From Trichosphaerium sp. ATCC 40318 (taxonomy: Eukaryota > Protista > Tubulinea), in NCBI GenBank assembly GCA_038496445.1, contig JALMLS010000438.1, forward strand, positions 62,001-126,000: DNA of 64,000 nt. The letters are read 5' to 3'. Below are positions 1 to 64,000 of the stretch, piece after piece. Below the pieces are notes generated by a model. The model saw only the letters and a list, made by a program, of their open reading frames with translations, was not told where the DNA came from and made no database searches. The position numbers were made by a program, and so were the translations under genes. Each line of letters begins with the position of its first letter. Position 1 is the stretch's first letter.

Positions 1-1457
1 AGCAAAGTATGTTGGTGAATTTAGTTTTGGCGAATACATCAAGTCTGGATGCGTTTATTTCAATAATGGTACAAGGTTGGATGTTAATTGGTATTTTACA
101 CTGCTCGAAGATTGTAAAATAACACACCCTGGTGAGAGAACAATTGAAGCCAAATGGAGAATCAACGAAAGCAAGTTGATCACTTTTCTTGATGTGTACC
201 AAGCCACACTTAACCTTAAACATGAGGCTCCCACAATCTGGTATATTGGTAGAAATACGTCAATATCACCATCAACCTGGACACGTGACCAGGTGCTATA
301 TGTGCTAAACAGGATCGAACCAAAGCTTGTTGACTTTTTGAAACCGCAGCAATTAAGGTACGTATTAGTGTTCGAGCTAGCAGATTCCCTTACATTTTGT
401 TTACGCACAGTGGCAAAGACTTTTTGGAATTGGAGAAAACAATGCTTGTGTCTTGGCTTAACGTACCCTTAGGGTATGCAAACAAACTTCTAGAGTACAT
501 CAGTTACCTGAAACAAGGTACACTACACCAACGCTTCGCACTTTGTTGACCTTACAAATAGGAGGATCTAGTAATCAATCAAAGCTTGTGGAACGAGGTA
601 CGCTCTCACTCTCATATGTAATCTTATATTCACATTGATCTTAGTTCCTAAAGACTCAAAGGAGTTTAAAGACTTGGAAAAAGAAGTTAAAGCAGCAACA
701 AACAATCAAATCGCTATTTACCTTCCACCACACCAACCCAAACCGCTCATGTTCATCCTTGTTGGTGCTTACCGTATTCTCAACCCCAAACTCAGGTATT
801 TACAATTAAGTTGGTTTGTTTAAAGATTTTCTAGAGACGCATATGAAAACATGAAGCAACAATTGCATGGAGACAAAAGAGAGTTCATTGGATTTCATGG
901 AACCTCGTCCTCAAATTTGAAGAGTATTTGCGAGTACGTCCTTGTGAATTTCTTATCACTATAAATCTTATCTAATACCATTGTTAGAAGCGGTTTACTT
1001 CCTGTTGGTCACGCTAAAAATACCAGCAATGCAACCGACAATGGTACGTGTTCGTATTCGCTTTTCAATCAACTAAACAGTGTGAAAAAAAAAGGATGGT
1101 TTGGTGACTGTACAAAGGGAATCTATGTATCACGATACATGGATTACAGTCTTAAATACTGTCGCCCAAATGGAGTGCTCACGCCCGTAAAATCAGGAGA
1201 TATTGTTAGATTGCTTATGTTTCGTGTTCTTCCAGGCAAAACTAACTTTGTGCAAAAAGTATGTAAACCAAAACTTGGTAGATTTTGATAGTATCATTTA
1301 GAAAACACTTGGGTTGCAACCGACACCTGGATACGACAGTAATAGCTCCCCTCGATATATGGAGTGGTTTTTATACTCATCGGACCAGGTTTTACCTGTT
1401 TATGTGCTTAAGATACGTGCTATGTACAACAACCGTACAGTGCATGATGATTTCTGA
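1..1457 (+). CDS. PARP-like ADP-ribosyltransferase domain protein, 5'-truncated by window edge, multi-exon
   Basis: Spliced translation gives FIGFHGTSSSNLKSICE...GLLPVGH...DNGWFGDCTKGIYVSRYMDYSLKY...LLMFRVLPG...PGYDSNSSPRYMEWFLYSSDQVLPVYVLKI...HDDF*. This is the H-Y-E triad of the PARP/ARTD fold. Stop TGA at 1455-1457. Confidence 0.8.
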
Positions 1458-2517
1458 TTATGAGAATTTGAAATGATTTTGTGAACGAATAAATTGTTTG
1501 TTAGATACTGGTCGTCTCAAATACCCCATTTAATGCTTTAATGCACTACTATTCAACATATAGCTTGTAACGTCATAGCTACCAGTGACATGCTAACCTT
1601 CAATTTCGATGGAATCTGTGTCCAGAATATACCGAAAGATAGAAAAAGAGAACTTCGCTAGAGTATGAAATATTTGTTTTAAACTGATTTGTTAATCTGT
1701 TTTTTCGTTGACTAGTCTGACTCACACGCTTGATCACGATGAATCACACGTTAAACGACTTTAATCAAGCGTTACCAATTACCACCATCTCATGAGTTTC
1801 ATACTTTAAGTACAAGCGATGGTACAGAACATCTAAAGGTTTGTGCAATAAGCTTTGAAAAATACCCATAAAAATACATCAAATCAAGAACAACTAATAA
1901 ATTTTGATTTGCTTGCTCTGAGTAACCCGAGAAATATGAAATTCCATATCTGTATTTGCTAGCATAAATGAAGAGTTTTCAGATAGAAAAGAGCTCCATC
2001 CGTTACTTTCTAAACGTAATAATGATATCAGCATTGCTAAAAAGTGGACTGTGTTGAAGGGTATATATATAAACGTGCAGTAGATTGTAAATGTGCGGTT
2101 GATTAAGGGGCAGCATCGCTTTTGAGACAGTTTCGAAAATTGATGTCATTTTTAACATGTAGCCAAGGTGCTATATTTATAGTTTTACAACCCAGTTTGT
2201 GATTCGTTTTATGCTGTGCCGAGGACCGACAGCCAAAGCAACTTTTTACAAAATTTCTGAAACTCAAAAGCGAAGCTGCCCTATTCCTCCATGTTCGAGC
2301 GCGTTTACACAACTTTGCATAAAGTAGCAGTACTGGCACTGACCTCAGTCGCGAGTGTTTAGGGGCACTTTTTAACGTTACCACTCACGCTGTTCTTACT
2401 GTGCGCATTGGGTACCTTGCGCATTTTCTTAAACTTATGAGATTCACTAAATTTTAGGAACTGCCTTAACAGCTTAAGTGATTGCAACTTTCAAAAAACA
2501 ACTTTGCAACTACTATC

Positions 2518-3567
2518 ATGCAGCTTATTATTGTTCTCGCTTTTGTAGCTATTACTTTCGCTCAAATATACCCAATTCCTCCATCGTTTAAAAGCGTTCA
2601 GTTCGAGTTTACCGCAAAACAAGTTATGTCAGGTCAGCCTTCATTGGCAAGTAACGGTACATGGGCATACATGGGTTCTGCACCAAATGATTTCAAACTT
2701 GTACGCCTTTTACGCCTTTTTGCAGTTTATTCTCCCAAAAGCGTTGTTATACGTTGCAACCGTAATTCTACGCTCGTTTCTTGTTAATAGACGCTTCTGT
2801 GTACTAGTCTAACTTCGCTTTAGTATTTGGATGTTACCATGGAAACTATTACAAACACTGGACTTGTCATTGAATCTCCTTCAGCGGTAAGTAGAAAACC
2901 AACTACCAGAATTTTGCTCAGAAAATTACTTATCTTGCCTCAATTTTATCGCACTGCCCCTTTGAGCGTACAACGGGCAAGCGAAAGCTAGAATCGTTAG
3001 CTTTAAAGCGAAGCAATCGGCCCCGCCTAAAAACCAAAAAATTCTCGAGCTTTTTTTGCTTCGGAGACTCAACACTGTCTGAAATCTTATCTGTTTTACA
3101 TAGAGAACTCAATACAACATCAACCCTACAAATGGACAATGTCAAGAATCTTCTGAGCCTCTACCAAACCCAAGTGATCCAGTATGCAACTGGTCTCAGG
3201 TACGCGCAGAGGAAAAATGTAATAACTCTTCACGATGACTAACGAAGTTATTTTTAGACTGGAAGAGAATGGGAACAAGCTTGCTCTGGTCCTGGTGTAA
3301 CTATCCTATCTCACGTACTCATTGATAGCAACGGAGATATCAGCCATATAACTACTGAAGTCACTGTTGCTGGTCAAACTCTAACAGCTGAATACACAAT
3401 AACAAATACTCTTGCTCCACCTACTGCTGCAACATTTGAAGTACGGTTTTTATTTTTTTTTATTGTTTCGACTCATAGTTGCTGACTACTTCTGTTTTTA
3501 GATCCCAGCTTCATGCAACAGCTCATTTAAACTATCAAGCGTACAACAACTACTCAATAGATTCTAA
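2518..3567 (+). CDS. Secreted ependymin-related (EPDR/LolA-fold-like) protein, 5 exons
   Basis: Signal peptide MQLIIVLAFVAITFA. GT-AG spliced exons give a beta-rich ~190 aa protein with GQCQE and a C-terminal PPTAATFEIPASC, resembling the ependymin P..F..P..C motif. Confidence 0.6.
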
Positions 3568-3821
3568 TTGAGTACAAACGAAGTCTTGTAACCGCTTTTT
3601 TTTTTCTTGCAATAAAACTGTCCGTTTTATTCAAATTCACTCGTTTGTTGTTATCTTGAAAGTATGGTTGGCTCTTGAGCGTAGTATACAAACCATGGAT
3701 CGCCTTGTGTTAGTGTAGTTTTAAACCATAAGAGGCAAGGAGAGCATGTGTTTGCTACATTTGGCGTCAATCAAAGGTTTTCACAATCGCTGTTGTCTCA
3801 TAACTTAAATGGGCGAACCAG

Positions 3822-4352
3822 TCATGTTAACGCTGTGAGCAAGCAATTTTTAAGTACACGATACAAGTGGTTACGACTATAACGGAACACGTGACATATT
3901 AATAGGCAGAACAAAGAAATGCAAGTGTATTTATTAGAACAATGTGTCACGTATGTGACATTTTTACCAATAGGTTGGTGATGAACCTCCGAAACCTGAG
4001 TCATTGTCTACAACACGGCAACCATCAGCGCCCTTACCGCATTTCATTACCTTATGGTTTACGTCATAGTCATGAGAGAATACCCAAGGTAGAGCATCAA
4101 CACTTCTTGTTGTAAGATTGAATGCTGCTGATACAGATGGTGCAGCTACTTCATGATAATAGCAAAATAAATGGGCCAAGTTTGAGTGCGAAACAACTTT
4201 AGGAATTATTATGTGTGCAACTTGGAAAGGTTTGCCCCAGCGCTGACTTCTGGGCAGTATTTGTAGTCGTACTGTTGTAGGAAGTTACTGTTCCAGTTGA
4301 GTCCAACAACGCATGTTGTAAGAGCGATGATAAAGATTGTGACGTGGCGCAT
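3822..4352 (-). pseudogene. Degraded secreted atypical-kinase-like gene (FAM20/four-jointed-like motifs)
   Basis: Signal-peptide-like MRHVTIFIIALTTCVVG, then frameshifted segments IIPKV..YYHEVAAPSVSAAFNL..HDYDVNH..CRVVDNDSGF..ICHVFRYSRNHLYRVL. Contains stops and frameshifts and is too short for a full kinase. Confidence 0.3.
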
Positions 4353-5905
4353 TTGTTGTACTGGGTAGTTAATTATGAATGGAGAAATGTAAGCATAAAG
4401 TTAAGAAAAATCGATTATTTCCTCCGTTACGAGCATTACTGTAGAATTCCGAGCTTGACTAGGTTAAAATCAGTGGCTTGCTTTAATATCATACGCTGGT
4501 AATACGCACGAAGTGTTATTAGTCGCAATACTAGCGACTTACAAACTAAAAACGCCGATACTTATTTATCTTTTTACCAGCGATTTCACGGTGATACAAG
4601 ACCAGTCTTTTTGTTACCATCAAGCCATGAGACTACAAGCTATACCGTAAAGCGGGTAAATGGACGAAAACAATAAGCAGTACATTGTTTGGTGTGTCAC
4701 GCGTTTGTACACTCTCGGGAACATAATTCTTAATTTGCTTTCCACATTGCTTTTTTAGGAAAGTTCCAATTTAGGAAAGAACATTTCCTGCGCCCATTAC
4801 AAAAGGCCCAGTGCGTCTGGAATTTGATCACATAGTGTGCAAAGGTGTTAGAGAGTAAAATAGATACACTACACTTGCGGAGAAACATAGCAAACTTGTT
4901 TACCAAACAGCTGGAATAACGCTCTTACGCGTTTTTATACCTAACAAGACTCAAGCAAATGGTCGCTCTTATCCAGTTTTTACTTGGGCCAAGCAACACT
5001 ATCACACTACTCCGTTGAGGGCTTATTGAACTAGTAAACACTACCAGCGCTTTTTGAGCGATCAACGCCTCTATTCTCCTTGCGCTATTTTATTTTAACG
5101 CTAAGCCTACTTTTTACAAGGCCACTAGTGTAGTGCGCATGTGACTTTCTGTACTTATGCCCATGTAAAGTACTCCATATGGATACACTATTTTTTTAGC
5201 TTGCAGAGTTGCAAAAGGCTACCTATGTTCACAAACCATCTCGAAAAATAGGCTCTCGCTAGCACAAAATAGCGATATTTCAAGTCAAATTCTTCATGGC
5301 AATCAAGCAGTACTGCTAGCGTGCTCGTTATATTATTTGGAAAAGCCGATTGCTTTGGACTGGGCTAAACAAGCCCAATTGGCAATATACAGCTTACAAT
5401 ATGTAACTACACTGTCGCTTTTCAGTGGTTAGTACGCTGTGTTCCCTGTTCATTGCGAAACTAGGTCCAAACAAACATTGATTTTTGAGAGCAAGCGTTC
5501 GGTTTTCAGCATAACTTCAGTAGTTAATGTCGCCGAAATTTGTGTACTGTTGCTCAGCTTGTATTCATATAGCGAGTACCAGTATCAAGTACAAACAGTA
5601 CCATCAATTATTTATACGTCAGGTTGATTTTGAATACCTCGGTTTGTGAACACGTTCGTTCTCACTACTATGATATTGTGAGTTGAAAGAAAGTGTGTAG
5701 ATCACGTTCCTTGATACAATACAACCTTCCATGTACTGTGTGTTTCTTGTTTCTATGTGTAATATCTATATGAGTCTAGTAGAAGTAAGATAAGATTAGA
5801 TACCTTTAAATATCAAAATTTGGCTGCACCTTTGGCACGTGATTTTTTTAAAATCATCCTTGGTCAAAGGAAGCGCTTCTTCAAATAATTCTTACCAGCA
5901 ATACC

Positions 5906-7399
5906 ATGTCGAAGAGTTTATATATGTCATCACTACCACGGGAGATAGTACAAGAGATTCTGAGTTTTTTGCGCTCGTCAAATCTTAAATCAATATCCTT
6001 AGCTTGTAAGCAGTTTCTGCACATTGTGCGAAACGATATTGGCTTCCATAACACCTTAGTAACAGTGTACAACGTATTACCTCTAAACATGGCCAAAGGA
6101 CTGTTAAAATCAACCCACATTCATATACCCAAGCTAATGAAGCCAGATGTACTTGCTTTTCTTAGTGAGGCAAGAAAATTGAGGATAGACATCAAAAACA
6201 TCACTGATGGTGCCATAAAATACTTAACAAACGTCCGTAAACTCAGTATTGGTCATTTCAGCACTATCTCAGACGCTGGTTTATCTGCACTTTCAAATAT
6301 CACAAACCTTTCATTATTTCTTTCGGAAAGAATTACTCCAACAGGTCTTCTATCACTCTCTAGACTAAGAAAAATACAACTATGTGGTGACTGTGTTAAG
6401 GATAGTCATCTGGAAGCTATATCTGGAGTGCCAATCATCAATTTATCATTTTGTTGTAATGTCACTGATGAAGGTATTCAGTTTCTGTCCGGCGTTAAAA
6501 AAATAACAATCAACAGGTGTAACCAAGTAACTGATAAAGGGTATGCATCATTGGCAGGTGTCACGGAAGCACACCTTATACCTGGTTGTAGGTCAGGATC
6601 GAACTATTTGAAAGCTCCTGGAATGAAAGCGCTTGCTGGCATTAAAAAGCTTGTTATTCCTTTCAACATGTATTTAACTACTGAAGGCGTGTCAGCGCTT
6701 CGGGGTATACATACTATAGATATACGCCAAAGCAACGTTAAAGATAAGTGTATGAAAGCACTGTCAGGTGTTCACACTATTGACATTAGTGAGACAAGAA
6801 TAACTAGTGCAGGTCTTCAGCACCTACAAGGTGTACACACCATCCGATTGGATTACTGCTTTTTGGTATCGTCTCTTGGTATCTCATACCTTGCAGGTGT
6901 ACATACAATATCGTTATGCGGTTGTGACTTAATCACTGATGAAGGTGTCTCAACATTGAGTGGAGTAAAAACGATAAATCTGGATAGGTGCTATAAAATA
7001 ACCGACTTGTCTTTGAAAGCATTAAAAGGTGTTGAAGAGGTCAAACTTGACTATTGTGATAAGATCACAGATGAAGGTTTAAAGTATATTTCAGGAGCAT
7101 ATGATGTCAGTTTGGTATATTGTACCGAAATTACAGATATAGGTATAAGACACCTCATCGGAGTTAGAAAACTTGATATTTCTGGCTGCGACTATATTAC
7201 AAATAACAGCATTATACCTCTGTATGGTATACAAGAGTTGAAAGCAGACGGTTGTCATCTTATCAATGACTACGGAATCTTATATTTATTTGGTCCTCTC
7301 AAGCATTGCAGCTGTGATTCTGTGTCACAAAGGATGGCTTATTTCTTTTTTAAATCTTGTGGTACTGTGATAGTGAATGGAAAGGCGCCCTTGTACTGA
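5906..7399 (+). CDS. F-box/LRR-repeat protein (intronless)
   Basis: N-terminal F-box (SSLPREIVQEILSFL...SLACKQF) followed by ~17 Cys-containing-type LRRs (GVHTIxLxxCxxITDEGxxxL); 497 aa ORF. Confidence 0.92.
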   Translation: MSKSLYMSSLPREIVQEILSFLRSSNLKSISLACKQFLHIVRNDIGFHNTLVTVYNVLPLNMAKGLLKSTHIHIPKLMKPDVLAFLSEARKLRIDIKNITDGAIKYLTNVRKLSIGHFSTISDAGLSALSNITNLSLFLSERITPTGLLSLSRLRKIQLCGDCVKDSHLEAISGVPIINLSFCCNVTDEGIQFLSGVKKITINRCNQVTDKGYASLAGVTEAHLIPGCRSGSNYLKAPGMKALAGIKKLVIPFNMYLTTEGVSALRGIHTIDIRQSNVKDKCMKALSGVHTIDISETRITSAGLQHLQGVHTIRLDYCFLVSSLGISYLAGVHTISLCGCDLITDEGVSTLSGVKTINLDRCYKITDLSLKALKGVEEVKLDYCDKITDEGLKYISGAYDVSLVYCTEITDIGIRHLIGVRKLDISGCDYITNNSIIPLYGIQELKADGCHLINDYGILYLFGPLKHCSCDSVSQRMAYFFFKSCGTVIVNGKAPLY

Positions 7400-7651
7400 C
7401 ATCTAGAACAATGTTTACCATAAGCAACCCAATACGAAGATAATCTGAACCATCATATGTTTTGTTGTAGTCACGTGATTCTTTGTAAACAGCTTTTGGT
7501 TTCAAATAATTCAAAAGCTGTTCAGCGTATTTTTCCTACCCCTCTGAATAAGGTATTTGGGTGGCAAATACACTTTCCAAGTAAAGTTGTTCGCCAGTTG
7601 GAGCTTCTCTTGTAACCTCACAAGGGGTTTTGTAAAACGTGCTTGAAAGAT

Positions 7652-9271
7652 ATGGATACTACAAGGTCTGTGGACTGAGTATACAGTACTTTAGACGTCT
7701 AACTTTAAACTAGCGCGAAAAAAGAGCTGCAGAGCATTAATCTCTTAACTAAGAGTAGTAACATACTATACCTACCCGTAGAAATGATTTGCGCAATCTT
7801 AAAGCAAGCAACACCAAAATCTTTATTTACAGCAGCGCAAACATGCTGGACAATAGCCAATATGATACACAACAACGTAGGATACTTAAAAATAACTATT
7901 AAACCATCAGATATCCCGTACATAGTCAAATTTCAAGGAATTATGAATAACACTCAAATCAAACTAAGCGAGTATATCCCACCAACATTTAACATCGATA
8001 ATGCTATCAAGTCATTATCAAGCGCACGTAATATACACTTACCAAACCTTGAGTTTACAAATGAAGCTATTTTATCTCTTACTGGGCTTTACAAGATTAA
8101 CCTTCAAAATACTAATGTTGGAGATGATGCACTTAAAGCGCTTTCAGGTGTACACAATATAAACCTGAACTATTGCGTAAATATTACAGATGAGGGCGTA
8201 AAACAATTAACACGTGTTCATACATTATCTCTAATGTACACTTGTGTTACTGATGATAGTATTAAGCACTTAAAAGATGTATCAGTGTTAAGTGTATCAA
8301 ATACACTAGTCACTGATGAATCGATTAAGTGTATTGCAAAAGGTAAAACAAAGCTTTTTCTAGAAGGAACAACAATAACAGATGACTCTGTTAAAGAAAT
8401 AGCGAAGCATGGTACTATTGAGAGTATTGTTCTTGCAAAGACATCTGTAACAGATGACAGTATCAAGCTGTTGTCTGGACTTAAGTTCATTAGCTTAAGG
8501 AAGACAAGTGTAACGGATAAGGGTGTTTCAAGTCTAGCTGGTATACATACTTGTCTGTTAACTAGAACGAAAGTAACTGATGAAGGTATAAAGGCACTGG
8601 CTGGTGTACACAAGATTACCCTTGGATGTACCAAAGTTACTGATGATGGTATCATAGCACTCAAAGGAGTTCATGAGATTCATCTCAATCACACGTCAGT
8701 TACTGATAGAGGAATAAAGGCGTTAGCAGGTGTTCATACAATATGGCTTAATTACACTCAAGTTACTGATGAAGGTATCAAGGCACTTGCTGGAGTACAT
8801 AAAATAAGCCTTAAGTCTACCAAAGTTACAGATGAAGGTGTAAGAGCACTTGCTGGAGCGAAAACATGTGACTTAAGTGAAACTTCTGTTACAGATGATG
8901 GTATCAAGGCATTGGCTGGTGTCAGTAAAATTATTCTACATGATACTGCAGTTACAGATGAGGGCGTAAAGGCTTTGGCTGGTGTTCATACTATTGTACT
9001 TCGTGGGACAAATATCACTGATGAAAGCTTGAAGGCTTTGGTAGGTGTGAACACCATTAATTTGGAAAGTACAGCTGTCACAGATGAAGGAGTAAAGGCA
9101 TTAGTAGGTGTTCAGTGTATAAACATTACAAACACTCGAGTGACAGATGAAGCTATAAAATCACTTAGCAGTTTACAGGTAGTCACTTTTGGTGCGGATG
9201 ACGCACACAATGGGTTTGATGATACACTTCGTTATTTAATTGCTAAAGGGATGGACGTTCGATACAAATAA
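7652..9271 (+). CDS. F-box/LRR-repeat protein
   Basis: ATG at 7652; intron 7666-7713 restores the frame (MDTTSAKKELQ...) and a complete F-box (LYLPVEMICAILKQ...AAQTCW). About 18 21-aa LRRs follow (LAGVHxIxLxxTxVTDEGIKA). Confidence 0.9.
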
Positions 9272-9477
9272 AGTATCAAAACATAGTTTGTCAACACTTT
9301 GTGGCCAAATATTCAAACTAATTTTTATGGCTAATGTGCCATGATTTAACAATTTTAATTGTAAGAGAAAACAGTAGTTTTATACATAAACTAGTTTACA
9401 AGTCACGAGCACATAGTTTTAATTTCTTTTGGTAAAAATCAAGTAGTAATTCAGACTTAACGGCATAAACTACTAAG

Positions 9478-12351
9478 TTAGAATCTACCTTGTAACCTTC
9501 TGTTTTTTTTCGTGTTCTTCTTGGTGCTCTTTTGTTGTTTCCTGTTCTGTTGTGTTTTACGGTTAGGTTGCTGTCTTGGTCTATGTCTGGAAACCACCGG
9601 AAATACAAGTTCTTTCATCGGTGTCGGATTTATTAATTCTTCCTTATGACCAACAATGAACTGAGCAATACCAGTTCCCCAACTTAAAGAAAAAATCAGC
9701 TTTTTAACAGGAACAAGGAAACAACGTAATACTCAGTGAGTAATGAAAGCTGTACCTTTGAGCAAGAGAAGCATTACCGTTGCACTTTTCGTGCAGGCTA
9801 CCAAATTTTGACGCAATTGGGTTGTAGTAATCATGAATGAACGATACACATTCTTGGTCGCTCTTCAATGACAGCATTTTTGATACATAATAAGCATATC
9901 CAGGACTCACTTCCTTGCGAAGTCTTCCAGAAGATATCTGCTGTTTAGTCCAAGAAATAGCTTGAGCCAAGTAGGAAGAGCCTAGCGTCGATGAAGCTAT
10001 CGTGATAGTAGCTTGGATACCTAGTTTGCGAAACAATTAGTTTAAGTCTCTTTTTGTGAACTTAATACTTACTTATCTTTTCATTGCTTCCTTTCGGAAG
10101 CAGTGTCCATCCTGACTGATCCCAAAAGGTATCATGGAATGACTCTTGAGAAATCTGATAGCCAAAGGACTCCGGTATATGGTTGTATCTCTTCAATAAA
10201 ACAATCAAGTCAAACCACATTACATTACAAATGGAATGAGGTTCCGTAATAGTTGTACCACCTCTATTTAGCCGTTCATCATGGAAATTCCAATCTATGA
10301 AGTACCAGCCTAGGTGTACAAATGATAAGCCTTCGTGATCTCTAGCTTAATCTGAATAGCGTACCTTGCATGCCCGCAATGATACTCTTTAGTGTAAAAG
10401 TGTTTGGTCCAGAACTTAATAGATTGAAGTATTGCTTGCTTCACAACTTTATCATTCAAGTCTGGATCATGTTCAAGAGCTGTCAAGCAAAATGACAAGT
10501 GATATGTCGGCATGCACAACTCGCCTAGGTAGCTTATCTTTTTAACTGGCCAAGCACCCATAACCATTCCTTTGTTAGGCAAGTACGACTGCGCAATCTG
10601 ATGAAGAGCAAGATCAATAACCTAATGTTTTTTAGGTTCCATTGTTTGTACTAAATCGATTATACAAACCTCTCTAGCTTCAGATAAAGCACGAATACCG
10701 ATACAACTGTATCTCAAATCTCCTGTCCACTGCGCTCTTTCTCTCCAGCAGTTGTCGATAATTCCTATTGTGACAACTTAGAAAAAGAACAATAACCTTA
10801 AAAAGCAAAAGATCAGTACCTCCATCCACGCAAGCCACAAGGTTTGCTTTACAAGCATCAACTATCTATTGCAATGTTTAATAAACAACGCTTTATGGTT
10901 GTAACTTACTCTTTGGTGCTCTGCTTCAACAAAGATATCCTTACGCCATCTCATAGGGTATTCTCTTCTCCATGTTTTTAATAAAGGAACAGCGTTCTGT
11001 TGTTCTTTCTTGTAAATAACATGGACATATCTGAAACCTCTAAGGCCATTCAAACATACATCATGTAATCCTAAAGGCTATTTTGAGACAACACGTTCTA
11101 GTGCCTAAGCATCAAAAACAGCTCACCTGGCATTACACAATCAGCTAAATGGACTTTTGCTCGATTGTGACTCTTCCAACCTTCATGGAATTTTGGTACT
11201 TCTCTGGTGAACAATGTTAAACCAAAACGTTATTTGTTACAACAGAAAACAATCGAAAGAACAGAAGTGGTGCCGAGCAGACCGCTTGGTTTTTAGGTGT
11301 CAATATACACTTTGCGTACGTACAGTAAAGAACAACAGGACTTCTGAGACTTGATGTATCGATAACTATTCTATAGAGAGCCACTGTCAACAGGTCGTAC
11401 GTTACACACCTACAAAAAGTCATCAATAAAAACCACCGTTACTTTCTCAAAAAATTCTTATTTACAAAGAAATCGTACTGAATTCCTTGAGGCAAGTACT
11501 CTTCATTACGAACGTATAAAACCAGATTATCTACAGTCTCAGGCTCAAATCGAGCCTTTGATCTACCTAAATAAAGAGTTACTTCTTACTTGTACGTTGT
11601 CAAGTGTACCTCGAAGTTGAATAGATTGTACTAGAACAGGCTTAACTGAAACATATTGACATTTCTTTAATGGATTTAAAACCATCTTCCATTGACTCCA
11701 AGAGCGCCAATTAGGACCACACGTGGATACATCTATTCTTTTCATAGCCTTTTTATATTTGTACAGTGGAAGGACACTTGATACAAGAAGAGGTTGACTT
11801 CCGACATGTGTTTGTCGAGATAACTGAGAGCTCATCTTTGCTGGATGAAAAGTAGTTGATACGTCAATATAACAACGCCATAAGTATGAGTCGGTAACAT
11901 CACACAAGAAAGGATCTGTAAAGAGGCATCTGAACCAAATACTAGTGTTTTTTGGGCACATCCAATGGACACGGATCTAAGTCAAACATGTTTTAGAGTT
12001 TAACCCATAAACAAGACGAAAAGCGTTTTATACGCGGAGTTAAACAATAAGAAGTCTATTACCTGTATTTTAGAGTTGTTTAGTATGTCTTGCCATCTAT
12101 CTACTAAAACTTCGTTTGGAACGCATCTATGCCCTCCATCACCTACGAAATTCCCATCCATGTATATTTCGTAAGGAAAGTTACATGCTAGAACTAATTC
12201 ACCATTGCCTTTTCCACGCGTTTCAAATACTATCAATTGCTCATCATATACCTCATACGTATTGTTTAAGCGCTGTTTTATTTGTTTTGGCGCTATTCTC
12301 GTTATGTATTGTCTTAAACGCTTGCAATGTAGTTGCTGTTGCTTTAGCCAT
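9478..12351 (-). CDS. Glycoside hydrolase family 78 (alpha-L-rhamnosidase-like) protein, multi-exon; start uncertain
   Basis: N-terminal PYEIYMDGNFVGDGGHR; catalytic-region motif IIDNCWRERAQWTGDLR (GH78 D..RER..W.GD); FIDW; C-terminal SLHEK..NASLA.SWG; ends in a basic tail ..NRRLQGRF*. Confidence 0.75.
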
Positions 12352-12565
12352 GTTTGGTTTATTAAATAAAGGTAAATGAGCAGCAAAATTTCTCTACAGT
12401 TCACGAACCTTTTTTGGCAGAAATAACGAATTTTTCTGTACACGTGTTGATTTCTATTCCGATTGAAAGAAAACTGGAATGTTTCATAACAAATACAAAA
12501 CGTTCCTGTCACGCGTACTATCAGCTATTGTCATAGTACGTGTACTACGACTCGAAATTCACCGA

Positions 12566-12888
12566 ATGATACAACTTCCACGGACGAGCTACTTGGATTT
12601 ATGGGAACTGTTTCATGAACTAAGTGTGCTTGCTTACTTCGGATGTACGTGTGAACTATAAATTAGCGTCTCTTCTAAGTAGACAAACATACAGCTCAAG
12701 TTCGAGAATTCGCACGACAACGTCCACAACGTGGAAGAGCTTACATACTTGCTCGAGCCCAAGCACAACCACGAGAGAACGCACGACGCTATGAGGATGC
12801 GGTAAATAACAAAACCGCCAGCCGACATCAAAATAACAGACCAGAACCGAAATCGGTTCCAGCGGCGAACAGTTCAATGAGAAACTAG
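12566..12888 (+). CDS. Possible small hypothetical protein (~94 aa, 2 exons)
   Basis: ATG at 12566; a GTACGT...TAG intron (~12645-12682) joins two open frames: MIQLPRTSYLDLWELFHEL...YKHTAQVREFARQRP...SSMRN*. No recognisable domain. Confidence 0.25.
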
Positions 12889-13195
12889 CAACACTCCTTT
12901 GAGAAAGCCGTGAGCCTACAAAAATAATAACTCTACTCCACCGCTACCAAAACTCCTTGAACTAAAAATGGAAATAAAACTTGTACACCTTTCTTTGTTT
13001 GTTTTTGCAGAATCAGTGCTTGGAGAACGACCAATAAAACCTACAGTTGTTAGAGGGGTCGTTTGGGATAAGGATAACGAGTAGTAAGTAGGGTAAGGCC
13101 ACGTGATAAATTTCTTTATTTGACCGCTGTTTCCCAGTTTTTGTATCTTGTGAACATCTTTTAGATATTTTAGACTCTCATTTGTGAATTTGGTG

Positions 13196-13664
13196 AAGCC
13201 AAGTAGAATTGTATGTACACCTTAATGCTTTATTCCTTCATCTGTAACTCTAGCACAACTGATGAGGGTAATACTATGTACACCCTTCAATGCTTTGATA
13301 CCTTCACAGAAGTGAGAGAAAGGTGAATGGTTGAACACCTTTCAACGCTTTAATACCTTCATCTCCCATTGAAGTGCAGAAACCAAGATCAATTTCATGA
13401 ACTCCAGCAAGTGCTTCAAGATCACGATCATTGATTGTACTCCCATAACGCGCTGTGATCTTACGACATCCAACCAACATTGAATGTAATGTGTTTGGGA
13501 GCGTAGCGGTTATGGCGGGTTGTCTTAGAAAATGACGCGATTTATTTAGGGAGTACAAGGAGGGGGGGTGTTAGTTGATAGGGATCGAAAGCTAGTGTTG
13601 GTCGTAGCTTTTCAACTCCCTCGCCTTTGGTGTTTTCCGCTGCGGAAAAATAGTTCATCGGCAT
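13196..13664 (-). pseudogene. F-box/LRR pseudogene fragment
   Basis: Remnant F-box (PLLVLPK*IASF) and 3-4 LRRs (LAGVHEIDLGFCTSMGDEGIKALKGV; KGVHSITLISCARVTDEGIK) interrupted by stops and frameshifts. Confidence 0.8.
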
Positions 13665-13934
13665 GTTCTATCAGGCAAACAATTTTGTCGGCAGTAAGTT
13701 GTTAGAGCACGTGATAAATGGCGTTACGTTACACCTGCACGTACCAATTAAGTTAGTATAATGAGAGAAAAGGTACAACGTGTGTAGGTAAGTAAAGATC
13801 TGTTTATTCTTCTGGTCAATTCCAGTCGGGACAAATGTGGACATTACATTAGAGCTCAGAAAACCGAGTTTCGTCAATTTGATTATAGCGACTTAGCGTG
13901 TAGCAAAACGGTTTTAAGTCAACCGGTAATTGTT

Positions 13935-13948
13935 ATATCACGTGATAT
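13935..13948. promoter_or_regulatory. Palindromic E-box (ATATCACGTGATAT) ~50 nt upstream of an F-box/LRR start
   Basis: Perfect 14-bp palindrome; CACGTG recurs upstream of several other starts (5836, 7472, 13708, 25921, 39373). Confidence 0.45.
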
Positions 13949-13994
13949 TGCGCCTAATTATAATCGTTTGTATTACATCTTTAAAGACGATACT

Positions 13995-15439
13995 ATGCTT
14001 TCTACCTCAAAGTGTGGTATAATCAACAGTACCACCCGTACAAGTTTATTGCAGCTACCGACAGAGATAATAGCGCTCATCCTGCGTCAAACGACCAATT
14101 CGCGCTTTTCAGCTGTCAAACCTGTCGTTTGCTTGCTTCTATTGTTCACGACATTATTGGATACCATGCTATTATGATTAAAACGTTAGCTCAAGCAAAA
14201 TCAGCTGTAAAACATGCTGGTATTCTGAAATACACAAAAATCACGCTACGAAGGAGTGTTGATGACAACATTACCAAGCAATTTGCGGGAGCTCATACTA
14301 TTGACCTTAAGAATGCTCGGATAACAGATGAAAGTGTCAAAGCACTCGCTGGTGTACATGCAATTAAACTATCATATTGTAAACACATTACAGATGAAGG
14401 TGTGAAAGCACTTGCTGGAGTCCATACTATCAACCTTAGTAACACTTCAATAACAGATGAAGGTGTGAAAGCACTCGTTGGAGTCCACACTATCAACCTT
14501 AGTACCATTTCAGTAACTGATGAAGGTGTCAAAGCACTAGCTGGTGTACACGCGATTAAACTATCATATTGTAAACACATTACAGATGAAGGTGTGAAAG
14601 CACTTGCTGGAGTTCATACTATTAACCTTAGTTACACTTCAGTAACTGATGAAGGTGTCAAAGCACTCGCTGGTGTCCACACTATTGGCCTTAATAACAC
14701 TTCAGTAACTGATGAAGGTGTCAAAGCACTAGCTGGTGTACACGCTATTAAACTATCATATTGTAAACACATTACAGATGAAGGTGTCAAAGCACTTGCT
14801 GGAGTTCATACTATTAAGCTTCGTAGAACTAAAGTAACTGATGAAGGTGTGAAAGCACTTGCTGGAGTTCATACTATTAACCTTTGTCAAGCTAAAGTAA
14901 CTGATGAAGGTGTGAAAGTACTTGCTGGAGTTCATACTATTGACCTTAGTAACACTTCAGTAACTGATGAAGGTGTCAAAGCACTTGCCGGAGTTCATAC
15001 TATCAGCGTCAAAGCACTAGCTGGTGTACACGCAATTAAACTATCATATTGTAAACACACTACAGATGAAGGTGTGAAAGCACTTGCTGGAGTCCATACT
15101 ATCAACCTTAGTTACACTTCAGTAACTGATGAAGGTGTCAAAGCACTCGCTGGAGCTAACATTATTGAGCTTAGTAACACTTCAGTAACTGATGAAGGTG
15201 TGAAAGCACTCGCTGGAGTCCATACTATTGGCCTTAGCAATACTTCAGTAACTGATGAAGGTGTTAAAGCGCTTGCTGGAGCTCACACTATTAACCTTAA
15301 TAACACTTCAGTAACTGATGAAGGTGTCAAAGCACTCGCTGGAGTTCATACTATTTACGCTTATGAAACTTCAGTATCTGAATCCCTTGCTGGTATTGAA
15401 GGGGTTAGATGGTTAATAGGGCCTAAAGTGTATATGTAA
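13995..15439 (+). CDS. F-box/LRR-repeat protein with a 1-nt frameshift in the F-box (pseudogene or sequencing error)
   Basis: LLQLPTEIIALILRQTTNSRFSA lies in one frame and QTCRLLASIV plus ~17 LRRs in the other (shift at ~14115). It aligns with the F-box of the 7652 paralog. Confidence 0.8.
14285..15360 (+). repeat. Coding tandem repeat of 63/66-nt LRR units, near-identical at DNA level
   Basis: Recurrent gtaactgatgaaggtgt(c/g)aaagcact(t/c)gctggagt(t/c)catactat; the 66-nt unit (attaaactatcatattgtaaacac) occurs four times. Confidence 0.95.
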
Positions 15440-15696
15440 GCAACTTATACAGGCAAATAAAGATAACGTGATTTAGTAGCTTTAGAGTTTGTGTTAATAG
15501 AGAACCTTCCTGCTATTGTAGGCACTAAGACAGAAAAGAAATAATACAAACATCATCACTGTCCTGTAGCTACAATGCTTTTGAGACAATGGGTTAGATT
15601 GTGCGCTTCAGCTCGGATCTGTCGCTTCGGTTAGGACCAGAAGCTGACGTTTACTATCAAAGGGTTGTATATCAAAAAAAAAAAGAACAGTATGTG

Positions 15697-15933
15697 AACT
15701 GCAAGAAGGTGACCTAATTATTTTGTTAGAAGAAAATCTAGTTTCTCTCCAAAGAGTACCTTAACAATATCACCCAAGACGATATTAGCCAAGCGTACTT
15801 CTGCTTGACAGAGCCCCATTTTTCTCCTAGACCAAGAGACATCGCCTGGAATTGTAGATTTGTGTACTGACCACCTGGCATCTTGTGAAGGTATACATCA
15901 AAAGAACCAGACTGATGTTTGTACCAGTTTCAA
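15697..15933 (-). pseudogene. Pyruvate carboxylase gene fragment (conserved carboxylase/PYC_OADA region), frameshifted
   Basis: Minus-strand translation [40 protein letters not shown], then after a frameshift [11 protein letters not shown]|VT. This matches the pyruvate carboxylase signature [21 protein letters not shown]...AN..LGDI.KVTPSS. Confidence 0.85.
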
Positions 15934-18198
15934 CTAAATGAGAAAAAAAATGGTTAGCATAAAACAAACAATCAAAGTAAACACAATCCTCTTTTTTTAT
16001 TAAGCTGCTATCAAGGCTTATCTTTGGTTCTTCTTCACCTTTGGCATCGACTTTATCTTTATATTCAGAGTTCTTATCAGCACCATTAAGATAAATAACA
16101 GATAACTTTTTACTTGTTCGTTTACTACTAACTTTATCTGTATCTGTTGTGATTGTACTAACCCAACTCTGTACTCTTGTAGGAGCTGATACTTCCGATC
16201 GTATAAGATCTTGCAACTCCTCAACTTCATTACCAATAAAAAGAACATCATAGTATTTAGCCATAAATCCAACAAGCTGTAAAAATCCACCATTGATTAT
16301 AGTCTTCAACCATTCAGCAGCACTCTGCGTATTATACAGTGGAAAGAATATAGGTGTCCATATACGAGCCATTGATTCATATGTCATTTGATTTGTAGGA
16401 TGTTGACATGTACGTCTTAGAATAGCAAATAGCATTATAAGAACACGTTTATTTTTTTCTGGTATCCGGCTTACTACTTTAAGTAATGGTTTAAAAGATA
16501 TGTTATCTTGTCCATATTGTATACACTCTAATAAACAAAAGCGTAAATATGTTAGCAGGTCAAAAAGAACTTAAGTGAGCACGTACCAAGGTACGCAGAA
16601 TAAAGTCTATCTTTAAGCGCCACTGGTATTAAATCCAAGTGGTTACTCTGCCATTTATTAAGTACATTCTTTAGAGCATGTGCTGTAGATCCTGGATCTT
16701 CAAGAGCTTCAAGAGGAACACCTTAACAATAATCAGAAAAACCGTAAAACAGGAGAAAACAGCTAGGTTCATACGACACAGTTCAAACTCCTTTTCAATT
16801 GCTCTGACTTTAGATAAATCTCCACAAACTCTAAATATACCATCTATACCATAAAAAGCCTCTAGAAAGGAACATATTAATACTCTAACCACGTGATTGA
16901 AGTACCTGATATGCAAAATTTAAACAACTTCTTTGTGAGTGTATGACATGACACAATATCAGGCTTGTCGCCTTTCATTAAATTAAAACCCAAGCGCACG
17001 TTCTTTTGAACATCTGCACAAAACAACGCTTTCCCCAGTCTTTGGTATACGCATTTATCACGCTCTTTAAAAGTCTATAGATGAAAGTAAATAACAAACA
17101 CGTGAAGAACAAAAAACCGAGAATTCAAGCTAAAACTCACATCAATGAACGGTTTCTGGTTTACCAGTATCAAGCTACTTTCCATAACTTGTGCTACTGT
17201 TTTTATACTTTGTTCTAGAGTTGGTGTAAAAGAATAAAGGAAATTTGTATTGATGCATTCCCAGCTATTCATTATATTCTTCATTTCTGTATATTGTTTA
17301 ATCATATCTTCTGTTGACGCATTATCAAGGCCATCAGAGTATACATGTAATAGAATAACCCAATCCCTTAGTCTATATACTGGTAATTAGAACAGAATCA
17401 TACATGAAGGCGAGGCGCCAACCCTGTATGTAAACAAAGAGGAACAGAATGTGTACAAGAAAAAAAGAGTAAAAGAGTTGATATTCAAACAGTTTCAAAA
17501 TAGATCTGCCGTTATTCTTGATGCACGTGGCTTATAAACAATGTCGTACCCGTTTAATTCCGGATGAATACTCCTAAAATTTGCTAGAACATACTCACAA
17601 TAACTAAGAGCTAAACGAACAAAAATGAGTTCAAAGAAACAGCCAATTAATACTCTTACCAGCGAATATTGCAGTGCCTCTCTCGTGTACTAAATTATCC
17701 AAAGCGCTAACGATAGCCTGTAGGAGGTATACGAGTTAAACTAGAAAATGAAGAGCCTGTTTAGTGAAACGCACTGTTCTCGCTGTATTAATTGGTTGGA
17801 TTGGTACTACGACTTTAGGGTTCTTTGAGAACTCTATTAAGCAGCTGTAGTACTGTTCCACAGTCAGTCCTTTAGGTAATTGGACAGGGTTCAAAATAAG
17901 CTCCTTAGCGTGATCAACTACGCTAGATTAGTATGTAACACGACTGTAGGCGTATTCGAGAATTCACAGCATAGTTACGCTTAAAAACATTTACTACGTA
18001 CTCTTACGGCCTGTAAATACGCCAGTACGCTTACGCATTGAAACACTAATGTCTAAGCAATGAATTTCTAGTATAGATGTTATTAAACGCATACAAACGC
18101 CTGGATGTACCCAGAAACCCGCGTAATTCTACTTTAGATTCACCATTGCCGAAAATGCTTTCACCATCGGTTTTAGGGTCTAGCGCCCTAGGCTCCAT
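15827..18198 (-). CDS. RhoGAP domain-containing protein, many short exons
   Basis: [25 protein letters not shown] (arginine finger) and [19 protein letters not shown] (RhoGAP NKM..NLA..F.P equivalent). Probable ATG at 18198 (MEPRALDPK). N-terminal exons not fully resolved. Confidence 0.75.
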
Positions 18199-18513
18199 CT
18201 TCAACGTTATTATATCCTTTAGTACTCTATCTAAACGAGATATTTAAGGTAGCACAAGCTCAAAAAAGGAATATTTTGCAGAACCAACTTAACCTTTTTA
18301 GAGCACTTCAATTAATAACACGCTGTGCATTCGCCTAATCAGAAGATTCTACACCTTTGGCTTACCTGAGAACCATTGCTCACTTAATGGGGATTGTTAT
18401 AGCAATGTTAGCGAAGAATTGTTTGGAAAGCCCTGTTGCCAAGATGCAAGATGATTGTCGTTTTCTTTTATTGTAACATTTTTTTGAAAATTGTTTTTTT
18501 CCTCTTTTCTTCT

Positions 18514-19554
18514 TTAAGGCATCGCACCTTTCTTTCCAATGAGTTCTGCAATATCCAATGCGACTTGGTCTTTATCTGTAGTACTATCGAGTATTGACGC
18601 TAAGTCATCTTGGAAGTCTTGGTATAATTCAGGTGCATCAGTAGGTAAGAATTCTTTATCTCTTTCAAGTCTTTCTCTTCTATCATTAAGCTCTTTCAAA
18701 AAAGCAATATACTCATCACGTGATACTGTACGCTTCTTGTCTACATTCTCAAGCTTTTTAAAAAGACGTGCACGATCTCTCCACAAACGTTGAGGCTTAA
18801 TAACGCGTGTGGCTTTGCCTAGAATCAATTCCTGTGCGACCTGAAAAAAAAAGATTAAATTCAAATACTCCTCAATTAAACGCTTTGATGACGTCTTCGA
18901 AGTGCTTCCAACAGTAAAATAAATGCGTACAGGCCCGTAAACGTTTGAATCAACTGAGTTGGCGCTGTAGTCACCCTAGACAATGAGTGTGAGAAAAACG
19001 TTTCGAGCGATAAAATAAAAAACGCTGTACCTCTAGCCAAACGTATCCCTCTTCGATTTCGTATGCCCCAGTACCATGTCGGTTTATGATATAGTCTCCC
19101 TACAAATTAATGAGTTTTTTACGTTTTGGTTTAGTGCTAAACGTACTGGCATAGCCACAATACGCTTTAAAACAGATGAGCCAATCTTGTGCGGTCCCCT
19201 TTACTTGGTTAACTAAAGAATAAAGCATTTTCGCTACCAGGCACAAACGACATCCCCTAGCTTAGGTCTGTAGCCCCACAACCACAAAGATACGGCGTCA
19301 CACCCATCCATTCTACAGAAAATGAATTTACGAATCCACAAGAGTCTGTAAAAGTGTAATTTAAACACGACGTACATGCTTGGGTTCAATACAGGCCGCA
19401 TTGAACCACCAGAGACGTAAACGCACGTCCAGAAGTTCCAATTAACCAAGGCGAACCCAGAATACACTCCAAAGCCCACAGCGGCGCCAGCCAAAATATC
19501 TTTGATTTTGAAAGTTTTCGATGCAGCACGCAAAGTATGGCTTAGCAGACTCAT
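18514..19554 (-). CDS. Mitochondrial inner membrane peptidase (IMP1/IMP2-like, peptidase S26) with C-terminal extension
   Basis: Presequence-like N-terminus plus TM; catalytic Ser in GGSMRPVLNP, Lys in VLKRIVAMPGD, then GYVWLEGDYSANSVDSNVYGPV..ELILGKA. Six exons. Confidence 0.88.
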
Positions 19555-19931
19555 GTTCAAAGTGTCAGAAACGCTATGACGCGTGTACGATGCCTATGCC
19601 TAGACTGCAGTTAAGTTTGTTAAGCCAGTAACAAAGCCGAATTCATAAGGCTATCAAACAACGCGGATTATGGTTGCACGAGGTATTTTAGTAAGCAACA
19701 ATGGCTTTGCTCGTGACCAGTGAAAGCCACCATTGAATGAATAGCGCGACAAGCGTCGAGTGATGTCAAGGAACCGTTTAGAGCCTTTCTGAGGGTTTTG
19801 GCCGTAAATGTAATAAATGTCAATTGTGCTGAGAAATGAGGATCCAACGTCAATTTATCTTGTTGGGCCTAATATCTCGTGAGTTCGTCAGTTAAGCTAC
19901 ACTGGCCAAGTATTCAATACACCCAACAGCA

Positions 19932-22104
19932 ATGTCTCGCACGGCAGGAGCACCTACAAGCGTTCATAAGGACAAACTACCTGAAGACGCCTCGAAATGG
20001 TCAGTTTCTACTTTAAAGCGCGTTCTACGCGAAAATAGAGTTTCCACAACCGGGTGCATAGAAAAACAAGATCTTATAGACCTCGTAATAAAACACCAAC
20101 TAAACAAGCCAATAATTGCGCCAGTAACGGAAGCGCCACCAGACAAAGTACCCACACTACCAGGGCTTAACGTAGCATTGATACAATCATTTCCTCAAAA
20201 AAACGTAGAATGGTGCGTGACATTTTAAAGCTTTTTTAAACCACGCCTGCTATGTTACAAACCATTTTTTGTAGGTACATAGAAAATGTAAGCGTTAAAA
20301 TGCCAACAAACAATGCTGGTCCAGAAAAGACGTGTGCGCTCATCGCAGCAGACTTGGAAGTACGTCATCTCAACAGTTTAAGCAAAATCGACGCTATCAC
20401 ACGAACCACTCGCTGACACTCTACTTCCAGAGAAACTGTATCATTGGGTTTTTTCAGATAGGAAAGATTTGGTCATCAGATGTTCTCCAGAAGTTCGTTG
20501 TACGTTGCCATTGCGTAGTCACTGTTTTACAACCACATTCCAACTGGCAATGCGTTATTTAATGACTCACTGTTTTTTTCTTTGCAGGCTTCGCTTTGTG
20601 AGAAGCCTTACGTACAAGGACAGCCTTCACATACAATCCTCGATCCATTCAGACCTCAAAAGATACTTTTCAGTCAGTCGGTAAGCAAAAACCAGCCAAC
20701 TAGCGCAACTTTTTTTTACACATATTCGAGTTTTTTTGTCTAGTGCAACTCAATTATTTACACGGCGTAGAATATACAAGCTGAGGTGAATGAGTTCTTG
20801 TCGTCTTTAAATATAAACACAGGCGCCAGTCAAAGGCCTCAAATTGTGCAAGTTATGGTATCTCAATTAAAGCAAACAGCAGAGCAAGGATTACCAAATT
20901 TAGCAGCTGCTGGGTTAACGTACGTTAAGAAAACCCAAAATTTTAACCTAAATTTGAAAAACAAAACCATTCATTGTTATCACCTTATTTATCCATTTAA
21001 GCCTTTCATTATGCGATCTATTTACTAATAAATACACAGGAGTATAGAAGGCGTAGACCATAAATTTGTTCATGCTTTATGGGACTCAGCAGCATTTTTT
21101 TACACAAAGAGTATGTTCTTATTCCACCATACGCCTTTTGGTTAACCTTCTCTCAAAGAGCCATGGACGAATGTAGACAACCTACAGTTTTTTGGCGTAC
21201 AAGTAGAATCGCTACCAATGAAGTAAGTGAACTCTATGTATTTGCGTTAGTAAGCTAACTGACCGTAGATACTGCGTATTGATGGGATTGGGAGCGCACC
21301 AATATGGGCTTTCTGTTTCTATTACCAAAGAAGCACTTAACCTTTACTTTCAAGTACGCTACTGAAATACCTCCTCAAGTGCTTATATTATTAGACTGAA
21401 GAGCAAATATGGAATGATATGGATACACTCATTCATAGTGTACAATACGGATCAATCAGAGAGTTACCTTATCAAGTGCGTTTCATAAACTTTTTTTTCT
21501 CATTTTTTTTCGTTGAAGAAAACCTTCTTTATTAGATAGTGTAAATTGTCTGTATATTAACTTGGTTTATTGTAGGATATAAAAGACTTTACCAAGAACA
21601 CTTACCCAGTTGTAGGGTTTGGCGAGACTGATCCATCAGAGCTTAGGACGTTTCCATTGTTCAGCGTTTTTTCAAAAAAAGAGGGTTTGTTGCGACCAAG
21701 CAAGGAGATGTTAGAGTTCTATGAAATTGCACTACGTGCATTACCTAATTTTGTTGATAAGATGAAACGTACGTTATAAGAAATATATTTTGTTGAGAGC
21801 ATCTGGTGGTCGCGAAAAACGGTGGCTATGGATTTACTGATTTTTTTTTCTTTCTTCAATTCTTATGTCGTTTTAGCTGCACCTGATTATCATAAATACT
21901 TCCCATCAACGTTTATGCCGTTAACTGATACTTGGCAAGTAAAAAGTGGTATTAGGTAACAAAGCAAATATAGAGTTTTTACTTGCTTACTCTATGTTTA
22001 ATAGTGGCACAATGAAGACAATTAAGGTTGTATATCCTTGCTTCACGCCACCAGAATCATTTATGAAAAACAGACCGCCTCCAGGGACACCATTACCTCA
22101 GTGA
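19932..22104 (+). CDS. SAP-like (helix-extension-helix) domain protein with an uncharacterised C-terminal domain, multi-exon
   Basis: WSVSTLKRVLRENRVSTTGCIEKQDLIDLV is a SAP/HeH-like motif. Later exons read ALWDSAAFFYTK.PWTNVDNLQFFGV..YCVLMGLGAHQYGLSVF..FPLFSVF..RPSKEMLEFYEIALRALP. Stop at 22102-22104. Confidence 0.7.
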
Positions 22105-22280
22105 ACAGGGAGTAGCTTTGATGTTAAGACAGGAAAGGAAGTTAATAAACAAAAACCCCAACAGGCGTGTATTTACGAATACATAATAGTACTTGTAGTT
22201 CTAAATAAATATTTGCACCAACTCGCCTATTATAATCAGTGCGCCAAAGTACGAATATTATGAGAATTTTGGTTAGAATC

Positions 22281-22800
22281 ACTCAAATATGCAAAGATAA
22301 CATCAAAACAAATCAACTCGGAGAACCTGCGCAAAATGTTGATGTTTGTATCTTAGTAAGATCAAGAAGAGCAACAGAAACGTTCGGTCCAACAGAAGGT
22401 AGATGGATGCAATGTTGGGTTATGCCGGAGGAATCAAACAAAAGACATCACAAATGCCAGGGTGACTCTTACAAGACATGTCACAAGAAAGGTGCTAATG
22501 AGAGGCCGACCGACACCATGGAATGAACGGTTAATTCCTGCTGAGTGCGCTGAAGCAGCTAACCGTGATCCGGAATGCTCAGACCATATTTACACTTCCG
22601 ATGTTACTTCAATCACACAAATCACAGAACGCAGTACTTTGTTATTGTGTTACAAAGCGGGCTTGTTGTAGAGGATGTAGAACACCTGGTAACAAGGCAA
22701 ATCTTTGGAGCGTATGGGACCTTGTTTGTGGTACAAGCTAGAGAAGTAACAAAGCCCATATGTTGTTGTAATCATTACAATGAAATAAATCACTTTTCAT
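22281..22800 (+). pseudogene. Truncated, internally deleted duplicate of the 3' end of the gene at 39460-42586
   Basis: High nucleotide identity of ~22282-22396 to ~41836-41948 and of ~22428-22793 to ~42267-42648, including the stop codon and 3' UTR. Frameshifted. Confidence 0.93.
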
Positions 22801-22939
22801 CAGTCTACCGCCCTTGCTGTACACATTTGCATGAATGTGGTGCAATTAAAGCAAGTGATAATGATGTTTTATGGTATTTGTTGTACGTTTGGGGTGTTTT
22901 GTTTTGTTGCTTTTACTACCCGTTTGTAGCACTGTTGGT

Positions 22940-23140
22940 GAACAGTGTTACAAGCATCAACACCCCAGAATTTCATTGTTTGAAGATTGCCAACACAGTA
23001 GGAAAGAAGTAGAGGACAAGCCTATGTTACGATGCGAGTACTGTGATGTATGGTATCACTCTGAATGCCTTGATTAGTACAAATACATGGAAGAAAAAGT
23101 AAGGCAGAGTGGTGCTTTGATTTGTCAAGAACTATACAAA
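22940..23140 (+). pseudogene. PHD-finger remnant
   Basis: KPMLRCEYCDVWYHSECLD* followed in frame by ..GALICQEL; in-frame stop and degenerate terminal CxxC. Confidence 0.5.
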
Positions 23141-23602
23141 AGTTTTAGAAGGACATGCTCACCTGACCTGAAATGTTAGAAAACAAGAAAAAAACACAGT
23201 TTACTAAGCTAGCGTGTATAATCAACAGCATATACCTTCCGGATTCTGTTTTCACCTAGTTCACTTGTGTTCTGGGCGCGTAGCCCATACTGTTGAAAAA
23301 TCCACAAAGCGTTTTTCATCACGTGATAGCAAAATAACTGGTTTTAACCTTAATACACCTGCCTTGGTGTTTGGATGCTGCGAGAGCGCTTTTGTTAGGG
23401 TTGAAGGAAGATAAATCAGCTTAGAACATTTTAAATAAAGTCACTTTATAATTACAACAACTGAAGAAATCGAGCCTATATTTTTAAGCATGATTTTTAT
23501 GAAAACAAATTTTGGATTTTTGAACACGTATAGTCCAAAAGTAGGGATTTATCTGACAAAGATTTATTCACGTTAAACTACAGCAGTTTGTGATACAAGA
23601 AA

Positions 23603-25756
23603 CTAGCACTTGGGTACATCTAAGTCCCAATTGTAGCGGTGTATTTTCCGGTTGAAAAACTTCTCAAGACCAATATAGTCAAGGTTGAGCGCACACGTGA
23701 TGGCTGGTTTAAATTCTGGATCGTTTTCAAACATGGTCCAACCTTTAAGAAAGTTCTGAAATGCCGTTTGCTCCAAACATGGCTGCCAAGGTATTTTTTT
23801 ATCATTGGTTCGTCCTGTGCTCTGAATCTCACTTTCTTCAATCAGTTTTTTGTCGTTGCCTTGTCCTATGCTCTGAATCTTATTTTCATCATCTTCTACA
23901 TCGCTGCTTTCATTCCCCTCTTCTCATCATTTTCTTCGGGCCTTTTCCATACTATAGCACTATAGAATTGCCGAAGTGTAAAAAGATCCTTGTCTCGGAT
24001 GTGGAATCGGATAAACACTTGAACCAAAGATATCAAGTCATGTTTTGGTTCATACGTAACAGGTTTGTTATCAGCATGACAAAGTAGTACATCCCTGCTA
24101 GCAAACATTTGAGTACCAGAGTATGGTAGTACCACGTTAGAATCTGCAGCAGTACCCCAATCAATGAGGTACGGCATTGAATCTATACGCATTATGTTAC
24201 TGTCACTAATATCTCTAAAACAAGAAAACAATTAGTATTGATTTCAAAAAAAGATTACTTACCTGTGTACTATTCCTTTGTTATGTATTTTCTTAAGCAG
24301 TTTAACGATTACTCCTAAGTCTGGGCATTCACCATTTGATCTTATGCGATCACAAACAGGAGTAGTTATTATGTAAGGCAACCCTTGATCAGTTTCACCA
24401 TCAGTTATCTTCTCGGAATAAGTACACTGACACAACAATATTGGTAAAACGTACAAACTTAGGCATGCCAGATATATCTTGGTCAGAGAAGCGTGTTAAG
24501 TTTTTTTTCTCGATAGCTGCATAGGGCATGTAGTTATGGTTAAACACTTTCACAGCCATATTTGTGTTGTTAACTAATACACGATATACAGAAGCAGTCC
24601 TACCAGTTCCCAACTGACGTCTTGGGGTACATTGGATATTATTGACGAAGAATGTAGGGAAGTACCATCCAAGATCCTTTGGTGTTTTGCTTAAAAACGC
24701 ACTCAATAGCTTTGAACCTGTATCATTTGGGCTGCTTATAGAGTACTCTTTAGTCAACTCATAAGAGTAGTGATAGCGGCAATCTTGTCCATGCCATATC
24801 AGCCGAATGAACATGACCTTCTCTGCATTTGACAATATACCCATCATCCATTCTCGGGGACTTTGTAGAGCCATCAATGCAGCAAGAGAGCACCTGAAAA
24901 CAAGTTAATTGTACAATAGATATTTGGGCAAGCTTTGTTTTCTTAAATTGCCACGTACATCAGCTGACCTTTGTGAGAATCTGTCAATTTCTTGTCCTTT
25001 ACCTCCCATGTAGCAACAATTTGAAGTTTATCTGGATTCACTGCACTTATATCTTCCAGATTAGCTGTAAATATCAAGTCTGGGCGATGCTTTCTCGGGA
25101 TACCATACCCACCGAATGAGAGTTTATCATGAGAATCGATACACCTTAAATGAGGCATCTGGAAGTCTACTATTTGTTTGTAGAGATGCTTGTTCAGTAC
25201 TGTTTCTTTGGTTTCTCGTTTGAACTCAATACCTTCTTCCTCTGCTGCCTCTTTTAATTTTAAATTGACCAAATCATAATTGAGGGCATCACATGATTTG
25301 TCAACAAATACAATTTTGCCCTCGGCTCCCATTTCTTCAAGCCAAGGTGCTTTGTCTTTGACAACATTAGCGTTGTTGTTTTTACCTGCCTGTTTCAAGC
25401 ACACAGAATACGCTATTTAAAGTCAATTGATAAAACACAAAAAGCAATGTAAACCGTTTTCTAATGTACCTATTATTGCTATTGATGAAAAATCACCCCA
25501 ACGGACGGTATATCTTGTCAATAGATAATTGTTATTCATCTCTACTATCATTTGTGCTACTTCCTCTTTTGCTGGTTTTGTCCAACTCCTTTTTAAGTTG
25601 CGCAAGTTGCTCTTTTGTTTTTTTGTCTTTTTCGGCCAACTCCTTTTTAAAAATTTCTCGTTGATCCTTTTTCGCAGATTCCATTTGTTCTGCAATCATA
25701 GCCTTCAATGTATCCCTGGAATACCCACATATTTCAGCAGCATTTGGATCATTCAT
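23603..25756 (-). CDS. Crinkler-like effector: coiled coil + PD-(D/E)xK REase-fold domain + protein kinase; 1-nt frameshift near the C-terminus
   Basis: HRPDLIF...WEVKDKK...GQL (REase motif); kinase LGTGRTASVY, AVKVF, IVHRDISDSNIM, LIDWG, YSGTQMFAS, DLISLV. After a shift at ~23920 a ~100-codon frame continues to ..LDYIGLEKFF..VPKC*. Confidence 0.78.
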
Positions 25757-27376
25757 TGCCACAGCCCCAGGACCTTCCAGATCGCTATGACCACGCTTAA
25801 GCCTTACTGCCTCTGCTGTACGCTGGCTCTGAGTCGTGGAATCCTGTGCGGATTTCTGTTTGTCTGTTGGGATGAATGTAAATATCAGTAAGTTTGCAAT
25901 GTATTTGGTGACAATATAATCACGTGATAGATGACAATGAAATCATATTTAAACGTGCTTGAAAATACGTACGTGGAAACTTCCTTGTCAGTATCTCCCA
26001 AATCCACCCTGCTTTGTTTGGAGCACTTTGATAATACCCACTTTCTTTTGCCACTTTCCGCAACTTACTAACAGATGTTGCAAGAAGAGTTGCTATGAAA
26101 TGATGAGAAAAAGTGCGAACTATTCAAGTGTTCAAAAAAAATTCATAAAAACAGATAATTTTAACGAGACTTCATTGTTGAACGGTTGTTAAAACGGCGT
26201 AAAAAACTGTAGTTGGGCGTAAAAGTAGGTTAAAGCGTACTTGTTTCCTTGTGACCTGCGATTTTTTTTATAATAGTTTTTATAGCCCCTCTGGGGTAGC
26301 CCATGCGCTTACCAAGCAGTTGTATGCTTGGCTTATCGTTTTTGGCGAGCTCGGTTAACCATTGCACAAACCTCTTAAAGAATGCCGATTTTTTGTTTAC
26401 TACGGCTGTAATAAGCTCTTACATGAAGATATAACAAATACACGTTACATACCACTCATGTAGGAAGGTCAGTGTAGCGACCAAGCGATAAGGCCAAGAA
26501 ACAAACTCCTGAGACCTTTGCTTCTGTATATGAGAGTGAAACAAAGCACATACTAGAGTATGGTTGTTTGGGTTTTTGATGGGTAAATCCTTGCCTCAGT
26601 TGATTCTGATTGATTGTCCAAGTAAAGTGGAAAACGACTGCCGAAATACTTAATATTGAACCAGTACCATCAAATATGCTGTGAAAGTTGCTTACAGCTC
26701 ACGTTAAATTGTAGTCTCAAACGTACGTAAACAGGGTTTGTACAACTACGAAACAAATGGCAGAGTTCTGAGCATGCATGAGCAAACAAGGTCCGTGGCT
26801 TATACTACACAGTTTACTTGAAATGAAAATGTAGGAATGTTTCCTTGTTAACCGGCAACAAGGATCTTGTTCGACTAGTCGTTATGGCAAATAACTGTAT
26901 CAAGGTGGAAGAACGGAGTAAAACGTTTTTGTATTCAAATGTCCGAATTAAGAGTTGTAGGTTAGTTTTTTTACCCTCATACTTGGCATTCAATCGCTCG
27001 CTTCGTTCGTCATAGCCGTACTCATACAAATTGGTTTGAAATGAAACCTTAGCAACAAAAAGTACGGCTGGGGTAGGGTTAAAGTTGTATTTTGAAGCAA
27101 AACATATAGCAAACAGTGTTTGAGGCATTCATACCATTGTTTGTTAGCAGCCTTTTGCAGTCACATAATGTGTCGCAATATCTCCGCAAGATTTAGCCAT
27201 TTAATCTTGGAGTATTAAGAAGGATGTTTGGCTGTAATAAGAGTTTTGGAGAAACCAACAAAACTATTTCACCGCAACACAAAACAAAAACACCAAAAAA
27301 ACGATAATAGTTCACCTAAAAATCTCAGGTCAAGTCAATTAATACAGCTTTACGACAACTTCAATAGTGACACGTC

Positions 27377-30300
27377 ATGACTGAGCCACAAAATGAACAA
27401 AACCAACATTTATCCAGTAAGAACAATGCTTTGAATCTTCTTCTTGCTAATAATTACCTTACGCTATTAGTAGTACTTACCAACAATGTATATCGTTCAC
27501 GTGTCTGCGTAATTAAATTTGTATTATATTTTGCAGGTTTGCCATGCTTGGCCAGCAAATAGTTAACCAATTATAGCTACAAATGGCTGTAGAGACATTG
27601 TTTCAACTTTAATTAAAGTACATAGAACTATAGATGCTGTTGATAGAAATGGAAAGACAGCTTTGGCATATGCAGGTAACGATGAGATATAGTGCCTTCA
27701 CTCAGGTTATTTAGCATACTATGGACGCAATGAAGTCGTATCAATGTTAATCAAAGCTGGTGCAAATATAGATGCTGTTGATAAGTATGGAAAGACTGCT
27801 TTGATTCATGCAGGTAATGAAAATCACATAAGTCGATTTTAAGTTAAATCTTTCCGCCTCTGTATGCGTTTTTATGCGTAGACTAACTGTTTGGATACAT
27901 TAAAAGGCGGTTGTGTTTTTTTTTTAAGGTGGGGCGTGGGTTACGAACAAGTACTTTGACAAAGTACTTTTTGAGTTTTATTGCCAAAATTATTTTTTGA
28001 CAAAAAATAGCATCGCTTAACAGCCCTCAAAGCCCGTAAATTGATACAAATTATTTTAAACTGGTTGGAAGCATTAAAAACAGGATAAAAGCACTTGGGG
28101 CAGTAAAGATATCAAACAGAAATTTGAAAATTTTCATAACCACTGTGGCCGAAAAACAAGAAACATTCTCATAAAAATTTACAACATATTTACTCATATA
28201 AAAGTTAGTACAAAAGGGACACATTAAAATCGTAGCAATGTTGATCAATGCCGGTACAAATATTGATGCTGTTGATGCATATAGAAAGACAGCGTTGATT
28301 CATGCAGGTAATGAATATCACAAAGAGAACTACTGAGATACAACGTATACTTGCTTACAATAAGAGTTAGTACAAGAGGGACACATTAAAATCGTAGCAA
28401 TGTTGATCAATGCCAAAGTAAATATTGATGGCCTTGATGCATATGGAAACACAGCTTTGATTTGGGCAGGTAATGTCACCTATGAAATACAATATGTTTT
28501 TACTCATGTTCGTATTTAGCAAAGGAAGGGCATAGTGAAATCGTATCAATGTTAATCAAAGTCACTACAAACATTGATGCCATTGACGATACTTTAAACA
28601 GGCCGGCTTTAACTACAGCAGGTAATGTCATATGCTACAACATGTTTTATAATGGTACTATTTAGTACTACATGGACACACTGAAATTGTATCAAAGTTA
28701 ATCAAAGCTGGTGCAAACGTTGATGTTGTTGGTGACTTTAGAGAAACACCCCTAAAGTGCGCAGGTATCACATCATGTAGTTATCACAAACCTTAAACTT
28801 GTTACTATTTAGTATACAAAGGACACCACGACATATTGTCAATGTTAATCAAAGCCAGTACAAGTATTGATGTTGTTGAGGAACATAGAAAAGACGCCAA
28901 CTCATGTACATTAGCTGACTATTTAACTAATATTTATTGTATTTAGTTATAGTGCCAAACAAAAAAAAGTGGCAAGACTTCCTTTTCATGCTATTTAAGC
29001 GAGTTGTATCAAATGCCCCTGGATCTGTTGAAGCTTTTGTAACCTTCTTGAAACACTGTCCGAGTGGTAAACAATGCCAAGGGATGTGGAAATCCTGTTC
29101 GTCAAACTTAAAGTTGGACTTTGAAACAAATCTTGAAGAGTGGCTTCCGTACTTGGTATGCTTCAATTGAACAATATGTTAGTTTTACTAATCATTTGAC
29201 CTTTAGCCAACACGCTCTTATTTTAAACTGGCAATGGAAAAAGGCATTTGTTATTTAATTTGCTCTACATACAAACCAACAGTTGTACTGTTGCCTGTGC
29301 GATATCCAACATGTTACTACCTGTTTATAAATAACACGTTTTTTAAACCAGAACTTCTGGAAACAAGACGGACGATTAATGCAGGGTATCTTGTATGATA
29401 TGCCCAAAGACGCATGGAATACAACAAATCAAAATGAGTTTCCAAAAGAAGAATACACTGGAGGTACAAGTCGCTGTTGTTCTTACTATTGACTAAAATA
29501 TAAAGGATTAACAAGTAACAACACATGGGATCTAAACCCACGATTATATTTTGCACATAATTGGGACAGATCTAAAAACACGTGCGTTCAATGTCATATT
29601 TTGGTTTTTTATTATTCACTTTTTGGAAAATAGAGGTATTATTACAAAGGCGACACACTACAAAATGCTGAATCTTCTTGATAAAAATGACAAAGTGGCA
29701 GTCAGAGAATTCAAGATCCTTCAACAAGAAATGTCAAAAATGCATGGCTATGACAAATACAATATCATTGAAGCGACTCTTGTTTACAATGAAATCTTGA
29801 CTGAAAACTTTGGTCGATACAACAAAATACTGCAGCACAGGCATCAGTATGTTTGTTATTCGTCCATTTTAAGAGACTAACATATGTTTATTTTAGAGAA
29901 TTGCCTGCATTGTTTAAAAAGCAAGATTGGAAAAACGATTACCACAAAGAGAGAGTTTATCTAAAATACAATGCCATACCCACTCAACAAGATAAAAATC
30001 AAAGTACTGATATTGAAGACAAACCAAAAGAAGAGGTATAGTTCTCAAAAATATCTTACAATCACTTACCTGTCGTTTAGTTACCAGTGATATTGATGGT
30101 TCATGGAACATCTGAGAAAGCAGCTCACAGTATTGTCAAAGCTGGCTTTGGAACTGTAAGTGCTTTGGATGCTGGATACTATGGTCAAGGCATCTACTTC
30201 ACAGTACGTAAAAAAGCTGACTGTATGAGTTCATTTTAACTTTTTACAAAGAGGAGTATAAAGTATGCTTGCTCTTATGATACTGGTGGAAACAAAGAAA

Positions 30301-31190
30301 AAACTATTATTTTGAGTCTTGTTACTCCTGGCAATGTATTTCCTGTACACAAACAACACTTTTGTATCTACGTTATTTAATAACAATTGCAAAAGGTCAA
30401 CTCAACAGACAAGTTAAGAGGACAGCCGATAAAGCCAGGATACCAAAGTCATTACACATTGGTAGATCACTTGGGTTTACCACTCTCTGAAGATAAAGTG
30501 ACCGTTGGAGTGTGCGATGAGCTTGTTGTTGGACAAGGTATACTAACAACAGCAAAACATGATGTGTATCTAACACTATGTTATTCAGATACTCAAGCTG
30601 TTGCTCGCTATATTCTCAAAGTTGCATATAAGACACAGACTAGACCAAGAAACACATCAAAAGCCAAGAAAGGTACAAGCAAACTTGACAACAAACTTAC
30701 GGAAGGTGATGGTTCAGATGATGATCTCTCCGACACTGAGGACAATTTCATTAATACACGGTATAGACACCACAATAGCCTTTTCTTATTGTTGTGCACT
30801 AGAAAATTGTGGGCTGCCCATGATGAGGACTCAACCGGTGACCATACTCCTGAACTAGAATTACAAATAGCAAACAATGAGGTTGACCAACTAAAGAAGA
30901 GCAATGCGAACATGAAGAAACTTCATGATAATTTACAGCAGACGAATGCAAAGCAACAACAAGACATTGCCAGCTTAAGGCAAGACAATATAAAACTTAC
31001 AAAAAGCAATGCCAACTTGAAGCAAGACAATTCAACCAAAGAAAAAGGCCTTATCGACTTAACAATAAGCATCAATACCCTGAAGCAAGACAATATTAAG
31101 TTATCTAAAACCGTCACTAGCCTACAAGAGAGAAATGCCATTCTACTTGCCAAAATAGCTCAACTTGAAAGTGCAAAGAAGCACACGTAG
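27377..31190 (+). CDS. Ankyrin-repeat / PARP-like ADP-ribosyltransferase / coiled-coil protein (copy A, ~7 ankyrin exons)
   Basis: ~99-nt phase-1 exons each encode one ankyrin repeat (27578-28905). Catalytic exons: LMVHGTSEKAAHSIVKAGF..DAGYYGQGIYFT|RSIKYACSY..LVTPG..PGYQSHY..DELVV..QAVARYIL. C-terminal heptad coiled coil. Confidence 0.88.
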
Positions 31191-32132
31191 AATCATAAAA
31201 TAGTTTAAGATACTAGATGGTTATAAAAATTCATCCATGATTCGTTGGAGCAAATGTGACCTTTTGTACAGGTTTCACCAATAACCAAATAAATAACACT
31301 CTGTTACCATGATTTTACTAGCCCAAAAGAAGTAGAGCAGTACATCCTTGCTTTTTTGAACGCTCCCAAACACTACTAATGTTGCTGCAGGCTTTGTAAA
31401 CGCCGCTGGTGTCAAATATGTAAACTAAATTTTGGGTCTGTTTGGTAATCACGTGGTTTGAAACGGTTGGATTTTCTGGACAGACGCAGGGGCATATCAC
31501 TAAAAGTGCGATTTGCAGAGAGTGGTTTTTTTTTAACAATATGAGTGGTTTTCTTGATGTCATTTCATGAGCAAGGATCCTGTAATTTGCACTACACTGC
31601 ATCTTATATTAAAGCAAAGGTAAGGGTATAACTGTAATGATTAGTCGCTATTGACGCGTCCTAGAGATAAGTCATATTGGATGCCTTTGGTTAAACCAAA
31701 CAATCATGAGAAGAAAATAGTAACACAAGACATGTTATTCAGGTGACTCAGTGATTGTTGTTGATTTACACTTCTCCGCTTGAGTCTTTTAATACGACAA
31801 CTATTTTCTACCAACTTAGGTAGGGTCGTATCAAGAATTGTAACTTATACAAATATATATAACAATACGTTTACTACAAAAATACAAACATTCTTACTAT
31901 TAATCTGAGAATTTGGCACGTTTATTATTGAGAGGTCCAACATTGCTGAAAACACAGCATCCGTGCCTCTAGGTCCCCTCTACAACGTTGTGCTACCTTT
32001 CTATCACTTATTCCACTTTTATATTGATGTAGGTTATGTTGTAACGTGTAAACAAAGAGTACAACAAGATAGAAAAAGTTCTTGTTTATTTGTAAAGGAT
32101 TGGTGTTTTGCGTTGCTTACATTTGATTGGAA

Positions 32133-35100
32133 CTACTTCTTTACACTTTCAAGTTGGGCTATTTTTGCAAGTAGAATGGCATTTCTCTCTTGTAGGCTAG
32201 TGACGGTTTTAGATAACTTAATATTGTCTTGCTTCAGGGTATTGACACTTTGAGATAAGTTGACATTTGCTTGTTGATGGTGATTGGCGTTTCTTTTTAG
32301 GATAACGTTCTCTTGCTTTAAGTTGTCAATGGCTTGCTGTTGCTTTGTGTTGGTTTGCTGTAATTCCTCATGGAGTTTCTTGATATTCTCATTGCTCTTC
32401 TTTAGTTTGTCAACCTCAAGGTTTGCTTCTTGTAATTCTTGTTCGAGCCTGACATAATTGGTACCAGTTGAGTCCATATCATGGGCAGCCCACAATTTTC
32501 TAGCACAATATTAGATTAGTAAGAAACTGACACAATTACCGGTTATGTGCGTGAAAGTTGTCTTCATCGTCAGAAGCATCATCATCTGAAACATGTCCAG
32601 CTAGTTCTGAAATCTGGGCTTTACTTTGTTTGTTTTCGCCTTTCTTTGTCTTTTTGTCTCCTTTCTTTGGTTTTTTCTTGTTGACTCTTTTTTTACGCTG
32701 CTCTTTAGGTGCAACTCTGAGAATATAGCGAGCAACAGCTTGAGTATCTGAATAACATAGTGTTAGATACACATCATGTTTTTGATGTTTTTAGTGTACC
32801 TTGTCCAACAACAAGCTCATCGTACACTGCATTGGTCACTGTATCTTCAGAGAGTGGTATACCCAAGTGATCAACCAATGTGTAATGACTTTGGTATCCT
32901 GGCTTTATCGGCTGTCCTCTTAACTTGTCAGTTGGTTTTACCTTTTTTTGTCATCCATTAATACATAGATATAAAAGTGTTGTTTGTGTACAGGAAATAC
33001 GTTGCCAGGAGTAACAAGACTCAAAATAATAGTTTTTTCTTTGGTTCCTCCAGTGTCATAAGAGCAAGCATACTTTATACTCCTCTAAAGTGGAATGAAC
33101 AAAGTGAATAACATGTGGTTGTTGTGTACTGTGAAGTAGATGCCTTGACCATAGTATCCAGCATCCAAAGCACTCACAGTTCCAAAACCAGCCTTGACAA
33201 TACTGTGAGCTGCTTTCTCAGTTGTTCCGTGAACCATCAATATCACTGGTACCTAAACGACAGGTGTGTGAGTGTAAGATATGTGCTAATGAACAGTACC
33301 TCTTCATTTAAACTGTCTTTGTTTTGATCTTGTTGAGTGGGTATGACATTGTATTTTAGATAAACGCTCTCTTTGTACTTTTTTTGGGCATCCTTTTTCC
33401 AATCTTGCTTTTTAAATAATGTGGGCAGTTCTCTAAAATAAACACGTGTTAGAATTATTAAAACGGTTAAACAAACTGTAAACAAGCATAAACTGACGTA
33501 CTGATGCCTGTGCTGCAGTATTTTGTTGTATCGACCAAAGGTGTCTGTCAAGATTTCATTGTAAACAAGAGTCGCTTCAATGATATTGTATTTGTCATAG
33601 CCATGCATTTTTGACATTTCTTGTTGAAGTATCTTGAATTCTCTGACTGCCACTTTGTCATTGGGATCAAGAAGATTCAGCATTTTGTAGTGTGTCGCCT
33701 TTGTAATAATACCTCTATTTTCCAAAAAGTGAATAGTAAAAAACCAAAATATGACATTGAATGAACGCACGTGTTTTTAGATCTGTCCCAATTATGTGCA
33801 AAATATAATCGTGGGTTTAGATCCCATGTGTTGTTACTTGTTAATCCTTTATATTTTCAGTCAATAGTAAGAACAACAGCGACTTGTACCTCCAGTGCAT
33901 TCTTCTTTTGAAAACTCATTTTGATTTGTTGTATTCCATGCGTCTTTAGGCATATCATACAAGGTACCCCGCATTAATTCTCCATCTTGTTTCCAAAAGT
34001 CCTGGCAAAAAGCAGTTATTATAAAAAAAAGTATACTGATGTTTTCGTACACTTAGTAAACAGGGCATTCCTTTGAGCTTGTGTAAAGAATAAATTAAAT
34101 AACAAATGCCTTTTTCCATTGCCAGTTTAAAATAAGAGCGTGTTGGCTAAAGTCATATGATTAGTAAGGGTGTATGATCAGTAAAAAATATTCTGTGGTA
34201 GCATACCAAGTATGAAAGCCATTTTGAAATATGTGATTTAACCCGCTTAAAGTTTGTTGAGGATGAACAAGATTTCCACAGCGCTTGGCATTGTTTACCA
34301 CTCGGACAGTGTTGTAAGAAAGTTACAAATGCTTCACCAGAGCCGGGGGCATTTGATATCACTTGCTCTAGTAGCCTGAAAAGAAAGTCTTGCCACATTT
34401 TTTCGTCTGGTTGTATAACTAAAACCGCAGTTAGGAGTGTTGTAATGTTAACTTGTGACTGTACATGACTCAACGTCATCAATATCCAGTATACTACCAC
34501 GGTAAAATGATGGTAATATCTTCTTGTGTTCGCTTAGCACTAAATAGTAACATGAGCAAACATGTTGATCTTAAATAGCATATTACCTGCCCACATTAAA
34601 GCTGCCTTTCCATCTTCATCAACAGTGTCAATATTTGCGTTGGCGTTTATTAACATTGATACGATTTCATTGTGTCCTTTTTGTGCTACATTGTAATGTT
34701 AATAGACGCTTGTATTTCATATGTGCAGTACCTGCATGAATCAAAGCTGTCCTTCCACCTTTGTCAACAGCATCAATGTTTGCGTTGGCATTTATTAACA
34801 TTGATACTATTTTACTGTGTCCACGTTGTGCTAAACAAAAACATGAGCATATGCATGCTGTATATAACCGCAACAGTACCTGCATATATCAAAGCTGTCT
34901 CTCCACGAACATTAGCAGCCTCAGTATTTGCATTAGCATTTATCAACATTGATACAATTTCATTGTGTCCTTTTTGTGCTAAACAGTGGCATGAGTATAC
35001 GCATGTTGTATCCCAATTATGAAATTACCTGCGTAAATCAAAGCTGTACCAACAGTGTCAGTATTTGCATGGGCATTGATCAATATTGATACGATTTTAA

Positions 35101-36029
35101 TGTGTCCTTGTTGTGCTAATAGTAACATGAACGAAGACATGATAAACTCTATGTGTACCTGCATATATCAAAGCTGTCTTTCTATACATATCAACAACAT
35201 CTATATTTGCGTTGGCTTGGACTAATAATGATACGATTTCATTGTGTCCTTTTTGCGCTGTATAGTATTGTCAGAGTAAAATTGATATCTCATTCACATA
35301 TTACCCGCCCATATCAAAGCTGTTCCTCCATATTTTGTAACCCTGTCAACATTTGCGCTGGCATTTATTAACATTGAAACGATTTTAAAATATCCTTTTT
35401 CCGCTAAAATATAGTGTGAGTGTACACATGTTGTATCTCAAATATCACTTACCTGCCCAAATCAAAGGTGTCTTGCCACGTTTATTAGCAGCGTCAATAT
35501 TCGCACCGGCATTGATTAATATTGACACAATTTCGTTGTGTCCCTTGAACGCTAAATAGCAGCATTAGCAAAAAGCAAACACGTGTTGTATCTTAACATT
35601 ACCTGAAAGAATCAAAGCTGTTTTTCCATCTTTATCAACCGCCTCAATATTTGCATTGGCATTTATCAACATTGATACAACTTTAGTGTGTCCACGTTGC
35701 GCTAAATAGTAGCGTGAGTACACGCATGTTGTATCCAAAAATATTTGACATGTTACCTGCCCAAATCAACGTATTTCCATTATCACCAACGTCTGTATTT
35801 GTGTTTACTTTAATTAATGATGTAACTATTTCAGCGAGGTCATTCGTTACTACAATTGTTAACTGTGGCCTTTAACCAAGCAATGCAAACCTGCGAAATC
35901 CCACACAAGGTTTATTACATGGTAGAGATTGTTTGTCAGTTCAACTGTGAGGTATGGTTAACAGATAATAATAAACCGTTGTTTTTCACCTGTTAGCTCT
36001 TTGGTTTCTTCACTTTGTGGTTCTGTCAT
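32133..36029 (-). CDS. Ankyrin-repeat / ADP-ribosyltransferase / coiled-coil protein (copy B, ~10 ankyrin exons), inverted paralog of copy A
   Basis: ATG at 36029 (MTEPQSEE vs MTEPQNEQ in A). Same exon structure; intact VHGT, GIYFT and YDELVV; coiled-coil end ..LLAKIAQLESVKK*. Confidence 0.88.
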
Positions 36030-39000
36030 GACGTGTTGTCACTCTTGAAGTTATCGTAAAGCTATTTTACGTTGGCGTGACTTCACCTCAGATTGTTGGG
36101 TGAACTGCTAATGTATTTGGCGTTGTGGCAGTTCCAATAACACGGTGTTAATATGGTTGATAGAATGAATCCAAAAGCTTACCGTGTTTGTAGTGTTTGC
36201 CGTTTCGCAGTTATAGCAGCCACTCCCTCAGAGATTATCCATTACATTCCTACATCTGTGCGTTTAGAAGAACGTACAGTTGGGTATATTTGGAGAAACG
36301 CCAACACTGCAAAGTAAACTTTTTAGGCAACTTGGGCACCCCTTGAACCTCTGCAGTTGCCATCGTTTCAAGAACTTCACAGTCTTGTGAGCTGATGTGG
36401 AGTCAGGTGATTCTAATATTAGAGCTAAATATGAGCATGAGGGTAGGTTAGGGTACAATATAGGTGTTAACTTCTGTATAGGTTGGTAAAAGATGTTGGC
36501 AAAGGTACAGATTTGGGTGCAAGTGGATAGCTTAGCAGGTTGGATTGGGCAATTGGGATTGTTACTACTCAATATACTCTCCCACATGCATCAAAACAGT
36601 AGAATACCTTGCTTTTTAGAGAACACGTTATAATTCGCTATCACGTGATATATTAAAACGCTTTGTAGCTTTAACATAGTTACACGCTACTAAGGAATAT
36701 GGTGCCAGGACAAAGTTAGTTTCCAAATTACACGACGAAACCTATTTTAAAATACTGTCACCCTTTCTTTCACATCAAATGCTGCCTACGTCACAATTTA
36801 GGGAATTATTACAAAACCTGGGACAGCATCGAATCTTGTGAATCATAAAAGCACAGTGTTTTCAAAAGGTATAAACGATTGCACGAGCACGCATAAATAT
36901 GAAGCTAAAACTTTTTGAATGAGTGGCGTTAGTTCTACATATTGATACCTGGTAATATTGTTGGAAAAGCTGGACGTGCAAACTAAATGTTAAATTCTTA
37001 TTTTTTTCTGAGTTTTTACATAAGTGTTTATTTGTTTCCTCATTAGGTATGATAAAATCTCACTAGACATAACACGAAAAAGTTGACCACCTGTTGGCGA
37101 GCATCATCACATGTTGTTGTTCCATTAGGCTACCTATTTGAGCAATAAAATACTCGTTTAAAGAGGATAACGTTAGTATGTTTCTTGTCGCAACACAACA
37201 AGGTCTTATTATTGATAAAAAAACACTGCAATCATAGTTCACCACAGGCAAGAGGTCTGAATTGTTGACAATGAAGATGAAGGTGAGCTAGAAACCTTTC
37301 GTCAACAGCATCGCCTAATAACTCATGTATCGCGTGGAATGAGCGTTAGAAATAGATTTTGTACTTTGTGGAGTATGAATAAAACTAGTGTGTTTTCTTT
37401 CTTTATCCTAGAACTTTGGAGCGATACATCTCATACTCTTCAGGGCTTACAACGAGAGTAGATACTGGCGCCGATTTATGTCTTTTCAAATGAACGAATA
37501 TTCATTTGCTGCATGTACATTTATTAAAAGACATGCAGTGTTGCTAAAGTCTCCAGTAGAATCATCAACGTATAATCATAAAATCATATTTAGTGTTAGC
37601 TCGATGATAATGCTGCCAATAATAATAGCGGTTGCTTCTATAGCAAGTGTTAGTGGCTCAAACAAAAACAGTTTGTAGTTTGTTTCTGTTTTGTTTTCTC
37701 CTCACTATGTAACCTTGATAGCTTTCACACTGTAGCAGAGTTAACGGTTTATTTTTTTGGGCTACTCTAGGCAGACGGTACTAGTTTTGATCAAAGATAT
37801 CCGAGTTCATTGGAGTTTAACGTAACACTTGCATACAGTTGCTTACGCTAGAAGCACCAAAATACGTGGTACTTCTTTTGCAGATGTTAGAACCAAACGA
37901 TGTCAGCTATTCTATCGCCCCTGGTGGACTGTTGAGGCTAAACCCTCAGATGTTACAATAATGTTCAATAAAAACCGACATTGATTTAAAAACAATGCAA
38001 CAAGGTTCAGTTACGAACACTGGGTTAAAGAATGACCAACAGCAGAAAACATAAACAGTAGTAAAGTAGTTTTTGGTTTAATCGCAAGTTGTGATCTCAC
38101 GTGAGATACATACAATCAAGAGTAGCGCAACGATACATTATGTATCATCAGGCATTCGATGTAATTTTTAAAGCACAAAGGAAAATTCTATGTAACCTCA
38201 CTTTGTATCAACGAAAAAACCTGGTCACTTTCGCATCGCAACAACTAAAATTATGTTTCTACTCGTTTTTTGGGATGCGCTGGCAGAAAATAAAGTGGAA
38301 GTTCTTGTTATCAAAAATATTCAATGGATGGTTCCTGTACAGCGTAGTTGGCAGTTTTAGTGTAGTAGTGTGATATTGAAAGCGAATATTACTCGAAAAT
38401 ATACAACCCATTTGTGCACTACCAGTAACTCTACCAATGTAATTATACCGTTCTTTACAATAGAAAAACTATTTTAACGAACTAGCGATACACAGTAACT
38501 AGCAATTTTATTACATTCCTTTTTATTACTGTTTGGAGTTTACAACTGTCTATGCAAGGCGTAGAGTGGTAAACAGGGAGATACCAAAACGTGCTGATAA
38601 AATACATAAAGTACACATAGGTAGAGGTGATCTTTTCACGTGGTAGTATAACTGTAGTAGTATAACGCAGGGTCGTCTGAAATGAAGCTAGCGCGCTTGT
38701 GAGTTCCAAAGTAAAACCCTACTCGTAGTTTTTCAAAAAACAGTTCACTTGCGTTTAATACATTTAGAACTGTTTCAGGATGTTTGTGTTGACTCATTTA
38801 CATGTACACAGGTAAGGTTTAGCGCTACTAGCAGTCCACATTTAATCCTTGAATGGTAAAGGTACTGTTTAAATTACACTGCCTTTGTTTAAAGACAATC
38901 TCTGGTTTTTTGGTTCAGCTCGGTTTACAAACATCTGTAATGCGTTCAGTATAACGATTAGCAATACTTGAACGTATTCGAAAGCGTTTTGGAGGCATAA

Positions 39001-39459
39001 AAGATATCTCAGTTCACACAACGGAAAAAAATGGAATATGTTCTTTTTTTTACCCAATTGTACAATGTACTACAGTAAGGTGTACAGTATAATGTTAAAC
39101 TAATCTCGCTCGTACACAAATATGCGCTAGTTGGTATAGAGGAGTAACTTACTTTTGTGACCAAAATGACAGTAATTACATAGTAGTACAATTGTATCTT
39201 TAAATTGAGAGCTTCCGAGCAACGCAAGTTGCCAAGTAGCGTAATAGCGTACACAGAGATATACGTGAATGTGATTTTCCGCTAGTTTTCGTTTATTACT
39301 ACCAGATACAAACACAAGTGGCAACATCTCTCTATAGGTAAAGAATAAAGAACTTGAAGCTTTGAAAAAAATCACGTGCTCCTACGAAAAAAAGCACAAC
39401 ATTTTCGAGTTTTTCGAAATCTATTTACGTTTTACGAACTATTACTTACTTCTTGTAGA

Positions 39460-42400
39460 ATGCGTTGTGTTGTTTTTCTATTGGTATCAATAGCGCTAGT
39501 AGCCTATGTCAATGGCGCTTCGAGGCCTACTGCATCTGTACCTAACTGCGATGCTTCTTCTCCTGAGTGGGGATGTCCTCCTGGTGATTACAGAGTATTC
39601 AGAAATGGTAGAGTCGACAGACTTACCTGCAACAAAAGACCTGAACCTCGCATGTCGTGGGCAACAAAAGTAGTTCGCTCAAACGCTTATACAGTATGGG
39701 CTGGACCTGAAGATAGCAAGCTCGCGCAGTACATACCGGAGACAGTCATGGATATTTCTATTCGTGTAAACAACTATGCCTTCAAGTACCGCGGTATTCT
39801 GATCTATGCTGAAGACTCTAAGAAGAACAGAGTCGGAGAGTGGCTTCTACCAAATGAAAAAAATCGCACGTGCACTTTTTTTTTTGGCTTCGTTTTGTTG
39901 TTGTGTTCGAAGTCCCATTCTGATTTTTATAATAGCGCTCTTTCAACTTCCATGGCCTAATAGCCACAGCTGTCGACAGAGTTTAACCCACAACACTGCA
40001 GAAGTAAAGCCTTTAAAGTCTACTTGGAAATGGAAGGCTCCTAAACGTGGCACTGGAACTGTTACTTTCCATGCGTTGATCAAAGAAGGTGATGCCAATA
40101 CTGGTGCTTTCTACTGGCCAAACGGAAATGCTGGCCCTCTTAAACTCACTCAATCTGCAAGGAACAAGCCAGTACAAACATGGTATCAGAGCAAGGCACG
40201 TTGTACTTTTTTGGTGTTTTTTTAATAATTGCGATTTTGTCTGTTCATTTACAAGTTTACTGACTTTTTTGTTGTTTAGCGTTCACAATCTTGTACCGAA
40301 AGATGTAGAGAAGTTGATGCTAGCCTCAAGTGTGATCGTGTCCACATGGAGCGCGTTAACAGCCCAACAAGGATCGAGCAGCTCCTCCTTCCACAAGGAT
40401 TCCCTTGCAAACTTCCTTATGTCAGCGGATGCAGTAATCGTGGACCTACAATGGGCACTGATGGATTATGTTACTATGATGATACCAGATGCGCAGCACA
40501 AGGACGTAATACGCAACAAGTAACTTGTGATTCAAAGACTGGCGATGCTAGAGTTGGGTATGGAGCGAACGAGTTTCTTTATATTTACGTTTCTTCACGA
40601 TTATAGTACTTACACTTTTCTTCCAGACTCAGAATGTGCAAATGTCTTCGTAACACTCTTCCTCCTGCCAATCCCGGTAGAACTGTCGTTGCTGCAAGAG
40701 GCGCAACGTCATCTGCTACAAAATCGACAGTATCTTTATTGTTCATTGCTCTCGCTGTCCTGGGCTTGACAATGCGTTCTGGTGGAAAGATTACAACTTC
40801 AATCGTATTGGCTCTCTTCCTCGTTGCTTTGGTTTCGTTCCCAACCGCCCAAGCCCATAACTGGCAATACGGTATTGGAAGAAGCGCAGATATTGCTAGC
40901 ACTCAAACACCATGTCCATCAAGAATACAGGCAGGCCCACAAGTTCAAGTTGGACCAAACCAGAAATTTCAAATCGAATGGGCTGTTGGGCACATTACTC
41001 CATCCTACTACGTCATTGTCAAGTCAACAAACGAAGACAGACTTAGAGAAGTTTCTTTCGACTCTTTGGATACATATCTGAGAGAAGCACCTAATGCTCG
41101 TTGCCAGAACTTACCTGTGTACCACAGACGTTTCAGAGCTCGTGGAGGTGACTTCAATCCTCATTCTCAGTACTACAGCGGTGAGATACCTCAAAACTCT
41201 CCTAACTTCATACCAAGACCATCTGTGTATGGTCTATGGGAAGATGGTGCCAAATTATTCGGATACAAGGACAACCTCGAAGTCAGAAATTACTGCGAAT
41301 ACGAAAACAACAAAATGCCTTTCATTGAAGGTGTATTCAAGTTTGATCATTTTGTACACAGACCACTAGATGCTGATATGGTACAACTATCTATTCCTGG
41401 TAGAGGTGGAGTCGGTGCATACACTGTTCAATGGTTATGGAGAGGTTATCGTGATTGTATTGATGTTGATTACAGACCTAATGCAGTAAGCAATATTTAC
41501 GGACTTCCAAATCCAGACGGTGGTTACACGTGCGTTTGTGTTTCTTTTTATGTTAACATTCTTGCTTTATTCTCACTTGTATGAATATTTATTCACTTTA
41601 TACTTAGCCGCGTTGATCACTGTTACTTCCCAGATCCTATAATGGTGTTCGGTAAGCCTTTTATTTATCGCAAGATTGTCCACTTAATGGTTTGAATAGA
41701 TTGCTTCAGAGTTTTCAATGATCTCAGTACTTGCGAAAGACTGTGTGATAACAGAAACGGAAATTGCGCTGGATTTACTGTCATGCCAAGAGTACTTAAG
41801 CCGAACAGATACAATCAACAAGCGAATCTATTACCTCAAATATGCAAAGATAACATCAAAACAAATCAACTCGGAGAACCTGCACAAAATGTTGATATTT
41901 GTATCGTAGTAAGACCAAGAAGAGCAACAGAAACATTCGGTCCAACAGCAGTTGTCAAACCCGGAGATCCTGCTTATCAAGCGACGTGCTATCGTAAAGG
42001 ATCAGGAAGACTCTTTGATAACTTTACTCCTGCACCACAACATCAAGACATTGCATGGAGACATGGAGATGAATGTATTTCTTGTGATTCTGTCAACTTA
42101 AACAAAAACATTACACGTATTCCTAAATGGCCGATGATAAACGACTGCAGAAACTGTGACTTGGAACCAAAGGGAAACACACCAAAGTTCAATCCTTCAT
42201 ATCTTACAAACAGAAGAAGAAATGTTTTCTGCGACGGATTCAATGGAGGCTTCGAAAATCTTCGAGAGGAATCAAACAATAGACATCACAAATGCCAGGG
42301 TGACTCTTACAAGACATGTCACAAGAAAGTGCTAATGAGAGGTCGACATGCCCCATGGAATGAACGTCTATTTCCTTCTGAGTGCGCTGAAGCAGCAAAC

Positions 42401-42586
42401 CGTGATCCAGAATGCTCAACCCAGATTTACACTTCCGATCTTCCTTCTATCACACACAAATCAGTGACAGCTGTAAATTGTTATTGTGTTACAAAGCGAG
42501 CTTGTTGTAGAGGATGTAGAACAAGAACACCAGGTAACAATGCCAGTCGTTGGAGCGTATGGGATCTTGTTCGCGGTACAAGCTAG
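39460..42586 (+). CDS. Secreted Cys-rich protein: Reeler domain + internal TM/second signal peptide + His-brace/LPMO-like domain + Cys-rich tail
   Basis: Signal peptide; Reeler motifs YRGILIYA..VGEW..C.QSLTHN..WKWKAP..GTVTFHALI. Two hydrophobic stretches end in AQA-HNW, followed by IEWAVGH and YTVQWLWRGYRDCIDV. Five introns, two of them GC-AG. Confidence 0.8.
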
Positions 42587-43435
42587 AGAAGTAACACAAA
42601 GATAAGAAAGCCATATGTTGTTGTAATCATTACAATGAAATAAATCACTATTCACCCGTCAAATTCTATACATGTCTTATGGTCCAAGAATTGATTTCCT
42701 TAAAATAGTTCCAAAATTTAAGTGAGGAAGTTATTGTTGACGAGTTTTTTTTTGGCTCATCTTCTTTAGTTTTAATTTCATTAAGTTAGATAACATAAAA
42801 CCAGAACAACTAACTACCACGCCAAAAACTCTTTGTTACATATGGCATTATTGAAGGTGCTTGGTAATGTAACCACATTTTCTTGCAGCATCAGCTAACT
42901 TTCTTTTCAACTACAACTTTAATGACTACTATGTGAAACATAACTTTGACTTGCTGTTTCAAACAGCTTGTAGGGCATTTGTTCACTTTGCTACATACGG
43001 ACAGTTCGAACGCAGGTTTTTTTCAAGTATTTGATCTACGCTACTATACGCATTCACAAAGATTTGAGTGACGCTTTTGGTCATAAATATCCTATTTGGC
43101 TGGAACCTTTATAGTAAGATATACACTAAGGACATAATATATTGTAGATCCTATTGAGAAACCCTTCCCCCATATCTTATTCACTTGTACATATGACTGC
43201 ATATATTGCCAGCTAAATAGTTAATATGCAAGGCAATGTCGCACGCTATAACCAACGCTATCACATTTTATGTCATGAAAAGCCTCAGGCCACTAGAACA
43301 TTGCTACAAAGCACAAGTCACTAATAATAGCGCTGAGGGAAATGCAACAGCATAGATAAATGACTGATTTATTAAAGCACTAAGCTGTGCGTGGGATTTA
43401 TCCGTATTTGTGCTGGTACAAAGAGCTGTTTTGTA

Positions 43436-46222
43436 CTAACAAACTTTGTGTTGCCTGTTTTCATCTTTTGTTTTTTGACGTTTTTTTTGTCTCTGGTCAT
43501 CTTTTTCTGCGCTGGGTGTTTCTAGAGTCTCCTTTGGGAGTGGTCTCCTTCGTTTGCCGTTTGCATTTCGATCCTCTCGTTTACCCTCTGTACTCAGATT
43601 CGCATGTTTGCTTCCTGAAGTTTGTTTCTGGCGATTACTATTTGCACTAAAGGTACAAGCCCTAAGAAGGTCATCTACAGTAATATTCTCCGCAATAGCT
43701 TCAAGCGTTTCAATAATAGTAGTGACAGGATTTGAAGATTCTTTATCTGGACGTAGTGTATGATACCTCCATACACCATGCTTAGGATCAAAAGAAAACT
43801 CAGCAATAATAACTGTACTATTATCCTTATCAGGATAGACATCTTCTATATCAGATAATAGCATATTATGTTCATCTGGTAATAACATTACATTCCTCTT
43901 TGTAAGCGTGCCTTTATGACCTGAATGAGTGCAGATAAAATTCCATAACTGCGTGTTTTCTATTTTTTCAATTTTGAAATCCATTGTTTGTTTTTCAAGG
44001 AATTTCCATTTAAATAGGTTATTTGTAACGAAACATGAGTATGGTCCTTCGGGAGTGAATATTATTCCATCCGTTTTATGTGTTCTCGTTGCATTATCAT
44101 TAAACACAAGATTGACGAGGTCCATTTCTTTCAGTAGTAATTTGAAGTCTTTTTTTTCATAAAACTTTTTCGAGTTAGTAACAAATGGATCTTGTGGTGT
44201 TTTGTTTTGTCTTGTTTTTGTAATAATACTTTTAATGCGCCCCATACGCTCAATAAGGGGTTCATCACCTACATATTTACTGCGGTATGACATGATATCA
44301 AAGACGAGAAATTGTGGCATCTTTTTTTCTCCTAAATTTCTAACTAACTCTCCATCAAGCAATGTCACTTTATTCCCGCCATCTTCACCATCAGTATCAG
44401 ATAGTATTTTTTGAAGGAAAGGGAATTTAACCTATATACATATGAGCATTGTAACTATAGAAGATCTCCAAAAAAAGAAGAAAATAAGAAGAAAAAAAAA
44501 AGGTACTACGTACTTCATAGACATTGAACTTTCTTGTAATTAAATAAACGCCTTTAGAGAATATGAGAAGGAAGAAACGCTCTCCATCTGTTTTCTCAGA
44601 TACACGATATTGCCCATATCGTATTGTACGTAACGCTGCTTTACCGAATGATACAGGCATAGAACCCTAAATCCATCATTAATTCAAAAGAGAGAAGCCT
44701 CGAAAAGTATAGCCTTGAAACACTAGTTTGATGGAAATTGTTCGTGCTTTAAGTACAAGGCAATGTAGTAAAAGATAATAAAAATAATGACGTACAGGAA
44801 AACGCTTAATGCTACCATAAACCCTTTCTGGAAAACAATCAAGACATGCCTTTATAGCATGCTAAAAACAAAACCATGTTTAGAATATAAGTAGATCTTA
44901 ATCATCGAAGATAATAGAGTCACAACAACGTACTTTGGCAACACTTGAGATCTTCTTTAGTTCTTTTGTATTAATAAGTGTATTTACGAGACTTTTTTCT
45001 CTTTGTACTGTATTGATTGTACGCTCTATCATCAGTATTATGTTGCAAGCACTTTTAAGTATATCTGTGCGTTTCTTCTTGTTATGGATATCTTTAACTC
45101 GTGAAAGCAATTCAATCTCTACTTCGTAGCTACGAATAGGGCGTTCTATACGCGGATAATATGCACTGACTTGAGTGATATCAATACGCCAGTAGGGCCT
45201 GTGAGGGTCACTGAACTCCCATCGTCTCTAAATAATTAAGTGATGATATAAATACATCAACGCTACTCTGTAGTATCGGTAGAGTGAATGGATAAGGTTG
45301 AGAATTTTTTACATTCTCTGAGAGAATAAAAGAAAACAATGAATATGTTTTGGCTTTTTCTGTTGTACCTTTCCTCTCTTTAGAGACCAATTGTTTGGAA
45401 TAGCCTCAGTGTATTCTGTCTCTTTTGTTTCAGTACATGACGAGCACCTATAGTAGAATTAGTCAATACTAGAGCTAAAACAGCAAAAACAGAGATACGA
45501 AATTGGAACTGTTCCAAATTTGAAAACTCTTGACATACCGCCATGTGTACTTATCGTGATTAAGGTTTACATTACCACTTCGTTTTTTGGTGATCTTAAA
45601 AGTACCTCCTGTCGTCGCATCAACAGTTATACGATCCTTTCCATACGTCTGCGCGAAAAAAGGTTAAAAAAAGCCAATACAGCGTTTCAGTCGCTCGGGT
45701 AGCGGTTTAGTAATAAAAGCAGCCTGAATACGCTAAAATCAATCTCAAAAACTGAAAACGGAGCTTGAGCTTCTCGGCAGTAAACTTATACTGTAACAGT
45801 GCCCGGGCGTAGGATAAGCCGTACGTTCGTATCAAAGTAATAATCAACAGTTTCACTCTGTTTCCCTCGAAAACGTCTCGAAAGGTGGTATACAAGGTAT
45901 TGAAACTTCCTTTTCGATAATCCAGGCAAGTAATGCCCATCTACCGTTCTTCCCAACCGAATTTCTATCTCAGCGGGTGCATTGGCTATCAGTGATGTTA
46001 CAGATACGTTGATTAAACTACTAACAAACGCAGTACCATTTTCTCTGCCGTGTGTTTTCAAAAACTTCTCAAGGTCAATGTAGAGGTCCGCAGACGCGTC
46101 TTTTTTGGCTTGTCTGGTACAACAATAAGCACAAACCTTAAAAAAAAACATAACTCTGCTTGAGCCTTTTGTTTAGCTATTAAATCGCTAAGAACGGATA
46201 TACGCGGAGCAGGTGCTGCCAT
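43436..46222 (-). CDS. Bifunctional mRNA capping enzyme: TTM/CYTH RNA triphosphatase + guanylyltransferase + OB fold
   Basis: TTM motifs EIEIRLG and YEVEIEL; GTase motifs SEKTDG (KxDG), LLDGELV, FLVFDI, TDGIIFTP, FKWK and RPDK..SN; basic C-terminal tail. Confidence 0.92.
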
Positions 46223-47135
46223 TATAGCAAAAGCTTTAAGAATGAGCTAAAGACAAAACTGAACGAAAAGTTTTTGAAAATTAAAAGCTCGCTCTATGCG
46301 AATGCTTCCTTTCTTAGGAAAATCAAATGCAATGCGTAGTGGTTTGTTACGTAAACGCCTCGAATCTGTTGATTGAAAGAAGTGGGACTCTTTTTTTGGT
46401 TTATTGCTCACAGAATTGAGTTAACTGCTTACCACAGCATTACAGTAGCGTAAAGTGAGGAAATGGAAGACCTCCAGGTCCTTGGGTTACTGTCAGACGC
46501 AAAACAATAAATTTTGAGATTACGCCAAAAGCAAGGTTGTACGCTATCATCGTAACCGTACCAGACCTGAGTATTTTTCTAGTTATCCATGGTGACTGTA
46601 GGTATCTCCAGAGCCGCTTGCAAGACGTCAGTCGCTAAACAAGCAATTTAAATTAAAGAATTTTTACAATGTGGCACCTTTCGCCTTGACCAGGTTCTTC
46701 AACCTCTGGAGCATCTGGTAGTTGCAACAACCAAGTACGTTTCATAGATGAAGGAAGCTGTCAACTTTCTTGTCTTGTCATCGCCCTTTGACTTACGCCC
46801 TCCGATTTCCTCTCAACAGCGTAATTTCTTTTGCGCCTATTTCTATGCGTCAAGTTGTATGGGCGTAGACTTCTCGTTGCTTCCTTCTGCCATTGATTGT
46901 CGTACATCACGTATTTAACGTACAGTCGTACCGCTTGTTGATTCGTTTCTTTACATCTTGTACAGAGCAATCTAAGTGATTTGGTCATCAGTGCTTATAA
47001 CAGTGCTTTTTTAGCTGCCCGCTTGCTAACCAGCATGTTGGCGCTTGATTTACACTGATACCAGCAACTTGCTCAAAACCCAAGCAAAAGACTTCACTTT
47101 CTTTACTGTAGGCGTCATCAACCTCAAGCAACCTA

Positions 47136-47188
47136 TTTAGAGCCTTTCTGAGGGTTTTTGGTTCTGAAGCCCTCGGAAATACTTTAAA
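47136..47188. repeat. Dispersed imperfect hairpin repeat (related copies at 19777-19800 and 57269-57322)
   Basis: tttagagcctttctgagggtttt is shared exactly with 19777. It pairs imperfectly with aagccctcggaaatactttaaa; 57269-57322 is a diverged reverse copy. Confidence 0.55.
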
Positions 47189-47765
47189 TGTTGAAGTGTT
47201 ATTTCGTACTTGTTCTTGGAGGTGTTGTTGTACGAATAAAACAAGTTGTTAGCGAAAAATCTTGACTTAGAATGTGCAAGCGTTAAAACCGTTTAATACG
47301 CCGTACGCGTAAGCGATATGATTGCAACGCGAGTTTCAGAGGCTGTCAAACTTTGCAACATAAAAACCATGTCACGTTGAAAACCCAAAAAAGTGCACTC
47401 TGACGCCAGTGCACGCTCCTGTAAATACGATAAACGTAAAAAAAACAGAACAAGCACGAAAATGTTGCTGCCCACACAACCTAAACGATGCGTTAGTAGT
47501 TCGTTCAAACAACAAAAAAAAGTAGGTTGTATACAAACAACCTATCGACATAACACATTGAACAGCAATAAAAAAAATTGAGCTGACAGTAGTTTTGATC
47601 ATGTTGACAATCGTTAAGGGTAGTACGAAAGGGCTGATCTGAATAGCAAGATACTAAGAAAGTAAGGAAACAGAAGAAAATAAAAGACGAGGGTTTATGT
47701 AACTTTGTTTATTTATAAAAAGGCGTCGTTACAACGAAGGAATTAGTTACAATTCAGCAAACTTG

Positions 47766-50700
47766 TTAGAACAAGAAAGCAATAAGAGCAGCAACCAAAA
47801 AGAACAAAGGTTGAACGAATGAAACACCGCTAGTAGAGGCAGGTGCTTGCATTCTTACATCAGCGGAAGCAGATGCAGCTTGTGTACTTGGAGTTGTAAT
47901 CTCCAAAACGGACTTCTTTGTGAAACCAGTCCATTGTACTTCAATGGATTCTCTCATTGTCCACCATGTAGCTGGCTCGTTAGGTCCAATGTTGATATCA
48001 ACATCAGTAGGGTCGACAATACAGCAGTATACACATGGTTTGTCGCAGTCACCTTGTGGGACAACAACACGTTGGCATACGGTTGTTGGGTAATCGACAA
48101 GAGGAGCAGGTGTACCGGTGACCAAAAGTCTTTCACCGGCAGAGAATTTTGTCAAGACGAGGTCATCAATAGCTGGGACACCTTCACAAGCAATGTTTGT
48201 TGGGTTTGTTGCTTTAACTTCGAATCTGAGTTTCATGTCATCAGTACCGAAGAGGTATGTCTTGATGGTATCAGACCAGTCAGAAACGTATGAAGCAAGT
48301 TCAACACCACCGACAACAACTTCTTGACGGATATCATCACAGGATTGTGTACCGACAATATCGACGTTGAGTTCAGCTTCTCTGGTTGTGTTGTTGACGC
48401 AGAATTCAGGCCACAAGATACGAGCACCAGCATCACAAGTATAGTGAAGGTTGGTGAAGATGTATGAGTATCTGTTTGTGAGCATGTCGCAGTCTTCGAA
48501 GAAAACACGGATTCTTTGTGTGCAAACTTGTTCGCCCAAAGTAGTGGTTGGGTTAGAGTCGTTGTATTGACCGACACAAGTGTTTTCGATGGTGTAATCA
48601 ACTTCGAGAGGAGATCCAGTGGATTGACGGACGAGTTTACCAACACCAACTTCAACGAGCTCGAAAGGAGCACGGAGACCAGTCTTTACTTCGAATTCCC
48701 TGAAAAAAAGAGTAAGGATTGATGTTTTTTAACGTTTTGGTTAAATAAGACGTACCAAGAACCAGAAGAGGCTTGTTGGGTACCGTTTGCGTCAAAGAGA
48801 GGGTCGAGAGAGTATTTCAAGAGTGGAATGACAGCAGCCCATTGTACATCAGGTGGAGCGACGTAATCGACGGTTACTTCACCGGTAAGGATCCATGGGG
48901 TGACAAGGACGATTCTGTGTTCATCACCAGCGAGACGGAAAGCTCTGACACCGAGGGTGTGTGCTTCAACGTTGTAGAATCTGTCGACGGAGAATTCGAA
49001 TTCGTAGATTTTGTAGCAAGTACCAGATTGACACAAGTCAGGATCACAAGCAGAGTTGGTTGGGGAAGCTTCTGGTTGGTTGTTTTCGGAACAGTAGACA
49101 CGTGTGTGACATCCTTCAGATACGAGGTCAGCAACGTTCCACTCAGCTTGGTAAGTAGATCTGCAGTCTTCGTTGAAGTTTGGTTCTTGGACGGCCCATG
49201 GAGCATCACCGGAAGTCTTGAATGGAGTGTAGTCGCATACACGGTCTGGACGTGGGATGGTTGAGTATTTCTCAACAACGTATGGTTTGAAGGTAACAGT
49301 TGTGTTCAAAGCGTAGTTGTGTGGATCGTGGACGATGGTTTCTTCCCATGGAGCAGTAACCTTAAGGTTTAAGCGACCAGAGGCGAGTGTGGCATCAATG
49401 GTTGTGTCGAACAATGAAGTTAGAGGGGAAACCTTAGATGGAGCACAGAGACCAGTTCCGTTATTGTTAACAGCGGTTTCTGGAATACATTGACCTGAAA
49501 GAAAAAAAATAAGCATTTTTTTCAAAGAGTTTGATGACGGGTAGGAAACATAAAAAAAAAACCAAAAAACAAAAAAAACAATAACGTACCGATGTATGAA
49601 GGGATTGGGATGGCAGAGAGTTCAGTCTCGAGTTTTGTTTCAATAGCAGCAGAGAAAGCGCCAAAGTTGTTGGCAACATTCAATACAAAGCTATCAGTAC
49701 CAGTAATAATGCGGGTTTGGAAACATGTGATGATAGAACTGAATCTTTCAACGACAACAGCATTGACAGTGTAACCTTCAGCTGTAGCAAGATTTTTTCC
49801 TGTGCTTGGCTCGTTGGAACATCCATCTCCAGAGATATCAATAATGACCTTTTGTGGTGAAAGGTTTGCAGCAGAGATGTAAGTTTTGGTGAATTGAACA
49901 GAATTTGACAAAGCTGCAGAAACAGCAGTTCCGGCGTTGAATGGTCTTGATGTAAGGGTTCTTAGTCTTTGACCGTATGCAATAGCATCAGCAGCGTTGC
50001 AAAGAACAGTCCAGTCTCCATTGAAAGTAGGTCTGAATTGACTGCTTGAAGAGAAGAATTGGAGACTGACGTGAGTACAGACACCAGAGTCAACAATCAA
50101 ATTTTGGATGGTTGAAGAGAATTCGAATGCGTTGGCGTAACCAGTGATCATTTGATTCCATTCGTTGGTGCTGATGGATCCAGAGTCATCGACAAGGAGG
50201 GATAAGACGAGATCTCCTGTGGTGGAACCAGCAGTTGAACCGGAACCGGATGGAGTGTATGCGTTGCTTCCATCGGTGAAAGTACCGTCAACAGACCAGT
50301 AGAGGGATGGGAAGACCTGTGGGTCGTTGATGTTCAAGTTGATGGATTGAACACCTTGGGAAGTGACATTGACGCAGTTTGTACCGTCGTTGACGGAACC
50401 AGAAGCAGTGTTGGATGTATCTCTGAGGGTTTCAGAGACAACTTCAGGCCAAGCGGTGTATGTGACGTCAAGATCGCAAGTAGCTGGATCAGCAGATGTA
50501 CGGGAGTTTACGCCATCGTAGTTGAAGAATGTACCAAAGCTAGGAAGAATAGAGTAAGCACATAGATTTTTTTTTGCAAAAAAGTGAAAAATGTTGACGA
50601 AAAACGAAGAAATAAAAAATAATACGGTAGTTCTTCTTTTTTCTTTTGTTTTAGAGTTTTCTTTCTTCTTGAAAAAAAAAGACGCAAAAAACGTACTTTG

Positions 50701-51806
50701 GTGCGCTGAATTGGTAACGACCAGGAACGCGTGGGAAGAAAGCGTCACCGAGATCACAGTAATCGACACAAGATGTGACAATAAAGTTGGAGTCACGTTG
50801 TACGTTTCCTGGGTTTCCAGTGGAACCAACCTTTTTCATCCAACCCCATACGGAGGTTTGTTCAGGAGTAGAACCGAAACCAGTTCCCATAGCAGTAGCG
50901 TATCCACGGACAGGTGAAGTCAATTCATCAAAAGCAATGCTAAAACACGAAAGTAAGTAAAAACAAGTTTTTTGATAGATTTCGACGAAATAAAAAAAAA
51001 AAGGTGAACTTACAAGGTGATGACGCTTCCAGCAGTGTCTTTACCTTTAAGGTAACCAGAGGCGGAAGTTGATACCCAAGTACGTGTGTTTTCTGGGTCG
51101 TATGAAGTAGCATTTGTGGTTACAGGAGTAGCGAGCTTTGCGAACTCAATGGTGTACTTCAAGATGTATTGTGAAGCTTGAGCTGGGATCCAATCGAGGT
51201 TGGAGTCAGCAGGTCCACCGTAAACCATACCGAAAACGGTCATGGTAGCTGTTTGGTTATCTGCGGCCAAGTCGTAGTATGCGCGAACATCGGCGTATTT
51301 TGTTCCCAAAACTGAGTAGTCGCATGAGAAAGCAGCAGGTTCAGCACCTGATACTGTTGTGAAGATATCATCCATACGGATGCAAATTTTTTCGTTTGTT
51401 TGGTTTCCGAGTGTTGTACCACTAGTTAAAAGTTAGAAGGGGGTAACTAAGGCGATAAAAGGGTTTGTTTTTCAAGTAGAGATATTCGCGAGTAGCGAAA
51501 ACGAAAAGAAAAAAGCGAAAACCGAAAGCGTTCGAGTGTAACGAAAGGCGCGAAATCGAGAAAGAAAAAGAGAAAGGGTGTGAGCGTACACAGCATCTTC
51601 TACGCGGTAGATACCAGCGAGATCTGGGGTGAAGGTACCGCCATGTTGGCAGTAACCATCTTTACCTGCGAAGGCAAGTGCAAAAAGAGCACAGAGAACA
51701 ACAACTAAAGTTGAGTAAGTTTGCGTAAAGGTTTCGGGTTGTAAAGAAAGTCTTTGTTTCAAACTACTTTTTGGAGTATAAACATTGTTTACGTACGCTT
51801 TAGCAT
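47766..51806 (-). CDS. Large secreted, probably GPI-anchored surface glycoprotein containing a DUF1194-type vWA domain
   Basis: Spliced signal peptide MLKLVVLCALFALAFA; LLVDDSGSISTNEW..TAVSAAL..IIDISGDGCSN..FSAAIETKLETEL; Cys/Thr-rich body; C-terminal hydrophobic GPI-type signal ASTSGVSFVQPLFFLVAALIAFLF*. C-ending codon bias suggests high expression. Confidence 0.85.
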
Positions 51807-54800
51807 TGTTGTTTTGTATGTGATAAAGTTGAAATTATGGTTTTTGGTGGCCTTAGTTTTTCACAATGAAATCTGACCAAATTTGGTGGTTCACCTGAAC
51901 TTTTCTTGATTCCTATTCTGATGAAAATCCTCAACTTTTGTTATCGTTTAGAACCATTATAAAATAACTAATTGAGTGGTTTTTCAAAGCTTTTGTTTTG
52001 GAGACTTGTGTTTTTCGGCCAAACTATATTTTTTATTTTTCGTTTACGCGTCACCTTCATATTATTTATTATTGTTTATAAATACTCTAGTTGTTATCTC
52101 CACGCATAAAATAGTTGTTTTGAACAATTACCGATCGATGTCTAAAGCGGGAACTCAGGGAACAAAAAAAGTACCTCAAAGCAAGAAAACTTCCAAGTAA
52201 CTAGAGATAAAGCCACGTTAATTAGTATTAGATAACGTTTTAACTCACTTTCACACCTCAGAACAATCTTTCGAAAATAATCGATTGGGTTCGCAAGTTT
52301 ACTGTAAATTGTAGTTTTTGTTCTGTACAAACTCAACAACGTATAAACAAGTGGTACTTTAAAAACTATTTTCGCGCTTTACGGAACTTTTTAGTTTTTA
52401 CGTTGTCCCAATTAGTAGCGACAGTAAACTCATACTAGAACACTAAAACGCTTACATAAGATATACAAGAACAACTAGAACACTAATTAAAGACAAAGAA
52501 CTGAATTTAAAAGGTTGGGGCATTCTTTTAATTTACGAAAATAAAAAACTTTTCGCTATTTATCAATTTGCCGTAAATCTCTTCACCGAAGATATATTTC
52601 TATTTCTATGCTACTGTACTACAGCAGTAATTCTATAAAAGAGTTATTGGGGTACTAGGCTGGGGTTGATGTTCGTTGAGAACTATAAACAGCTTGCTTT
52701 GAACTAGTCTCCTAAACCGTCCAAGTAGCTTTCTATCCGTCTAGTCTTCTGCTTGATAATTCAGATCGGGATTATCTTGATGCCCCAAACTACATAAAAA
52801 CTTCGCAAAAATGACATCACTTTGTAGTACTACAAACACCTTATGACAATTATTAACACTTGTTTTGCAAAACACCGTTTGGGAATTATGTACAACAAGA
52901 TTTCATACGTCGTAGAACGTATTGCCCTAACTATTCAAGTAGTTGTCTACCTTTATGTTGTTAACAAAGTCAAAGATTGCAACAGATACAATCAATTTGG
53001 ACTGGAACTCTCAACCGCACTCTTTGAAACGGGAACCAAAAAATCTTATTTTTTGGAAGAACATACTCAGTCACATGAGTATTCGGCTAAAACGTTCCTG
53101 AATAACCCACAACTAGACGACTATCAAACTACGTGCTCTATTCTTGTTTCTAGCGCTTATGGATACACTCATACTGAGATTAAACATAACCAACTATGTT
53201 GCACCAACGACAACCAGTTTATTAACCAAGTAGCGTTGACCAAGATACCACAATAGTTCATGGTTCCTACACTTACGAAATACCCTAACCACGAGATGGA
53301 ACAATCTCAAACAAACTTAAAAAAAGCAAACTCTACCTAGCGTACAGATTATTGGTGAGGATTGTGTTCAACAGTACATAAAGCGATGGATTAAAGGGAG
53401 CCAATTGCGAGATGCTAGTGTACGAATAGAGTAACCCCAGCGTTCAAGAACAGTTTTGCAACAAAAAAAGTTCCTCAACCACCTTCCAGTGCTTCCAACG
53501 AAAAACGTGACCTACACGTTGTTTGGGTGGTAATGCATATGAACGAAGAGTTAACGTTGAAATGGTAGGTATTGTTGTTTGGTTTGTTTAGTTATGGCGT
53601 ACTGGTATAGAAAGCAAGAGCTACCAAATTACAAAGCTAACTCACCTGTTAGAACAAAAAGTAAACCACTGATAGTGCGTCTCGCTGTGTTGTACAACGT
53701 AGTTGTTTCGCCATATCCATAGGTTTTTTTAGCTAAGCAACAAAACGATACACTCAGAGTGTCCCATGCGATTGTTGGTAGTGCTTAACCAAACAATATC
53801 CACTGCTTTAATCATTGTTATATTTGATGTTACAAGCAACGAAACGAGCGTTCTGAGCAAATTATGCTATGACCAAAGCGTTACATAACAGGACTGTAAC
53901 GCAAGCTGGAACGCGAAATTGTTATTACGCAACACTTTTTTGCTAATGAAACCATGAACAATTGCCACGGATGGCCTTGTTTGATATGACTCATGTTGTG
54001 CTAGGTATTCTAGTGTAAAGTTAGGAGGTTGGCAGTATAGGAAAAGCGTTATAGTACGATTTTATTGTAAACGTGCGTTGACAATGCAATCTTTAGTAAA
54101 TAAGTTCTAGTTTTGAACGAATCTTGTTTGACTTGGATAGTTTTTCGTTGCTTGCCACGATATCCAGTTACCATATACCCTGTGAAATCTAATGAGTAAT
54201 TACTGTTGTCGTAAGTTCTGTCCTTCTAGCTTCCATTGTGCTCCACCAGTGATTAGTATAAGAATATTTTAAGAACGTTGGATATCACGTGACAATTAGT
54301 TTACAGAGGAATCACGAGTTTTGTGTACTGTCACAGTATTCATAATTCCATTGCTTTAAATGGCTTTGTAAAACACAGTTTTAAACAAATGAAAGATGCC
54401 TCTTAGTGAATAGCTTTATAACAGAGTTTTATCTTCTTTTGGGGCCATAGCTACTTCTTTCCGCTTTCAAAGTGAGCAATTTGTTCTAGTAGAGAAGCTT
54501 TTCTTCATCTAGTGTCGTTATGTCTTTGTTTACGCTTACGTTTGTTCATTCAAGATTGTGAGTGTGGCTCTTTCTTTTTAATCTCACGATGTGTACAAAC
54601 ACCTAGAAAGCGGAAAGAAGTAACCCATAAAGAAACGCAACTTTTGCTTTAGTGCTTGATATTATTCACAATAACACTCTATCATTAATACGTGTTCCTA
54701 AATACATCTTAGAGTAATACTTCAAATTTATGAGTACAGAACCACATTTAGTTCGGAGAATAACCAGCAACAGTAGAGTAGTTGAATTGTGCTGCTTGGC

Positions 54801-54819
54801 GTTGCTTGTTCTTTGAATT

Positions 54820-55590
54820 ACTTTTCTTTAGGTTATACTCTCAGATAAGTTGACATTAGTTTGTTGGTGGTGAGTGATATTTCTTTTTAGGATAATAATA
54901 TCTTGCTCGAAGGTATTGACGCTTTTTGTTAGGCTGGCAATCTTGTTGCTTTGCATTGGTTGCTGTAAATTCTCGTAAGTTTGCTAATGTGTAACTCTTC
55001 TTTAGTTGATCAACCTCATGCTTTGCTTCCTGTAATTCGTACTTGATTGGTAAACTGTTCAATTCACATCACGGGCATCCCAAAAATTTCTAGTACGAAT
55101 AATATAAGCTTAAAGAAGCAAAGAAATTGTAATGTCTTACCGGTTGTTAATACAATTGTCAGTTTGTTTGTTTCTCCTTTCTTTGTCTTGTTTTGTTTTC
55201 TTATTTTACTGTGCTCTTTTGGTTCAAGTTTGAGAACATAGCTGGTAACGGCTTGATACTCTGCTAAAGTGGAATCACCAAAGTGAATACCATGTGAATG
55301 GTTGTGTACAGCAAAGTAGATGCCTTGACCATAGTATCCAGCATACAAAGAACTTACAGTTCCAAAACCAGCCTTGACAATACTGTGAGCTGCTTTCTCA
55401 GTTGTTCCATGAACCATCAATATCACTGGTAACTAAACGACAGGTATGTGAGTTTACGATACTTTTTGAGAGCTATACCTCTTCTTTTGGATCGCTTCAA
55501 TATCAGTATTTTGATTTTGTTGAGTGGGTGTTGCATTGTATTTTAGATTGACACATAAAATCAATATATGACATTGAACGTACGTGCTTT
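54820..55590 (-). pseudogene. Ankyrin-ART family relic (copy C): catalytic-domain fragment with deletions
   Basis: LMVHGTTEKAAHSIVKAGFGTVSSLYAGYYGQGIYFA jumps to QAVTSYVLKLEPKE, so the exons carrying the catalytic Glu are missing. Frameshifted coiled coil; no ankyrin exons upstream. Confidence 0.85.
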
Positions 55591-57697
55591 TGAGTCGTGG
55601 GTATTAGGTACGCTCAACATATTTTCAGAGCTGCGCTGACTAACTTGTAAAGTGCACGTTAAGTAAATGGACAGAAAAACGCTTCGCCGTGTAAACTTGC
55701 AACCGAAAAAAAAGTTGCCAGGTTTCATAAAGAAACAAAAAATACTAAACGCATAGTTCAGCTAATTGTTAATACAAGAATAGTCGGCACACAATAAAGA
55801 TGTTGTACGAACACCCATAGGTTGTACTACACAATACTTTTGTGGTTGCAAGGGGAATCCCAGACTGGTCATTTCGAGAACTGTTGCTATCAATCGCTTT
55901 TAATTATTTAAACAATTTGAGTGTTTGTGCGCAGGACTTAAGTTTCATGCTGTCTTTTTCTCATGCACAATGCTCAACTCGTGCTCTGAATATCAGTAAC
56001 CAAAACATGCACGGGATAGGTGAATCCTCAAAAGTTGGGCAGGAAAGGTTCTCTTAGAAGTGTACAGATACATTAAATCTGCTGATGTATTGCAGTATTT
56101 TATGTAGGTACGCTTGTAAATACTACACTCATCAAAGAAGAGCCCAAACGAACGAAACCAAAAGGATATGAATTACTAGTTATTGTTATCGTACTACTCT
56201 GCCACAGTACAAAATGTGAAATAAAAATAAAATGGTATGGGTTTTAAAATCACGTGGTCCTAGTGCAAATTCATAATTTCTCCCCAGCAAGCTTACAATA
56301 GCATGGATCATGTCAAACGTTGGACCTGCTAATTCTAGCAAAATTGTCAGTTCTGAAAGAACTAACAGAATTTGCAAGATCTGATTAAACTCGAAAACCA
56401 TGCGTCACAAACAGCGAAAAGTTGCAAAGTTCAGCAACTTGAACGATATTAACAACAACCTAGTCTACATTGCACATGATTTATGTCGTTAGCAACGATT
56501 CTATACTATTAGTGCCTACAGCATTTGGAGCGCAACAGCGCTACGCCAAGTGTATTCCGACGTGCACAGGCAATACTATTGCCATCGCTGAGTCATGATT
56601 GAAGCAGAGCTAAACGGCAATACGTAGTACTTTTGGGCAACTTCAAACGTTCTGAATAGAAATATGCATTTCATTTACAATAATAAACGAGTTGTAAGGC
56701 TCAATACGCCTCTTGAACAGGTAACAGCAATCAAATTTGGTAAACGCGGGTTTCAACACAGACATTAAAAGGCTAACAAGAGACAAACCACTCAGCGGTG
56801 CCTTGGCGAAAACTAAACGCACAAGGATCAAAACAAAACAAAAAAGAGTTAAAACTAGAGGTGCAGTAGCTGAATAAGCGTTACTACTCTCTCCGCGCCT
56901 CTACAGTGTCCTCCGTGCAACTACTAGCATAAAATGTCAGAACGCTGATACTAAGTTAAACCTAACGCCTTACCTTGTATAATGATGCTACTAACCAATT
57001 TTTAGAGTCTTTGAGTAGTGGTGGACAAGAAAAGACAAAACTGCAACGGAGCTGCACGAGGTAACAGTAAACCCTTATCACTAACGAATGGGATACCTCT
57101 ACAATAAAAGCCAAACAAAGTTCAGCTAATACCCCTATGTTGTTGCAGCTTGGCCTTTTCTCGCTGAAAAAAGATTTGGTCGCACTTTTTCTCTAACGGC
57201 CAGTTTTTTAGATGACTAAAATAAAGGAAAGAACATGCCAAAAGGACTGTAAGCGCCTGTTTAGTGCATTTGAAACCTTTTTGAGGGCTTTAGAGTAGCA
57301 AAACCCTCAAAAACGCTCTAAATGGGTAAACATGACATCAATTGATGCGTGGATAAGGCTAAAGCAATTTATGTTTTATCGTGCTAAAATTACAGCCATG
57401 TTCACTAAGTAGTGTCAGCGAGTAGCCAAGTACGCCTTGAGGTAACACGTACAATCATGAAGACCTCTGTGAAAAAAAAAACAATACGTATACCTAGATA
57501 GAAATTGTGAAGGCTCTGAGTAATGACGAACTGAAAAAATGAGATTGTCGACAATCTTGTTTTTCTCTAATTCCGTCAATTCCAGTGTGCAAGCAGTCTG
57601 CTACGTCGTATCCATAAAAATAAAAGAAGAAATAGAGCTTAATTACAAGTGTATTTTATTGATAGACAGGTTTTTTTTATTCAGCTGGAGTAAAGCA

Positions 57698-58138
57698 CTA
57701 TTCCCAATACCATCTTTTGATCTTTTTGACACCAACATGAACACAGTAACGAAAATCACACTTATTGGATACTGTTGCGAATACTTGTAAGTTGTTTTCT
57801 CCTTCTTTAAACTCGAATGATACAAGTACTATCGTATAAACAGGAGTACGGCGCCACCGAGAGAGATATATACAAAGAACGCCGTCAACTCCGTTAGTAC
57901 CCATTGTAGATAGCTCCTTCACTGTTGGAAACACTTGATGCGCCCAGGGGTTCAATCCAACCGTTTTAGCTGAAGGACACATAACTTCCTCCCAATCATA
58001 CCCATCCTTGTCCATGTCTTCTTCTTCTATATCTAGCGTATACGTGTATCTTTTAGTCTTTACATTGAGTTTTGCGCTAGAATGCATACAAAACAACGTA
58101 ATACAAAGAACAACAAGCAACAAGATATTGTTTGTCAT
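57698..58138 (-). CDS. Small putative secreted protein, unknown function
   Basis: 146-aa ORF with signal peptide MTNNILLLVVLCITLFCMHSSA and several Cys; the 3' end might extend by splicing. Confidence 0.5.
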   Translation of the reverse strand: MTNNILLLVVLCITLFCMHSSAKLNVKTKRYTYTLDIEEEDMDKDGYDWEEVMCPSAKTVGLNPWAHQVFPTVKELSTMGTNGVDGVLCIYLSRWRRTPVYTIVLVSFEFKEGENNLQVFATVSNKCDFRYCVHVGVKKIKRWYWE

Positions 58139-60037
58139 TTTGTGGGCGTTTGCTTGGATGATAAGAGCAATTGACCAATTGTAGGTCTCACTTTCCGAAT
58201 AAAGAAATGAAAGACCCTAAAAAAGAAAACACAACTTTTACGAATTTTGATTCTGGTTTGTATCTCGTGGAGTATACTTTGAAGTTTAACTACATGGAAG
58301 AAAACTTGATTCATCATGGCGAGTGCAACACTTGCCATAATGACAAGTTGATAAAAAGCGTCATGTCAAAGGTGACTCATACCTCTATTACTATTCTCTT
58401 TACCACTTTGGAAATGCTGTGTAGTGCACAGTTTTTGAACATGAAGTAAGAAATAGCGAATACCTGAAATTGCAAAAAAAAATTTTAGTATGCTTTGAGT
58501 TTGTAAAACGTGGGTCTCACACTTTGTGTCCAAGCTCTCAAGCCAACAAAAAAGATCTTCCTGTTGCTTTTAGGAACCAACGGACGATAAGTATACTTGC
58601 TATCAACGTAAAGTAAGCTACACTGCAATATACAAGTTAAACTACAAACTCTTTGCTACTGATGTACAAAATAGCTTCTTTATGACGATTGAACTGGCAA
58701 TTGACACAGCGTAAAAACTATTCAAACGTACTTACATCTTTTCTGAACCTGTTTGGAGGATTGCAGCAGGAGCACGTGCCAAATTATTCCCGAATTTTCG
58801 GTACTTTTTTCCGTTTAAAGTAAAAAACCGCCGGTTAAGTATTGTGTAGCGAGCTCTATCTCACTTCTGTAGCGAGTGGTTGTGGTTTTAGATACTTGCG
58901 TCTGCTCTCTGTCGTATTTGCTATAACGTCTTACTACCACGACACCAAAATAGTACAAACACACTCGCTGTTGGAGGCGGAACCTTATACGACAGGTAAA
59001 GCACAAAGTGATTTAGTAAAGCCGTTCTAACTTTTTGAAGTTCAAGCGTTTGCAATATCTCTGCTTGTATCAAAAGATCCTGTAAATGAAGTATGGTACG
59101 TAAATGAAATGACAAACCCATCTTTACATTGACGCTTTGACACATTTTGACATTTTTGACATGTGTCAAATGACCAATTCAAATGTGTCGAAAAGCCAAT
59201 AATTCAAACTGTTTATGATGTATGTACTTTCTTTTATCTCGACACTATATACCAAATGCTTCTTGCAAACTTATCTACACTTGTTCTAATAAGTAGAATA
59301 CTTTCATATAACGTACAAGACACTTTTTTTACCTCTGCTGGTTTTTTTTCATTTTCTTTGAAAGATGACTTGCCGTTCAAGTTGTAACAAGTTGTTATGG
59401 ATATATACTGTTACGTATTAACGCTGTTACAGTCTCACCCTATACCACAAGAAGAAAGCTTTGCACCAGAAACAGGTAAGAATTGCAGCTTGAAAGTTGA
59501 AATCTTCTTCATGTTGCTTCAAACCTAACGGAAAGCGGAGACGCTAGAGAAATACATTACCTCACTTTTGAAAAATCAAACGCCTGGAAAGCGCGAAGAA
59601 GTAACCGGATAACGTGTACTTGATAACTAGTGTCACTGCAAAAAAATTGAACATACTAAAAACAAGTGTTAATAAAGAAAAATCTTTGTCACATGTGAGG
59701 TAAGGTCATACAAGGTCTCACATATGAACTTTGTAGACTTTACTGATTGTATATGCATTTCGTAACCACAACGTATTTTGTAGCAAAGCGGTGTATGTGT
59801 TTGGTAACTTATTTGAAATTTAGACTATTCAGAGATTGTGAAGCTGTACTTTCTACACGCTTGCCGTACTTTTGGTAAAATTGAACTTTAGAAGTAACTA
59901 TGTGAGCAAAAGTTCAAAGATATGCCTCCTAAAATCCTGGCTGGAAAAGTACCATCCGTTGTTATGACACGTGTAAACAAAGAGTATAATAAGGTTGTTT
60001 ATTTATGCTAATTAATATTGGTATAGGTTATGGAAGA

Positions 60038-63000
60038 CTACTTCTTAGCACCTTCAAGGCGAACTATTCTGGCAAGTAGAACCGCGTTGGTCTTATGAAG
60101 GGTAGTCACGGTTTTTGATAACTTGATAATGTCTTTATGCTTAGTTGAGTTGTCTTGCTTCAGGTTGGCAATGTGATGTTGTTGTTTTGTATTGGTTTGC
60201 TGTAAATTCTTGTTACTCCTCCTTAACTTCTCTACTTCTTGTTCAAGATTGACATAATTGCTACTAAATAGTTTGTCACTACTTGTGTCTACATAATGGA
60301 CAGCCCACAATTTCCTAGCATACAACAATAAGTTTAAAGAACAAGAAGAAATTGTAAACTCTTACCGGTTACTAATAAAATCATCATCAGAAAGATCATC
60401 ATTAGAACCATCATCAAGCTCTGAAACTTGATCTTTTTTAGTTTGTTCGTTTGCACCTTTTTTATCTCCTTTCTTGGGTTTAGTTGTTTTGTTTCCTTTT
60501 TTACTCTGCTCTTTTGGTTCAAGTTTGAGAACATAGCGGGCAACGGCTTGGGTATCTGATGACAGAATGTTAGCCATACCGCACTATGTTACTTGTTTTC
60601 CGTGTACCTTGTCCAACAACAAGCTCATCATACACTGCATTGGTCACTTTATCTTCTGGGAGAGGTCTACCTTTGCGATCAACCAATGTGTAATGACTTT
60701 GGTATCCTGGTTTTATTGGTTGTCCTCTCAACTTGTCGGTTGGGTTTACCTTTTTACATTATCAATTAATACATAGTAATTAAAAGTATTGTTTGTGTAC
60801 AGGATATACATTGCCAGGAGTAACGAGACTCAAAATAACTGTTTTTCCTTTGGTTCCACCATTATCATACGAACAGGCATACTGTATACTCCGCTAAGTG
60901 GAAACAACAAGTGAATAGCATGCAACAATGTTGTTAACGTACTGTGAAGTAGATGCCTTGACCATAGTATCCAGCATCCAAAGAACTTACAGTTCCAAAG
61001 CCAGCCTTGACAATACTGTAAGCTGCTTTTTCAGTTGTTCCATGAACCATCAATATCACTGGTATCTAAACATCAGGTTGTGAGTGTAAGTACTTTATTG
61101 ACAATTACCCCTTTTTCAGAACTGTCTTTGTTATCAGTACTTTGATCTTGTTGAGTGGGAATGGCATTATATTTTCGATATACGCTCTCTTTGTACTTCT
61201 GATGGACATCCTCCCTCCAATCTTGCTTTTTAAACAATGCAGGCAGTTCTCTACAAAAATTATACAGCTCAATTACAGCAAAACTGATGTAAAACAAACA
61301 TACTGATGCCTATGCTTTACTATTTTGTTGAATCGACCAAAGTTGTCTGTCAAGATTTCATTGTAAACAAGAGTCGCTTCAATGATATTGTATTGATCAT
61401 AGCCATGCATTTTTGACATCTCTTGTTTGAGGATCTTGAATTCTCTTACAGCCACTTTGTCACTTTTGTCAAGAAGATTCAGTGTTCTGTAGTGTGTCGC
61501 TTTTGTAACAATACCTCTTTATTCAACAAAAATGAATTACAGTAAGCTAATATGACAAACGTACATGCTTTTAGATCTGTCCCAAGTATGTGCAAAATAC
61601 AATCTTGGATTTATATCCCACCCGTTTTTACTGTTTAATCCTGTTTTTTTATTGTTAGTCATTAGTATTAACAACATGAACTTGTACCTGAATATGCTTC
61701 CTGTTGACGACACCACGCACCATTAGAGATATCATACAAGATGCCATCCATTAAATGTTCATCTCGTTTCCAAAAGTAGCGCTAAAAAGAGTTACAAAGT
61801 ACAAACATGGATTATACCTTTAACATATGTTTGGAATCGTATAAAGAACAAATTAAATAACAAATGCCTTTTTCCATTGCCAGTTTGAAATAATAGCACG
61901 TTGGCTAAAGGACAAATATGGTTAGTACAAAAACTTTATACTCCATTGTAGCGTACTAAGTATGAAAGCCATTCCTTAAGGTTTTTTTTAAAAGCAAAGT
62001 TTGATGAACAAGAATTCCACAGCGCCTTGCATTGTTTACCACTTGGACAGTGTTTTAAGAAAGTTACAAATGCTTCAACAGATGCTGGGGCATTTGATAC
62101 AACTCGCTTAAGTAACAAGAAAAGAAAGTCTTGCCACTTCTTTTCGGCTGGTGTAATAACTACAACAGTTATGTACTTGTGATATGTAGTGTTAATGCAG
62201 CACCTGAATAAGCGTTGTTTTTTTCTTTATCAACAGAATCAGTATTTGTCTTAACTTTGTAGAATAGTGGCAAAATTCTATTGTGTTGGCATTGCACTGA
62301 ATAGTAATGTGAGCAACCAAATGTTGTATTTCAATATGTATAGCGTATATGACATTACCTGCCCAAATCAAAGCTGTATCGCCATGTTTATCAGCAGCAT
62401 CAATATTTGCGCCAGCTTTCATCAACATTAATATGATTTTACCATGTCCAGTGTATGCTAAGTAGCATTAGCAAACACATGTTGTACATTATAATATTTT
62501 CATATCTGATATTACCTGCGTGAATCAAAGCTGGCCTTCCACAATTATCAGCAGCCTCAATATCTGCGCCAGCCTTGATTAATATTGATACGACTTCACT
62601 GTGTCCGCGGTATGCTAAATAGTAACGTGAATAAATATGTTGTATTGCATACGTCATATGACATTACCTGCCCAAATCAAAGCTGTATTTCCACCAAAAT
62701 CCTTAGCCTCAATATCTGCGTCAGCATCACTTAATAATATTGATACGATTTTATTGTGTTGGTTTGGTTCTTCGAGGTAATGTGTTGTATCAATTGCATG
62801 CATCAAAGCTGTTTTGCCATATATATCAACAGCATCAATCTTAACGTTGGCATTGATTAACATTGATATCACTTCAGGTGTACCGTTTCTTGCTAAATAA
62901 TAGCATAAGCAAAGACGTTTTGTGTATATGCTAACCTGCGCCCATTAAAACTGTCATGCTGGTATTATCAATAGTGTTCACATTTGCATTGGCCGTGATT

Positions 63001-64000
63001 AACATTGATGCGATTTCACTATGTCCAAGTGATGCTAAATAGTAGCATTAGCAAAAAACATTTAGTATTTTATATTTTATGTGTGATATTACCTGCATTA
63101 ATCAAAGCTGTTCTTCCGTATATATTGACAGCATCAACTTTTGCACTTTTTTTGATTAATATTGATGCAATATTAACATGTCCATTGTATGCTATATTAT
63201 AAGATAAAAAAACACAGTATATTTCACATGTGACATTACCTGCATGCATCAAAGCTGTATTGCCATCTTTATCAACAGCCTCAATATTTGCGCCAGCACT
63301 GATTAATAATGATACAATTTTAGAGATTGTAAAGCATGTTTGTGCTACATAGTACGATGAGCAATATGTTGTATATTGACATTACCTGCAATAATCAATG
63401 CTGTCCTTTCACAATTATCAACAGCGTCAATTTTCGCTTTCTTATTGATTAATATTGATACGACTTCACTGTGTCCGTGGTATGCTAAATATTAATATGA
63501 GCATGTTTGTATCTCATATGTGACAGTACCTGCTCCCATCAAAGCTGTTGTTCCATATTTATTAGCAGCGTTAATATTTGCGCCAGCATTGACCAATATT
63601 GATACGATGTTACTGTGTCCGCGGTATGCTAAATAGTAATATGAGAAAACGCATGTGCTGCATTTCATAAGTGACATTACCTGCACAAATCAAAGCTGTT
63701 TTTCTAAATTTAGTAAAAGCCTCAATATTTGCGCCAGCATCGATTAATTTTGATACAACTTCACTGTATCCATTGTATGCTAAATTATACAATAAGCAAC
63801 ATACGTGGTATTTCATATGTAGCTTTACCAGCGCATATCAACGCTGTGTTGCCACATTGATCAACAGCCTCAAGATTTGCTTTGGCATTGATTAATTTTG
63901 ATACAACTTCACTGTGTCCATTGTATGCTAAATTATACAATAAGCAAACACTGTTTTTCATATTTAGCATTACCTGCACAAATCAAAGCTGTGTTTTTAT
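60038..64000 (-). CDS. Ankyrin-repeat / ADP-ribosyltransferase / coiled-coil protein (copy D, >=13 ankyrin repeats), 5' end beyond window
   Basis: Ankyrin exons at ~150-nt period over 62200-64000; intact VHGT, GIYFT and YDELVV; ends ..LLARIVRLEGAKK*. Confidence 0.87.

Follow-up and report, generated by a model that had tools for sequence, protein, structure and literature searches.

In flaviviruses and pestiviruses and in the bunyavirus GPC, two proteins with an ectodomain are obtained from one ORF by means of a stop-transfer segment and an internal signal that is cut by host signal peptidase. Signals for the attachment of a GPI anchor can also be active within a protein. In the DAF-hGH chimera (Caras, 1991), a mid-protein GPI signal with a second domain behind it still led to a GPI anchor, and this was so even when a signal peptide served as its hydrophobic part (PMC2288913).

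The histidine brace depends on signal-peptide removal in another way, as Cu binding is impossible before the signal peptide has been taken off (PMC10952591). All known LPMOs and histidine-brace proteins have N-terminal signal peptides according to a recent review, and removal of these peptides "demasks" the copper-binding amino terminus (PMC10952591). Catalytic LPMOs, i.e., TdAA15A (5msz), CBP21 (2bem, AA10) and those of AA11, AA13, AA9 and AA16, consist of an Ig-like β-sandwich starting at His1, with a second His, an aromatic residue on the last strand pair and appended binding-type modules. The X325/Bim1 proteins (LaX325, PDB 6ibh/6ibi; DUF6595), which are eukaryotic and located at the cell surface or secreted, combine an N-terminal His with a second His nearby in the sequence. 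X325, a fungal protein, starts with a signal peptide and is itself GPI-anchored at the C-terminus.

Here, we describe a gene in a stretch of 64,000 nucleotides of Trichosphaerium sp. ATCC 40318 DNA, further called the window, which resembles each of these systems in part. Positions 39460-42586 of the plus strand constitute a single six-exon gene with a product of 917 amino acids, according to a spliced model built on frame arithmetic and collinearity with homologues. The parts are ordered as follows: signal peptide, Reeler domain, Cys-rich domain, Ser/Ala-rich linker, a first hydrophobic segment (h1), a basic loop, a second hydrophobic segment (h2) ending in AQA, His384, an LPMO-like β-sandwich (the HNW domain) and PAN/apple-like modules. 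A single mRNA would thus be translated into a 917-residue secretory precursor. Judged from its sequence, this precursor most likely gives rise to two proteins through a signal-peptidase cut in the ER. The features of the gene are:

39460-39869, plus strand: exon 1, encoding the N-terminal signal peptide and the first half of a divergent Reeler domain; placed by tblastn collinearity (e.g., P0008, amino acids 5-128, 41% identity)
39460-39516, plus strand: N-terminal signal peptide, amino acids 1-19; homologues have matching N-terminal signal peptides
39870-39963, plus strand: intron 1, 94 nt, GT..AG, with its donor contained in the word CACGTG
39964-40195, plus strand: exon 2, second half of the Reeler domain, collinear with homologues
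40196-40279, plus strand: intron 2, 84 nt, putatively GC..AG
40280-40557, plus strand: exon 3, Cys-rich domain
40558-40626, plus strand: intron 3, 69 nt, GT..AG, in frame
40646-40729, plus strand: linker, amino acids 314-341, rich in Pro, Ala, Ser and Thr and resembling the omega region of a GPI signal
40730-40768, plus strand: h1, VSLLFIALAVLGL, 13 amino acids, the first hydrophobic segment
40769-40789, plus strand: basic loop TMRSGGK, predicted to be cytosolic, containing Met356 (ATG at 40772)
40790-40855, plus strand: h2, internal signal-peptide-like segment with A-Q-A at -3 to -1
40856-41529, plus strand: HNW domain, predicted LPMO-like β-sandwich, with His1 at 40856, His46 at 40991 and Tyr74 at 41075
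41438-41449, plus strand: W195 and Y198 of the HNW domain
41530-41607, plus strand: intron 4, 78 nt, with its donor within CACGTG, as in intron 1
41608-41651, plus strand: exon 5, 44 nt, placed by tblastn collinearity in the spliced model
41652-41699, plus strand: intron 5, 48 nt, GT..AG; read-through meets a stop
41700-42586, plus strand: exon 6, Cys-rich C-terminal region, with the stop codon at 42584-42586
42185-42583, plus strand: PAN/apple/WSC-like module, residues 162-294 of the exon 6 translation

An earlier, sequence-only reading of the window had placed the His codon (CAT) at 40856, the His of IEWAVGH at 40991 and the ATG at 40772, all of which is correct. Its strand-pair sequence, YTVQWLWRGYRDCIDV, was located at 41411-41458, and the frame is indeed free of stops from the Cys-rich part through VSLLFIALAVLGL, TMRSGGK and ITTSIVLALFLVALVSFPTAQA to HNW. 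In intron 1, the frame is kept solely by the acceptor at 39963 (or 39969). For intron 2, a GT..AG version (40200/40279, 80 nt) was rejected, as it leads to a frameshift and a stop. Because the GT donor at 40200 breaks the frame, a GC donor at 40196 is preferred; it leaves the frame intact and restores the family spacing W-x5-(G/S)QSC, i.e., the consensus of alignment A2. We infer, therefore, that this intron requires a non-canonical donor.

The sequence family of the HNW domain is not represented in Pfam, NCBIfam or the PDB; its members number in the hundreds and come from amoebae, rhizarians and marine metatranscriptomes. An exhaustive search yielded 339 homologues at E≤1e-3. Among 124 homologues that carry the HNW motif, the motif comes immediately after an ordinary N-terminal signal peptide in 37; 33 of these 37 stand-alone relatives begin with Met. 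On the tree, stand-alone and fused forms alternate, with six switches or more, and the fused design has been kept in about 80 divergent protist protein clusters.

When intron 3 is retained, a stop is met at about 40604. The splice model might, therefore, have wrongly joined two neighboring genes, a Reeler gene that ends around this stop and an HNW gene that starts at 40772. However, the exon sequence following intron 3 (40627-40771) encodes a C-x-C motif, the linker and h1, an order that recurs in homologous transcripts and in intronless homologous ORFs, and the spliced model is collinear with P0001 over amino acids 4-913 (E 1e-134), as one HSP over 910 residues. Nine further full-length homologues are also collinear with the model, and the full-length homologues that are collinear from end to end comprise 920-1020 amino acids. 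The contigs of homologues scarcely exceed the ORF (e.g., 976 amino acids on 2994 nt, with the ORF at 46-2976), "complete" Trinity ORFs of the whole fusion are found in Cavostelium, Rhizamoeba, Flabellula and Lapot, and P0178 is an intronless ORF of 1276 amino acids on a genomic contig of 182 kb. The end-to-end collinearity with homologues, including transcripts and a genomic ORF, therefore argues for one ORF, in agreement with the sequence-only reading. The presence of two genes is very improbable, and this idea was dropped.

A related possibility is separate synthesis of the HNW protein, driven by an internal promoter or starting at Met356, in which case h2 would be an ordinary signal peptide and the fusion would be incidental here. 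The ATG in the window gene lies seven codons ahead of h2, stand-alone HNW proteins exist among the fused forms on the tree, and the annotation of Amorphochlora starts a gene just before h1, with a separate Reeler model directly upstream on the same strand. On the other hand, there is no stop between the halves in any of the fused homologues, and several species have complete single-ORF transcripts. A Met was found in no more than 7 of 79 homologous loops, so that internal initiation cannot be what the family relies on. The second start at Met40772, which had been offered as an alternative to the hairpin, was thus abandoned as a general mechanism, and separate synthesis in the window gene itself is considered improbable.

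In the single precursor, the region between the two halves has the features of a hairpin. Two hydrophobic segments are present in 79 of 87 internal homologues, with a median uncharged length of 14 residues for h1 and 15 for h2, and the loop between them, with a median length of 7, has a positive net charge in 76 of 81 cases. The conservation of the hairpin together with HNW, which the sequence-only reading had named as a check, is thereby borne out. Cys-rich domains, presumably lumenal, flank the stop-transfer-like h1, the basic loop and the internal signal with its small residues at -3 and -1. From its sequence, h1 can be read as a stop-transfer or as a GPI-tail-like segment; with its 13-14 uncharged residues, it is short for a helix that has to cross a membrane, which makes a true stop-transfer step uncertain.

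Cleavage was called on the basis of the (-3,-1) rule and hydrophobicity counts. His384 (nt 40856) adjoins AQA directly, and the (-3,-1) rule is obeyed at 88 of 88 internal HNW sites (87 homologues plus the window gene), with Ala at -1 in 72, Ser in 8 and Gly in 8. The -3/-1 pattern at the internal sites is the same as that in the N-terminal signal peptides of the stand-alone relatives, and at the N-terminal sites of the family the rule is followed in 30 out of 32. As a control, 2873 other His residues in the same proteins were considered; 17% of them fit the rule, and 1.5% fit it and are also preceded by a hydrophobic run of at least 10 residues. The cleavage-site pattern before HNW thus far exceeds chance.

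Two hydrophobic segments and a basic loop would also fit a stable helical hairpin anchor. If the hairpin is not cleaved, a two-pass membrane protein would result with the Reeler and HNW parts side by side on the outside, and the conserved His, as a metal or ligand residue, would need no free N-terminus. Such an anchor would keep the halves together, which would account for their being encoded in a single chain. However, small residues are kept at -1 and -3 at all 88 sites, for which there would be no reason in an uncleaved anchor, and both segments, with their medians of 14 and 15 uncharged residues, are short. Moreover, in the stand-alone relatives, the mature protein starts with this His, right behind the N-terminal signal peptide, and structural alignments place His1 on the N-terminal His of LPMOs. 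An uncleaved hairpin is, therefore, unlikely, and cleavage after AQA remains the preferred reading.

The domain that would be liberated by this cleavage was modeled with AlphaFold2 as a β-sandwich (pLDDT 91.6, pTM 0.90). In VIA-align, the best match was LaX325 (Z 7.6-7.7, rmsd 3.7-3.8, 127 of 150 residues aligned), followed by TdAA15A (Z 7.4, rmsd 2.6), AA13 (Z 6.1) and AA10, AA11, AA16 and AA9 (Z 5-6.2); Z values below 8, which include all HNW matches (≤7.7), are "middling" on the tool's own scale. His-brace proteins, from LaX325 and seven LPMO families, made up about half of the top 50 rows, and residue 1 of the model was always on mature residue 1. The neighbors according to a protein language model were LPMO_10 and a polysaccharide monooxygenase family. 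A Foldseek search of the model against the PDB and an Atlas shape search gave no significant match, and the coherent structural picture comes from VIA-align alone. Thus, the LPMO-like fold proposed earlier holds as regards the confident β-sandwich and the ranking of His-brace proteins as best matches in VIA-align, but it found no significant counterpart with Foldseek.

At the sequence level, the domain stands outside every LPMO family in Pfam and CAZy. The single exons of the window gene gave no match to LPMO families in Pfam, and no family match for the domain was obtained in NCBIfam. A profile search of the PDB with alignment A1 gave no match to a His-brace sequence. When 84 HNW domains were searched against Pfam at E≤5, no usable family was found; AA9 appeared in 1 of the 84, as a weak match (E 0.0055). 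The C-terminal strand pair gave chance matches only in a phmmer search of the PDB. The suggestion that QWxW...YxxCxDV is a motif shared with AA10, AA11 and AA15 thus receives no support from the profile, phmmer and Pfam searches.

In the 84 divergent domains, H1, W3, R9, H46 and Y74 are invariant, which confirms the expected conservation of the two histidines, H1 and H46. H46 is located in a turn between the model strands 38-44 and 50-56. Candidates for an axial Tyr near the predicted copper site are the invariant Y74 and Y198, which is at least 90% conserved and lies on the last strand pair, as does the corresponding aromatic in catalytic LPMOs. D144, D200 and D203 are near-invariant.

At its C-terminus, the window protein has further modules. 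The module encoded by exon 6 was modeled with a pLDDT of 72.7, and 35 of 48,161 chains had Z≥2 in VIA-align (best Z 6.5), with mostly PAN, apple, MANEC or WSC modules in the top 25 rows. Foldseek returned the same families, not significantly, and Pfam gave no match for this module. The window protein and 17 homologues finish with Cys-rich modules, and none of them has a hydrophobic tail. The last module of the homologues, DPxC...GPPC, is missing in the window protein; it was not found downstream of 42586 either, and the gene, therefore, probably ends there.

Whether the released protein would be an enzyme is a separate question. The processing may be as proposed, with the HNW protein acting in copper binding or trafficking or in a redox relay, like X325/Bim1, rather than in polysaccharide cleavage. 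LaX325, the best structural match, is a non-enzymatic copper protein, and the second His of the HNW domain follows just 45 residues after the first. The Reeler domain is also found in metal-reductase-type proteins (FRRS1/SDR2), which would fit such a role. One of the three conserved Asp residues could provide a fourth ligand, as in X325 (PMC10952591). However, binding modules are lacking in X325 proteins, whose GPI anchor sits at their own C-terminus, whereas the HNW product has no hydrophobic C-tail and carries PAN/apple/WSC-like modules, comparable to the CBMs on catalytic LPMOs. In addition, no match was found to DUF6595, the Pfam family of X325, nor any sequence similarity to X325/Bim1. 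Because the second product has binding-type modules and no anchor, we lean slightly to an oxidative enzyme with a glycan or polymer as its substrate; a role restricted to copper handling is a serious contender, albeit the somewhat less probable one.

The first half of the protein is more difficult to recognize. The split exons of the window gene gave no Reeler match in Pfam. Among the collinear N-terminal regions of homologues, 11 of 31 matched PF02014, with a best E of 1.3e-10; P0003, for instance, matched with E 9.5e-9 (36.3 bits, cut-off 21), and precomputed matches to this family exist as well. The Reeler label given to this part in the sequence-only reading can thus be kept on the basis of homology, although the window protein is divergent enough for its own exons to score nothing. 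The adjoining Cys-rich domain has conserved cysteines at C220, C224, C231, C255, C263, C277, C296 and C298 (alignment A2). A weak Glyco_transf_18 C-terminal similarity was seen for this domain in 4 of 31 cases, with E about 1e-4, below the cut-off.

The biogenesis may then proceed as follows. Translocation would be started by the N-terminal signal peptide and stopped by h1, with the Arg/Lys loop remaining in the cytosol. As an internal signal, h2 would restart translocation, and a lumenal cut by signal peptidase after AQA would give His384 a free α-amino group. Together with the invariant His429 (H46 of the domain), His384 could then form a copper histidine brace. The first product would be a Reeler and Cys-rich protein, held in the membrane by the h1-loop-h2 hairpin, or by a GPI anchor if GPI transamidase acts on the omega-like linker. 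The second product, i.e., the His-brace domain with PAN/apple-like binding modules, would be secreted in a 1:1 ratio with the first. The in silico checks of the fold, the His conservation and the single ORF support this overall interpretation, which had been put forward earlier, and none of them contradicts it.

The option of a GPI anchor deserves separate consideration. A GPI attachment signal combines a small-residue site with a short polar spacer and 12-20 hydrophobic residues. Ser is 2.4-fold enriched in the 15 amino acids preceding h1 in 81 proteins, and the median length of h1 is 14 residues, so that the linker and h1 may be a candidate for such a signal. Possibly, the ER processing is double, with signal peptidase cutting after h2 and GPI transamidase before h1, to give a GPI-anchored Reeler protein and a secreted His-brace protein; on the sequence features available, this is conceivable but doubtful. 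The Ser/Ala-rich site would be cut, the hairpin of 40 residues would be discarded, and the two products would form a surface pair in a strict 1:1 ratio, in which the Reeler protein could be, e.g., a docking, electron or metal partner of a new LPMO family. The DAF-hGH chimera likewise has a small-residue site and a short hydrophobic stretch with a second lumenal domain behind it. However, that chimera is artificial, whereas the arrangement in the window gene is natural and conserved, and GPI addition is no more than a possibility for it. If the double processing is real, it would represent the first cellular polyprotein of this kind, as well as a new CAZy-type family spread over Amoebozoa and Rhizaria.

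In the literature, no description was found of an LPMO combined with a Reeler domain, of a histidine brace with an internal signal peptide, of LPMOs in Amoebozoa, or of the combination of Reeler, copper, GPI and LPMO-like. In catalytic LPMOs, the signal peptide is N-terminal (PMC10952591), whereas the HNW domain begins at residue 384; X325 also differs in this respect from the HNW protein, which has an internal signal. The logic of h1 and h2 is the same as in viral glycoprotein polyproteins, but here it is found in a cellular gene family of free-living protists, and the predicted cut also creates a metal-binding amino terminus. Thus, His-brace chemistry would be reached in the middle of a protein by a mechanism that is otherwise known mainly from viral polyproteins, and surveys for LPMOs that are restricted to N-termini will overlook such genes. 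In this family, internal signal-peptide cleavage can be studied on a natural cellular protein, and so, possibly, can internal GPI signals. Furthermore, the obligatory 1:1 co-production with a Reeler protein suggests a functional partner for the His-brace protein, and for the Reeler domain, which is poorly understood, it suggests a role that can be tested.

The HNW domain, an LPMO-like domain that starts at His384 of its precursor (His1 of the domain), is encoded by a six-exon gene, which was assembled with homologues as tblastn guides and specifies a product of 917 aa, with its only stop codon at the end. Directly before the domain lie two hydrophobic segments, h1 and h2, with a basic loop between them.

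Features of the HNW gene (exons from tblastn with homologues; junction elements from direct reading of the spliced frame)
39460-39869, + strand, exon 1
39964-40195, + strand, exon 2
40280-40557, + strand, exon 3
40627-41529, + strand, exon 4
before h1, + strand, C-x-C motif, then Pro/Ala/Ser-rich linker
40730-40768, + strand, h1, 13-residue hydrophobic stretch
40769-40789, + strand, loop TMRSGGK
40790-40855, + strand, h2, signal-peptide-like, ending in AQA, followed by HNW
41608-41651, + strand, exon 5
41700-42586, + strand, exon 6

Direct reading found the elements where the sequence-only reading had placed them, i.e., the His1 codon at 40856, the second histidine (His46) at 40991, an ATG at 40772 and the stretch YTVQWLWRGYRDCIDV at 41411-41458. 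It also bore out a spliced frame that is free of stops across the intron at 40558-40626 and through to the HNW domain. This intron is in frame with GT..AG borders; when it is left unspliced, the upstream frame stops near 40604. The 917-aa model aligned with the homologue P0001 in a single HSP (residues 4-913, E 1e-134), and similarly with nine further homologues of 920-1020 aa. A GT donor at 40200 was considered for intron 2 and rejected, as the resulting 80-nt intron breaks the frame. We infer a non-canonical GC..AG intron of 84 nt at 40196-40279 (AAG/GCACGT, with the slash at the splice site), since with this donor the frame is kept and the spacing W-x5-(G/S)QSC comes out as in the rest of the family; alternatively, the apparent GC donor may reflect an assembly indel. 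The hexamer CACGTG occurs 34 times in the window, vs. 8-11 copies expected from composition. It straddles two 5' splice sites, CAC/GTG at introns 1 and 4 (39867 and 41527), and the donor of intron 2 carries a copy with one mismatch; the hexamer may have some link with splice donors.

Both halves of the precursor are encoded by one ORF and mRNA, and this fused design is conserved. The contigs of fused homologues hardly exceed the ORF in length (e.g., a 976-aa product from an ORF at 46-2976 of 2994 nt), and ‘complete’ Trinity ORFs of the fused form are available from the cultured species Cavostelium apophysatum, Rhizamoeba saxonica, Flabellula baltica and Lapot gusevi. We take the first three to be amoebozoans and the last a rhizarian; the closest full-length relatives presumably come from amoebozoans. 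The homologue P0178 is an uninterrupted ORF of 1276 aa with a Pfam Reeler match on a 182-kb genomic contig. The possibility that two independent genes were joined through a wrong splice model, which would have undone the proposed polyprotein, conflicts with the intronless homologues and the transcripts that carry the whole fusion. In Amorphochlora amoebiformis (GCA_054601695.1; stretch L002, 1-2392 and 5001-32292), an HNW gene model that begins just before h1 is immediately preceded, on the same strand, by a Reeler model; the public annotation may here have divided a single precursor gene. The downstream protein might also be expressed separately from Met40772, as had been suggested. The ATG is present and may offer an extra route in this gene, but a Met is found in only 7 of 79 homologous loops, so internal initiation cannot be the way in which the family makes the downstream protein.

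With the 224-aa HNW domain as the query, exhaustive searching in HMMER retrieved 339 relatives at E<=1e-3, of which 168 passed E<=1e-10. Most of the top-scoring ones have the residue aligned with His1 inside the chain, somewhere between about position 200 and 900, and preceded by a constant order of a Cys motif, a Ser-rich linker, a hydrophobic stretch, a short basic loop, a second hydrophobic stretch and a small-x-small motif. Among 124 HNW-containing matches, the domain is internal in 87 and within 45 residues of the start in 37. Two hydrophobic segments are present in 79 of the 87 internal homologues. Over 81 junctions, including that of the window, the medians are 14 uncharged residues for h1, 7 residues for the loop and 15 for h2, and the loop carries a net positive charge in 76. 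All 88 scored internal sites (87 homologues and the window) obey the (-3,-1) rule, with Ala (72), Ser (8) or Gly (8) at position -1. By comparison, 17% of the 2873 remaining histidines of these proteins do so, and 1.5% when a hydrophobic run of at least 10 residues is also demanded.

In 33 of the 37 relatives with a near-start domain, such as that of the acantharian Phyllostaurus, the sequence begins with Met and an ordinary N-terminal signal peptide ends directly before HNW. In a maximum-likelihood tree of 84 HNW domains, these stand-alone forms are interleaved with the fused ones; parsimony counts 14 changes of form, at least six of them forced by well-supported branches. Together, the interleaving and the N-terminal signal peptides indicate that the domain serves as the N-terminal part of a secreted protein. 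Judging from the tree, the fused form has been repeatedly gained or lost, with a cleavage-type site always kept. An uncleaved two-pass protein is disfavored, given the perfect conservation of the -3 and -1 residues and the existence of the stand-alone forms.

The HNW domain has no sequence match in Pfam, NCBIfam or the PDB. As anticipated for a histidine brace, H1 and H46 are invariant in the 84 domains, as are W3, R9 and Y74, whilst N2, D144, Y149, W195, G197, Y198, D200 and D203 are conserved in at least 90%. AlphaFold2 with the family alignment returned the expected β-sandwich with confidence (pLDDT 91.6, pTM 0.90). Foldseek gave no significant match for this model. In a VIA-align comparison with 48,161 PDB representatives, the X325 protein LaX325 ranked first (Z 7.6) and an AA15 LPMO second (Z 7.4, rmsd 2.6), followed by AA13, AA9, AA10, AA16 and AA11 at Z 5.6-6.1; the program grades all of these Z values as ‘middling’. 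A second-look run was concordant, with His-brace proteins making up roughly half of the 50 highest-ranked rows. In all His-brace alignments, model residue 1 falls on the first mature residue, e.g., residue 28 of CBP21. The neighbors in a protein language model, an LPMO_10 cluster and a ‘polysaccharide monooxygenase’ cluster, serve as a lead only.

The N-terminal half of the precursor is a divergent Reeler domain followed by a Cys-rich domain; Pfam Reeler is matched by P0003 (E 9.5e-9) and by 11 of the 31 regions collinear with it (best E 1.3e-10). In four of these 31 N-terminal regions there is weak similarity, below the cut-off, to the last 85 positions of Pfam Glyco_transf_18 (best E 7.8e-5); the stretch sits in the Cys-rich domain (e.g., residues 213-298 of the homologue P0008) and may represent a shared Cys-rich module. 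The predicted fold of the C-terminal 294 residues is of moderate confidence (pLDDT 72.7); for the last 133 of them, most structural matches are to PAN, apple, MANEC or WSC modules (best Z 6.5, only 35 chains with Z>=2). A C-terminal hydrophobic tail is absent from the window protein and its homologues, and a soluble downstream product is therefore expected. The window protein ends with ...WSVWDLVRGTS at 42586, without the last Cys-rich DPxC...GPPC module that closes most homologues and of which no trace was found in the 1 kb past this point.

About 17 kb upstream, at 22239-22741 (+), lies a degraded partial copy of the C-terminal region of the gene (87% identity over aa 667-705, 95% over 812-832 and about 68% over 831-917). 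It is spread over three reading frames, has an internal deletion and extends in similarity into the 3' flank, and looks like a pseudogene fragment. A short ORF at 22871-23077 (+) has the first half of a PHD finger at its end (Pfam PHD E 6.3e-5, narrowly short of the cut-off) and is probably an exon of a neighboring gene. At 43436-44368 (-), an mRNA capping enzyme exon (Pfam mRNA_cap_enzyme E 6.7e-16, mRNA_cap_C E 2.9e-8) belongs to a gene convergent with the HNW gene, with about 850 nt between them for both 3' ends.

From the parts of the precursor and their conservation, we infer the following route. Translocation would be begun by the N-terminal signal peptide and stopped by h1, the Arg/Lys loop being kept in the cytosol; h2 would restart it, and signal peptidase would cleave behind AQA. 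Two proteins would result, one with the Reeler and Cys-rich domains that is held at the membrane and one that is secreted and could chelate copper through His46 and the freed amino group of His1. According to Walton et al. (PMC10952591), the His brace can bind copper only once the signal peptide has been cut off, and in all LPMOs and related classes known so far this peptide is N-terminal. Compared with these, the HNW family would be an exception in the position of the signal peptide, not in principle. More speculatively, the upstream Reeler product may be GPI-anchored, as h1 is as short as the tail of a GPI signal and is preceded by a Ser/Ala/Gly-rich stretch; an internal GPI signal with a further domain behind it still gets processed (Caras, PMC2288913). 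For the released protein, we lean slightly toward an oxidative enzyme rather than an X325-like copper handler, because it carries binding-type modules and has no anchor.

In the literature searched, which left most subscription journals outside, we came across no paper on a His brace preceded by an internal signal peptide, on the pairing of Reeler with LPMO or on amoebozoan LPMO-like proteins. The His-brace or LPMO-like fold and polyprotein processing by signal peptidase are already known; new are the sequence family and the proposed route by which it would obtain its N-terminal histidine.
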